Shown in pieces: positions 1 through 64,000 of a DNA stretch of 64,000 bases; positions within the stretch are counted from its first letter, which is position 1, and each line of letters starts with the position of its first letter. A program made the position numbers and the translations under genes. Below the pieces are notes generated by a model, which saw only the letters and a list, made by a program, of their open reading frames with translations, had not been told where the DNA came from and ran no database searches. This DNA is from Pelomyxa schiedti (Eukaryota > Protista > Evosea): assembly GCA_020536535.1 (NCBI GenBank), contig JAHLWZ010000424.1, positions 73,340 to 137,339 of the forward strand. Reading direction: 5' to 3'.

Positions 1-2553
1 CGAGCATCGACGACCTTGAGTCCGCTGCCGACTTCATACACAAGCACTGGGTTTGCATCTACTTCCTCCACTTCGGCAGCCAGCTCATAAACCAGCTGTG
101 ACATGCGGGATATAACCCAAGTCAGGGCTGCAATATCCCTGGGTGCTTCACCTCTTACTCCAGTCAGTATCTTGTAGCACCGGATTTCCTCCAGCATAGA
201 GGACACTTCGCTCTGGCTGACAGGTGCTATCCGGAATGTGACGTCCTTGAGTATCTCAACAAAGACGCCTCCCATGCCGAACATGATGGTTGGGCCAAAG
301 GTGGAGTCGTTGACTGAGCCGACAATCACCTCCATTCCCTTCTGTGCCATTTCGCACACAAGCACGCCGTGGATTTCCGCGTCGGCTTTGTAGACTTTAG
401 CGTTGTTGATAATTGTAGTGAAGGCTCCCCTGACGGCCTCAGCGTCTCGTAAGTTCACTTTTACACCACCAGCATCTGATTTGTGAAGAATCTGTAAATG
501 TGGTAAGCCATTTGGAATCACAAGGGGAATTTCCGAACCTGAGGAGATACAATCTTTAGTACGACTGGGTATCCAATCTCTTGTGCCAAAGCAACTGCCT
601 CTTCTTCACTCTTTGCCAGCCTTATCTTCGGTACAGGTAGCCCGTAGGCGGTAAAGATACCGTGAGCCTCGATTTCCGTCATAGCTTTTCTACCTGCCGC
701 CCGAACTGATTCAATGATCTCCATAGCACGCTGACGAGCAGGAGCAGTGTCGTTGAAAGGGCAGGTAAATGGCTTCTCTGGATGGAGCCGACTTAATTCT
801 CTGTGCTTTCCGTGTTGTCTTAGAGCACCAAGAGCGTTCATTGTACTCTTAGGGTCGGTGTATACTGGGATCGACCTTTCGGCAAGGTAAAACGCACCTT
901 CCACACAGAGGTTCCCCCCAACGAAGCAACCGACTACAGGCTTGACTTTGCTCAAGGGATCTGCGGCATGCGCTTTGTTAACTCCCCGTTCAATAGCCTG
1001 AGCTATTTGGGTGGGATTGGTAACAGCAGTCTCACAGTAAAGTACAGCAACACCGTGAACCCAGGGGTGCTTTAATGCGATTTCAATACTATCCTCATAG
1101 CCCTTAGCACCAGAACCGCCTGTGATATCCACTGGATTCTTGGGTGATCCAAAACTCGGCATGCACTTGAACAGCTCGGCCTGTAAATAATTACTTTCTG
1201 TTTTCTCCTTTGGAAAAGGAATTTACCTGTAAATCATCAGGTGCACTCCGCAGAGGTATTCCAGCGAATTCAGCTGAATCAGTTGACAGGACACCGATGC
1301 CACCGCCGTTAGTGATCACAATAACGTTATCACCGAGCATTGGTGGCTGGAGAGAAAGAGCTTGCGCTACAACAAGGAGTTCCTCCAAGTCGTTAGCTTT
1401 CACAACTCTGGCCTGTCTCAAGTTAGAACAAGTTAGAAGAAAATCGGAGAGATAGTACTTGACGGAAGGCAGCATCATAAACTTTAGCACTTCCGGCAAG
1501 TGAGCCTGTGTGTGAAGCAGCCGCAGCGGCACCATGTGCACTTACACCCGATTTAAGTACAGCAATGGGTTTCTCACACTCGCGGGCTGCTTGGATGAAT
1601 GAGCGTCCATTATGTAACCCTTCCATATAGAGAGCAATGCAATGAGATGCGGGCTCAAGAGACAGGTGGCGAATGCAGTCTGAGAAGTTGACATCAGACA
1701 TGTTCCCCAGAGAGACCATGCAGCTGCACCCGAACTTCCTCAAATGAGTAGTTCCGATAAGAGCAATAATCAGTGCTCCACTCTGTGACACCATGGCTGT
1801 GCTGCCTGGCCACGGCAAAAACGGTGCAAACGAAGCATTCACTTGGCGGTTAGAGGCTGTTCTTTTTGCGTGAGGATCAGAGTCGCTCGGAAAAGGTCCC
1901 TTGGGCCCGTTAACGAGAACACCGACAACGTTAGGCCCAACAACACGGCCGCCAGAGGCTTTGGCTATTTGCACCAGTTCATCTTCTGCTGCTTTATTTC
2001 CTGTCTCAGAAAAGCCAGAAGTGATGACAATGTGGCACTTGACTTTCTTTGTTGCTGAATACTTGTTAGTTATGGCGTTAAATTGGCAAGATACAATATA
2101 CCGGCCTGTCTGGCACAGCTAACAACAGCTGCAGCAGGTACAGTGTAAACAGCAACATCTATTTGTTCCTCTGGAACTAGGCCGATGTTGGCGTACGCCT
2201 TGAGTCCAAGAACCTGAGGGGGGAAACCGTAAAAATCCAAAAAAAAACCACTAAAAGAGGTGCACACCTCAGGAGCATTGCTGTTGATGGGGTAGATCTT
2301 GCCCGAGAACGTATCCAGCAAGTTTTGTACCACGAGGTTTCCGATGGTGCCAGGCTTGGTCCCTGCACCAATCACAGCAATGTGTCGTGCTGAAAACAGT
2401 TCTTCCATTTGTTGACAGTGTTGGTACCTAACGTCCTGCGTGTTGTTGCCCAAATCTTTTTTTTTTCTTTTTGTGGTGCTCGTTTGCCGAAAACCCTTAA
2501 AAAGAACTAACGCAGGGCTTTTCTGTCAATTTCTTTTTGACCTTGTTGCACAT
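1..2553 (-). CDS. acdAB: ADP-forming acetyl-CoA synthetase (acetate--CoA ligase, fused alpha/beta); multi-exon, runs off the window at its 3' end
   Basis: CoA-binding domain (IAVIGAGTKPGTIGNLVVQNL, VVGPNVVG), ligase domain (SQSGAL, SLGNMSDV, AAASHTGSLAG, ITNGGGIGVLSTD, NPVDITG) and C-terminal ATP-grasp (GYPVVLKIVSPQILHKSDAGGV, FGPTIMFGMGGVFVEILKDV, DANPVLVY..VVDAR). The first exon (ATG 2553) is inferred from a gttagt..cag intron. Confidence 0.93.
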
Positions 2554-2749
2554 TTCTCGAAGTTTGAAATACGATGAACTTTGCATCAACTGATAGAACA
2601 TTCTTCATGGTCCCATCATCTATGATGTGTGTAGACTAGTGACGAGGTGTTTGAAGAAAAACAACTCATTTGCACTTTTATGGATAGGGAACAGTATTAT
2701 GGAAAGGAAGGCATCACCATACTACTCAACTGGCCTCAAGGAGAAGGAT

Positions 2750-4511
<1,762 letters not shown>

Positions 4512-4550
4512 CTGTCTTTGGTTTTGTGCGAAGTAGCAGAACCGACGATC

Positions 4551-4997
4551 AAAAGGGGAAACTCGCCCTTTGATCTTACCGTTTCATGTTTCCCAACAGC
4601 CCTGAGAACCAACTCCCACCGGTTGGGCCGAATCGTGCTAAACGCCCCAAGCACGATACTGAGCCCATTTGTCCCACACACCATCAGTCGAAACTGGCGT
4701 GCTTTGTGAACCTTCACGTTATGTCACAGTTGGTCAGGGATATCGTGACACTTGTGCGTCTTGTTATATCCCTCAAGAGCTGTGAGAGGGATCCTGGGGA
4801 GGATATCTACCAAGCCACAGTAGATGTTACGTCACCATCACCCCAGGGACCAGGAATAACAGAACCCCCTTAAGTCCACTATCGTACGTTCTTTAGCGAG
4901 TTCACAGTCTCAAGGTCTTTGTTGGTCAGTGGTATCTTGGGACAACTTGGGCACGAGACACACAAGGTGCAACTTCATGTTTGAATCACCTGCACCA
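4551..4997 (-). ncRNA. Candidate structured non-coding RNA (~450 nt), family unassigned; strand favoured by G-U pattern
   Basis: No credible ORF. Complementary pairs: 4663-4676/4938-4952, 4705-4711/4900-4906, 4736-4743/4766-4773, 4731-4735/4848-4852, 4793-4799/4841-4847, 4632-4639/4650-4657, 4677-4683/4695-4701 (UUCG-capped on minus), 4966-4971/4991-4996. Confidence 0.5.
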
Positions 4998-5406
4998 GTA
5001 AAAAGAGTATATGCGTAGCCTTGAAACAAAAAGAACCAATGCTTTCCCTTGTTGTTCAATTTCCTTCGTTCAATCTGTACCTTAGAAATAGACGTTTAGC
5101 TGTATCGAGATTAGCTTTGCAACTGTCTGGGATGACGTCGAAGATTAATAAAAGGAATTCTTAGAGTTGCACCCGAGGAGAAAAAAAATCGGAGATCTAC
5201 ACCGAAGTTTTTGAGCCCGGAACCGGTCCGTCCACCTTCGTTTTGATCGTCACCCTCCCTGCTTTTACCTTTGTCTTGTCGTTGGTTTCGTTGTCGTCGT
5301 TTTTTTTTTTTTTTTTTTTTGCGTTCGTGCGTTGTAGTTTGGTTTTTTTCCCCGCCCGTCGTTTTTCCGTTTCAACGCCAACCCCAAATTTATGGACACA
5401 CCAGAA

Positions 5407-6593
5407 ATGGCCACTCTCGCCCCTTCGTTGTTGTGGCAGCTTGTTCGCGCGAACAACAGTTTCATGGTTAAGCGCGATCGCACCATCTTCTCTGCTGAGA
5501 AGACCAACTTGATGAGAGTGCATAGCCCGTTGTACTCTGGTATTGCACAGAACGTTAACTTCTGCTTCGAGGTGTGCTTGTTCCTTTAGTATCTCATTCA
5601 TTGTAACGTGTGTTTGGTGTTTTAGAAAGTAGGCAAAGGTGGCAAGGTCAGGTGCACAGTCAAGAACCCCCGAATGTTGAACAAACCAGCCACTTGGCGC
5701 AAAACGTTTGTATTCATTTTTAACAAACCAAAACTTAGCTCTTTCATGGGCGCCCCTAATATTTTTTTTTCACCAGCATTGTATGCAAAAACTCTTCACG
5801 CAAGGGAAATCGCCAAGCGTTGGTCAAGGCAATCTCCGAACTGAGACCCGGCCTTACCTTCGCCGCGTACGTTCGCCATTCCAAGCTTGATGCATGCAAG
5901 AAACGCCCCGCCAAGTACCCCGCCCACCGCCCACGCCATCACATCGTCAAGAAGGTCAAGGCTGCCAAGAAGGTCAAGAAGGCCGAAGTAAAAGCCGAGG
6001 CCAAGCCAGCCACACCAACAGAAACAGGAGCACCAGCGGAAGACAAGAAGAAGAAAAAGGAGGAGAAGAAGGTTCACGGACCCAGAATCCTCAGAATGGG
6101 ACACAAGGCCCAGAAGAAGGCCGCCCAGCCCCAGCACAAGAGCTGCAAATGCAAGCACAAAGCAAAGAAGGTCAAGGCCCCTCAGAAGAAGAAGGCCAAA
6201 ATTGCGCCCGAAGTAACCGAGAAGGGGAAGGAGAAGAAGGTTGCTGAGAAGAAGCCCAAGACCCCACACACACCAAAGGAAGGATCCTCCAAAAAGACAC
6301 CCAAGCCCGCCGCTGAGAAGAAGCCCGCCGCTGAGAAGAAACCCGCAGAGAAGAAGCCAGCTGCTGAGAAGAAGGCCGCAAAGAAACCCGCAGAGAAGAA
6401 ACCAGCCCCAAAGAAGGCCGCCAAGAAGCCCGCCGAGAAAAAGGGCAAGAAGCCAGCTGCCGAGAAGAAACCAGCCGAGAAGAAACCAGCCGAGAAGCCC
6501 GCTGAGAAGCCCGCCGAGGTTCCAGCTGAGAAACCCGCTGAGAAGCCAGCTGAGAAACCAGCCGAGAAGCCAGCTGAGGAACAGAAGTCCTAG
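5407..6593 (+). CDS. RPL28: 60S ribosomal protein eL28 with long Lys/Ala/Pro/Glu-rich C-terminal extension (3 exons, ~353 aa)
   Basis: [36 protein letters not shown] is the eL28 N-terminus. Exons 5407-5571, 5626-5705 and 5777-6593 join in frame. Alternative ATG at 5392. Confidence 0.92.
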
Positions 6594-6788
6594 AGGCACT
6601 CCCTGTGCGTTTTATAAAGAACAACAAACAATCCTTTCCCAACACAACCCTCAGTGTTAGTATCGGTCGTTTTTTTTCCCAATATTTGTGCCTTCTCCCG
6701 TCCCCCAGTCCAATTTTTCCCATTCCACTTAAGGCTTAAGGAATGATGGACACCAAAAAAACTGATCAAACAGCAGAAAAGCAAAAAA

Positions 6789-8607
6789 ATGCAATCAACG
6801 AGGGCACTGCTGGACTCGTTGATGGGTGCGAACCGGAATGGCGACAGCAGGAGACGCAACATTCAGTCGTTCAGGGACTCAGATGTGTGCAAATACTACC
6901 TCTGTGGATTATGTCCACACATACTTTTTGTCAACACGGTTGATTTTTACTTTTTTTCTTTTTCTTTTTCTCTCCCCTCTCTCCACTCCTTCTGCTTCTA
7001 CGTGCCTTTCTCTTCGAACAGCCCAAAGCGATAGATACAGCACAACGGAATAATAGTCAATAATAAAGCCGGCTCGCCAACACTAATAAAATGACCGTTG
7101 TGCAACAAGACCGCATACTCTTCTCTACGCGCCCCTCAAACGACAACTGTCACTCTCATCTCATCATCCTGGTCGACCATTCGTTATGCACCCTCTCCTC
7201 TCCACCCCCTTTCTCGCACCCCTCCCATGTGTAGAAAGCAGACCTGGGTGAGTGCCCAAGAGAGCACTCTGATTCGCGCAAGGCGGAGTATGAGGAAGCT
7301 AGACTGACGAGAGATTTCGGTTATGAACTAGAACTGCAAAACTGTTTGCAAAAGCTTGTAGATGAAGTGCAACGAAAAATCAATAGAGCACAGAAGAGTA
7401 TTGAGGCGAGGCAAAAGGTATGTTATTTTTTGACATTGGCACTACCGTACCTCTTTGTCACCGCCTTGACTGCACAGGATGAAGAACACGAAAAAATCAC
7501 GAAAGAGGTAAGCGATCTACAGGCTCAAGCTGAGGCTTTAGGTAATCACAAAGTGGCATTCCACAGCTTCTGATACCCCACAGGTGCAGAAGGAAAAGTT
7601 GAAGACTCCCTTGCAGCCTTAGCTAAAGCAGAGGAACTCAAGAAGCAGGCAGCTCAAATTGTAGTCTCTATTTCCTCTCTCGATACCTAAAACTCTCAAG
7701 GACGCAACCCGGCAAAATCTTCGCGTTTGTGACATTTGTGGTGCCTATCTTAGTGTTATTGATAGTGACCGCGGCCTTGCTGATCACTTTGGTGGCAAAA
7801 TGCATCTTGGATATTTGCGTGTTGTAGAAAAACTTGCAGAACTAAAGGTATCCCAAACTGCACAAAAATTTGAGTTGATGAGGTCTAGGAACTAAATAAA
7901 AATGTGCAACCGGAATCCAAACCAGAAGAGGTTTTTGCTTTTTTATTTTCTTATTTTCTTGCTTTCTTGGTTTTTGCTTTCTTGAATGCTTTCTTTGTGA
8001 AGTTTTTCCCCCACTAATAGCACCACAGCCACCGGCATCAACCACTCACGTATCAACACCAAAACACTCCAGGTCGCCTTCTAGATCCCGATCCAGATCG
8101 TATGCAGTGCCCTTAACTAATTCTTCTCTTTCCTTACAAACACCTAAGGCCACTCCGAAGCTCTTCAGCTCGTCACACCAGAGAAAATGACCACGACAGA
8201 GACCGCGACCGCGACNNNNNNNNNNNNNNNNNNNNNNNNNNNNNNNNNNNNNNNNNNNNNNNNNNNNNNNNNNNNNNNNNNNNNNNNNNNNNNNNNNNNN
8301 NNNNNNNNNNNNNNNAGATCGTATGCAGTGCCCTTAACTAATTCTTCTCTTTCCTTACAAACACCTAAGGCCACTCCGAAGCTCTTCAGCTCGTCACACC
8401 AGAGAAAATGACCACGACAGAGACCGCGACCGCGACCGCGACAGAGAGAGGGACAGGGACAGGGACAGGGATAGAGATAGAGATAGAACAAGGGACCGGG
8501 ACAGAGACCGAGACCGAGATAGGGACAGAGACAGAGACAGAGAAAGAAGAGACAGAGACAGAGACAGAGATAGGGGGGAAAGGAGAGGGAGAAGTTCGCA
8601 CTATTGA
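6789..8607 (+). CDS. LUC7: U1 snRNP-associated LUC7 with C-terminal RS/RD-repeat domain; scaffold gap inside
   Basis: RALLDSLMG; ZnF1 VCKYYLCGLCPH..VNT|KADLGECPREH; ZnF2 VCDICGAYL..DHFGGKMHLGY; (RD)n tail ending in TGA at 8605-8607. Confidence 0.95.
8216..8315. other. Scaffold gap (100 N) flanked by a 121-bp exact duplication
   Basis: 8095-8215 is repeated at 8316-8436 on the other side of the N run. Confidence 0.95.
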
Positions 8608-8693
8608 TTTTTGGGTTGAAACAAAACTTTTTTTTTGATCAGAATACATGTTTGCTCTTCTACAATTTTCGGTTTTCGAAAGCCAAAACTCTA

Positions 8694-11600
8694 TCACCTG
8701 CGGGATTTTGTTTTGGAGGGTGAGGTTGACGTTGTGGTGGGTGTTGTTGTTGGGGTGGTTGTTTTTCTTCTGCGTTTTGAGGATGGAGGCGGAGCCCCCT
8801 TGTTTTGTGTTGTCTGCTGCAGAGGCATTGTTTTTGAGGGTATGCTTGGTGACGTGGATCTTCCCAGGGTTGAGGCGAGTCCCGGTGTTTGTGGAGATGG
8901 GGGTTGTAGGGTTAGTGGTGACATGGCTTTCATCATCAGCGCGGCAGCTTGTGCTGTGCTGGTGGTGGTGCTGGTGAAGGATGACGGGTTGATTGGAGAG
9001 TAGCTGCTGCTGGATTGGTTTGTGATTGTGGGTGGGGGGTTGTTGGGTTTGGCAAAGGTGTAAGGGGAGGTGTATTGCGGGTGAGTTTGTGGCGGTGGCA
9101 GTTGTTGGGTGGCCGTGGGGGTTTGGTGCGGAATGAAAGTGTGGTTTGGAAGTGCGGGGGGATACTGTTGGTTGGGTTGTGATGGTAGTTGCGCAAGGAG
9201 CTGCAGTACGTGGGTGTTGGTGCTGGTATTCAGCGGAGCAGAAAAAGGAAGTGAAGTGAGAGGGGTTCCTGGAACTGGCAAAGTACTTCGCTGAGGAAGT
9301 TGAGGAAGTGGTGGGGGTGGTAGAGGTGGTGGGGGCAATGGTGGCGGAAGTGTTTGTGTTACCTGAGGGAGATTGGCAATCTAATGGGGTTTACTTGTGG
9401 AATAATAACTTGGGGGAAAGACACCTGTTGCTTATTAGCAGCAGCAATCTTTTGTTGCTTCAGTGCTTGTGTGTCTTTCATGAGTTGCAGTAGAACTGCC
9501 TGAAGTTGGTCAACACTGACCTGCAGGGAGCTTATTGCAGTGTGAAAGTGAATTGCGGCGTCCGTGTCCTTGCCTTGATCTAAAAAAATTAAAATACCAA
9601 TGTGCGTTAAGAAGAGCCAAAAAAAAGTAACAGGTAAAATACCTGATCGGAGTTTTTGTGAGTCCAGAGTTTGCAGTAATTCAGGGCACTGTGGAGGCTG
9701 GCTGTACGAGGGAAGAGCTTCCATTGGTGTAGATAGTTTACGTGTATTATTAGGAGCCTGCTGGGTTGGAACTGGTATATTTGGGAGAGCAGAATATCCT
9801 GCGCTATTCGAAGTTACAAGTGGAGGCGCGACAGAGGATGCTGGGGATACTTCCGACTGTGGCTGTGAGTGACGGGGAGGAACTTGGGCTTGGTTTAAAA
9901 TGTTGGAATTACGCATAGATGCCAGAAGTGATTGAATCTGTTGCCCTTGCAACGCGGAGGCAGAACAAGAGGGTTGCGGTGGTTGAGTTTGCTTCTGCTG
10001 CCATGGTGTATTCCACGGGAGTTGAAGCTGTTGAAGGGGAATGCCAGCCCTCTGTAGGGCCTCCTGAAGAAAGGATTGTGGCAAAGGGGATGTGGGAGAA
10101 TGTAACAAGGGACCAGATGCCTGGAGCATGTTACCTGGGGGAAGCATTCCTGTCGATTGTGGGGCTGGAGATGGTGATGTAAAAGTACTCGATATATGAG
10201 GGAGAGACGAACTTGACTGAAATGATTGCATCTGCATGTCAATTGGCACTGGTGTGCCCAGATGGTTTGATTTAGAAGTTGTTGGTTGTGGAAGTTGTGA
10301 AATCGAGGAAAGTGGAGGGTTTGTGCTGTGTTGTGTAAGCTGCTCTGGTTGAGAAAACTGAGGTTGCATGGTTGGATTTTTTGGGAGAGAGCAGGGGCCT
10401 AATTGCTCCTCAGTATTACTTCCCTCTTTTTTTTCAATTTCGAAGTCTCTGAGATCTTGAACAATTCTACCCATTTTTTCGAAAACAGATTTCCCAATAT
10501 CTTGTGTTGATAGTTCCGACTGGAATAACTTACACAAGTCCTCCATCCCTTTGGCGGTGAGCAGAATCTGTGGTACACAGTTACCTCAGGGAATAAAATT
10601 GAAAACATACAAGCGGAGAGTTCTTCTCACATAATCCCATCGAAGAAAGTCTTACATAATCACATCGATTGACATCTGGGTCAATTACCACTCTTTCAAC
10701 AGAAGTGCAAAACTGTCTGAGTGGTGGAAGTGGAGCAAGACGTTGCTCGGGAGTCGAACATGCGGTGCATGACCCAGTATAGAGATCATGGAAGAATGTC
10801 TCTGTATAGTACACCAAGGTTCCCGAAGAAGTGTAGCACAAAATGCGGTTATACTCATGATCATTACATTTTACAGGTGAAATCTAACCAGTAACGCTTA
10901 AAAAAACTTATTTGGGAAGTGGCATTACGATTTCCCAGTCTCTTTCTGCATCATCTTCCATGAGATAAGAATGCTGTGGATGCCCAATGGTAGATGGTTG
11001 TGGAAGCGCGATATTGGGTAGCTTTGGAAGCTCGTTGGTGGAAGGAAGCTCGGTGGTGGATGGTTGTGATGTTTGTGGGGAACTTTGTGTTAAATTGGCT
11101 ACCTCCGTGAGGTGAAGATTTTGGGATTGTCCGACCTCATTTTTTACCTCGGGCAGGGGGTCATCCTGTGGTAGTGCACTGCAGACACTATCTCCATGTT
11201 CCGGAGATATAACACCGTTATTACTGTGTTCGATAGCAGTGTCCTTATCGCAAACGTCGGTAACGTTACAGTCTTCCCCTTTGTCGGAGTGGTGGTCGTC
11301 TGCTGCCCCTTCTCCCGCTTCTGCAACGCTCTCGTTGGAGCGTTGTGCGGTCTTATCTTCATTTCCACTTTGGGGTAAGTCTGCAGGTGAGACGGCCTCC
11401 TTGGTTGTGTTTGTACAGCTTTTGTCTTCTGTGGGCGAGGAGTGAGAATCGGTGTGTTTCGTGGCCCTAGTGTGCGGGACATGACGCCGAGTTGTCGCTG
11501 TCGGCGGCTCACCAATTTTTTCCGCGCCGCCACTTTCGTCGGGTGATGTTTTATGCTGGCTTGCTGTTGCCTCATTTTTCGGGGGAGGTTCGTTGTGAGT

Positions 11601-11852
11601 GACGTCGCTTTCACTTGCACAAAGATCGCCCTGCTCCGTTTGCGCCATTTCCGTTGTGGTTTTTTGATCGCATCTCTCGGGTTGCTCCTCTGATGCTGTT
11701 GTGCTTTGACTTGTATCCACACACGGTGCGGACTTGCCGCTATCCGAAGATCTAGATCTCTCCTCTTCCTCCGTTTTGTTCGCCGTCGTGGTACTATGTT
11801 CACTGCGCGTCGGTGCTTCGTTTATTTTTTTATTTTTTTTCGTTCGAACCAA
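8694..11852 (-). CDS. Large low-complexity (S/T/Q/P-rich) probable nuclear protein with a central Ski/Dac-like winged-helix-type segment; start uncertain (first in-frame ATG 11648)
   Basis: ORFs 10908-11852, 10581-10841, 9359-10546 and 8694-9338 are linked by GT-AG introns. It has a coiled-coil-like segment and a basic SSKRRRK motif near the C-terminus. Confidence 0.75.
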
Positions 11853-12193
11853 AAAAAACCAAACGCTTTATTGCGTTTGGTTCCGGCTAATCTAATTTTT
11901 CCTCATCTTGGTACACTATTGCCCTGCCGAACCAGGGGATTAGGTCGATTCTCAATATTTTCGGCTGTAGCAAACGGCGACACGAGAAAAACAAAAAGTG
12001 CAGGTGTTACAAAAGGGATTTTCCAGTTTAGTTTCATTTCATTGTGCTGGTGGCTGTGTTGTGTGACAGGAACTACTAATTGGGCATAGTGTGAGGCCTT
12101 GAATGAACAAGGTTTTTTACAGGCAAAATTCACTAGGTGCTCAGGCATTCAAAAGCCCACAAGGGGGTAGTACTGGCTTCTTGTAACCAGAGC

Positions 12194-15100
12194 TTAGGTG
12201 GTATCATCTGTACCCAATGACTGTTCACTGAAAATGAGTGAAAGGATGAGATGACCAAATGCCCTTTTGTCCTCCCCAATGATTGCAAGAAGCCGGGGGT
12301 CATCACCCATGATTGTGTCATTGTCTTTGGCGTGGCGGTAGGCCTGTTTGGAATGTCAGAATACTAGTGGGTTAATAACTGGTACCTTCTCGAAAAGATA
12401 CTTCCCAAGTTTTTTTATACAATACCTTTTTTGTGAAAGAGAAAGCCAAAGTTAGATGATGATTCCTTGCCAAGGAGAAACGCACTCTCTTATAAGTGGG
12501 ATTCTTTCAGAAAGTGCACCAGGCAGTGGATATGGAATGTCATCGCCGTCTGTACAATCTAATTCATCTGCATCTTCCCCTGTAATGCTACAACTTCCCT
12601 CTGTGCTTCCACTTTCGAATCCAGGGCCAAACTCTTCGTCACTTATAGAGTCGAAGTCCCCTTCCTCGTCAAGACTCAGTGTGCCACTGCTACAGTCCTC
12701 TTCAGAAGAGTTGGTGGTGAGAGGAATATCCTCATGCTTCTCAGCAGCTAGTTCGATAAACTTTAGTCTTACTTTCTCCATGTCTGCTTTCTCTTTTTCT
12801 TCTCTGTAATTATGATTAGTTTGTATGTACTGCAAATAATTTATTTGGGCAGTACACTTCTTGTGCATATAAAACATCTAATGCTGCGATTTTTTCGCAT
12901 TCAGCTTGCTCGAGAAGGGCTAAGCGAGAGACTAAGCTCTCTCTGTCCTAGAAAAAGAAATGTTGGAGAAAAAAAGGAACCAAAATCATACAAAAGCCCG
13001 TCTGGGTGACATTACAGAGGAGGTTATGTCGGAAATACAATCATCGCTGCTTCTACTTTGCTCCCTTTTATTGGAGGAAATCAGTAACCCTCTCCAAACA
13101 AGGCAAACAAGTACCTTCTCGGAGAACGAATTGGCAATGCGTCCATGGATTGTGAAGATCTAAATGGTTGAGGCTGTGGTATTGGCTCCTGTGATTGTAA
13201 TTCTGATTGTTGCTGTGTTTGTTGGGGTTGGGGTTGTGGCTGTGGGTGTGGTTGCGGTTGCGGTTGCGGTGGTGGCAGTGTCTGTGGTTGTACATTTGAG
13301 GTAAATACAGCTGGTGATGTAGATGAAGTTTGTTGCGATACTACATTAATAGTCTTTTTCTCTGTACTGTCAATAGTTATTACTGGATGTGGTGCCGTTT
13401 TGGTTGGAGCAGTTGATGGGAGAAGTTGCAGAGGTGCTGGCGAATCCCGATTTCTTGGGGATGCAACAGATGTACGTGAAGTGCGAGGAGCTGAAGTTGC
13501 GGGTGGATCACTATGTGAAGAGGATGTTTGAGGTATAGATGGAATTTCCATTGGTTGTACTGGCCCCGGATTTCCCGTGACGGGAGGTTGCTTTGGGTTG
13601 GGAGTGAGTTTTGCAGTTGAAGTAGTGTTCCGTGTAGTGGTGACGCTGGGGCGAGCTGCTGACTTTACTTCATTGGTAGCTCTGATTGGGTGTTGTCTTG
13701 AGTCGATAGTCTTGGATGATGTATGAGTTGTGTGCTGTGGAACAGCTCTGTTTCTTGAATCTAATGACATGCGAGGTCGATCTTTCGGCTGTGTGGCTAC
13801 ACCCGATTGATGCTGGATGTGATTTCTACTCTGAGGTTCGGGTAAAGGAGCAAAGGATACAGGTGTAGAAATCCTACTACTATCTGTGGGTCTCTGAGGA
13901 CCGGCGCTGGTGCTCCGACCAATGGGTTCAGGATGGCGAATAGATTGACCGCTATTCACATTGTTTGCTTGCTGTAACGGAGGGGTCTGGCGGTGTTCAA
14001 CTTCCCGGCTGTTTCTTGCAGATCTAGGTGGCGGAAGTTCATCTCTTATGGAGGGGCGGTACTGTCTTGCAGATGCAGGAGGTTGCAGTATTCTAGTTGA
14101 TCGAGAGGTTGGTGGGTGCTGATGATTTGGAGTTGGTGTGTGGGATGGAGTCTGGGAATTGGATACAGCCACAGATTTATTTGATTGGGTTTCTCCAATT
14201 TTATCTAGAGGCAGTTTTGGTACTGGAAATTTGGAGGGATCGGTTTGAACAGTACTTTCAACATGCCTTGACTTATCAGCCGTAGCCACAGCTACTTTCC
14301 GTGGAGTTGCTATGTTAACATATTAATTATTGAGAAAGGAAGTAGGTATAGAAAACCTATTTCACTTAATTTACGGAGCACTTCCTGTTTCTCCTCCCTA
14401 GTGTTCTGTAGATCTTGGGCTATTTTAAGGCGCTGTTGCTGTGCAACTTGTGGTTTGGAAACCTTTAAACTTTAAGGGTAAAAAGACAGTATGGTGCACA
14501 AACTCTTGCCGTTCCCGGGATGCGGTTATGAGCTGAGGAGCTGGAGACGGCTGTGTTTGGTTGTACAGATGGTGGTGTTACCTCCGGTTGAGGTTGCTGT
14601 GATTGTACTGTTGGTTGCTGTGTTTGGGTCGGTGGTTGCTGTACTTGTGAGGCTGGTTGTGATTGCACTTGAGGAGTAACTCCAATTTGAGGTGCCACAG
14701 GGGTTTGAGGTGGAGCTGTTGATGATGGGCTAATAGATTTTAATTAGTCGGGTTATAAACAAGGTTGTAAATAACTCACTTGCTTGTACATCTTGGTGAT
14801 ACCGAAATCCTTATTTTATATTAAAAAAAACATGTTTATCCTTTGGTCCTTATTCATACGGAATTGCTTGTTGAGAGCTCGTTTCTTCAACAAATCTCTT
14901 AACATAAGGTGTTTCCAGTATCGCTCGTACAAAAGGCCTTTTACTGGCCATTTTATTCAACAGACTTAAAACCTTTTTTTTTGAATGTCAGTTTTATCAA
15001 ACCGAGTTTCTGCATACTAAGCTACGAATATCAGGGGAGTACTGTGATGGAATAGTTGGTGTGTTACAGTTTAAAATATTGTGAACGAGGCTAGGGTAAT

Positions 15101-16362
15101 CCTAATTGCAATTAACTGGGACATGGCATAAACAGGTGCCCAGGCATTGTTAACAACCTTCCCTTCGAATGCATGACGGAGAGTCATCATTTCAAAAAGT
15201 ACACAACCAGCAGCCCAAACGTCAGATTTGTAGCCATATCTATACACATGAGAAGTAACCATTTATAACAAGGGAATTTACGGCTTGCTTTTAATAATCT
15301 CAGGACTGAATAATGCATTTGAGAAGAGTTAAGCCTTGTTGGTTAGTGGAAGAGTTACCTCATATAGTATGGAGTTCCTATGACAGTTTTGGCAAATTCA
15401 CATGAGGGTTCAAGTGATCTCGATATACCGAAATCTCCTTCTTGATATGAGAAGGGAGGAAACTTGCTGAATAGCAATATGTTCATGAATCACATTTATT
15501 TACTGGTTGCATGTCATAATGAAAGAATACCCAGTTTGATCACATTGTTCTTGGTCAAAAATATATTTTGAGTTTTGATATCCCGGTGTAGTATGTGTTT
15601 ACTGTGAATATAGTCTAGAGCAAAAAGAATTTGTGTGAAATATTCCATAATGGTCTGTTTTTTTTTTTAACACAAGTATTTTCTTAATGTACAGCTAAAA
15701 CAAGGTAGAATAACCTTTTCTGATAGGTATGCACCCTTTTGTGCCACAAGATGTTTAAGCATGTCACCACGGTCACAGTATTGCATGATAACACACAGAT
15801 ATTTCCTTGGTGGATGCCCAGTGGTCATTTCAAAAGAGTGTCTGTATTCAACAATGTTGGGATGTTGCAAACTCTCAAGCATTTTCACCTAAAGCAGTTA
15901 ACGAATAAATAATCGACAATGCAAAAAAAGCCATCAAGCCCGAAACAAAGAGGTAGGGGAGAACGAATTTGCCTCTGTCAGGGCGGACTTCCTAGCCTTT
16001 TCGTTCTGCAGCCCCATTTGCTTCAGCACCCATAATCCCCTGTCGTACTTGTCCCTCACCAGGAATATCTCGCCATACGAGCCAGTCCCAATCGACCTCA
16101 CCAGCTCGTACCTCTCCATCGACGGCGGCGCCTGATGCAACCCGCCGGCTCCGCCTACGCCCCCGCCTCCCCCTCGCGTCGCCCCTTGCTGTTGTGGCCT
16201 TGCTGCTGGTGGCTCCTGTTGCTGCGAGTGGGGTGTGTTGGTGGGAGAGACGACATCCGAGACACTCCCGGGAGGGGTCGAAACCTTGCTTTGTGTCGAC
16301 GACGACGACGCGGCGTCGGTGTTGCTGCCGCCTCGATCGTCGACGTTGCTCGTGGCAGACAT
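12194..16362 (-). CDS. NEK: NEK (NIMA-related) Ser/Thr kinase with long low-complexity tail
   Basis: YELVRSIGTGSYG, VLKQM, LQHPNIVEYRHSF, MQYCDRGD, ILHRDIKTQNIFL, AKTVIGTPYYM, YKSDVWAAGCVLFEMMTLRHAFEG. The C-terminal acidic and helical exons end at TAA 12194-12196. Confidence 0.93.
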
Positions 16363-16950
16363 GGCGTCTGTTTTTTTTTTTTTGTTTCCTCCCTTCGTTT
16401 GTTTGGCGAAAAAAAGAGCACAGGGAGGCAGGTTTGGAACTGGCCCCTTTTTCTTGTGTTGACACGCCCTCAAGTTGAAAAGCAAAAATAAACAATGGTT
16501 GGGAACCTGAACTACTGAACACAGATAAGTGTGCTCTTGGCAGGTAAAAAGGGTGTCCTTTTCCCCAGCTATGTGGTATGAGGTTGATGGTTTGCCCCAC
16601 TCAGATTATACATTGCCTTCACCAAGGGACCCTCAGAAATCTAGTGATCACCTGCCTAATAACAAACCCCCATCACTGTGATCAGTGTTGTGGTTTGTGC
16701 TGTTCCCAACAACAGCCATTCCCCTAACAGATCAACCTGATTCAACCCAAAAATTCCAATCAGAACTAATGTCCTGAGGTTTGAAAGTGGGTTGAGAGAA
16801 AGAGGGAAGAAAGTATCTGCATCACAGCCTCAGGCAGTGCTATCAACATCACAGACTCAGGAAACCCCATTGACTTCTCTTGCCATCATTCTAATCCCAC
16901 TATCTACAGTCTATCTCACAAGCACCTAGAACAAGCCTTTCTACGTTCAT

Positions 16951-16958
16951 TCCCATAA
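16951..16958 (+). promoter_or_regulatory. DUSE-like snRNA-type upstream element TCCCATAA
   Basis: Matches the Dictyostelium upstream element consensus [AT]CCCA[CT]AA. Its core lies 63 nt before the predicted 5' end (17015) of the structured RNA; the same core is 61 nt upstream of U2 in this window. Confidence 0.65.
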
Positions 16959-17014
16959 TACAATGTACCAGACGAAAATTGAATTTATCTGCCCGGAGTG
17001 ATACCCAAAACTTC

Positions 17015-17481
17015 GGGTTGTGTGCATAAAAAGCACGAGCGTTACTTCAACATCTTGTTTCAATTCATTGAATGGAATCTTCCGACGACCTTTGCGAAAA
17101 ATGCGTCTTTTCGCCGATCCCAAATCCGAGGATGGGGCCACCACCATCTCCATCGATTGGGCCTCATTACCCCGTTGGGGTCTCTGGCACGATGACGGTT
17201 GTCATTGTCGCAAAGTTCTGCGACACCGGGTACTAAACTCGGCTTGCCGTGCTTCATCGGGGTAACGGGACCACCAATCCCGTTCCCATTAGGGGAGCCT
17301 GCGCCCCGGCAGGTAGTCGAGCCGCGACTCCCCAACAAACAATCCCGCCTGCTGCACGCCTGAGCAGGAGTCCTCTTCAAACAGGACCCTGCCTGGGCGA
17401 TGCCGGGAGGCACTGACTTAATGGGAATGGCTCGCTGAGCCACCAGACCACGCTTGACGCAACCACGCAACCCACTTTTTT
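17015..17481 (+). ncRNA. Unassigned ~460-nt structured ncRNA gene with terminal 5'/3' helix and 3' oligo-T
   Basis: 10-bp terminal helix 17015-17024/17464-17473; at least 11 further helices; G-U wobbles favour the + strand; T6 at 17476-17481; DUSE-like element upstream. Confidence 0.75.
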
Positions 17482-17488
17482 ATTTTTT
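17476..17488 (+). terminator. Oligo-T tract (Pol III-type terminator candidate)
   Basis: TTTTTTATTTTTT begins 2 nt after the 3' strand of the terminal helix. Confidence 0.5.
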
Positions 17489-17642
17489 CTTTGGGTTTCC
17501 ATACCGGCTGTTGTGTTGGCTTCACTGATTAGAGGCTGGGTAAGAGTATTTAATTGTCATTTATTTGTTGTAAAGTGAAAAAAAAGAGGACTTCGAAAAA
17601 TGAACAAACTGCAAAGAGTTTTTGTTTGAAATCACTCTCTTA

Positions 17643-20195
17643 TCACCGCATGATGATCCTGATGCCATGCAGTTCAGTAGGTGCCATTGGGGATTCATCA
17701 CTGGGACAGCTTACAAACATGTAGTTGCGTGGTACTTTCAGAGTAGCACTGAGCCTGTCTATCGAAGCCGGAGTGAATGGAGCCTTGACCAGCAGCACAT
17801 TGACAGTCACAGTAGGGAACATGGCATCCAGCATCGCCACTACTTCCACCAGCCGAGGCGGAATCAATTGTGGGTCAGTGTAGAAGTGCACCACAGTCAG
17901 GCTGTTTGTTGTCAGTTCGTTGTCATGGACGTACTGAACGGCCTTGCGGAGAACATCCAGTTTGTCACTCTTGGCCAGGAATATAACTTCATGGCGCTGG
18001 TGGTAAGCTTTCAGTAGAACCCGGTTGAGAACGCGACCAATTCCGCACGGTATGGATGAAAGCTTGCTGTGCAGGATAATCCTCAGTACGTTGGTGCGGT
18101 AGAGCATGAATACAACCACGGAGCAGACGCCGGCAAAGTAGAAGGTGAAGTACTTGACTATCTCAGAATCGTGAGCGATGTTTCCGGACAATCCTATGGC
18201 AATGCATATGATTCCAAGCAAAGTGATCGGCCATGGGGAATGAACCAGTCTAGGCAAGTTCCCTCTCTTGTACTTGAGTAAGAAGTTGCTGACTCCAGCA
18301 ATAATGAGCACAGTTAAAAAGGCCACAGTATATACACCACTCAGAGCGGTAACATCTCCTTTTGTTAGCAAATAGAGAGAAGAACTCAGCACAAAGAAGC
18401 AAATGATAATCCAGTGAAGCGTGTGAAAACATGAGTTAGCCTGCAAGAGGAATTGGGGCAAACAGCAGTCACGTGCCAGTCTCTCCCCAAGACCAAGTAT
18501 TCCAACATAAGCTGTGAGAACAGCACCACAGAGCACAATAACTGCATCCACTCCAACCCAAGTTGTTAGCCAGTTGGATCCCGGAGTGGCAGCGGCAAGC
18601 AACATGAGAGCGGAGGAAATATTATCTTCTGTGATGTCTGACAAAGGAACCAATGCCAATAACAAAAATTCAATGACAACGTTTTGAAAAGTCAAGATGA
18701 CCCAGATGTTACGTAGAACCTTGGGGAAACTTCCTGGAGTTTGGCTCTCAACAAAATTGGCAGCACTTTCAAAGCCAGTCACTCCTAACATGGCAGTACT
18801 GAAACCGAACCATAGGTCTTTTCCATAATGTCCAGAGATAGTCGGTGAGTTCCAATTATCAACGAGCACACCAAATCCATCAGATGCCAAGGCAGCAATA
18901 CTGAAGCCACATAATATCAGCATCACTAAGAGATGGTGAAAGAAGATTGCCATGGCAACAAATGCGCTGTCTCGTACACCAAACATGCTCAAGCATGCAA
19001 ATAGGAAAAGGAAAACGAGAGTCATCCAAAATCTCGGGCAACCACTGTATATGCCATGTAGGTAGCTTGCACCACTATCCGCACTTACTACAGCTGTTGC
19101 AACGTAACTTAGGATAATCAATACTGAGGAAATAGCGGCAGTGTGCTTGCTGGTAACATTGAGAAGGATATTGTAAACACCACCTAAGTTTATGTCAAAA
19201 GAAGGGAAGGTGAGAGAAGACGCCGCACCATTTAAAGGCAAAGCAGTGACGACTTCAGAGTAGATGTATCTATAGCAAAACAAAGGCAAGCTAACCAGAG
19301 CCAAAGCAATGGGGCTGAGCTTCCCACTCACAGAAGCACAGAGCCCGCTCGTGTACAGCACGCTACTGGCGCAGTCGTTCCCCGCAATAGCACTGGAGGC
19401 CCACTGCCCAATCTTGCCCTCCTCGCCCCCGCCGCACATCCGCCTCCTCAGCCGGTGGGCGCACTGGGGCACCCGCCCACAGCACCCGGTCCCATTTATA
19501 GCTATGGGCGACTCGTCAGCCCCAAACTCCCCCGCGCCCTCCTCCTCGTCGTCGCCGTCGCCGCCCGCGCCCCCCAGAGGAGCCATTGGGACGGCGCTGC
19601 TGAGGGGGACGCCGGCCTCGCCCTTCTTGTTGGTGTGCTTGTTTCGCTCCCTCACCAGGCCGTTCCTGCAGGTGGTGCCAAAGTCCAGGTGCTGCGCCGT
19701 CCCCCTGCTCGCCTGCTCCCACCCGTCTGGCAGCGAGAACGTGCCTCCGCCGTACGAGTAGTCCAGGTCGTCCGCCCCCGCCCCCGCCCCCGCCCCCGCG
19801 CCCACGCCGCCGTACTCCAGCCCCCCGAGCCCCTCCAGGTCCAGATCCCCGTCGCCCGCTCCAAGCACGCCGCCGCCGGCCGCCCCGGTGGGGTTGCCTA
19901 GCCCAATCACGGCAGCAGCCGCAGTCGAGGGCGTCGCAGCTGGCGCCGCCCCGGTGGCCGTGGCCAGCGCCATCACGGGCCCCGCGGTGCCTGGTGGGCC
20001 CCCGGGTGCCGCCGCGGCCGTGGTGGTTGTGGTGGTGGTCGTGGTGGTCGGGCGGGGGGGCTGGCGCCTTGTGGACTGTATGGCCTCGAGGTAGTATGTG
20101 GCCTCGGCGTGCAGCGACTGCGAGAAGACCTGCGACAGGGGCAGCTGGTTGCGCGAGGCGCGCACTATGTCGACGCTGGGCCTGCCTCTCTTCAT
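17643..20195 (-). CDS. APC-superfamily amino acid permease with GC-rich low-complexity N-terminal extension
   Basis: GQWASSAIAGND..SSVLYTSG, ALPLNG|GVYNILLN, FSTAMLGVTGFESAANFVESQ, LTAYVG; about 11-12 hydrophobic segments. Probable in-frame 45-nt intron at 19184-19228. Confidence 0.93.
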   Translation of the reverse strand: MKRGRPSVDIVRASRNQLPLSQVFSQSLHAEATYYLEAIQSTRRQPPRPTTTTTTTTTTAAAAPGGPPGTAGPVMALATATGAAPAATPSTAAAAVIGLGNPTGAAGGGVLGAGDGDLDLEGLGGLEYGGVGAGAGAGAGADDLDYSYGGGTFSLPDGWEQASRGTAQHLDFGTTCRNGLVRERNKHTNKKGEAGVPLSSAVPMAPLGGAGGDGDDEEEGAGEFGADESPIAINGTGCCGRVPQCAHRLRRRMCGGGEEGKIGQWASSAIAGNDCASSVLYTSGLCASVSGKLSPIALALVSLPLFCYRYIYSEVVTALPLNGAASSLTFPSFDINLGGVYNILLNVTSKHTAAISSVLIILSYVATAVVSADSGASYLHGIYSGCPRFWMTLVFLFLFACLSMFGVRDSAFVAMAIFFHHLLVMLILCGFSIAALASDGFGVLVDNWNSPTISGHYGKDLWFGFSTAMLGVTGFESAANFVESQTPGSFPKVLRNIWVILTFQNVVIEFLLLALVPLSDITEDNISSALMLLAAATPGSNWLTTWVGVDAVIVLCGAVLTAYVGILGLGERLARDCCLPQFLLQANSCFHTLHWIIICFFVLSSSLYLLTKGDVTALSGVYTVAFLTVLIIAGVSNFLLKYKRGNLPRLVHSPWPITLLGIICIAIGLSGNIAHDSEIVKYFTFYFAGVCSVVVFMLYRTNVLRIILHSKLSSIPCGIGRVLNRVLLKAYHQRHEVIFLAKSDKLDVLRKAVQYVHDNELTTNSLTVVHFYTDPQLIPPRLVEVVAMLDAMFPTVTVNVLLVKAPFTPASIDRLSATLKVPRNYMFVSCPSDESPMAPTELHGIRIIMR

Positions 20196-20428
20196 GGTGG
20201 TGATGGTGTGTGTTTCGTGTTTGATTGTTTCTTTCTTGGTTGTGTTTTATTGCTGCTGGCACCAAGAGGATCCAGAGCACCCAGAATGCCCCATTTCGCG
20301 CTTCCAAACACTTCGGGGAAAGGCGGAAAACTTTCGCGCTGATGGGAGACAACTTCTTTTTTCTTCACTAAATCAACATTCCCCCTTGTTTAAGTTTGCT
20401 AGGCGTTGCCCAGGATCTTTCCTGAGAC

Positions 20429-22204
20429 CTAGTGGCACATCGAGTTAGCTTCGTTAACGCCAGTTCCTGGACATACTTGTTTGCCAGGTTTATAACTCAA
20501 TGACAAGGCAGTTGATGCAGACCCATATGTGCCTGTTCCTGAGTTGAAGTACAGCTTGCCATCAATTTTAGATATCCATGCATGGTGCGTGTGGCCTTTC
20601 CTCAATTTAGATACTATACTTGATGTGGAAACAACCTAAAACAACACTTTGCAAGCTCGGATCAGCATTTAGGAGCTTTACGGCATATCTACGATGATAA
20701 GTGTGGAATGCATTTCCATTTCAGTGTGTACATACGGATCACAAACTTCAGAGGCTTCCATGGACGCAAAAGTTGGAAACGCTTGTCCAAGGGACACAAG
20801 CACGTGATGCTTGACTTTGTCAATTGGAGGCTCAGACGAGGCTGTCCTAACAGAACCTGGCTCCACATCCGCTTTCAAGATTTCGTGATTGTGCATTCGA
20901 ACCGTCTGAACTGGATGAACTGTAATTTAGGGATGTGAAGACACACTGCTTCAAGGTAAATATCATAGATTTCCTTCTAAAGAATTGTTAGTTGTGCGTT
21001 TTATTATTGTTAAACTGCACTTACGGCAGTCATTGTCCGAGGGCCAGAGGGATGTGGCATTTTGATAAGGATCGTACTGGGGTCTTTCCCTCGCCCAAAG
21101 TGATTTAGCATTGCAAGTGTGATTGTACCAATGATCTCTGGTAGTGTCTTACCGTGATGAATATGGTCATGCATCTCCTGCAATTCTTTAGAGCTAATCA
21201 ATGAAATTTCCAGAAAACCTGGTGGAAAGCTTGAATGTAACTATGCACTGGCGGATTCCCTTTGGAATTAATGGGCTCCTCCAAGAAGCATGAATCTACT
21301 TTACTAAACAGGTACCCAAATGGAAGCATGCCAAAGACTGTTAATTCCTTCTCTTCCGTAACAACGTGATTGAAAAAGTCGTAACTGTGACCATGTTCAA
21401 ATCTAGTGGATGAAAAGATGAAGTTCTTTCCAAGTAAGAACTTCTAAACCATCCGCGAAGGAAAATTAACCTCCTTAACAGTCACTTCTACACCCTATTT
21501 TGCTTGTCACTTATTGGGTAACCAAGAAAAAGATAAATTGCACCTCAAAGAACTGTTGTATCTCAATTGGTTTCAAAGTCATGTCATGGTTTCCCATAAT
21601 ATAGACAAACTTGACACCTTCACCCTATTGCCAGAAGAATAAAAAGTATTCGAAACTGTATGTGGCATACAGCAAGCTGCCGGATAGTTTCCTTAAATAA
21701 AGCACATGCTCCTGGAAGATCGAAGTGACCTCCAGCATTCTGCAAAAATTTCTTGGTTTGTGGTGCAATGTTGGGATCTTTTATCGCCTCAGCAGCCGTG
21801 AAGGTCTCAATATCATGAATAGATGTAAAGAGGATGTCCCCTGGCTGGAAGAAAAAAAACCTCAGATGCAAAGTCAAATGACAGAGTCAAGTTACTTGTG
21901 CCCAAACGTCAAAAATGTCACCATTCATTATCACCAGTCTATTTGCTCTGCTCCTTTACCGCAATTTGGCATGATTCCACATAAACAACAACCAAACAAA
22001 CAAACACAAGGAGGACACATGCCATGCGCACCTTGCAGATACAGACCACGCCAGTATGTATGACCTCCACACGTTGATCCTCTCAGTGGGTGTTGGATAC
22101 CAACCCTTCTTGTTCTTGAACGGGAATGCACCGAGGTGCAGGTCACTGAACACAAACACCGCCGCGTCTTGGTCGCTCTCAAGCCCGCTCCCGCTGTTAC
22201 CCAT
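20429..22204 (-). CDS. Calcineurin-like metallophosphoesterase, probably N-myristoylated; 3' end approximate
   Basis: MGNSGS start, FVFSDLHLG (DxH), GDI motif, HGKT segment and C-terminal HTHH..LYFNSG, spread over several exons. Confidence 0.75.
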
Positions 22205-22524
22205 TCTTTTTCTGGTTCGTTGTTTATTCTCAAGAATTTTGTTCCATCATCCCGTGTTTGGTAAGGCCAAATGTTACAATGTCATTAAAATGGACCAGAT
22301 CTGGACCGATTTCCCAGCTCACTTTCGGAGTTTAATCTCGCAGGTGAAAATGTGGTTTGTGCGAAGAGGGCCGCGATCTGGCGGTTGGTGCATACATAAG
22401 TGATAAGTATCCCTATTATTATTCAAGATCAGTGGCGTTGGGGAATCGTTCATCTGAATCGCCAGGCCATACACTTGAAATGCTGAGCCCGAATCTGGGT
22501 TCCTTGAGCCATCTCTGACATTTG

Positions 22525-24345
22525 TCATGGGATTTGTGATTTGCGCCTCCAGTGGATACAAATGACTGGGATAATGAGCAGCCCGAGGAAGACAACGAGT
22601 TGAATGCAGTCATAGGAAAGAAACCCATTGTTGCTCCGAGCTACCATAGTCGCTAGTCCATACTGCGCACAGGTCACAGCACCAACTATCGTGTTGAGCA
22701 CTGCGTTGAGCATGCCGTAGTTCTTATATCCGAACCTTGGTGTAAAGTTAAGATACTCACTCATCAGAATTCTGAACAGCTGGATACGCACCACTTGAAG
22801 AAAATGGCACCGATTGATGACCAGAAGAGGGTCCGCCAGACGCTGAACAGTACAAACACCGCAATGAGGATGGCGATAGTGTCAACCTGTTCTATGGAGA
22901 AGCACATAAGAGAAAATGATACAGACACAATAAACGAGCCACAAAATCCCTGTACAAGTGAGAATTTGGATATTTGTTTAAGGGTACCTGAAAAAGGAAT
23001 GAATTATTGTACCAGCCAACAGGTAATGCCAGAGCAACTTGAAGTGAGGGAAATATAATCCCCCAAAGAGTCAGCGAAAGTGATTGATATTGAGAATCTA
23101 GTAGTTCTATCCTCATCCCAAGAGTACTGATAAAAGAACTGTGAATGGCGTTAATTTATATTGCCAGTGACTTACATTCAGAATACCTAAAAAATAGAGT
23201 ATTCAGTGATAAGGCAACAGTGATGGTAATGAACTGTTTTGAAGAAAAAAGTTCCCTCAAAGAACAGTCAATCAAAGTGTACCCTTTAGAAACTTTTGTG
23301 TCTGGGGTGGACCCATCAGGGTCTCCAGATTTGTCAAGTAGATTCGCTGCCTGGGAGTGTTAATGTTATCAGGTAGATTCATCGGAGGAAAATTGACCTG
23401 CACTTGAAGTTCCACGTTATTGGCTTTTGTGTGGTTTTCAGACTGCTTGGGCCAAAGAATTATGAATACCAGAACAAATAATGGTACAATGAGATAGCCA
23501 AGAAATATGAAACTTAGGGAAACTCCAGTGGCTTTGACAATCAGCTAAAAAGAGCTGAGGTTTAGCTGTTGAGAGAAGAAAAAAAAAACGCTTACAGAAA
23601 ACCAGAAGAATACTAGCGGCCCAGAATTACAGGATGCAACCCAAATGCTTACAACAGTAGGTTGGAGGCGACCATGGAAAAGACATGCACGGCTAAAAAA
23701 AGACAATCCCATAACATTGCCTCCGAACCCCATCAGAGAGTATCCAATCACCAATGCCCAGACTGCGGGAGGATTTATTTTCTGCCCATAGAGAAGAGGC
23801 TTCTTGTACGTGTTTCCAAAGATAGGGCAAAAATCACTGTTCCAATAATAAGCATCACTGTTCCAGTCAAGCACAACAACCTTGCCCCAATTTTATCGAG
23901 CAAAATACTACGAACTAGAAATTAGGTTGTTTGGCATAATTTAGGGAAAAAAGGAGGAAGGAAATCAACCCAGCAGGTAACGTTGAAGCCATAGAAGTAA
24001 AAGTTGCTACCGTGAAGACAAGATTGACGCGCAGTGACAACTGCGGTATTCCACATGATTCACTTTGTGCTGTCTCCGAAGTCTCAGAAGCAGAGCAGCT
24101 TCCACCCTCATAGAAGTAATACAGAAGAGGAGCAAGTGATGCCCACCCATATATTATTGCATTGCTGGTGGGTCACCGTTATTTATATGAGGCAACAAAA
24201 AAAAAAAAAAAAGATACCACAAGTGTATGAAAGTCGTGAGACATAGGAATACAACAAAGAGTTGTCCACGTCCTCGTATTTCAACACCGCCGTTTTTTTT
24301 CAAGGTTGCCCTGAAACCACGCAATCGCGCAGACACGCCTTCCAT
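22525..24345 (-). CDS. MFS transporter, SLC43/FMP42-like
   Basis: Spliced N-terminus ..NAIIYGWASLAPLL..C..QLSLRVNLVFTVATF..LPAG, multiple TM segments, and FFK|RFGYKNYGMLNAVLNTIVG near the C-terminus. Confidence 0.85.
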
Positions 24346-24553
24346 CTATCAAATCGGTGACAAAATTTTCTGAAACGGAAATCTTGATTTGAGATGGTGT
24401 ACACTTGGAACAATGTTTCATCAGTTCCAAAAGAATTGTACGAGATATGATGCATAGGGGTAGTGATAGGGCAAATACTGAGAAGTACCATTAGGGAGGT
24501 TGGTTTGGTGAGCTGGTAATGCATATAGATGGCAGTGAGATTGTCATCCCGCG

Positions 24554-26818
24554 TCATGAATCGGTTTTTGAGGAGCCTTTTGAGGGTGGAGAGTGAACTC
24601 TGCTTATGATTGCAGAAACTGCACTGGATGCATCTGATGCGGCCGTGGCAGCAGTGGATGGTACCTTGGACAGCCGGTTGACTATCACCTTGCCTCCCGC
24701 AACCAGTTGCCATGACAGCCTCGTTGGAGTGCTTGTGCTTGTGCTTGTGCTTGTGCTTGTGCTTGTGCTTGTGCTTGTGCTTGTGCTTGTGCTTGTGCTT
24801 GTGCTTGTGCTTGCGGAAACGGATGATGTTGGTGTGAGGGTTGATGTTAATGTTGGCTCTTGTTGTGTTATGATTTCGGTTGGTGTTGGACTTGGTTTGC
24901 TGGGGGTTTGTGGGGCTTCGGGTGAGGCTTCAGCTACTGCTGAATTTTGAGGATCGGGGCATGAATGGGGTTGTGGCGGTAGTTGTGACTGTGGCTGTGG
25001 TGTTTTCAAAAGTTCCTCTGGTTGCAAGAGGGAAATGTATGAAAGAGCGGTCTGAAATGTGATAAGAAGGTAACCCTGCTCGTCACATAGGTCTTCCTGC
25101 GGGAGGAAATGTTCAATGTATTTGGCACCTAGTTCTTTGAGTGGATATCGAAGTTGTGGTTTCCATACAACTGGCAGCGTGGATAATGCCTGATTTGAGA
25201 AGGACATAAGAAAATAAGGGCAAGAAATCATCAGCACCTCTATAAGGTTGAGGGATGCAGGAGTAGGGGAGCAGGGTACATTTCCAGTGATGGGCGAGGA
25301 GTCCGAGAACTCCAGAAATCGCTTATACAGTGAGAAATACTCTTTCCAACTGTTATTAGACATTGGACTTTCTCCCAAGGGGTCTTACAAGACTCTATTT
25401 GTTGCGCTTCTATAGGGAGGTTAAGTATTTGGTATCAAATCACAAGTATTGCAAATGTTCTGGATTAACACTGACCTTGAATTGCCCGACAATAGGGGAC
25501 TAAGGCAAAGTGCATTCGCCCCTTTGTACGAGTGAGTGTGAGCACATTTAAAAAAAAACGTACTTCACTTAAATGAAACTGAGAGGGAATGTTAAAGTGC
25601 GCGGGTGTGATAGATTTGAACAATTTCACTTGTTTCATAAAGTGGTTATCTTCTTCCACATACTACAATGGTTAATCAGTGATGAAACGAGATTCATGTA
25701 CTTTGGCACAGTAGCGCGGCCACAAAGTGTCATGCAGGCGATAAAAAATTAGTTCTAACATCGCGCGCTCGACGAATTCTGGGCATGTTGAGTTCAGTGC
25801 ACTGTACAAGCCAGATAGAGCAAGTTGCGCCATGTGAGCTTTTTTTTGGAAATGTGAAAAACTGTGTCCCTGTAGAAGAGAGACTTGCCACAAGAAGCAG
25901 ATACAAGGTCAGAGATAGTTGCCGCGTTTTCTACAATGTCAGTGCTAACTGTTGCTGCAACGGACACAGATAACTGCGCCAAAGAGGCGGTAAGGGGAGA
26001 GAAAAGAGGGTGTTTCTTATTCCTTGTAGTGCTAAGTAAAATATGTGGTGAATATACACATACTGCAAAATTTGTTCAAAGTGATGGATGAAGTCAGATA
26101 AGTTAGGAGGGGAATCCTTGGCACATTTTACCCAACTTCGACTCCAGTCTTGCGCCTGTGAATTTAAGATACCAAAATCAGATTTGGTGACACACCTCCT
26201 TTTCTTCTTTGAACTTTTGCACTTTTTCATGAAGAATTTGAAAGTCATTTCGAATTTCCTATCAGGATCTAATTACATAATACAGAAGAGAAGGAATCTT
26301 ACTGTCCGAAGATTTGGGAGATGTATTTTCGATAATCTCTTGTAGGCATTATATTTTGTTTCATCAGGCTCCGCGATGGTGGCCCCTTTCCTAGTTCCAG
26401 GAGCCAGGGAAGAGAGTCTATGCGCAAGTGGTAATGTTGTCAATTTCTTGGCTGTAGTGTTACAGCGTCCTGCAAATCCTGACAACGCCGCAGATACTCC
26501 CGATAATCTCCCATTGTGGGTTTCCACAGCAGGACATGTGGGCGTTGCTGTGATTTGCGTCGAAGTAGTTGTAGGTGTGTCAATTGATGTCTCAGAAGTT
26601 AATATTGTTGACAGTGCTTCAGCAGTGGCGTTGCATGTAGATGTCAATTGGAAAACCGAATCATTTGTGTAATCTTCATAAACAATAAATGGAGACTCGT
26701 AAGTCGAAGCCATTCCATTAATGGAGTAACTTTCTGTTTTATTTGGATTGGTGTTAATGTGTGTCGGTAATATCTTGATTAGAACCGCACATATTAAACA
26801 AAATACTAAAGAAACCAT
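24554..26818 (-). CDS. VPS9-domain (Rab5-family GEF) protein; start uncertain
   Basis: EFVERAMLELIFYRLHDTLW, KSITPAHFNIP, AKYIEHFLPQEDLCDEQGYLLITFQTALSYI are VPS9 hallmarks; S/T-rich tail. Confidence 0.8.
24729..24812 (+). repeat. (GTGCTT)14 microsatellite, encoding a poly-(Ser-Thr) tract in the VPS9 gene
   Basis: Perfect 6-nt tandem repeat, 84 nt. Confidence 0.95.
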
Positions 26819-27175
26819 TGGTACTATCTGCAGGAGTTACAACTGATGATTTCTTTGTATTAGTTTCCTCAATGTGTACCGTTCTGTGCCAAAATAACCA
26901 TTATTTGAAGAAAAGACCAAGTTGGCGTGCACACGGTGCGTCAATTGGGATCTCCGCGTGGTTTGGTGAACACTATAAAAATAAAAAGATAAGGCGGTGT
27001 TTGTTGCTTTCCCCTGGCGAAGGGAAACATAAGATGAGAAATACAACAACGCGCACCATGTGGTGATTACACGTGGCTCAGACTCTGGCCAAAAAGGCCG
27101 TTCAGTAATTTCAACGACTTCAACGCAACTTGAAAAAAGTGATTGCCAATCACTTTTAGCCGAATTTTTTCTCTG

Positions 27176-28406
27176 ATGATTGGGGCTTTGGCGTGCGGCG
27201 CCGTGCTGCCCGCGGGTGGAGTTTTGGGTCCGTGCTATTATGGTTGTAGCACCCATAAGTGGGTTCATCGTCGGTGCCTCGCCAACGGGTCACACGAGGT
27301 TGGTCCTCGCACTGAGCGTCGCCGTCGTCGGGTCGTGTTGGATTTGGATCTGGTGGCGCCTGGGGAGGCGCGAAATATACAGGGAATTCCGCCCGAGTGG
27401 CGGGTGGCGACTTTGCCCAACTTGATGACTGGGATAAGAGCCGCGTGCTGCTACCCGCTTGCCAGGTGCATTATGGGACGGCGGTATGCTGCTGCAACTG
27501 CTATTCTCGGGGCTGCTGCGGCCCTCGATGTGGTGCGTTTTGTAGCGGCGTTATTTGTGAAGCAATTCTCACTTATGGGTTGTAACGGCATCTGATTCTT
27601 TTGTAAGGCAGATGGATTTGTGGCTCGTCATTTTCACCAAACGAGTGCAATTGGCTCAATTATGGACCCACTGTATGCTATTTATGGATTACTCTACTCT
27701 ACTCTACTCTACTCTACTCTACTCTACTCTACTCTACTCTACTCTACTCTACTCTACTCTACTCTACTCTACTCTACTCTACTCTACTCTACTCTACTCT
27801 ACTCTACTCTACTTTACTTGTGTTTTGCTTTTATGATATAGCTTCTTACCTGAAAACCAGAGCTGACAAAATGCTTATGGTAACAACTGCCTTTTGCTTG
27901 TCAAGGAACAATATATTCCCAAGTCTGTCATTCTATGTTGGTCTCAAAGAGATGCTCTGACGTGGTTATTAGAGAAACTCACTGCGCTCATTGCAGCACG
28001 AGAAGTATCTCTCATATGTGGTGGTGCATTATTAGGGTTGAGGAAAGCAAGGTCCTGCAGACAGGGAACCCCTTTGCAACGCCAAGTCATCCGCATCAGG
28101 CCAAGCTGGACTGGAAAGGTAATTTCTCACATACAAAAACCACCCAACTGGTTACTTCTGTTAACAAAGAACAGTTGAGCATGGCACTCCAAGTGCTATT
28201 GGGGACTTCAACTTTGATTTCTCAAGCGGCTCCTACCTCTGGTTTAAGACAATACCTTACAAGGTGCTTGCCATTATTAAGGTACTTGTTCACTTCAGAA
28301 AAACCGAAACGGTAATTTCACAACCAGGCTTATGACTGGTGGCAGTGTTCTTTTGAGCTTTGCGGAGTACTCCAAATTCTTTGTGCAAGAATTACTGGAG
28401 ATTTAA
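27176..28406 (+). CDS. CDP-alcohol phosphatidyltransferase, cardiolipin synthase (CMP-forming)/PGP synthase-like
   Basis: TLPNLMTGIR, LDV|ADGFVARHFHQTSAIGSIMDPL|ADKML (DGxxAR..GxxxDP motif), IAAREVSLICGG; ends at TAA 28404-28406. Confidence 0.88.
27691..27810 (+). repeat. (ACTCT)24 microsatellite inside an intron
   Basis: Perfect pentamer array, 120 nt, between the donor gtatgc (~27673) and the acceptor (~27850). Confidence 0.97.
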
Positions 28407-28466
28407 TCGGACAAAACATACTTCCGTTTTTCGCTTCAAACCAACAGTACTGTGTGTCTTGACAAG

Positions 28467-29541
28467 TTAAAATTTTTGTTTGTTTTGCAAGTGTTTCTGG
28501 AGCACATGATCACGAAGGATCAATTTCATGAAGAAGCATGGTGAAAGAGAACGTTTCTGTGAAACACTTGCCAATGGGATCCAGACGAGATCACTGGACT
28601 TACAGTGTTCTGGTAATTCATTCCCACTTGCAACAAGTTGCGTATACTGGGTGTCTATGTCGATATCGTGATTCATTTCATACAAGAACATTGCATATCT
28701 GCAGGGAGAGTCCATTTGCGAATCCAAGTGAGAGCTGAGAACACAAACCTGGCAGCACCAATCCAATAAACTTCTGTGTGGCTCTTAATAGTTCTGTACA
28801 TCTGCAGCACTATTCCTTCTGGCAACACTCTGCCAGTTTCTTCATGGAATTCCCTCACTGTCGGAGTTTAAGTGGAAGTGGCAAGGGAGCAATTTCTCCA
28901 ACCTGCAGTATGTACCACATTAGCATCTGCTTCAGAAACTTTTCCTCCAATAAAGTTCATTTCCATCTTACCGCCTGATTTCCTCTTTTCCACACAGACC
29001 ACTGCGACTTGTTAACACCCAACCATAACAAAGGTAAAATTTATTTACATGATTAAGCATATTAGTGAGTTATAAGGTTTTTTTCCCGTTCTGGACCACC
29101 ATGCTATTTTATTTTAATGCCCACACTTGTAAAAATAGTATAAAAATCAAATAAAAGAAACACACAGCACACTACTTTTCCAGTTGAGGGATCAATCCTC
29201 CATGGCAAAACTCCAGCAGCCTTGCACTCCCATAATTCCCTCTCCCCCAGTTCACTTGCCAAGTACTTCGCCCCTCCCTCGCCACCAGGCTCATCGCCGT
29301 TTGGGGCGCGGCTGAACGCGACCAACTTGGACTCCCAGTGGGGCACCACCACGTGCAAAAGGTGGCACGCATCGGCTGAAGGGCACGACCCGTCGAGGTA
29401 ACCCGAGCACACCTTAGGCGGCGGGGCCACCGGCTCCGCCTTATGGGATGCACCCTTTTTGTTCCCACAATGTTTGCCCCTGCTGAGACCGCACGACGAC
29501 GGCAACAAAGCGTAGTACTCAACGAGTCTGCCCCAGTCCAT
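28467..29541 (-). CDS. CCCH zinc finger + Nudix hydrolase
   Basis: CSGYLDGSCPSADACHLLH (C-x7-C-x5-C-x3-H); KAAGVLP; spliced Nudix box GGKVSEADANVVHTAVREFHEETG. Confidence 0.85.
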
Positions 29542-29639
29542 AAAGTTAAAAAAAACGAACAGGAATTCCGTTACGCGAAAGCCATTTTTATACACTTGGG
29601 TAAAGTCGAGCGTGGTGTGGCTGAATACGATGCGTGATA

Positions 29640-31418
29640 TTAGACTGCCGAGAATGAAGACAAGTACTTCCAGATGTCGGCGGAACGTTCGGGCACGGCT
29701 GAGTGCGATTGGTCCGGAAGTTCAACGTACGTGACTGGCCAGCCACATTTCTCCAGGTCCTCTTTAGTCTTGAGGCACTTTCTCAGATTGACATCTAATG
29801 GGAAATGTTATGTTGTGTTGGATGGCTTATTAACCCCTCGACACACAGGTAGAGTAATACCTTGGGTGCCGGAAATGAGCAGAGTGGGAGTTTTGTGTGC
29901 CGCGTTGGTTAACTTTTGGTTCCACTGGGGTCCGCAGTGATTCCACTCTGGTGCTGGGTGGCCCCATATATGACATTTGCGTCCTCCCATTATGTTACAT
30001 ACAGCAGCAAACCGATTGGAATGCAATACAAGTTCGGAAACAAACATTCCTCCTGTAGACCACCCTAGAGGCTATCAATCAATTGGTAGTAAAAATTGGA
30101 GTGTGAGATATTGCTCAATAAAGAATAAAGAAATAGAATGGTTGTGGGTTTGTAATACCGCATGCATATATCCTTTGGGGATCCACGGAATACTGATCAA
30201 TGATGGCATCCAGCACAGTATCTACATACTCAATATCTGGCAGTAAAATGATTAGTAAGAACACGTGGGCAAAACATTCCTACCTTCTGCTGGTTTCCAA
30301 TTTGCCTGAATATCCGAGTTGTGCAGTTTTAGCGGGTCCACAAGCAAGTGCTGTGACTTGCACAACACGGTAACAAATCCATTCAAAGACGAAGTAGTCT
30401 GCCATGCTTCTACGTTATCCCAGAGTGCAGAGTGCAGAGGGTTCCTAGTGCCAATTAAGTCCCAATGCGCTGGCAATGGCTAGACTCACAGTTCGTTGTT
30501 AGCATGAAACAACAGAACAGCAGGCCTCAGTGTCTCGCTGCGTTTTTCCTCTTCGGTTCTTCCTTTAACAAAATGGCATGAGATACGGAAATGGTTGCGC
30601 GTTGCCAGGAATTAGACGTCGGTACAGTACCGTAAGTTGGCCTGTCCAGAGGTCTCGGCACAAACACAAAGAATTCACGGTTTCCACTTGGAGAAATGCA
30701 CCAGCGGCACACAGCCCTCATCATCCTACGTAATCCTGAAGGGGTCCTGCTCAACAAGGCCAATTTTGCACAACATAATGCAGTGAGCCTCCACACTATC
30801 CCAGTCGCACGTGAAATGACAAGGTCGAAAGCAAGTGAGGCCACCAACGATGCAACTAGAGCCACAATGCCGAAAATGTATCCCATAATTCTCCTCAGTC
30901 TGCCGGGGTAGTGCCGCACCAGCCTCGCCCTCCTGCAGGCACCAAACCTGTGGCTAAACACAATGCCCAGAGGATACTGCCATGTCCCATAATGACCTGC
31001 GGTTTCGACCGTGTCAGAGACGGGGGAAAAAAACGAAGCACCAACGAACCTATGGTTGCAAACGATCGCCTTTGTTGTGGAGAAAAAACACCATTGTTTG
31101 GGCTTCTCATGTTCAGCGACAGCATCAAGGAAACCCACTTAGCTTAGAAAATGATTTTGAACTGATGGGACGACCCTTCGAGGGGTCAAGAAAGGCCATC
31201 AATGTGCAAGAGAATTCCCTGTGGGTTTCCAGAGTGGAAACAAACGTCCTGAAGGGCCCCAATTCTGGGAGTGCAGGTTTCGTTTTTAAAGCAATTTTGG
31301 GCCCAAAATTTGCACCCTCTTCGATGAACCTGTCGTGAATTGCAAACAGAAGCGATGGAAGCCATTCCCGGGAACTGCTGTCACTCTGTCGATTTTTAAA
31401 GGGTCGGAAGTTCGCCAC
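29640..31418 (-). CDS. Alpha/beta hydrolase (LpqC/PHB-depolymerase-like esterase) fused to an unknown N-terminal region; start uncertain
   Basis: Spliced reading: REFFVFVP..RPAVLLFH, NGFVTVL, DIEYVDTVLDAIIDQYSVDPQRIYACGWSTGG (GxSxG), LLISGTQD, VELPDQSH. The Ser-Asp-His triad is intact; stop TAA at 29640-29642. Confidence 0.8.
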
Positions 31419-31443
31419 CCATCATTTCTCGATAAAGAATCGA

Positions 31444-33006
31444 TTGATGTCGTGGCTTGTTCAGCGCATCAATTCCGCCATCTTTCCACCACCGTCGGTA
31501 ACGAGTACAGCAGCCGGGCCATGCGGCGCCCCCTCAGATCTACGCGACCCAGCGAAGATCCTCGGTGTGGATCTCTTGGTTCTCATTCTGCGGTTTCTGG
31601 ACCGTGACTCGCTTGTGTGCGCCACTGCGGTTTCAAGGACTTGGCACACTTGTTTTCTAGTTCCTACTGACGCACTTACGCCCAGAATAACGATTCCTAC
31701 TCTTGCAGTATGGTACGAACTTGTTGCTTTACTTAGAGCTCTTATATTATGCCACAAAGTAAACCTGAACTCGCTGCCGTGGAAGGGCCCTTTACGGAGC
31801 CGAATGGCGCACAAATTGCTCGCACGTTAGCTGCGGCTGACCAGTGGCGTGTTTGGATAAGGGATGTATTCAAGGATGGCCGCGGCTCTTCCCTTACACC
31901 CAAGCAAACTGGTACTTGCGCCTTCTCTCATAAAAGGACAACAAGTTAAGTTCAACAGAAATTATCAGTGAGGCGTGTTATTCTGGGATACCAATGTGTA
32001 TACGCTATCGTGCATGGCCTGTGATAAGCGGCGCCTACTCGTCGGCAGGGTACACTTCGTCTTTTTACCAGGCAAGTATTCCTGAGCTTCCTCTTCCCTT
32101 ATGCAACTATCAGAATCTCGATGTTGCGCAATGCCCCGCTGAGCAGAGACATTATCTTGACCTCGACGGACCTCGCCTTGTTTATGATGACGAACAAGGA
32201 ATGGAGATCTGGAAGTCCATTCTTAGTCACTACATAGTTGCAAATCCTGCTGAAGGCTATTCTTGTTGTGGGCCTGGCCCAATTACAGCATTTTTACTTC
32301 AATTTCTGGAAGAGGAGGTAAGGCAACCGCCTTAACTGCCTATTAACCCACCACAACAAGCCTTGCTTTTGGGTGCTCACAGAGTTAAAGCATGGCCCAA
32401 AATTCTGTTGATAACACTTCAATATCCCACTGCTAACCAAAAAAAAAAAAAAACAGCTTCAGCTGACGGCTTATGTACGGATAAAGATAGGCTTGGACAG
32501 TCAGCAGAGTTGATATCTTTCATTATCTCCTCTCTCGATAAAGCACTGTACAACCGTTTGGTACCAATTTAGAAACACAAGTAGCATACAGTAATCAAAC
32601 TACAGGAGGAGTCCGGTTTCCACTTCTCACTTGTGGCCTCCTGGTTGGCACCTCACATTCACTACCCATTGACCAATCCATTTTAGGATTGCTACCCTAG
32701 GAACAAGGACGTTGGCTCGCCGATGTTGCGCCCGATTCTTTGACTGCCTACTTCTCTTTGGGCTTGACTTCTTCTACACCGCAGCGTTTGCAGTTTTCCA
32801 AATAAAGAGAGGTATGTTCTCTTACTGACCTCCAGTTGCTGATGTGTTTCATAGATGAAGTATTTGCATGTACAACATGGGAAACCATTGTCACTATTTT
32901 CATGAGGAATCCCGTAGTAACTGATTCACAACAAGATGAATTCATGGCCATGTGCAAAAAGCACAGAGGCGCAGTGCAAAAAATTGTACAATCACGAAAG
33001 CACTGA
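31444..33006 (+). CDS. F-box + TBC (Rab-GAP-like) domain protein
   Basis: F-box: ILGVDLLVLILRFLDRDSLVCATAVSRTW. TBC-like: RYRAWPVISGA, LDLDGPR, ILSHYIVANPAEGY, LDKALYNRL, SWIATL, RFFDCLLLFGLDFFYTAAFAVF. Stop TGA at 33004-33006. Confidence 0.8.
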
Positions 33007-33062
33007 GGCAAAAGGGGAAAAATTCACAATAAACTTTTTTTAGAAACAAAAACAAAACCTTC

Positions 33063-34170
33063 TTAACAACATCCATCCTTCTCTGCTGGGGCTGTGTTGG
33101 AGCCAATTACAATTCCGCCGTCGTCACCAGGATCTTCCACTTGTGAAGCTTGTTTTAGTGCTTGTCTGGATTGTTGAGTACAAATGGTCAGTGGAATCCC
33201 GAAAAAGTGTTACTTGTAAAGTAGGTAAAATACCCTAGAAGGAGCATCGAGGCGTCATCAATTCCGCGAGGGACTTTGGCTGATGTTGGTCTCCTAAATT
33301 CCAGGATTAGGAAGAAGACAATAAGAAAAGTGCTATACCATCCAACAAAGTGATACTCATTGACGTATTGATCAAGTTCTTCTTTTGTCACACAGTAAGT
33401 CTTTTCCCACACATCACTATCACACTACAAAATTAGTCAGATTGGGCTTTTGGGTTCTATGGGTACCTTATTGGCAATTAATACAACAGGAATAGGTGCT
33501 CCATCAGGACCCAGAACCTAACTCGCAATTAAATTAATGAAAAAAAAGAAAATCCTCGAACTTTTGAGTCAATATCTTCTTTCCAGTTTTTGACTGTGGT
33601 GAATGTGCCAAGTCTTGTTATGTCGAAACTTACGAAGCGTCAAAAGGAAACAAAAAACCCAAGTACTTACACAATAAAGGCGGCAGAAGCTTCCTTATAA
33701 TAAACCCGAGTCATATTTCCAAATCTTTCTTGTCCTACATAAATGTTAAGACCGAACTGAAGACACAACACTACGCGAAACCTGCAATGTCCCAGAGCTG
33801 AAGAGGGATTAGTTGTACAAAAAAAAAAATGTTAAGAGAACATACTTGCAGTCTCACAAGCGTCTCAGCGTCCCATTTCAGAACTTTTAAAGAAAAGTCG
33901 ACTCCAACCTGTCACGTGTGAGCACAACATTAAAAAGAACGCTAAACAACTCACAGTTGTTTTATATTGATCGCTGAAGCAATCATAAACTGTAAAAAAC
34001 AAATGGTGAGCAAGAGAGATGCCAAGCAAAACATGCTGATTTTTTTCTCACTGACCGTATCGACTAATGATGCTAGTTTTTCCAGTGCCCATGTCGCCAA
34101 CAACGAGCACCTTTAGAAGGTGTTCGGTCATCTTGGGCCCGGATTCCGCTGCTGCGGTACTACTGGCCAT
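33063..34170 (-). CDS. RAB32: Rab32/38-family small GTPase
   Basis: EHLLKVLVVGDMGTGKTSIISRY, IGVDFSLKVLKWD..LVRLQ, QERFGNMTRVYYKEA, PIPVVLIANK; C-terminal CC prenylation motif. Confidence 0.93.
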
Positions 34171-34434
34171 TATCCACAATTCAATCACGATTTTCGAAAT
34201 TCGTTTCTTTTATTTTCCCCCCTTTTTTCTTTTTCGTCTCCCTTTTCGCGATAGATCGTAGGACTTTTCTTCAACTTTACTCGGCGAATGACCAATCTGA
34301 CAAAATAAAGGTGGCACTTGGAACAAACACGACTTGTAGAAAATAGAAGTTTATGTCTCGTGAGGCTTGGGTATTAGTATACTATTCGACGCAGGAAAGC
34401 TTAGAAAAATCTTCATATCTCCATGTACATATGC

Positions 34435-34976
34435 TCAAAGGTACATGGTTACATCTGGATTCCAATGAAATTGGTCAACATTTGAGGATGTGACTTGGTG
34501 GCTCTCAATTGGCTTTCCTGTGGAAGTTTCCACCAATTCCGCAACTTGTGCGCCCCAATCATTCAAAGCCTCTATTCAAAAAAAGTGAGTTCAATGTTGT
34601 AGTGAAGATATGTTGTGTACTTCCACTTTTCATGAAATCCACGATTTCTTGGATAGCACTATTCTGCCCAGACAGGGTGAATGTCACCTAAAGAAGTTAT
34701 TTCAGAAACACATTTGTTGCCAAACCCAGTTCTCAGTAATCATATTCTAATGACCTCGTTCTTGTTCTGTGCACTGTTGCTTGCCCCAGCCTTCAGCCCC
34801 CTCTTTCCAGCGCCTCTCAGTAATGTCTTGTTTCTTTCTTTTAGTATTCTGCACTAGTACCCAACAAAAAAACCACCCAACCAAAACAAGGTTTACAGTA
34901 GTAAGTTACTCACTTGTCTGAACATCACTGCTTGTACTTTTCCACACACTGTGAAGTACCTCGTGGTGGTTGACAT
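34435..34976 (-). CDS. Acylphosphatase-like protein (small, multi-exon)
   Basis: MSTTTRYFTVCGKVQAVMFRQ|TLLRGAGKRGLKAGASN retains the catalytic Arg and Asn positions; ends ..HWNPDVTMYL*. Confidence 0.75.
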
Positions 34977-35148
34977 TGGGTTACTGTCAATTGATGGGTT
35001 TTTTCTTTTTCAAAACAGAAACATCTGACAAAAATCGGGAATTTGTTCAAAACGGAAGGGAAAACTTTATTTTGTTTGGAAGAAAGAGTTGCCTGTTCCT
35101 CTTGGGGGTTCTTTGGTGTGTTAGGGAGTCACTGATAGGCGGGGAGAT

Positions 35149-35860
35149 TTAACCTGTGCCAAAGATTTTCTGAATGCTGGAGCGGAGTGCCATTGAGCAC
35201 AAAATGTAGAGAAAGACGGCACTGCAGTCAGTGAAGTCAGAGAATGGTAAACCTCGGTGGGTGATGTTTTTAAGGAATCCAAATGGCACAAAAGGTAATT
35301 TGGCCACAGGTCTTCCCTCGCAGCTGTGTTTGTTGTTACATAATAAAAGAGTATGCTCCGGCGTACAATGAATTCAAAGTGGGCACAATAGTTATCATAG
35401 AAATACCCACGGCTACAAGAGACTTCATTCTACACAGGGAAATATCTCTGTTTGCAGTTTTAAGGTCTTCTTCCAGTGTGTCTATTTTCTTTTTGACAGA
35501 GCGCTTAGACGTGGCCGCGCCTGGTCCTTCCTTCATCTTATCGACTGAAAGAAACAATCCAGCATTAATGCACGAGGTATAAATATACTCATACTTGGTT
35601 ACAAAAGGAAAAGAACACACGTTTTTGTGTGAGCTTCTCTATGTTTTCTTTAAGGTGACGATAATTCTCAGTCCTGTACACGAGAAGCCAAGCCAGTCCT
35701 GAGAAACTGTTACACGTTACAAACCCAAACAAAAATATCCCACAAGGGCAAAAGAGTAGCGAGAAGAATTGAGTCTAAATAAATTACCTTCGGCCACACA
35801 TGCACTCGTAAGTGCAAAGGCGATGACGATGACCACGTCGACAAGGGAAATGCTCACCAT
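35149..35860 (-). CDS. TMCO1: TMCO1 (EMC3/TMCO1, DUF106) ER membrane protein; 3' end approximate
   Basis: CVAEG..LAWLLVYRTENY, KKKIDTLEEDLKTANRDISLCRMKS, TDCSAVFLYILCSMALRSSIQKIFG. Confidence 0.9.
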
Positions 35861-36146
35861 TTGATGAAGAACTTCGGCAGATTAGTAAAAGAAAGAAAAG
35901 AAAAGCCCGGAAGACTTTTTCAGTGCAGGGGTAACTGATGGGATTGAATCTCTTCAGTACCGACTCTGTGAAGCTAATATGTGTACATCTGGAGATTGTG
36001 TGAGGCTTCAGACTCCTAATCTTGAGAAGCAGGTCAACAAGTGGCTCATCGAAAGTCAAAGACAACACGCGTGAAATATTTTCTCGTCTTTTTTTTTAAT
36101 TTTTTTCCTCTTGTTCTCGGCATAACAAGGAAGCAGAGGGACGGTG

Positions 36147-37244
36147 ATGAAGGCCACATTTTTACTTGGTGTGTTGATCAGCCAACTCAACTCAGTTGTG
36201 TGAGATGCTGTTCTAATGCCTCTTTTCTTTCTTCTTCTTTTCCACAACAAAAAACAGCTTTGTGCGTGGTTGCACTGTGTGGAGCTGCTAAGGACAAACA
36301 GTCAAAACCAGAAATCATTATTCGTGGCAACGATGATATCGCCACTGCAATGATTTTCCCTGATCAGCCCGATCAAGGTGGTTTTTTTTTTTTTTTTTTT
36401 TTTTTTCGGAAATGCTGTGCCCCTAACAAATATTATATTAACTCTTACATGTTTAGTTTTCGTTGCCGGTGAGCCTGTAAACTTACTGGTGGGCGTTAGG
36501 AACCTTGGGAAGAATCCCATTACATTACTATCTCTTGCAGCGTCTCTTCATCATCCGTTCAACTTCAAGTACATATTTCAAAATGTATCACCCTCTTTAC
36601 AGTCCTCGAGCCAATGTGTGCTAACTTATCAAAGTACACAAGACAAAATTTTGCTGGCGTCGTTGTGGAACCAGCTGAAGAGGCTTCACTATCCTACTCC
36701 TTCACCCCCGATGCCATGCTTGAAGCTCGTGCTTTCAATCTTTTTGTGGACCTTCGACTCTTTGATGCTGTATGTTGCAATCTATCTTGCTTCTCAACTC
36801 AGTAACAAATCAATACACAAACCTCAAGAAAGCAAACTATAGCGTCACCGTTTATAACACCACTCTTGAAATCGCGGAACCCCCAAGTCTTATGAATTTG
36901 CAGACGTATGACCCTTTTTTTTCTCCTTTCATTTCCAGTGACCATTTGTAGTCTGTTTGTATACCTTGCAGGACTTTCCATTGCCGGCTTGGTTGCCTTT
37001 GTAGGGTACAACATCTTCAAGAAACTCCAACAGGTACCACAACAAACACAAAATCTCCCCACACTCATTCCACTCCACTCCATTTCATTTCTCCCCAATA
37101 AACAAACGAACTGAACACTGTCAATAGGGCACACCCACAAAAGCCGCACACGCCAAGAAACCCACTTCTGCTCGACACGAGTGGCTTTCTGGGACATCAG
37201 CAGCCTCCCACTTCCAAGCACGGAAGAGCACAAAGAAGCATTAA
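36147..37244 (+). CDS. SSR1: Translocon-associated protein alpha (TRAP-alpha)
   Basis: Spliced signal peptide MKATFLLALCVVALCGAA; AGEPVNLLVGVRNLG, ASLHHPFNFKYIFQN|YT, SLSYSFTP; single TM segment and a basic tail with EWLSGT. Confidence 0.9.
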
Positions 37245-37500
37245 CAGATTCTCCTTTGATAAAAAGAAGGAAGCCACTTTTAATTTTGTGCACTGTAATC
37301 CCCCTTGGAAAAAGCCCCTTAATTTTGGGCACATACTATTTTTCATTTCATGTTGGTCACCACCCAGCACTAAGTTTTTTCTTTCAATTCAAATAATCCG
37401 GGGACTGTGAAACTGGGTTCCTGGTGCCAACATGCCAAACGAAAAAAAAAAAAAGTACCGTAGATCCGTTTCCGGTACCATCATTTTTTTTATTTTTTTT

Positions 37501-40500
37501 ATGATGGATACAGACAAGAGACACGGCCACCATAGACACAAACACGGAGATGAAGGTGCGACAACAACGACTGCTACAGCAAAGGAAACAAGGGCCCACG
37601 GTGCATCCAGTGAGGAAAACGACGACCAGCGCGATCTGACACTACAAGTTCAAACGGACGCTGCTGAACGGCACTCGAGAAAAACACACCATCACCGCCA
37701 CGGGCACGAACATGGCAGTCACGGCGATTCAGCGGAGGGCAAAGTGTCCACCACCGCTGCTGCACAAGCGGAAATTTCAATCACTACAACGGCTACAACC
37801 ACCACTACTACAACCACAACTAGTAGTAAAAACAGTGACACCGCAGCAGTCACTAGTACCCAACCCAGTGGCACTAACAGCGCTGCAATTGTTGTTAGTA
37901 ATGAGGCGGAGAAGCCTTCGCCTGCACGCAAGCATCATCACCACCCTCACAGAAATGACGAGGATGAACAGTATGCGCCTGTTGATCCTGGCTCGAAATC
38001 CAGTGCTGCTCCTACAAAGGAGGCCACTGGCACCCCATCTACACCCAAGTCATTGGTGGAACCATCCACGAAGCCTACTTCCCTGACTGCCTCTACCACC
38101 CCTGTTCTTGTGACTCCTGTACCTACGACTTCTGCTTCTCCACAGGTTTATCCTTGTGCATTGCGTACTTCATAACCTCAAGTGCCACAGATTTCCGCAG
38201 ACACTAAAAAGCCCAAGAAGAAATCTCGTCTCTTTGGGCTCTCTAGAAAGAGTGAGAAGCGAGAATCAACTAAGTCTAGTAGTTCGAAACCTCCTACTGG
38301 AGGTGCATCTCCTGACATCATCATGCCGGCCCAGAACAACCTCCCCGTTCGGGTTTTATCCGAGGCGGCCTTTAGATTGTTGTGTGTTGCTGTAGGGTGT
38401 TCCTTTCCAGAGTATGTCACATGTCCTCATTGCATGCACTCAATTCTTCTCTAGAACTGCTGCTCATCATCCCTCACGTGAGAAGCGTGAAAGTGCCGGG
38501 TCTTCGAGGAGAAAAAGCAGATCAAAAATTTCCTCAGCTGCGGAGGTAATCTAATTTTTACATATCACGCAAAGCTTTTAATTTTCGCTTCACAGTTATT
38601 ACAGCCTGATTCTGGTCTGCAAGGAAACTCGGGAGAAACTATAGGGAGGGGTGCGTCTACTGATGTAACTCAAGATGATCCAACAACCACAAATACATCT
38701 GAGAATGAAACCACCACTGACATATATGGTGCGAAAACTTACCAAACTGGAATGCTGTAAAACATTAATTTGGACTTATATAGAGGGGTCTGATGAAGAC
38801 GAAGAAGAAGCTGAGAAAGCCCTTGAGGAGTCTATCAGTGGTGCCTTCAATTTTGAGGATTCACAGCAGCCTCTAACTTCTGCAGTATCTCATCCTCTTA
38901 TTTTTCCTTCTGTTTGTGAACAACTCTAGGCTGGAAGTGTACTCTCGACTAGTGATATTGCAAAAGAGCAACAAAAAATAATAACCGATGTTGCTGAAAT
39001 TCTTAATATTGATAAGGCTCTTGCAACTACTCTCCTGAAACATTTTCATTGGAGACAAGAACGCCTTCTGCCTGCTTATATCGAAAATGCCTCCAAAGTA
39101 TTTTTAGTTTGTATTTATAGTGAAATATTCACAAGATTTGTCAAGGTGTGCCAACAAGCTGGCGCTTTGCATCCAAATGACTCCAACAAACCTCGCCACA
39201 CAGGCAGTGGTGGTAGTTTCTGCCTTATTTGTGCATCAGATGCCATTCCACCCGATGATGGTTCCTGTCTTTCTCTTGCTTGTGGCCATGTGTATGCAGG
39301 CCTTCATCCTTTGTTTTTTTTTTTTTTTTAAGCCCTTGTCAATATAGGTTTTGCAGTGAGTGTTGGGACGAATTCCTCTCCCTCAAAATAAAAGAAGGTG
39401 TATGCTCCATAACATGGTTTGAGTTCTTCCTACTCTTATTTTTTCCTCTGACCGTTATGTAATCAGTCCGTCTCATCAATGCAAGGTCATTGTTGGGCAA
39501 GAATTTATCCAAAAACGAGTTTCTCCAGAAACTTTTGAGAAATTTGTGCGGTTTCTCACTCACTCTTATGTTGCGGATAATCCAGAGGTATGAATACAAT
39601 TTTTACTTACTCTATTTTACCTGTTTCAATAGGTAAAGTGGTGTCCTGCTCCAGGCTGCAACAATGCCCTTACTGTAGATAACTGTGTCCATGGAATTGG
39701 GATTTGCACGTGCGGGTTCAAAATGTGGTAAGTTTGTGGGAATGTTACCTGTTCTTTGTCACCTTCCCACTTGTAAACAGTTGGGAGTGTCTTGATGAAG
39801 CCCATCCACCAGCTAGCTGTGAACAGGTACAAATCATATTTGATTTGGGTGACCAATGTATTTGCACAGGTAAAAAATTGGAAAAAGAAATGCTTGGATG
39901 ATTCAGAGACCCAGCATTGGATCATGGCCAATACTCAAACATGTACTTGAGGTAGTAAATTAATCAATGTCTGAGGAAATTGATTAGGTCCAAAATGTAA
40001 ATCACAAATTGAGAAAAATGGAGGTTGTCCTATATCCTCTCCAACTAAGTTAAGGCTCCAACAGGCTGCAACCATATGATATGCCGACAATGTAAATATG
40101 AGTTCTGTTGGGTTTGTTTGGGGGACTGGAAGGTATGGCTCCTGCAAGTTCAATAACTCAACTCACAGTCGAGTAGGGCCATAACAACTTCTATTCATGC
40201 AACAGGTTTGAAACGAAAAAGAAATCTTCCAAGAAGAAGAATCAAAAACAGAGAGAACAAGAACTATTGGAATCAAAAGTCGCCCTTGAAAAGTGGGAAT
40301 CTCATTTTCTTCTTTCACATCCCAACTTCATAGACCAGATACTTACACTACTACCATCGTTATGTTAACCACGAACGCTCTCGCACGTTTGAAACACAAA
40401 TTCGAGAACGTGCGACAAATACAATGCAAGAACTGAGGAAAACCGATGACAAATACCATGATGTACGATACATACAAGAGGCCACTACAGTCTTACTGGA

Positions 40501-40945
40501 TGTATTTCCCCTTGCACCAACTAACTGTTTGTGTGTTAACATGCACCTTTGCAGTGTCGGGCTGTGCTTAAAAATTCATATGTGCTTGTATATTATCTTC
40601 CAGATGGCACAGGTAGGAAGCTATTTGAGCTTCTCCAGGTTCGTCTTTCCCATAGACAACATTTTCCAAAACTTAAACTTTTGACAGTCCGACCTTGAGA
40701 AAACAACAGAAATGCTGAGCGAGAAACTCGAGCTACCAACAGAACGCATCAACCGTGTGGAAATAAAGAATTTGAGTGACCTATGTGCCCTAAGGGTTAA
40801 AAACATGCTCGATGCGGTTCAAGACAACGAATTACTGCGGAATGCCGGCGCAATACCCTCCTCGGCCTTAGCCACAACCTCTTTGACTACTTCCACATCA
40901 GCACTATCATCCACACTACCACCCTTTGACACCTCTGGCAACTAA
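37501..40945 (+). CDS. ARI: Ariadne-family RBR E3 ubiquitin ligase with long low-complexity N-terminus
   Basis: Acidic region; RING1 CLIC..ACGHVFCSECW; [33 protein letters not shown]; RING2 [22 protein letters not shown]; Ariadne domain. Confidence 0.93.
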
Positions 40946-41104
40946 TGTCAATGTCTCTTCTGCCCTTACCACCCAATGTATTTTTCACGTGAACCTCTTC
41001 TAAGAATAGAGACAAAAGAATACCATCATTTTGAGGTTGTTTTTTTTATGTTTCTGTAGGAAAACAAAACTTTGAATTCCTTCTGTGGGGCGTTGCCGGC
41101 TTAA

Positions 41105-43032
41105 TTAAAGTTCCCCATGGTGGTACAACTTCCAAGCCTTGAGGGCAGAATCTGAGGGTGAAAGTGAGCACATAACTTTGAAAGCAACTGCTACTTACCA
41201 CCAGGTGTGGGCTCCCATTGTTGCACGGCTTCTATCCAAGTTTTGGGAATCTGCCCAGCCCCGTATATGGCTCCTGCAATCTGGCCAGTGATATCACACC
41301 TTGCGATTTTGGTTGAGGACTGTTCACAGAGGCAAATGGTGGAAGTGGAAATGCACTTACACAGTGTCTGAGTCACCACAGGTATTGGCTGCCTTGATCA
41401 ACGCCGAGGGGAAATCGGGGGTAGTCCACACGCAATGGAGTGCCATTGACTTGGATGGGATGATACCAGTCAGGGTTGGTTTTTTGTTTGTTTTATTTGT
41501 TTGTTTAGTTGGTTGGGGTGTTTTAATACCAGTGCATCCATTGCGTAGCTACATGACGAAATTAATGCTAAGCTAATAAGGAAGTACATACGATCCAATA
41601 TAGCCTGGGTCTTCCCTTGCCCTGTTTGCTGACCACCTGAGAAGTTGCAATGAGTAAGTACATTTTTTTGTTTGAAAGTTGGTTGCACCTGAAATTGGGG
41701 TCTTTCCAATTCCAGTTCCTGTCTTCAAGTTTTAATTTTTGATTGGAGGGATTTGCTTCTTCAGCAACACTGTTGGCAAGGCACTGAACACTGTAACAAA
41801 GTGGCGGTGCGAAATGAGCCATATCGATTCCACTCAAGGCTTCTTCTTTGGTTGCAGGGGTTGTTACAGCGCGTCCAATAATGTAGCTGAGGACTCGGCA
41901 GCAATCAGCAGCTTCGTCACCCTTACAGAATAAAGTCATTTACAAGATGCTTTTTGGGTAGTGGACCTGGTGTGTGGTTTTACTCTGTTTATATGAAAAG
42001 TCGAGAAGCTTTGCAAGTTCGTGGCAATAGTAAAGTGCCACTGGGGCATTGCGCATCAGCGAACCATTGCCGGAGGTTTCTCTATCCCCAGCGCTGTGGT
42101 TAAATGAATAAATATTAAAGAATTTTGAGGTATCTACATACGTTGTGTACTCTGTCTTACTTTTCAGAAATTCAGTGAAGGAGGAGGAAATATTCCCACC
42201 CAATCCAACAGACCCTTTTGGAACATAAGTATGAATCATGAACGCGAAAAGGAACCTCTTCCAATGAGTTGTTGATTATCCCGAGTTCTAACCACCTTGG
42301 AGAAAGCATTGTTGTAGCCAAAACTCCACCAATTTTGAAATCTCAAACGCAAGTCTTGTCTGTACAATATAAGCTGCAAAGCACAAAGAAGAAGGAGTGA
42401 CAACACGGATTGAAGCCACGGCAACAAAGAAGCGAATCTGCCAGGCATAGACCTTTTGCATTAAGATTACAAAAAAAGAAGCCACATAAATTGATTGTGG
42501 TACCCATGCTTGCATCGTCAGTCCACTGCCCAGGGCTTAAGCCAAAGCGAGTGCCTTGCCTGATACAAAAGGGTAGTTTCCTAAAATGAAGGGAGGAAGA
42601 TTACCATATGTGTCGGTCTTCAAATCCTCTCAATTCTATAACATTGTAGCGAACGCGAGAAAATTCCAAGGGGGCACCCAGGGCATCTCCAATCATCATC
42701 CCCAACATGGACGCCACTGCTCGTGAAGCGTTTTCTTCTCCAGTCCATTCGTTATTCAACAGCCTTTCTGAGACAAAAATAAATCATCACCAGCTTGAGC
42801 ACGAACACCAAAGAGGATGGCACCAAAAAAAAAAAAAAAAAAAAAAACACCACCCACTCTGGACCGCAGCGCGATCGGGATCGTCGGGCCTCAAAATTGA
42901 GAATCCACTCAGGGCAGAGGACGTCCAAGTATCGTCCCTGTCGATGTCAACACCCTCGGGGAACCGAAATGCAACTGCGGCCTCTTCGGCCGTCATGGGT
43001 GTCTTGGTCCCCTGGCTCTGTGAGTTACCCAT
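41105..43032 (-). CDS. ADP-ribosylglycohydrolase (ARH/DraG family), probably N-myristoylated
   Basis: MGNSQS start; MLGMMIGDALGAPLEF, GQWTDDASM, SGNGSLMRNAPVA, AANTCGDSDTVSAITGQIAGAIYG. Confidence 0.92.
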
Positions 43033-43347
43033 CAAGCCTTTGTTTTTCTTTCGGGTTTGAAACAGTTCGCCAAACAGAAAACAACCCCTTGAGCCCAGAA
43101 AGGCTAACGGAAAACCCCAGCTTGAATCACCTAAGTAGGGCCACCTGATACATACACATTGGAAGACACTGTCCTCGAGAGTCACTGCTACGTACAGGAG
43201 GTTGGGTTCCGGGAAGGCGAAGAGGTCTCACTGGAGTGTTTCTCGGATCTTTGTGTTGGAAAAAAATAAAACAAAAACCTACAGCGAGCATACCGTGTCG
43301 CACAACCGGAAACACAACACCCAACACATAAACAAAAACACTCATAA

Positions 43348-44306
43348 ATGGAAGAGCGCGATGAATCCGTTTACATGGCCAAACTAGCTGAGCAGGCCGA
43401 GAGATACGATGGTATTGCGTTTTTTTTTTCCCGCCTTTTTTCGCGGTTTAACGCGGGGCGTCCAGAAATGGTAGACGCTATGAAGAAAGTTGCCAGTTTG
43501 GATACTGAGCTTACCGGTAAACAAACTCCCTCTTTAGATGTGAAACTAACGGAACCAGTCGAAGAAAGGAATTTGCTATCTGTAGCCTACAAGAACGTTG
43601 TTGGATCACGGAGGGCATCGTGGAGAGTGATATCTTCCATCGAGCAAAAAGAGAGTGGCAAGCCAAACAACGAAGCACACACAAACTTTGTCAGAGATTA
43701 CCGCTCAAAGGTTGAGGCCGAACTGACCAGAATTTGCAAAGACATATTGACTGTCTTGGACACCCACTTGATTCCTTCCGCTGGTTCGTCTGAAAGCAAA
43801 GTATTCTATTACAAAATGTATCTAGCCCTCTCCTATTTCTATCTTACCAGTCCAACTCATTTGATCTAGGAAAGGAGACTACCACAGATACCTTGCTGAA
43901 TTTGCTCTTGGTCCGGCTCGTAAGGAATCCGCTGATGATTCACTTGTTGCATACCGTTCAGCAAGTGATATTGCATCACAAGACTTGGCTCCCACCCACC
44001 CAATTCGTCTTGGTCTTGCTCTGAACTTCAGTGTGTTCTATTACGAAATCCTCAGCTCACCGGAGCGTGCATGCCAACTGGCAAAGAAAGCCTTTGACGA
44101 TGCAATCGCGGAGTTGGATACAATTCAGTATGCCTTGTGAACCCTGTCAACCCCCATCTGACTTTTTTTTCAGTGAGGACACTTACAAAGACAGCACATT
44201 GATTATGCAACTGCTTAGGGATAACCTGACCTTGTGGACATCAGATATCCAGAACGGGGAATCTGATGGGGTCAGGCCGGCTGAGGAAGGTGTGGGGGGC
44301 CAGTGA
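43348..44306 (+). CDS. 14-3-3: 14-3-3 protein
   Basis: [81 protein letters not shown]. Confidence 0.99.
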
Positions 44307-44507
44307 CCGTCCCCACATCCGGGCACATAAAATGGTTTGGGAGACAGAGAGGCAATGGTGGTACACTGAGAGGCCCCAAAAGCCTCAAAACCACTTTGCC
44401 AATCAACTCCACCATTTTTGTTTAAATAAAGGGATGCACCGTCCTTATTTCAAATTTCTTAGAAGAGTTTGTTGATTTCTACAATCAAAACACAACGACC
44501 GAATTCA

Positions 44508-46439
44508 ATGGCAACAAACAACCCACAACTGGTTTTAGAACAACACAGTGCGATACATATTCCTACATGTGTAACATCCCACATTCAAGCAAACAACCCA
44601 AAAAACCGCGCAAAACACAACACCAACGAAAGTAACAAAACCCCATTCGGTGGTGGATATTATATAAAAGATTCTCAGCAGCACGCACGAAACCAAATGA
44701 TGTTGAAGGCCCTTTCTCAGTTGGAGGCTGGAAACACTGAGGCCGCCATTGGCCTTGTTTCAGATGCTGTAAAACATTTTGAGAGCTGTCGCTACACCTG
44801 CACTGGTTTGAAATTTTCACCTCACACTATTGATGTTTTTTTTTTCCCTCTGTTTTAGCCACTAACTAAATAAACAGGAAAACAAACAGGTGGATCACAT
44901 GAACCAGTGCAAGTAGAAGCAGAATTGTGTTACCTCCCTGGGCTGCTCTTTCTTTATGGTGCGGCTCTCCTTACAAATGATCATGTTACACTGTTCCGGC
45001 TGCTTCCTACAAACCTGTCAAGTTCATTCTCCCGTGGCATTTCCTCTGCTACAGCCGACCTTATGGTCTATTGCAAGGCTGTGTTGTTGTCATCCAAGAG
45101 TGTTGCACCGCAGCCAACACATCACGAACAAAACGGGGCTGATGAGGGGACTACTATTGTAAGCATTTCAGAGGAGTGGGATTCCCTTGTTGCGGCAGCA
45201 TCATGCACTTATGGTGTGGACTTGGCTAGCGACTCACAATCTAGGATGCCACAAGGAGGGGAGCATCACAGTGACCCTCAACAAGAAGAACGGCCCCAAC
45301 GATCGTGGTCACGCATGCTTTTCGTGGCTTTGTGGAAAACTTTCTGTTTGGACAAGATTTCGTGTATGCCCACTTGGATGGAACTTTCAGATAGTTGCCC
45401 TCCGGGAACCCTCCTGCGTTCTTCATGTCTGTCACTCCTTGGTGCACTTTACGTACAAGAGGGGTTGGATAAGGATCCCAACAAAGCCTTCCAGCTCTTC
45501 CAGAGGGCAACTGATGCTGGAGATGCCAGAGGAATGTTCAACTTGGGGTTGTGTTACGGTAATGGCACTGGCGTTGACAAGGACCTCACCCAGGCCATCC
45601 AACTTTGGAGGAGGTCTGCAGATGCTGGAAATACAAGAGCAATGCTGAAGCTTGCTGTGTGCTACCGGCATGGCTGGGGTGTCTGTAGGGACTCCAAACA
45701 GTCTATCTTCTTCTTGCAGAGAGCTGCTGATGGTGGTGATGCCAGTGCACAGGGCAACCTTGGTGTGTGTTACAAAAACGGCGAAGGCGTGGACTGCGAT
45801 ATCAAACGGGCTGTATCCCTTTGGACGATGGCCTCTGATTCTGGCAATGCCACTGCAATGAATAACCTTGGTGTATGTTACAAAACTGCAAATGGTGTTG
45901 ATGAGGACGTCAAACGGGGTGTGTCCCTTTACATGAGGGCTGCTGCTGCCGGAAGTTCTGAAGGAATGTATAACCTCGCAGTCTGTTACCAAACTGGTGA
46001 TGGTGTTGACACAGATATAAATCAGGCCATATCATTGTTCAGTAAGGCTGCTGATGCCGGTGATTCCGACGCCATGGTGGAGCTTGGCATGTGCTACTAC
46101 AATGGAACCGGCGTCGACATAAACCTGCGCCGGGCCGTGTCACTCTTCCAGCAGGCTACTGATGCCGGCCATTCCGAGGCAATGTTCAACCTTGGTACGT
46201 GTTATGAGAATGGGTCTGGTGTTGACAAGGACACCGCCCGGGCCGTGTCCCTCTACTGGAGTGCAACCGACTCCGGCTGTGAGGATGCAATGGCGGCCCT
46301 TGGCATGTGTTTCCAGAAGGGCCGTGGTGTCACCAAGGACATCAGAATGGCAGTGGCGCTCTACAGGCTAGCGGCAGCAGGTGAACATGCAGTAGCCCAT
46401 AAGAGACTCAACATCCTGCTGATATCGTGCATCGAATGA
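44508..46439 (+). CDS. Sel1-like repeat protein
   Basis: About 10 tandem 36-aa repeats (AMFNLGxCYxNGxGVDKDxxxAVxLxxxAADAG) behind a non-repetitive N-terminus. Confidence 0.92.
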
Positions 46440-46696
46440 CAGAAGTTCTACCACAAAACATTGTGGTGTGCACACCGCAATGTTGATTGAGAAGAAATCT
46501 CGTTTTTGAAAATCCCTCGAAATCTACGTGCCTTACAGGAAGCCGGCTTCGGTTCTCTTGAGAGCGAGGAAAAAAGTCACAGGAAAAGGCACAGAAACAA
46601 AGGAAAAAGGGGGTGTTGTGAGTGAGAGGAATGAAGGTCGAGGATTCTCAGTCGATGAGACGGCCAAAGTGCGTGACTAAGGTGCAGAAGACGATA

Positions 46697-47768
46697 ATGC
46701 CTGCCGCTGGTGAATTCGTGGGAACCTTTGGACTGGTTTTTTTTGGTGTGTTGGTTGTGTAGTATGTTGAGTGGTGTTATTATGGGTTTTTCCCCAATTT
46801 AAAACAAAAAACCCTCAAGTGCGTTTCTTATAGCGAATTTGGGGAATAGGGTGTGGGACTGTATGCATAGAGGCTGAAAATGTGTGGGGCAGCTTTGTGT
46901 CAACACTGGCTTTTGTTGGTATCATCTTTGCACAGATAGTGTGCTTTGACACTGTGAGTGGTTCGCACTTCAACCCGGCGGTAACACTTGCTTTTGTGAT
47001 GATGCGAGAGGTTTCTGTTCAGCTTTGTCATTGAAATGCACCAACTGGCCTCAATTGCAGATAAGTATCTTGTCGGCAATAGGTTATGTTGTTGCGCAAC
47101 TACTTGGAGCTATTTCTGGTGCCTATATGGTCAAGTGGCTTGTTCCTGGTGCTGTGCGTTCTTTCGCCATCTTATGTTTAGTTTTTATTGTTTTCCAACT
47201 TCATTAGATGAAATACCTCCTTGGATGCACTGTAAATAATACAACACTGCCAATGTGTTTTGTAGTGGAGACTATCATTACCTCAGTGCTTATCTTGGTC
47301 ATCCTCACAACCTCTTTTCACTACTCCAAAACTCCCAGGAATCATACCCTTAACCCAATCGCTATCTATTTCCTTCTGATTGCACTTGTACGCTTTTCTA
47401 CATCAACTCTGGCCACCAAATTTCACCAAAGAGATAGGTTTTTGCATACGGACCAATCTCTGGTGCCTCCATGAATCCAGCTAGGTCACTTGGCCCAGCC
47501 ATTGCAGCTAACTACTGGGATGACCAGTACATGTGTGTGTGTACTTCACAACACAAAAAACAATAAGCAGCACATCCCCTAGCATAGCCCAAAATGTGAG
47601 AACACCAACTCGAATGCTTGCAAATTCATGTCACCCTCCTCCTTTACTGATTGCTGTCACTATATCTCTCGTCGCCGTGATGCCTATCACAGATACTGCA
47701 CTGCCCCATTTGTTGGATCCATTCTTGGATTTCTTGTATTCAAGGCTGTCAATATACATTTGCAATGA
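46697..47768 (+). CDS. Aquaporin/MIP channel
   Basis: [56 protein letters not shown]; last exon [13 protein letters not shown]. Both NPA motifs are intact. Confidence 0.93.
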
Positions 47769-48192
47769 ACCATGCCAAAACGCCAAGCGAAATAAAGGCA
47801 ACATTTTTGTTAAATCTTTGTTATGTAAGGTGGTTATCTTATGCACATACACCCCTTTTGTTCCTAATTCCTACAAACTTGGTAGTCATCCATCTGCAAA
47901 ACAATTCAGAAGTCAGGAAAAATATGCTGAGAAAGATATCCATGGATACCATCGACAAGCAGTTACTGAACGTGAGTAGGCTGGAGAAGTGTTGTTCTAC
48001 CAAACCACAAATAAGGTTCATGTCACTCAGAGTACGTGGTCCATCAACTACGCTGTTGGCGGATATCCCCCAGTTTAACACCTCAGTTCCACAGAAGTAG
48101 AGTATGGGTATGTTTCCTTCTTATTGGGAAATAATGAGGATTTACCAACACTTGACCGGCGTGAATCCTTTTTTTTGTACTTTATAAGAAGA

Positions 48193-48407
48193 GTGGGGCT
48201 GACCACACGAGGCGGCAGTGCAGTGCCTGGGCAATCAGGAGAGCGCCCAACTTGGCAGCGGAGCAAGCCCCACCACCAAGCAGACACCCCCAACGACCCC
48301 ACAAAAAATAAGTTTAATATCGATGCTACCCAATGGGCAGCTTTCAGATATTAAGCTGAAAAGAACAGATACTACACTTGATCTTAGCCAAAAGGCCGAG
48401 AAGGTAT
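48193..48407 (-). ncRNA. U2: U2 spliceosomal snRNA
   Basis: Minus strand reads ATACCTTCTCGGCCTTTTGGCTAAGATCAAGTGTAGTATCTGTTCTT (branch-pairing GTGTAGTA), Sm site ATTTTTG, SLIII with G(CTTG)C loop and SLIV loop ACTGCAC. The 3' end is approximate. Confidence 0.97.
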
Positions 48408-48461
48408 GAAGGTACATGTCCCCCTTCCCTCGGAAGTACCCCCGCCTCTCCCTGGCAACAA

Positions 48462-48470
48462 TTATGGGGA
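48462..48470 (-). promoter_or_regulatory. DUSE-like upstream element (TCCCCATAA) of the U2 gene
   Basis: The CCCATAA core starts 61 nt upstream of the U2 5' end. Confidence 0.7.
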
Positions 48471-48664
48471 ACAGCTGAAACTTTGTTCCAAGAAATCGAT
48501 CTATTTCTATTTCTGACTAAGACCCAGAGGTACCTCAGCAAAGATACACAACATGCTGGGTAACGCTACGTTGTCATGTCTTGCGTGCTGTCGCTGTTAA
48601 GTCACAAAGTAACTGCAGGGAGTCCCAGCTTCCATGAAGACATTCGCTCGTGCCTGGCACAAAA

Positions 48665-50071
48665 ATGGTGGTTAGGGGGTTTCCGGTTGGTGTCGTTGTG
48701 GCGATTTTGATTGGCTGCTTGGGGTGTAATGGTCAGTCGTGTGAACCCACTCGGTACAAGATACCTGTCAAGACAGCAGGGGGACTGGAGATGCCATATT
48801 ACCTCAGCCCTGAATCCACCCTCCTGGGGGGTTACTTTCCTGGCGTAGGCTACTCGTTTGCTTTTTTTTTTTTTTTGTTGTTGTTGTTGTTGATTTGGGT
48901 GTAGGTTGTTGAGGTAGTGATTGTGCAGCATGGAATGGATAGGAATGCTGATGATTATCTCTGTTATATGATTGGGTCTCGTGATATTGCCTACCCACTA
49001 GGTATAATGCCACTGTTTTTTCCTCTCTTCCTTGTATTGTCAACGAGATTTGTATCAACTGACTTTAAGGCAACTCCAGTATTTTGATCCTTTCTTTTCA
49101 ATTTCAGCAATATCCAGATGATAACCCAGGAATGAATGACCTATTTTGGGTTTGCCTTCCTCGTGAATTCAACTCTTAATTGTTACCAGGATGATGAAAG
49201 CTGGAACATGGGAGGTCATTCCTCTCAAAAACAACCTTGGACAATCAGTTCCTTTGCTGTTACAGATTACATGATTAGTCTTCTTCTGTATGTCAATGGG
49301 ACAAAACACCAACTTTGACTGAAACTTAGTCTTACTCAGTCAACATGCAAACTTTCCCGACTTACGCGAAATAGTGTTTGCCGGACACTCGGCAGGTGGC
49401 CAGTTCTCAACCAGGTATGCTCAAGGCAACTTAATGCCTCAGGGTTATCCCATTGATTCAAGCCCGATTCACGTTCGCTATGTAGTTGCCAATCCTTCAT
49501 CGTATGTTTATCTATTTCATTGCTTGCCTTAAAATTCCCCAACAAAGTTACGGCTACATGAATGCGGAGCGTGCCCTCACTGGTTCTGATCCCTTTTCAA
49601 TACCCGATTCTAGTGATTGTCCAACCTACAATCAGTGGCGATATGGTTTGAACCACTCCAGGAAAAAACATATCTCAGAAGACTGTAGGCCTTGATGAAC
49701 TAAATGAGTACATGAGCATACCCGGAGTAGAGAACATAATACTGAACTATAAGCCACGTGATGTCGTGTACCTTCTTGGAACCAATGACACTTGTAATGA
49801 GTTACTGGACCCAACATGTGACTCTCATGGCCTGGATACCGGCTGTGAAGCCATGATGCAAGGAAGGTGGAGATACGAAAGGGGCACAACTTGGTTCCGC
49901 TTTCTTGATTACTTCTATGGTGAAACAGGTTTATGATGCAATTCTATGCTGTTTGTTCTTATCATCATGATTCCAGTGCAGAGGGAGGTTGACGTTCCAG
50001 GGGTGGGACATGACGGGGAGGCAATGTTCCAATCACCACAGGGTGTGGAAGTCATTTTCTTTGATTTCTAA
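48665..50071 (+). CDS. Secreted alpha/beta hydrolase-like protein, bacterial-like family
   Basis: Signal peptide; VVIVQHGMDRNADDY, FAGHSAGGQF, VVANPSS, VYLLGTND, QGRWRYERG, DVPGVGHDGEAMFQSPQG. Confidence 0.85.
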
Positions 50072-50172
50072 AATTTCTTCCATTCTAAAAAAAAAAATTT
50101 GTTTCTTTTTCTCATCTTATTTCCGGATCATAAAATTCTGTGCACCACATGAAAAGTGAGAGCAACACTCAA

Positions 50173-51553
50173 TCACAGCATTTCAGAGGAGGGCACAAAG
50201 GCACCATCAGATGGTCCACTCTCACGTGAGGGTCTCCTTTTATCCATTCTGGCCTTTTTGGGTGCCGGACTGTTTACACCACTGCCCCATTCTGAGGCAG
50301 TTGCTCCCAGGGCCAAATCACCCTTCTTCTCTTTCCGGAGTGCCTTCATTGGCCTGACGCGGTCACTGATGCGCCCAAAGTCCTGCATCTCCTTCCTCAC
50401 TGTGCCCATCTTCTCACCAAGGGGTGTGAAGGTCACATTCTTTTCCTTGCGGTTGGCTGCTTTTATCTGATGCGGGACTCGGCAGGCCTGCGTTTCCAGT
50501 TCGTGGGGTGCGAAGTGGTGCCTCCCAATGGAAAAGGAAAATCGGGGGCCTTGCTCTTCGAGAACAACTTTGGGAATCTGTTCCGCGGGATGGTGGGGGC
50601 AACGAAAAAGAATGGGAGTTCATACTGAGGTGCCGGATTTCTTCAAAAAGATTTTGTAGACGCAGAAATGACCTCCCTCGGGAGTGCTGGTGACAGAGAT
50701 TACATACTCGAGCAGGCCGAGGTTGAATTCGGTCACTACTTCACCGTGGTAGAAGTCTAAAAGGGGTAAGGTACTGGCCTTTATAATAAGCATAGGATAC
50801 CAAGAAGTAGGTTTTTGAGCTTTTTATATCTTTCCTCACTTTCAAACTCGTTTCCTCCGAAATAAAAAACTGGCTTGGCGCCCAGTTCAAGCTTTTCTAC
50901 CTAATCAAATAAAAAGGGTCAATAAAAAGGATAAATAAAAAGGAAAGCAGATTAGAAACCAACCGGAAAATCTTTCATTGGAACATAGTCCCGTACTCCA
51001 AGTTCTATCATGTCGTACACATGGTGGTCAAACATTCTGACCAGTGTGATGGAAGAGGGGTTGCGTTTGGTGTGTGATGCTATCATTATAAGACTAGCAT
51101 CGTATCTAAAAGAACATTTTTCCATCATTGTATCATCCTCAAAAGCCCGGAACGTAAACTTTCTACTGAAGCTCAGAGAATCAGGTTTTTTCATCAGATA
51201 CTATGTGTATGGAAGAAAGAAATTAGGCAGCACAAAATGCCAACAGAGGATAGTACAGAGAAAAGGAGTGAGAATTCATCAAAAAAAAAAAAAAAAAAAA
51301 CAGGGCACAAACCAGCTCCTTCAGGAGGCTTTTCGTGTCATTACTGGACCTGGGGCCTTTCATAAAGAGAGCCATCTTGACATTTTCGTTTACTTTGGGC
51401 TGCCTTTTTTTCCAATCGGCCTCCCTCTTGTGCTTGCCGAATTTGATCCTGGCAAGCCATGCGATGTCAGGAGAGGAAAAAGCTTCAGGAAGAAGCAACG
51501 ACAATGCAGACCAAAACACAAAGAATAACGCACTTGGGGGATAGTCTCTGCAT
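50173..51553 (-). CDS. RPF2: Brix-domain ribosome biogenesis factor RPF2
   Basis: RQPKVNENVKMALFMKG, AFEDDTMMEKCSFRYDASL..SHTKRNPSSITLVRMFDHHVYDMIELGV, KNVTFTPLGEKMGTVRKEMQDF. Confidence 0.9.
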
Positions 51554-51793
51554 GATCTTGATGTAGTGCGCAACCCGACCGACTCCTCAATGCAATTAAA
51601 AGCCGAACTGCAACTGCCGCTGAAAAGCAGAATCTCCCATTTACTCGAGAAAACCTTGTTCCGCGGCCTTCACCATATATCCGGGGTTTCCAGTGAGAAG
51701 GAGCACACCAGGGGGTGTGTTTTAAAGAAAAATCCCAGGCCCCACCTCCGGTTGAACAACTTTGATTAGAGATCCATTCTTTGACGATAAGTG

Positions 51794-53473
51794 ATGGCCG
51801 CCATTTCGCCGTCAGGCGACACGCCGGAAAAGAAACCAGGCGACGTTATCCCGGACGCAGTTGACAACGATCTCGAGTCGGCCTCAAGTTCCGACAGCGA
51901 GATGGACTCGTTTTCGCACGAAAGCGCATCGCCCGGAGATCTCGAGTGCCGCGAGTCGCCCGGATCTGGCCCGCTCGCGGCCGCCAACAGCACCGCCGTG
52001 TGCCTATTCGAGAGCGACGAAAAAAGCGCGTGGGACGCGCTGGAGAGCAAGCGGCGGCACAGGAAAACCACCACATCGCAATCTACGGCGGCGGCTGCGG
52101 GGGCAGGAGGAGACGTCGAGCTGGAGGCGCTGTTGGGCGCAGAAGCAAACGCCGCACCGCTGGAGAAGAAGAAGGAGAATGAGGCGGGGACCGGAACCCC
52201 CTCGGGCGACGGCGGTGCCCGCGGCGGCGCGGAGGAGGACCCTGAGCGGGCGGGCGTTGGGAGGCAGAAGCCAGCTTCTAGCGATTCTGTGGGCGACGGC
52301 GGGAAAAGAGGAGCTGAGGGGACGGAGAAGCTGCTGCCGCCGCCGGCGCGACGGTCGTGCTGCTGCTGCCGCCGGTTACTGTGCTGCCGGTGTCGCTGCC
52401 GATGCTTTAGTGGGTGCTGGCAAAGGTTTTTATTAATCTTTGTGGCAAAGTCGACACCAACACACTTGTGTTTGACTGCACTGCAAGCAGAAAAATTCAA
52501 TTATCATCAGGCTGAACAGGTTTCTGTGCCCAGCGAAGCCCAGGAGAAAGCCAAGGGAAACCCAGCCCCTTCTCAATAGGGCATCCACTAGACAACACCT
52601 AGAGATCAGTCTACAAGCTGTAACGATATCTTGGCTTGTATGTATCCCGCTATCTCCTTCTAGATACACATTTTCAAAATCTTTTTTTCCCCCCAAAGTA
52701 ATACCGTTATTAGCTTATGTCATGTGCCCTTATTTTCTGCACTCGGGAAGGTGTCAAGAGAAATGACATTCTTAGCCGCATCACCGCTGGAAGTGTAATT
52801 GGATTTTTCATTGGGTTTAGTATGTGAACTATTCTAGCTAATCTGCTTATCCCAACTAAATGAAACCATAGTTATAATTTGTGTGGTACCTATCATGAAA
52901 GTTTTTGGGCTGAGGGGTGAAACAGTTGCAAAGATTCAGATTCCTTTGATGGAACTTTATTTAGTCATTTTCCCCTGTGCGGTCGGACTCCTTGCGACGG
53001 TAACTGCACTTTCGCCAACTCCCCCACAATTGACCATGCACAGAACGCATATTCTCAGTTGAATCTTATCAGGTACGTCGACCACCACTTCATTGCGAAC
53101 AGTAAAACTCAATTGGAAAAGATGGGAATTGCTCAATAGTATTCTGTATATCTTATGCACTGCGGCTGTTGTTGTCTGCCCAATTGGCACCATAATAGGG
53201 ATGTGCATGTTCATTCACAAGACACGGAAGCACTATGTTCTGTCTAACATGCCCCTGATGACCAGTATAAGCTCGACACTGAGAAAGCCCATGGCATGGG
53301 CCAGTGTGGTATGTCTTGCAAACCCCCCCCCCCCCGAACACAACTCACAAACAAATATCCCGCAGGGCAGCGTTGTATTTGTGTTATGGCTCACTACCAT
53401 CTTCGTGTCCATCATGATGCTGCCCTTTGCCCTTATTCTGAAAAGTTGGCTCACCCAAAGACACCGCCATTGA
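51794..53473 (+). CDS. Unknown multi-pass membrane protein with acidic low-complexity N-terminus and Cys cluster
   Basis: Long first exon, RRSCCCCRRLLCCRCRCRC motif, then exons with about 5-6 hydrophobic segments ending ..LPFALILKSWLTQRHRH*. Confidence 0.65.
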
Positions 53474-53697
53474 TGACGGGCTGTGCCTTGGACTTTTTTT
53501 CCCAATCGCAGAGAGGAACCCACAGGCTCAGTCGCCAACTTGTCCTACGCGTGAAAACAAAAAAAAAAAGAAAATTTGAAACCGGCATTGGTGTGCTATT
53601 GATTGTTGAAAGCCAGACGACAACAGGACAACAACAAGTAGATCGATCTAGTTTTTGTGTGAGCGCCGTGTGCGATACGTTTCTAAGATCCCTTGAG

Positions 53698-56053
53698 ATG
53701 AAGAAAAAGCAGCGGCCGATAAAGGATACTGAGTTGTACAGGCCTGGTGCGTGTTGGGGCTTTTTTTTTTTTTTTGGTTATTTACATCAGACAAGGCACC
53801 AGTCGACTTCAGGCACAAAATTATGCCTCTGCTTCATTGCCTGTGGAGTATGCGTGAACTGTACATTTCACTTGTCTAGTACTTACATTTCCAAGGGGCA
53901 AGGCTGACTGCAAAATTATGGTTGCTTCCCGCCCACAACCTTCGATTTTATTAATCAGTCCAAGATTTGCGGCTGGAAGAAGTCCTTCAAAGTTACAGAG
54001 CTTGGTGATGTTCTAGCTTCCAAGTTGGGAAGACCTATCACTCTCAGTGATGTATATATTTCTGTCACCTGATTATTCTTGTAACAAAAAATGTACAGCA
54101 AAAAGAATTTGGAAATAGATGTTTCCTCTCGGTTCCCACTGAAGCAGATGCCAAAAGCCTTCAAACATTGACCCCTTTACCCTTCAGAGGAGAGATGGTT
54201 ATCTATATCCCTGTAGGCTTTAACAGTTCACTTTTTTTAAAAAAAAAAGTTGAAAATAGTTGCTCTTGTGAAGAAACCTCCTCCTGGGCGCGTTCTGGTG
54301 TGCTTCACCCGACGAATCTCTCGCCCCTAGTCTGTGACTAAATTGTACTAGGAAATGGCACTGCATGCATATGTTACTCGTTCATACAATTCTGAAGCCA
54401 AGTTTCTTGATCTTTCTTCCCTGAAAACTAAAATTGACGTGTAAGCAGATAGCTTATCTTATCATCTTTTTTACTGATAGAATTACTTTTTCACAGAACT
54501 ACAATGGACTTGAATTTGTCCACCACGTACTCTACATTGTGGAAAGTACTGCTGAGGTGTGCCCCTCAGGTGCTCTCCTCTCTTTTTTCCATTTCTGTTC
54601 TTTTTAACGCAGAATGACTAGATTGAATCTTTGTCTTTCTCGGGGAACAACATTCATTCCCTGTCAGGGTTCGACCACTATGAAGCCACCAAGCTCAGGG
54701 ATCTTAAGAATTTCTGTTTTTCAAGTCGGCATGCTTGATATTTGCTCAGCCTTAATGCCTTCTAGATAATGCAATCTCTGAGATGGTTCAAGTCAACCAT
54801 CTGAAACGTCTTCGTGTGAGAGAACTTGATTTCAGACAGAACCCAATTTTTGGTCTCCAAAATTATAAGATGTATTTCCCCGCACCGCCAACCTGAAATT
54901 CAATGAAATTAAGGGAGGTAGAGAAGAAATTCCCTCAATTGAGATTTCTTGATGGGGCTGAAGTAAAGATGCTGCGCTCGTTTGTGCTGCCTGGATATAT
55001 TGTAACAGGGACATCTGAACTACCTGCTCAGATAACCGACTATAGTGACTGTGAAGATACAAGACGCACCGCAAGTCAATTTCTGACCATGTTATTTTTT
55101 TCTTTTCCTGACACGCTGTACTCATTTTACCAAGGTTTTTCGAAAAATTCGACCAAGAAAGAGGTGACTTGAGAGATGCCTACACTGACCAGTCATTTTT
55201 TTCTATGTCTATGTTGGGGTATGTGAGAGTAATGACAGGCTCAAGTACTGATCCGTCAATAAGGGAGAAACGATTCCAAGACACATTTCGTGCAAGCAAC
55301 CGAAATCTATTGAGACTAAATGGTATCTGATTCTCTGGAACTCTCTTTCCCGGATAATCTTACCTCCACAACAGATAGTTCTGACCGTCAGTCGTCTCTT
55401 TTACGTTTTGGAAAGCAAGAAATACAACAGTTCATTGGGTCAATGCCTACCACCGCTCATCACCTGAACGAGTGCTCGTTTGATTCTTATGTTATACAAT
55501 CCATGCCTGGCGTTATTCTGTTGTGTATACAGTGTTACGGCCGATTGTCTATGAGTATGTTCTTAGTGTGCATCCGTTCGCTCAAACAGTACAGATGAGA
55601 ACAGCTACAGTTTCTCCAGAACTTTTCTCCTGGCACCAAACAAGAGGTACTCTTTCATGCTCTTCCTATTTAATCTCTCTGTTTTTTTGCACCAGTGGTG
55701 TAGCTCAAACGCTTTGGCCTGTTGTGATACTCAATGATCAGCTTCACCTTGAGGACTTTGTACGACTACTTGTACCGCGCAAAAGAAATGTACTGTAGAC
55801 AACCTCCCCCTTATGGTGCTAATTTCAATTGGTTAAACAGGAACGTGCCGAGATTCTCGCGGCATTAATGAAACAAACCCGGCTGCTGGAGGTTTATGCT
55901 ACCCAGTGCCTAGAGAGCACACAGTGGAATTATGATGAGGCCCTGGCGGCATTCCAAAGCAGAATGGTATACTTTGTTCCTTTCCGTCTTTTCAATAGTG
56001 ACACTCAACAGTCAGCTGGTGCAATTCCACCTGCGGCCTTCCAACAGCCCTAA
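53698..56053 (+). CDS. NXF1: mRNA export factor NXF1/Mex67
   Basis: LRRs (LSGNNIHSL, ELDFRQNPI, FPQLRFLDG), NTF2-like region and TAP-C/UBA domain (TRLLEVYATQCLESTQWNYDEALAAF..IPPAAF). Confidence 0.88.
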
Positions 56054-56402
56054 GTGTTCTAATTTGTAAGGAAAACAATTTTTTTTCTTGGAAGAAATTT
56101 AGAACAAAAAATTAGAAATCTGATACGCAGTTGGACAATTTACGTTGACGAAATTAAAAGGCCTTTCATCGGCGAGGCTTTTTTTTTCTTTCGATCTACA
56201 TTTCGTTATTGAAACACAAATCGCCCGACCTTGGCACCGGTGCCAGTGAGATCTTGTCGTCATCATGGTGATCGCTTGTAACAACCAAAAACCGCGCAAC
56301 CGTGTTTAGCCGGAAACGCGAAGTCACGTGTCGTCTTTGTCGTTTTTTCCCTTTTGTTGTGTGTCAATTATGCACCCTACGCTTTTCACCACCTTTAACG
56401 AC

Positions 56403-56868
56403 ATGTTGCAGCCTGTTTGTCAAACCGATCTTTTGCACCCCTCCGCCGCCTCTGAGAGGCGCAAGCACAAGAAAAAAAGACTCGTACAGGTGGGCTCTTT
56501 TATTTCTTTGTCTGTTTATTTGGGCACCTGATCCGACTTCCTAACAGAGCCCTAACTCGTACTTCCTCGACGTTAAGTGTGCCGCTTGTGCCAATGTGAC
56601 AACAATTTTCTCACATGTAAGTATCCTCTTTTTCTTAACTGTTCAATACGCTCTTAAACTTACAATTTCACCCCAATCAAACACCCACAGTCCAACTAAA
56701 GTAAAATAAACGCCGCACACTCCACTATAATATGCACTTAAAGTAATCCCCACATAGGCCTCCACCGTTGTACTGTGCACCTCATGCAACTCAGTCTTGT
56801 GCCAACCCACCGGCGGACGAGCACAACTCACCCAGGGTTGCGCATTCAGAAAGAAGCCCGATTTCTAA
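56403..56868 (+). CDS. RPS27: 40S ribosomal protein eS27 (3 exons; missed by the ORF track)
   Basis: [21 protein letters not shown]|[23 protein letters not shown]|[33 protein letters not shown]. Confidence 0.97.
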
Positions 56869-57049
56869 ATGTGTTTTCGTTTTTTGACTTGTTTCTATTC
56901 TTGTTGGGGGTGAAAATAAAACCACAAACCCAATGCCCTATGGCACAGGACAAACAACGAAAAACTTCTCAAGTAGAGGAGAGTGATGTTAAACGACTTC
57001 GTTTTTTTATTGTTTTAACTTGGTGCTTTAGAGCCGGCAAACTTGCTTG

Positions 57050-60000
57050 TTATGTTAGAGCGAGTAATCGCCTGGGAGAATGAATTTAGGAAGAGAACGA
57101 GCATGAATACAAACATACATCCTCAGGTTTTCGCGTTGTTCCATTTCTTGCGGCGAGGCACGGGCTGTCCATCTTCTCAAATCTATGACATACCGGTTGA
57201 ATGATTGGCGTGGGAGCACTCCAGTCTGGCGTGCATCGCCGTTTGGATTAACCGTTGGAAGCTGGCCTTTGGTACTGTGGAATATGTGTCAAGAGAAGAG
57301 GGCGCTTCAGGGTGTGGAGGTTACTAAGCTTCAGCTAGTTCACAGATTACTTCTAGTAAATGAATACTGGGTTTCCCCCCCTCTTCCATCCAAAAGCTGT
57401 CAGCTTCAGGGGTCTTGGCCTTTTATTAATTACAGAAAAGCACACGAGATTGTACCGTGTAGAGGTTGTCATACACTTCCAGGACTCGGGTACACGGCGT
57501 CACGGTACACATAGATATAGCAATGGCAGATTTAGGTGTAACACCGCATCCTTGGAGCTGCTGCCTATAATTGATCTGCTCCAGTGCATCAATGAGGTAA
57601 ACTAGGTTGGATGTGAGACATTACTCTTGCTCATTACGAGAAAAACCAATTTCATTGTCATCCAACCGCTGTTCAACTTCAATAAACTTCAATATCTCGG
57701 GCAGACGTTCCACCTCTTTCATAATGTCGGTTGAATAAGAAAGAAAAACTAGTACCGATAATCATTCTCCAAAGATCCACGCTATCGGCAAAACAGGCTG
57801 GCATTTGATGTTGAAAGTCAAGGAGATGCTGCCACAGTCGATTCATAATACAAATGTCTTTCAACTACCGACGTTAGGATCTACTTCGTGTGTGGTACAA
57901 TACCTCCGCGGCGGAACATAAAGTTGTGGAAAGTCTAGTTTCGGCCCCAGGCAATCTTAAGAGAATATGTTCTTGCAGTGTGGCAATCTTAGAAACATAA
58001 ACGTTAGGGTCTCAGCTAAGAGGCGGGAATTACTACTAATAATAATGATAACAATAAATACGGAAGTAAAGACAAAGTTCTACATGGAGTTTTTCTGTAA
58101 CTTCTTGCCGATTTGGTGCGTCTTCAGGCAGGACTGCCAGCGCTTTTTTCAAATGATCTAAAATAAGCAAAAACTGATGGTCCTGGTAGGGAGGAACCGA
58201 TATTCAACACAGGGGAATGGGTTATATGAGAAACCTCAGTTGTTGCCAATTTGTAGTAGACCTCAGACGCCCTGAGGACTTCTCCGTTCACAAGGTACCA
58301 CTAAGAGGCAAGTGAGAAAGGAATTTGCAGAGCGCCGTACCTCAGCAAGAAAATCAAGGTCATTTGCATAAAGAAATCTTTCAACCCATGTAGGCTTACT
58401 CTGGAGTAAAGATTAAGAGGAATAGTGCCCGAGTAAACTTACACTTTTTAGTATCGCATGGGGTTCAAAGTTAAGAAGGTATTCATACAATGCCATATGC
58501 ACTGCATACAAATCAGTTTTTAGTAACTCGTCAATTTGCGCGGCTCTCCAGCTCTCTACTCGGAGTCACAAAATGCAGTACGAGTGAAGAAGATACCAGG
58601 TGCCAAAGGATGTTGTAAAAGCTTGGTAATAAACCCAACACACTCTTTCACTGCCTGAAAGGACGCTTCCACATCTGGGGGGTTTTCAGTCCCTGGCTTC
58701 CAATGTGTGGAATTGCCTGATAATGCTCAGTAAATGGGTGTTGACATGGATACATACACATAGGGTCTTTTTTTTGTGCAATTTTTAAGCAGGCTTGAAC
58801 AAAGAAGTCCTTCAAATTCAACTCGACACACAGGTTAAACAACTCTATTATGCGAATCAAGTCTAGGTGTATCTCAGTAAATATATGTACCTTGTAACGG
58901 AGCAGCTGCGACTTGCTGGAAAACAAGAACAGCCTGTTTTACGTCATCAGAGTTTTTTGTTTTTTTTGCTTTCTCAAGAATAAGTGTTCCCTATTGCCTG
59001 TAAGTGCCCTTTGGATGGACAATACTAAAACCTGAAAGTACAAAAAGTCTTGATCTGTCCAGAAAAACGAACACCTTTTCCGCAGCTCTTCATTTAGAGT
59101 TTCCTAAACTTATTAGACAGTGCAGTGAGTGCCTGCAGTGCCTATACCGCTGCCATTTTGTCAAGTGAATTCTTCATTAAATCGTGCAATTCGCCACGGC
59201 CTCGAGTGTGTGCCTCCCCCTCTCCTCTCATAAACTCCAAGAACTCCATTCTTACAATGGGACCAGGTCTGTACAAGTTAGACGTAGAAGGGATAGGTTT
59301 TAACTACCGGCAGGAAGATTTGTTGAGAAGGTTAACAAGGTAAATTGCCTGCACACAATTCGACACGAAAACTTCCAACTTGCGTGTCGCACTGTTCTCT
59401 TCCTGGGGAGGTTGAAAAATATTACAGATGAAGCGAAAGGACTACCATTTCAGCGGTCTGCTGTCTGTTGACTGTATGCAGTTGTAGCACTTTGTCACTT
59501 AGGGTTTTCGGAGTGTAATGCTTGCGATTTGTTGGAGTTAAGGCAACATATGTAAGAAGAGCAGTGTAGTGTCAGGATATAGGTTGTAAGAAAGGCCAAC
59601 ACTTTTTCGAGGGGCTCTAACAAGGAATTAAGTGCCATTTCTTCCTCCATGAGTCTTCAGCAAACTTGTTAAAAAAAAAAAAAGAAATTCCAGTCACAAC
59701 TTGGATAGTGTCTGAGTCCACACAGGAAAAATAATGCGGGCAATCAGGAGACACAAAGCTTTATAACTCATTGACAGTGTAATGATTGGTACAGGCGATA
59801 CTCCCTGTTGGTGCATTGAAGGAGTTCCCCCCATATCCTTAAATAATCGCTGTGCTTCAGACAAAAGTTGACTGGTCGAGCCTTTGAGTGTTCCTGGTTT
59901 TTTCTTATTTAAGAAAGGTGCTTATTTCTGAGGAACCAAAGAAAACATCAGGAATCAGATCCATTATAACAGCAAGAGCCATTGAGCAACACTCTAGAGA

Positions 60001-62819
60001 TCCATACTTGGTGACAAATTTCTTAGGTACGGTCAACCCTCATGCAAACAAACAGTTATAAGTTACTTGCAAGTTGTCCCCCCTTTGCTCCTTAGGTTTA
60101 GAGAGTAAGAGAGCAAATTCTTCAGTAGGCCTCAATCTATCTATCAACCGTATACCTTGAAAAAATATTTGTATAAGAAATGGCTGGGTGTGGGAGAGGG
60201 GACAATACTTCTTTCCGTGAAACACACAAATGAGTCAGGGCTCGTTGTGTGTTGTAGAGTTCGGGGTTCTGTGGCATAAGGTGAACTTTCTTGAACAATC
60301 ATTAATCTTGAAACGTCTCCACGTGACTTCTCTTCGATATTCCTGGCTACGAACAAGAGCACAGGCTCCCTGATCTAACATGTGTTACTGAGAAGTGGTA
60401 ATGAAGAACTCTACGGGAAGAGAAGAAACAGTCTCCATATAGACTTTGCCTCTGTAAACCACAAAGAAATATAAGGTTGATGATCTCATATTTTGAAACT
60501 AAAAAATGTGGGAAAGTTTACTGTGTTGAGTCATCCAGTGGACAGGAAGGTGCAATAGCAAATGTAGCTGGACCATGAAAGATGTCATAACTCAACAAAA
60601 AGAAGCCCTTGGAATACACAGAAGCCTGTACTTGGACGTATTTATCTACGAGAAATAAGATATCTTAAGTCCACTAAACATAAGCTTACTGCTGTTAAGA
60701 TCCGGTGCTAGGCGACAGTGGAGTATTTCCAGTTGAAAGGGGCGTTTATCTACGAACTGTAAAGAGGTCAAAGAATGGTAAATAAGGGTAGTGTAGGCCT
60801 GCCTCATTAGTGGTTGTAAAATAGACACGTGAGCCGGTAAGAGTAACTGCCACCAAATGGAGGAGGCGGGAGTCCTCCTTTGAGATGGGAAAAATTCCTT
60901 GGAAGAAACACTTCATTTCCATTTTAGAATGGAGAAAAGACAAAAAATATAAATAACCTTGGAAAGATAACCATTGACATCTAAGGTTGCCCATTTATCC
61001 TGAGATGGTCTCCCTTTACCATCTTGAGGAACTTTCCCGGCTTGCTTTTTATTGTATAAGTGGGAAAGCCAGAGAAAGAAGTCTTACCATGTATCTTTCA
61101 TACATTTCATCAATAACATCGTCAGAGGGAGGAAGTCTGGGATCCTGTGTTACATTAGTACCTCCACACACGCGGCGCTATATTAACTTGTCTAAGGAGA
61201 GGCTCTTGATTTGTCAACACAGGTATATGCTTCCACGGTTCTCGTAGTTCAGCGGCCTGGGCAGGAACGATATCTCCATGTTCTGGAGTATGATGTGTAC
61301 ATTAGGATAATGGTTGTGTCTTCCATTAAATATAATTCTCACCTCCAAGATCATAAACCTTTAGGGTTGAGTTACTGGAAAGTGTGTAAAGAATATGTCT
61401 GTCATTGTCAACTACAGCATCAACCAGAGGATCATCGGAAGCAAACCTAAACCAAGATTGGGGAGAAACAAAGAGATGATGCCAATTAAAACCATTTAAT
61501 AAAGCCAAGATCAAAAAAGTGGGAGCGTGAACTGACTTTACGGCAATGTCTTTGTGACCACAAGTTTGCAAATGTTGAAGAAGCTTTCTGTGGCAAGTTT
61601 ATGAAGACAGTTATTATTGGCAATTATATACTTGGTATTCTAGTTCATAGAGGGCACCATCAGAGCCACATGCAAAAATCCGACCATTATCCGTACCAAT
61701 CAGTTTACGCATTACTACCCCTCCATCATTTGGAAACATGGTAGCTGATATAGTAGTTGGATAATTGAAAATCAAATAGCAAACCAGTAAACTCACCTGG
61801 AGTGCATTCCAAACGACCAGTGGCTGCCAGAGAAAGACTGAGAAAGTGAATATTCTCAAAGGTGGATACAACAAGAATGAATTTTGGATCACCAGTCATC
61901 TGTGAAGTTTCAGAACAAGAAAAATCTGGGTCAGGGGAAATTACTTTTGTTTTTACAACCACAGTAGCCTGAATAACTGAAGGAAAAGCTTGAGACATTA
62001 CACATTGCTCCAACCTGTAACAAAAGTTACAGTGCGATAAGCATGGATGATGGAGGGAATTATGTACTTAGAATATTCCCAGATGAAAAGTTCATTATCC
62101 ACAGACACCCAAGCATGTTCAATTTCTGGATATACACCACTTTGGGTGCTGAATTGCATATCTTTTTTTTTTAGGGAGTAACAATAGGTTTTGTCAGTTG
62201 AAAACACGAATTAAATCCTTTTAGTTACCATGGTGTCTCTGTAGGATTCTAACAGGGATACTTATGGGGCCAGACACAGATGCCAAAGCTTCTGGCGGGG
62301 TATACACGTAATCCGATGAAAAAAGGACATTACGAAATGGTGTTGCTGGATCCACAGGAGAGCTGGTCCACGTTCATGTTTAGGGGAAGGGGAAAAAAAA
62401 AAAAATGGGGAGAGAGACACGCACTTTCTTTCGATGTCATCCATTGCATCGGCCATATTTTCCACACACGCTCGCCACCCGTCGTCCGGCACGAACACCT
62501 CGTCGCTGCCGTTTACGGCTCCCCTCGCGGCCGCCGTCGTCGTAAACATATCCCCCACGCCCCCGCCCTCGGCACCGCTCCTCCCCATCACGGTGCTGCT
62601 GCTGCTCGCGGCAGCGGACCCCTCGCCCCCCCGCGGTCCCCATGTTGGGGGCTCCGGCCCGGGGGTCCCGCCGCCTCCCCCGACCCTGGCTCTCTTGGCC
62701 GGCCTCGCCTGCGCCGCCGACGGGGAGGCCACCACTGCTGCCGACTCCTGCGCTCGTCGCTGTGCCTGCTGGGCGTCCGGGTCGCACGTCGCGTCGTAGC
62801 GCTCCTCGTCGAGGTCCAT
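57050..62819 (-). CDS. NUP155: Nucleoporin Nup155/Nup170, many exons
   Basis: GVYPEIEHAWVSVDNELFIWEY, VVKTKV..FILVVST, GTDNGRIFACGSDGALYELEY, VDAVVDNDRHILYTLSSNSTLKVYDLG. C-terminal exons (LWRMII, LIDALEQ, EVYDNLY, HLLEVI) continue to TAA at 57050-57052. Confidence 0.9.
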
Positions 62820-62970
62820 CGCGTGCTGGTTCGATCTGTTAAGCCAAAATGAAATTTTTGTGTTTGGCATGTGGCTGAATAAAATAATCAACAGACCGGA
62901 ACGCCGTCATTTTCGTTATCGTCGCTCAGTCTCGGCGGTCTGGTGTTTTTTTTATTCAGCCATGTGCTGA

Positions 62971-63978
62971 ATGGTGGCCCTGCCTCCTTGCAGCTACTAC
63001 CTCTTGTTCGTCGTCACTTCCACCACTCAGGTGCCAACTGTCAAAGTTGTCGTCTTCGCTGACGCTGTTGAGCAGATCCAAGGGAAGGAACCTGATAGTG
63101 GTAAAGGTGCTGTATATAGTGGGCCCACAAGGTCGGCTACCGCTCCGACTGAGGAGGGGGAGGATCAGGCTGGGCTCGGGCCAGTGGGCCAGGGGTCAGC
63201 AGTTATCGAATTGTGGGATTATAGACCGAGTTGGCTGTGGCCGAGGCTCGATTGGTGCGAAAACAGCGGGGGAAAATTAGCTGAGGTATTTGTCAGACAA
63301 AAGTGGCCAGAAGTTCCATTTGAGATTGAGACTGCCGAGGCTTGCTCGTTGGTGCCCACGGCACTGCGGATTCTGGGCGGATACCACCATTGATTGCGAG
63401 TTCCACGAAATTATCTAGCTGTGGAATCACCACAACTCCAAGTGGGCGAATGAATTCTGTGGGCTCTGCCTGTCACCGGCTCGTTGAAAACCGAGATTCG
63501 GCAGAAGCAACTATTTGTCTTGGAAATGACAGGTACTTAGTTCCACCACACTCCGCGTTTGTAATGACTGATGCGAGTTCCTTTCCGTTGGATGTAAAGG
63601 AGGTCCTTCAGTCCACTATCGCACTTGCAGAATCACTACAACAACGAATGGCTTCGATTGCGTCATTATAGACCCACCATGGAAGAATAAAAGTGCCCAG
63701 CGAGCACATGTTTACCACACCCTGCCCGATGACGAACTCTGAGCAAACCGGCTACAGGCAGTGCCGAAACCTCACTCTCTTGTGGCTAACAAATGGGTCA
63801 AAGTAACCTCCTTCGCGGAATTCCCCTGCCCCGTGTCATCCACAAGAAGCCCTACGAACCAGTGGCCGTTGGAATTACCCCGTGCGGCGCTCCAACCTGC
63901 ACAAAGTGCTCCTCCAATCTCACGTCTACCACAGCACCCTGCAGAACCCAGGGAGCGAAGTCCCCGGCATCTGCCTGA
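62971..63978 (+). pseudogene. METTL4: MT-A70/METTL4-like N6-adenine methyltransferase with in-frame stop, deletion and frameshift
   Basis: RYLVPPHSAFVMTD, FDCVIIDPPWKNKSAQR..YHTL, then TGA at 63740-63742, WVKVT, and HKKPYE in a different frame. Confidence 0.7.
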
Positions 63979-64000
63979 AATACAACAACCTCCAGCACCA

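Follow-up and report, generated by a model that had tools for sequence, protein, structure and literature searches.

Abundant structured RNAs of middle size and Pol III type are few in any one eukaryote (7SL, 7SK, RNase P, MRP, Y and vault RNAs), and each of them anchors a core machine. Does the genome of Pelomyxa schiedti encode one more RNA of this kind, or is one of the known RNAs present there in a form that is hard to recognize? The question is raised by a locus in a 64,000-nt stretch of its DNA (the window), where a first-pass annotation had proposed a gene for an independently transcribed stable RNA. NCBI contig JAHLWZ010000424.1 (assembly GCA_020536535.1) matches the region at 100% identity, and the permease next to the gene has 97% identity to an NCBI protein under the name of P. 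schiedti, an anaerobic archamoeba, in agreement with the Archamoebae that the first-pass annotation had supposed. The product of this locus is a very abundant non-coding RNA of about 465 nt, with a snRNA-type promoter and a Pol III-type end. The gene, from 17015 to about 17480 on the plus strand, belongs to a small family of gene copies in P. schiedti, with at least three variants. We infer the strand and the gene ends from the promoter, the terminator and the fold z-scores, because the sequencing contigs carry no direction. The elements of the gene are as follows.

16951 to 16959 (-64 to -56), plus strand: DUSE-like proximal promoter element, TCCCATAAT, fitting the Dictyostelium DUSE consensus.
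16984 to 16989 (-31 to -26), plus strand: TATA-like box, TTTATC.
17007 to 17014 (-8 to -1), plus strand: start-proximal block, AAAACTTC.
17015 to 17481, plus strand: transcribed part of the gene, an estimated 462-467 nt, supported by RNA depth, paralogue identity and fold z-scores, with its 3' end placed within the T-run.
17476 to 17488, plus strand: Pol III-type terminator, T6, A, T6 (first T6 17476-17481, second T6 17483-17488).

A proximal element together with a TATA box is the classical logic for directing Pol III and, combined with an oligo-T stop, it is found in U6, 7SK, MRP and H1 genes. Because the locus joins a proximal element, a TATA-like box and an oligo-T stop in the same way, its transcription is most readily attributed, by analogy with those genes, to RNA polymerase III. 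The T6 that the first-pass annotation took for a Pol III-like end is in place; the dinucleotide AC separates it from the terminal helix of the RNA, and a second T6 lies beyond.

Expression is evident from four sequencing runs that were mapped onto positions 15600-19400 as contigs with depth; the depths are summed assembler word depths, which cannot be turned into a fraction of the library. Four bins, together spanning 16997-17504, have summed contig depths of 14,141, 50,064, 49,578 and 11,036 in a single-cell RNA run (X2); in this run the depth is zero in the remaining 26 bins of the region, both flanks included. Another run (X1) behaves as DNA: it covers the flanks evenly (depth 27 and 11) with no differences over 2,770 nt. 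Its depth over the gene is about equal to that of the flanks, and the gene copies are therefore few. Two wastewater RNA runs (X5 and X6) yielded internal pieces of the gene only (17029-17230 and 17267-17463). From its 2023 date and a study code in common with the P. schiedti DNA run, X2 probably comes from Treitli et al. 2023 (PMC10579272). The SmartSeq2 variant of that study polyadenylates all RNAs in vitro while the tailing of rRNA is blocked (PMC10579272), a protocol that would explain how a stable RNA lacking poly(A) was captured at a dominant level.

Reads of X1 and X2 carry eight substitutions and one insertion in the gene and none in the flanks, which suggested paralogues. In the DNA run, one contig begins at 17007, and the contig coming from the upstream flank stops at 17036. 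No second copy is present within the 64-kb window. One was reached through the translation of the only ATG ORF in the gene (54 aa), which matched a single database protein, Pelo_1122 [Pelomyxa schiedti], a 'hypothetical protein'. Pelo_1122 is a spliced, frame-switching gene model that overlies a second copy of the RNA gene; this copy (copy B) is thus mis-annotated as a protein in the current P. schiedti annotation. Copy B lies unlinked on contig JAHLWZ010000091.1 of the same assembly (L028:4819-5351) and aligns to window positions 16951-17481. Identity between the copies is 39% upstream of the DUSE, 9/9 within it, and 67% from there to the start, a spacer in which TTTATC and AAAACTTC are kept and the block -22 to -9, which AAAACTTC adjoins, is unalignable. 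It is 445/460 (96.7%) in the RNA body; the T-run is kept (T7 in copy B at the same place); downstream it is 33%, the similarity stopping directly after the T-run. The conserved gene unit consists, in order, of the DUSE-like box, the TATA-like box, the -8 to -1 block and the T-run. Similarity that extends from promoter element to terminator is the expectation for a gene that has an external promoter and is transcribed by itself, not for a retroposed element. With RNA depth confined to the gene and an unlinked copy conserved from the upstream element to the T-run, the proposal of an independently transcribed stable RNA is borne out. Copy B has every read variant but one (17257 T>G), so that the expressed variants number at least three.

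A further kind of evidence is the folding of the RNA. The plus strand of 17015-17481 has a predicted free energy of -188.7 kcal/mol vs. -152.6 +/- 6.3 for dinucleotide shuffles (z -5.73, reached by 0/100 shuffles), and the minus strand a z of -3.54. Folding no better than that of dinucleotide shuffles, the outcome that the first-pass annotation had named as telling against its proposal, was not what we found. The 467-nt flanks on either side gave z-scores of -0.2 and +0.7, so the stability signal is local. Copy B (z -6.35) has the same architecture. In this modeling, the 3' two-thirds of the RNA together with its two ends form a predicted closed architecture that is thermodynamically exceptional. 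Its parts are listed here.

17015 to 17024, plus strand: 5' strand of the terminal helix, GGGTTGTGTG, 10 bp with 17464-17473, pair probability 0.96-1.0, invariant in copy B.
17036 to 17042, plus strand: 5' strand of the second outer helix, 7 bp with 17450-17456, pair probability 0.83-0.94.
17043 to 17166, plus strand: AU-richer 5' third, with small hairpins 17094-17114 and an arm 17116-17165, z about +0.1.
17168 to 17264, plus strand: Domain A, a four-way junction that is closed by stacked stems and bears three hairpins (17191-17206, 17207-17224 and 17226-17242).
17265 to 17283, plus strand: hairpin with a 7-nt CCACCAA loop, in the minimum free energy (MFE) structure of both copies.
17284 to 17426, plus strand: Domain B, closed by an 8-bp helix and made up of a three-way junction arm (17292-17333), the 13-nt single-stranded stretch AACAAACAAUCCC and a long irregular arm (17347-17411).
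17428 to 17442, plus strand: short hairpin UGGCUC-GCU-GAGCCA, in the MFE structure of both copies, preceding the 3' strands of the outer helices.
17457 to 17472, plus strand: perfect 8-nt tandem, ACGCAACC twice, the repeats starting at 17457 and 17465.
17464 to 17473, plus strand: 3' strand of the terminal helix, CACGCAACCC, pairing with 17015-17024.

Excess stability is evident in both domains: z is -5.43 for Domain A (0/200 shuffles) and -4.67 for Domain B, whose long arm (17347-17411) by itself reaches -4.18. Pair probabilities are 0.91-0.98 in the closing helix of Domain A (17168-17174/17258-17264), 0.90-0.99 in that of Domain B (17284-17291/17419-17426) and 0.63-0.89 in the junction helix of Domain B (17292-17296/17329-17333). 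Positions 17043-17166, the 5' third, gain no stability over shuffles (z +0.12) and yet are highly conserved between the copies, with only five change events (17051-54, 17066/68, 17124, 17126 and 17139). The tandem of ACGCAACC allows, by its sequence, a second possible register of the terminal helix (GGUUGUGU/ACGCAACC). All complementarities that the first-pass annotation had pointed out by eye exist, and its hairpins recur in the MFE structure with one exception, 17348-17368, whose place is taken by the longer arm 17347-17411. Its possible pseudoknot is not supported: 17174-17180 and 17330-17336 are complementary over 7 bp, but both strands are taken by other helices, and a C at 17175 in copy B would break one of the pairs. 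The cloverleaf look of Domain A invited a tRNA-like reading, for which ARAGORN gave no match.

Differences between the copies are in keeping with the fold. The RNA has 14 change events: nine at unpaired positions, two that turn a pair into G-U (17327 and 17360), one inserted A that lengthens the helix 17185-17189/17245-17249 to the 6-bp CUGGCA/UGCCAG, and two that break closing pairs of small hairpins (17068 and 17325). Substitution events fall at unpaired positions in 8 of 12 cases vs. 37% expected (P=0.03). Since 0/146 predicted pairs changed on both sides, these differences are supportive of the fold and are not covariation proof. Gene conversion rather than selection could account for part of the high identity.

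To which class, then, does the RNA belong? Searches of 901 nt and 481 nt against the 4,227 families of Rfam returned nothing at the gathering threshold, and the relaxed search that the first-pass annotation had advised found, at E<=10, only matches at the level of noise. That annotation had left the choice between a highly divergent RNase P/MRP, SRP or telomerase RNA and a new class. The new class now leads and the three known classes are disfavored, with a very divergent MRP or P RNA keeping a small share of the probability. Its impression by eye that convincing P4 motifs of RNase P/MRP, an SRP helix-8 motif and a CCCTAA template were missing agrees with the pattern tests described below.

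A new family is not proven by absence from Rfam, because the RNase MRP and P RNAs of protists can be very divergent, and in Entamoeba no RNase MRP RNA had been identified (PMC1796607). The RNA might accordingly be imagined as an extremely divergent RNase MRP (or nuclear RNase P) RNA of Archamoebae, with a catalytic pseudoknot that the sequence does not reveal and with extra segments inserted in Domain A and the 5' third; we regard this as unlikely. The gene has the right anatomy (external proximal element, TATA-like box and T-run), and the RNA is abundant, multi-domain and, at several hundred nt, of suitable size. Plant MRP RNA genes are multi-copy. The paired ends also look right: the terminal helix (10 bp) and the second helix next to it (7 bp) pass for P1 and P2, a feature that is not specific to the family, and the short hairpin 17428-17442 just 5' of their 3' strands resembles eP19. 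The helix UACCCCG/CGGGGUA (17168-17174/17258-17264) is reminiscent of the MRP P4 consensus AGuCCCC/GGGGCU, but it is the sole CCCC/GGGG helix, it is nested rather than pseudoknotted, and 185 nt of other structure follow it. When the published pattern (5' gaaAGuCCCC, 3' acnnnanGGGGCUnannnu, covariation allowed; PMC1796607) was applied, the best gaa-P4-/ac...a.-P4 match had three deviations, and 53/100 dinucleotide shuffles reached three or better. The by-eye P4 candidates GGUCU(CU)GG/CCAGACC, UGCGUC 17102-17107/GACGCA 17456-17461 and UACCCCG/CGGGGUA were set aside: by our estimate, chance alone would give a 467-nt RNA about 27 perfect complements of 6 bp, and the pattern test did no better than shuffles. 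GAAAG.CCCC, GGGGCU and a CR-I-like pattern (G.AA..UC.G-type) are absent from the RNA, and the 7 nt between the P2-like and P1-like 3' strands are too few for CR-V plus a P4 strand. CR-IV (AnAGUnA, with conserved A1, G2 and A7) is expected 0-3 nt before the P2 3' strand; CCAGACC (17443-17449), which precedes the P2-like strand, has the AG and lacks the conserved 3' A. The 12 predicted hairpin loops (UUCA, AUCU, AUGCGUC, CCA, GGUU, AAGUUC, ACUAA, CCACCAA, GCCCCG, AGCCG, CUUCAAAC and GCU) include no GARAR (the P8 pentaloop) and no GNRA; some known MRP RNAs also lack GARAR (PMC1796607). The Rfam matches to the 481 nt, with E<=10 allowed, include neither RF00030 (RNase_MRP) nor RF00009 (RNaseP_nuc). 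Unlike the members of these families, then, the ~465-nt RNA has no CR-I/CR-V/P4 signature above chance and no clear CR-IV, and it has a 120-nt unstructured 5' region.

The Pol III-type gene and the 3' oligo-U tail adjoining a terminal helix also suit a partner of LARP7. We know of no RNA partner described for amoebozoan LARP7. The proteins themselves are present in Amoebozoa (PMC7928011), and the RNA could serve them as a 7SK-like regulator of elongation or, less likely, as a telomerase RNA of Pol III type; we think this reading, in either form, quite improbable. To the gene type it adds two likenesses to 7SK (RF00100) and other type-3 Pol III RNAs: abundance, and pairing between its 5' and 3' parts. 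7SK, too, is abundant, with its 5' end folded back on the 3' region, and to our knowledge it occurs in animals only. However, GAUC occurs once in the ~465-nt RNA, at 17116, so the paired GAUC motif (the GAUC/GAUC hairpin) of 7SK is missing, and neither 7SK (RF00100/RF01052) nor a telomerase family is among the Rfam matches. With the Pol III-type telomerase RNAs of ciliates and plants the RNA shares a snRNA-type promoter, a T-run, a terminal closing helix, a single-stranded 5' region and a three-way junction, and the junction in Domain B has a 4-bp/5-nt hairpin that recalls P6.1 of CR4/5. Unlike them, it has no recognizable template: no CCCUAA permutation occurs, nor a 1.5-repeat template in any single-stranded stretch. 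Expressed copies differ at 17051-54, within the unstructured 5' region, and a template would not be expected to vary in this way; the P6.1-like hairpin loses one pair in copy B; and at least three expressed variants and extreme abundance are unlike telomerase RNA. No telomeric array occurs in the 64-kb window. The tandem of ACGCAACC was considered as a telomere template and set aside, as it forms the terminal helix and no array in the window matches it. An unusual SRP (7SL) RNA is barely credible. Among mid-size Pol III RNAs, 7SL is usually the most abundant and often multi-copy, the two arms on the closing helix of Domain B are placed like helices 6 and 8 on helix 5, and the 7-mer GAGCAGG is common to the RNA and human SRP helix 8. 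Against this, the Rfam matches at E<=10 include no SRP family, a GNAR tetraloop caps none of the arms, and the AGCA at 17363 has Watson-Crick partners throughout in the MFE structure instead of lying in the symmetric loop. Three further readings are, taken together, very improbable: a short mRNA that encodes a 54-aa peptide, a mobile element of SINE type, and a transcript of the minus strand. The ORF (17072-17236) stays open in both copies, but its four changes are all nonsynonymous (N>T, P>A, P>L, V>A), which argues that selection does not act at the protein level and that the RNA is not coding; apart from the spurious Pelo_1122, the peptide has no homologues. The element is multi-copy, but its copies are few by DNA depth, and they share the external promoter from -64 and end at the T-run; a retroposed copy would not carry its promoter. 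The minus strand also folds better than shuffles, and the contigs would allow for it by lacking direction, but promoter, terminator and the stronger z-score all favor the plus strand. A 136-aa ORF on the minus strand gave an empty homologue search, and exhaustive HMMER only a low-complexity match, P0122.

The account that we favor, with a confidence somewhat above even, is that the locus encodes a Pol III-transcribed stable RNA of an RNP and is the first member of a new family, one probably confined to Archamoebae, rather than a disguised P/MRP, SRP, telomerase or 7SK RNA. In a more specific form, which we hold to be as probable as its contrary, the members of this new Archamoebae family are very abundant Pol III-transcribed RNAs of ~465 nt that form an RNP of their own, e.g., as a LARP7/La partner, 7SK-analogous, or as a nucleolar or cytoplasmic scaffold, and are not divergent P/MRP, SRP or telomerase RNAs. 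Such an RNA would be the stable scaffold of the particle. Its 3' oligo-U, beside the terminal helix, would be bound by La or a LARP7-type protein, and the 5' third, conserved and unstructured, may contact partners by sequence. An additional RNA of this kind would mean either an unrecognized machine in anaerobic amoebae or the long-missing RNA of the Entamoeba lineage, a strongly remodeled one of MRP/P type or one bound by LARP7.

No orthologue from another species turned up in scans of metagenome, GTDB and viral contigs or at one syntenic locus. An 18-mer (CCCCAACAAACAATCCCG) found 21 loci in metagenome contigs, all chance matches of <=20 nt, and a 22-mer had no match in GTDB genome contigs. 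Two scans of viral contigs gave nothing in one case and, in the other, three related phage contigs sharing only a 21-mer. The syntenic locus is that of a permease in the closest relative (an ENA ERZ21831265 contig, L025), where the permease has 64% aa identity to the P. schiedti neighbor in the window. No homologue of the RNA was found there within 10 kb on each side (blastn, nhmmer), and a suitable DUSE is absent from this locus.

Box C (RUGAUGA) is missing, with no UGAUG anywhere in the RNA, and CUGA (box D) occurs internally only (17360, 17413 and 17435), which does not agree with U3 or a box C/D RNA. The sole C/D match within the gene is to snoZ6 (13.9 bits, E 3.4-6.4), and the RNA contains no Sm sites.

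The promoter resembles that of a snRNA gene. The first-pass annotation had noticed that the upstream element matches that of the U2 snRNA gene, the sole Rfam match at gathering level in the window, and this proved sound. The CCCATAA core at 16952-16958 lies about 61 nt before G17015; that of U2, at 48468-48462 on the minus strand, lies 61 nt before the U2 +1 at 48407; and the box is kept in copy B. CTTC at -4 to -1 is also common to the two genes (U2: ...accttc|ATACC). Around -30, however, U2 is GC-rich, and of the two only the ~465-nt RNA gene has a TATA-like box. The sequence TCCCATAA at 16951-16958 fits the Dictyostelium DUSE consensus [AT]CCCA[AT]AA (PMC3188802), an element that in Dictyostelium precedes the genes of snRNAs and Class I RNAs by about 60-63 nt (PMC3188802, PMC7919456). 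Dictyostelid Class I RNAs (RF01414) thus resemble the RNA of P. schiedti in having a DUSE ~60 nt upstream, a T-run downstream, multi-copy variants and abundance, and also a stem that joins the 5' and 3' ends and a G at the start. They differ in size (42-65 nt vs. ~465 nt), in host (Dictyostelia, not Archamoebae) and in lacking the elaborate internal domains seen here. Their 11-nt motif (CCUUACAGCAA-type) was not found, CUUACAG being absent from the RNA, and RF01414 is not among the Rfam matches. Conservation of the DUSE beyond Dictyostelia was not anticipated in the Class I RNA study (PMC7919456). Judged by the sequence of the present locus, the Dictyostelium DUSE, with its ~60-nt spacing, would work in Archamoebae too, and it would therefore provide a practical handle for finding small-RNA genes across Amoebozoa.

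The DNA directly upstream of the RNA gene's promoter may hold a second non-coding gene. On the minus strand, window 16816-16955 gives four overlapping weak matches to box C/D snoRNAs in Rfam (snoR113, E 0.33; snoPyro_CD; sR2; and sR12), and the boxes occur in the order C (AUGAUGG), D′ (CUGA), C′ (GUGAUGU) and D (CUGA). The segment is a candidate C/D snoRNA gene that would lie antisense to the promoter. The segment also looks repeated in the genome, since contigs assembled from X1, a sequencing run that behaves as DNA, have loose ends within it at 16816, 16887 and 16919. Further upstream, X1 depth rises to 49-70 across 16489-16742 vs. about 27 nearby, and several contig breaks and loose ends fall in the same interval. 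The raised depth together with these interruptions points to a dispersed repeat, short in length, on the upstream side of the RNA gene.

Within the RNA itself, UACUAA(A)C is exposed in the apical part of Domain A's third hairpin (17231-17236). It closely resembles UACUAAC, the canonical branch-point sequence, which pairs with GUAGUA of U2. As such a 7-mer is expected by chance in roughly 3% of RNAs of equal length (an estimate), the resemblance is best regarded as only a curiosity.

CCCATAA, the core of the DUSE-like promoter element shared by the RNA gene and U2, occurs 17 times in the window vs. 6.85 expected, a count reached in 1 of 100 shuffles. Besides the sites at these two genes, the one at 21593 (+) has the extended form TTTCCCATAATA and an A/T-rich −25 region; the 320 nt downstream of it showed no structure by the shuffle test (z +1.4). 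The CCCATAA at 4435 is read as falling inside minus-strand coding sequence, at the N-terminus of KAE1. Another candidate structured RNA element lies at 4551-4997 (+). Its fold barely beats those of shuffled sequences (z −2.0, 2/100), and no similarity was found when it was compared with the RNA gene.

The second, unlinked copy of the RNA gene (copy B) is overlain in the database by a protein annotation, 'hypothetical protein Pelo_1122' (73 aa; positions 5001-5286 of NCBI JAHLWZ010000091.1). This is a spliced gene model that joins two reading frames across copy B, and it is almost certainly a mis-annotation. Finally, a 456-kb contig of 40% GC from a metagenome assembly (ENA ERZ21831265, ctg81867l) encodes a permease with 64% identity to the product of the Pelomyxa gene neighboring the RNA gene; the contig probably comes from a related archamoeba.
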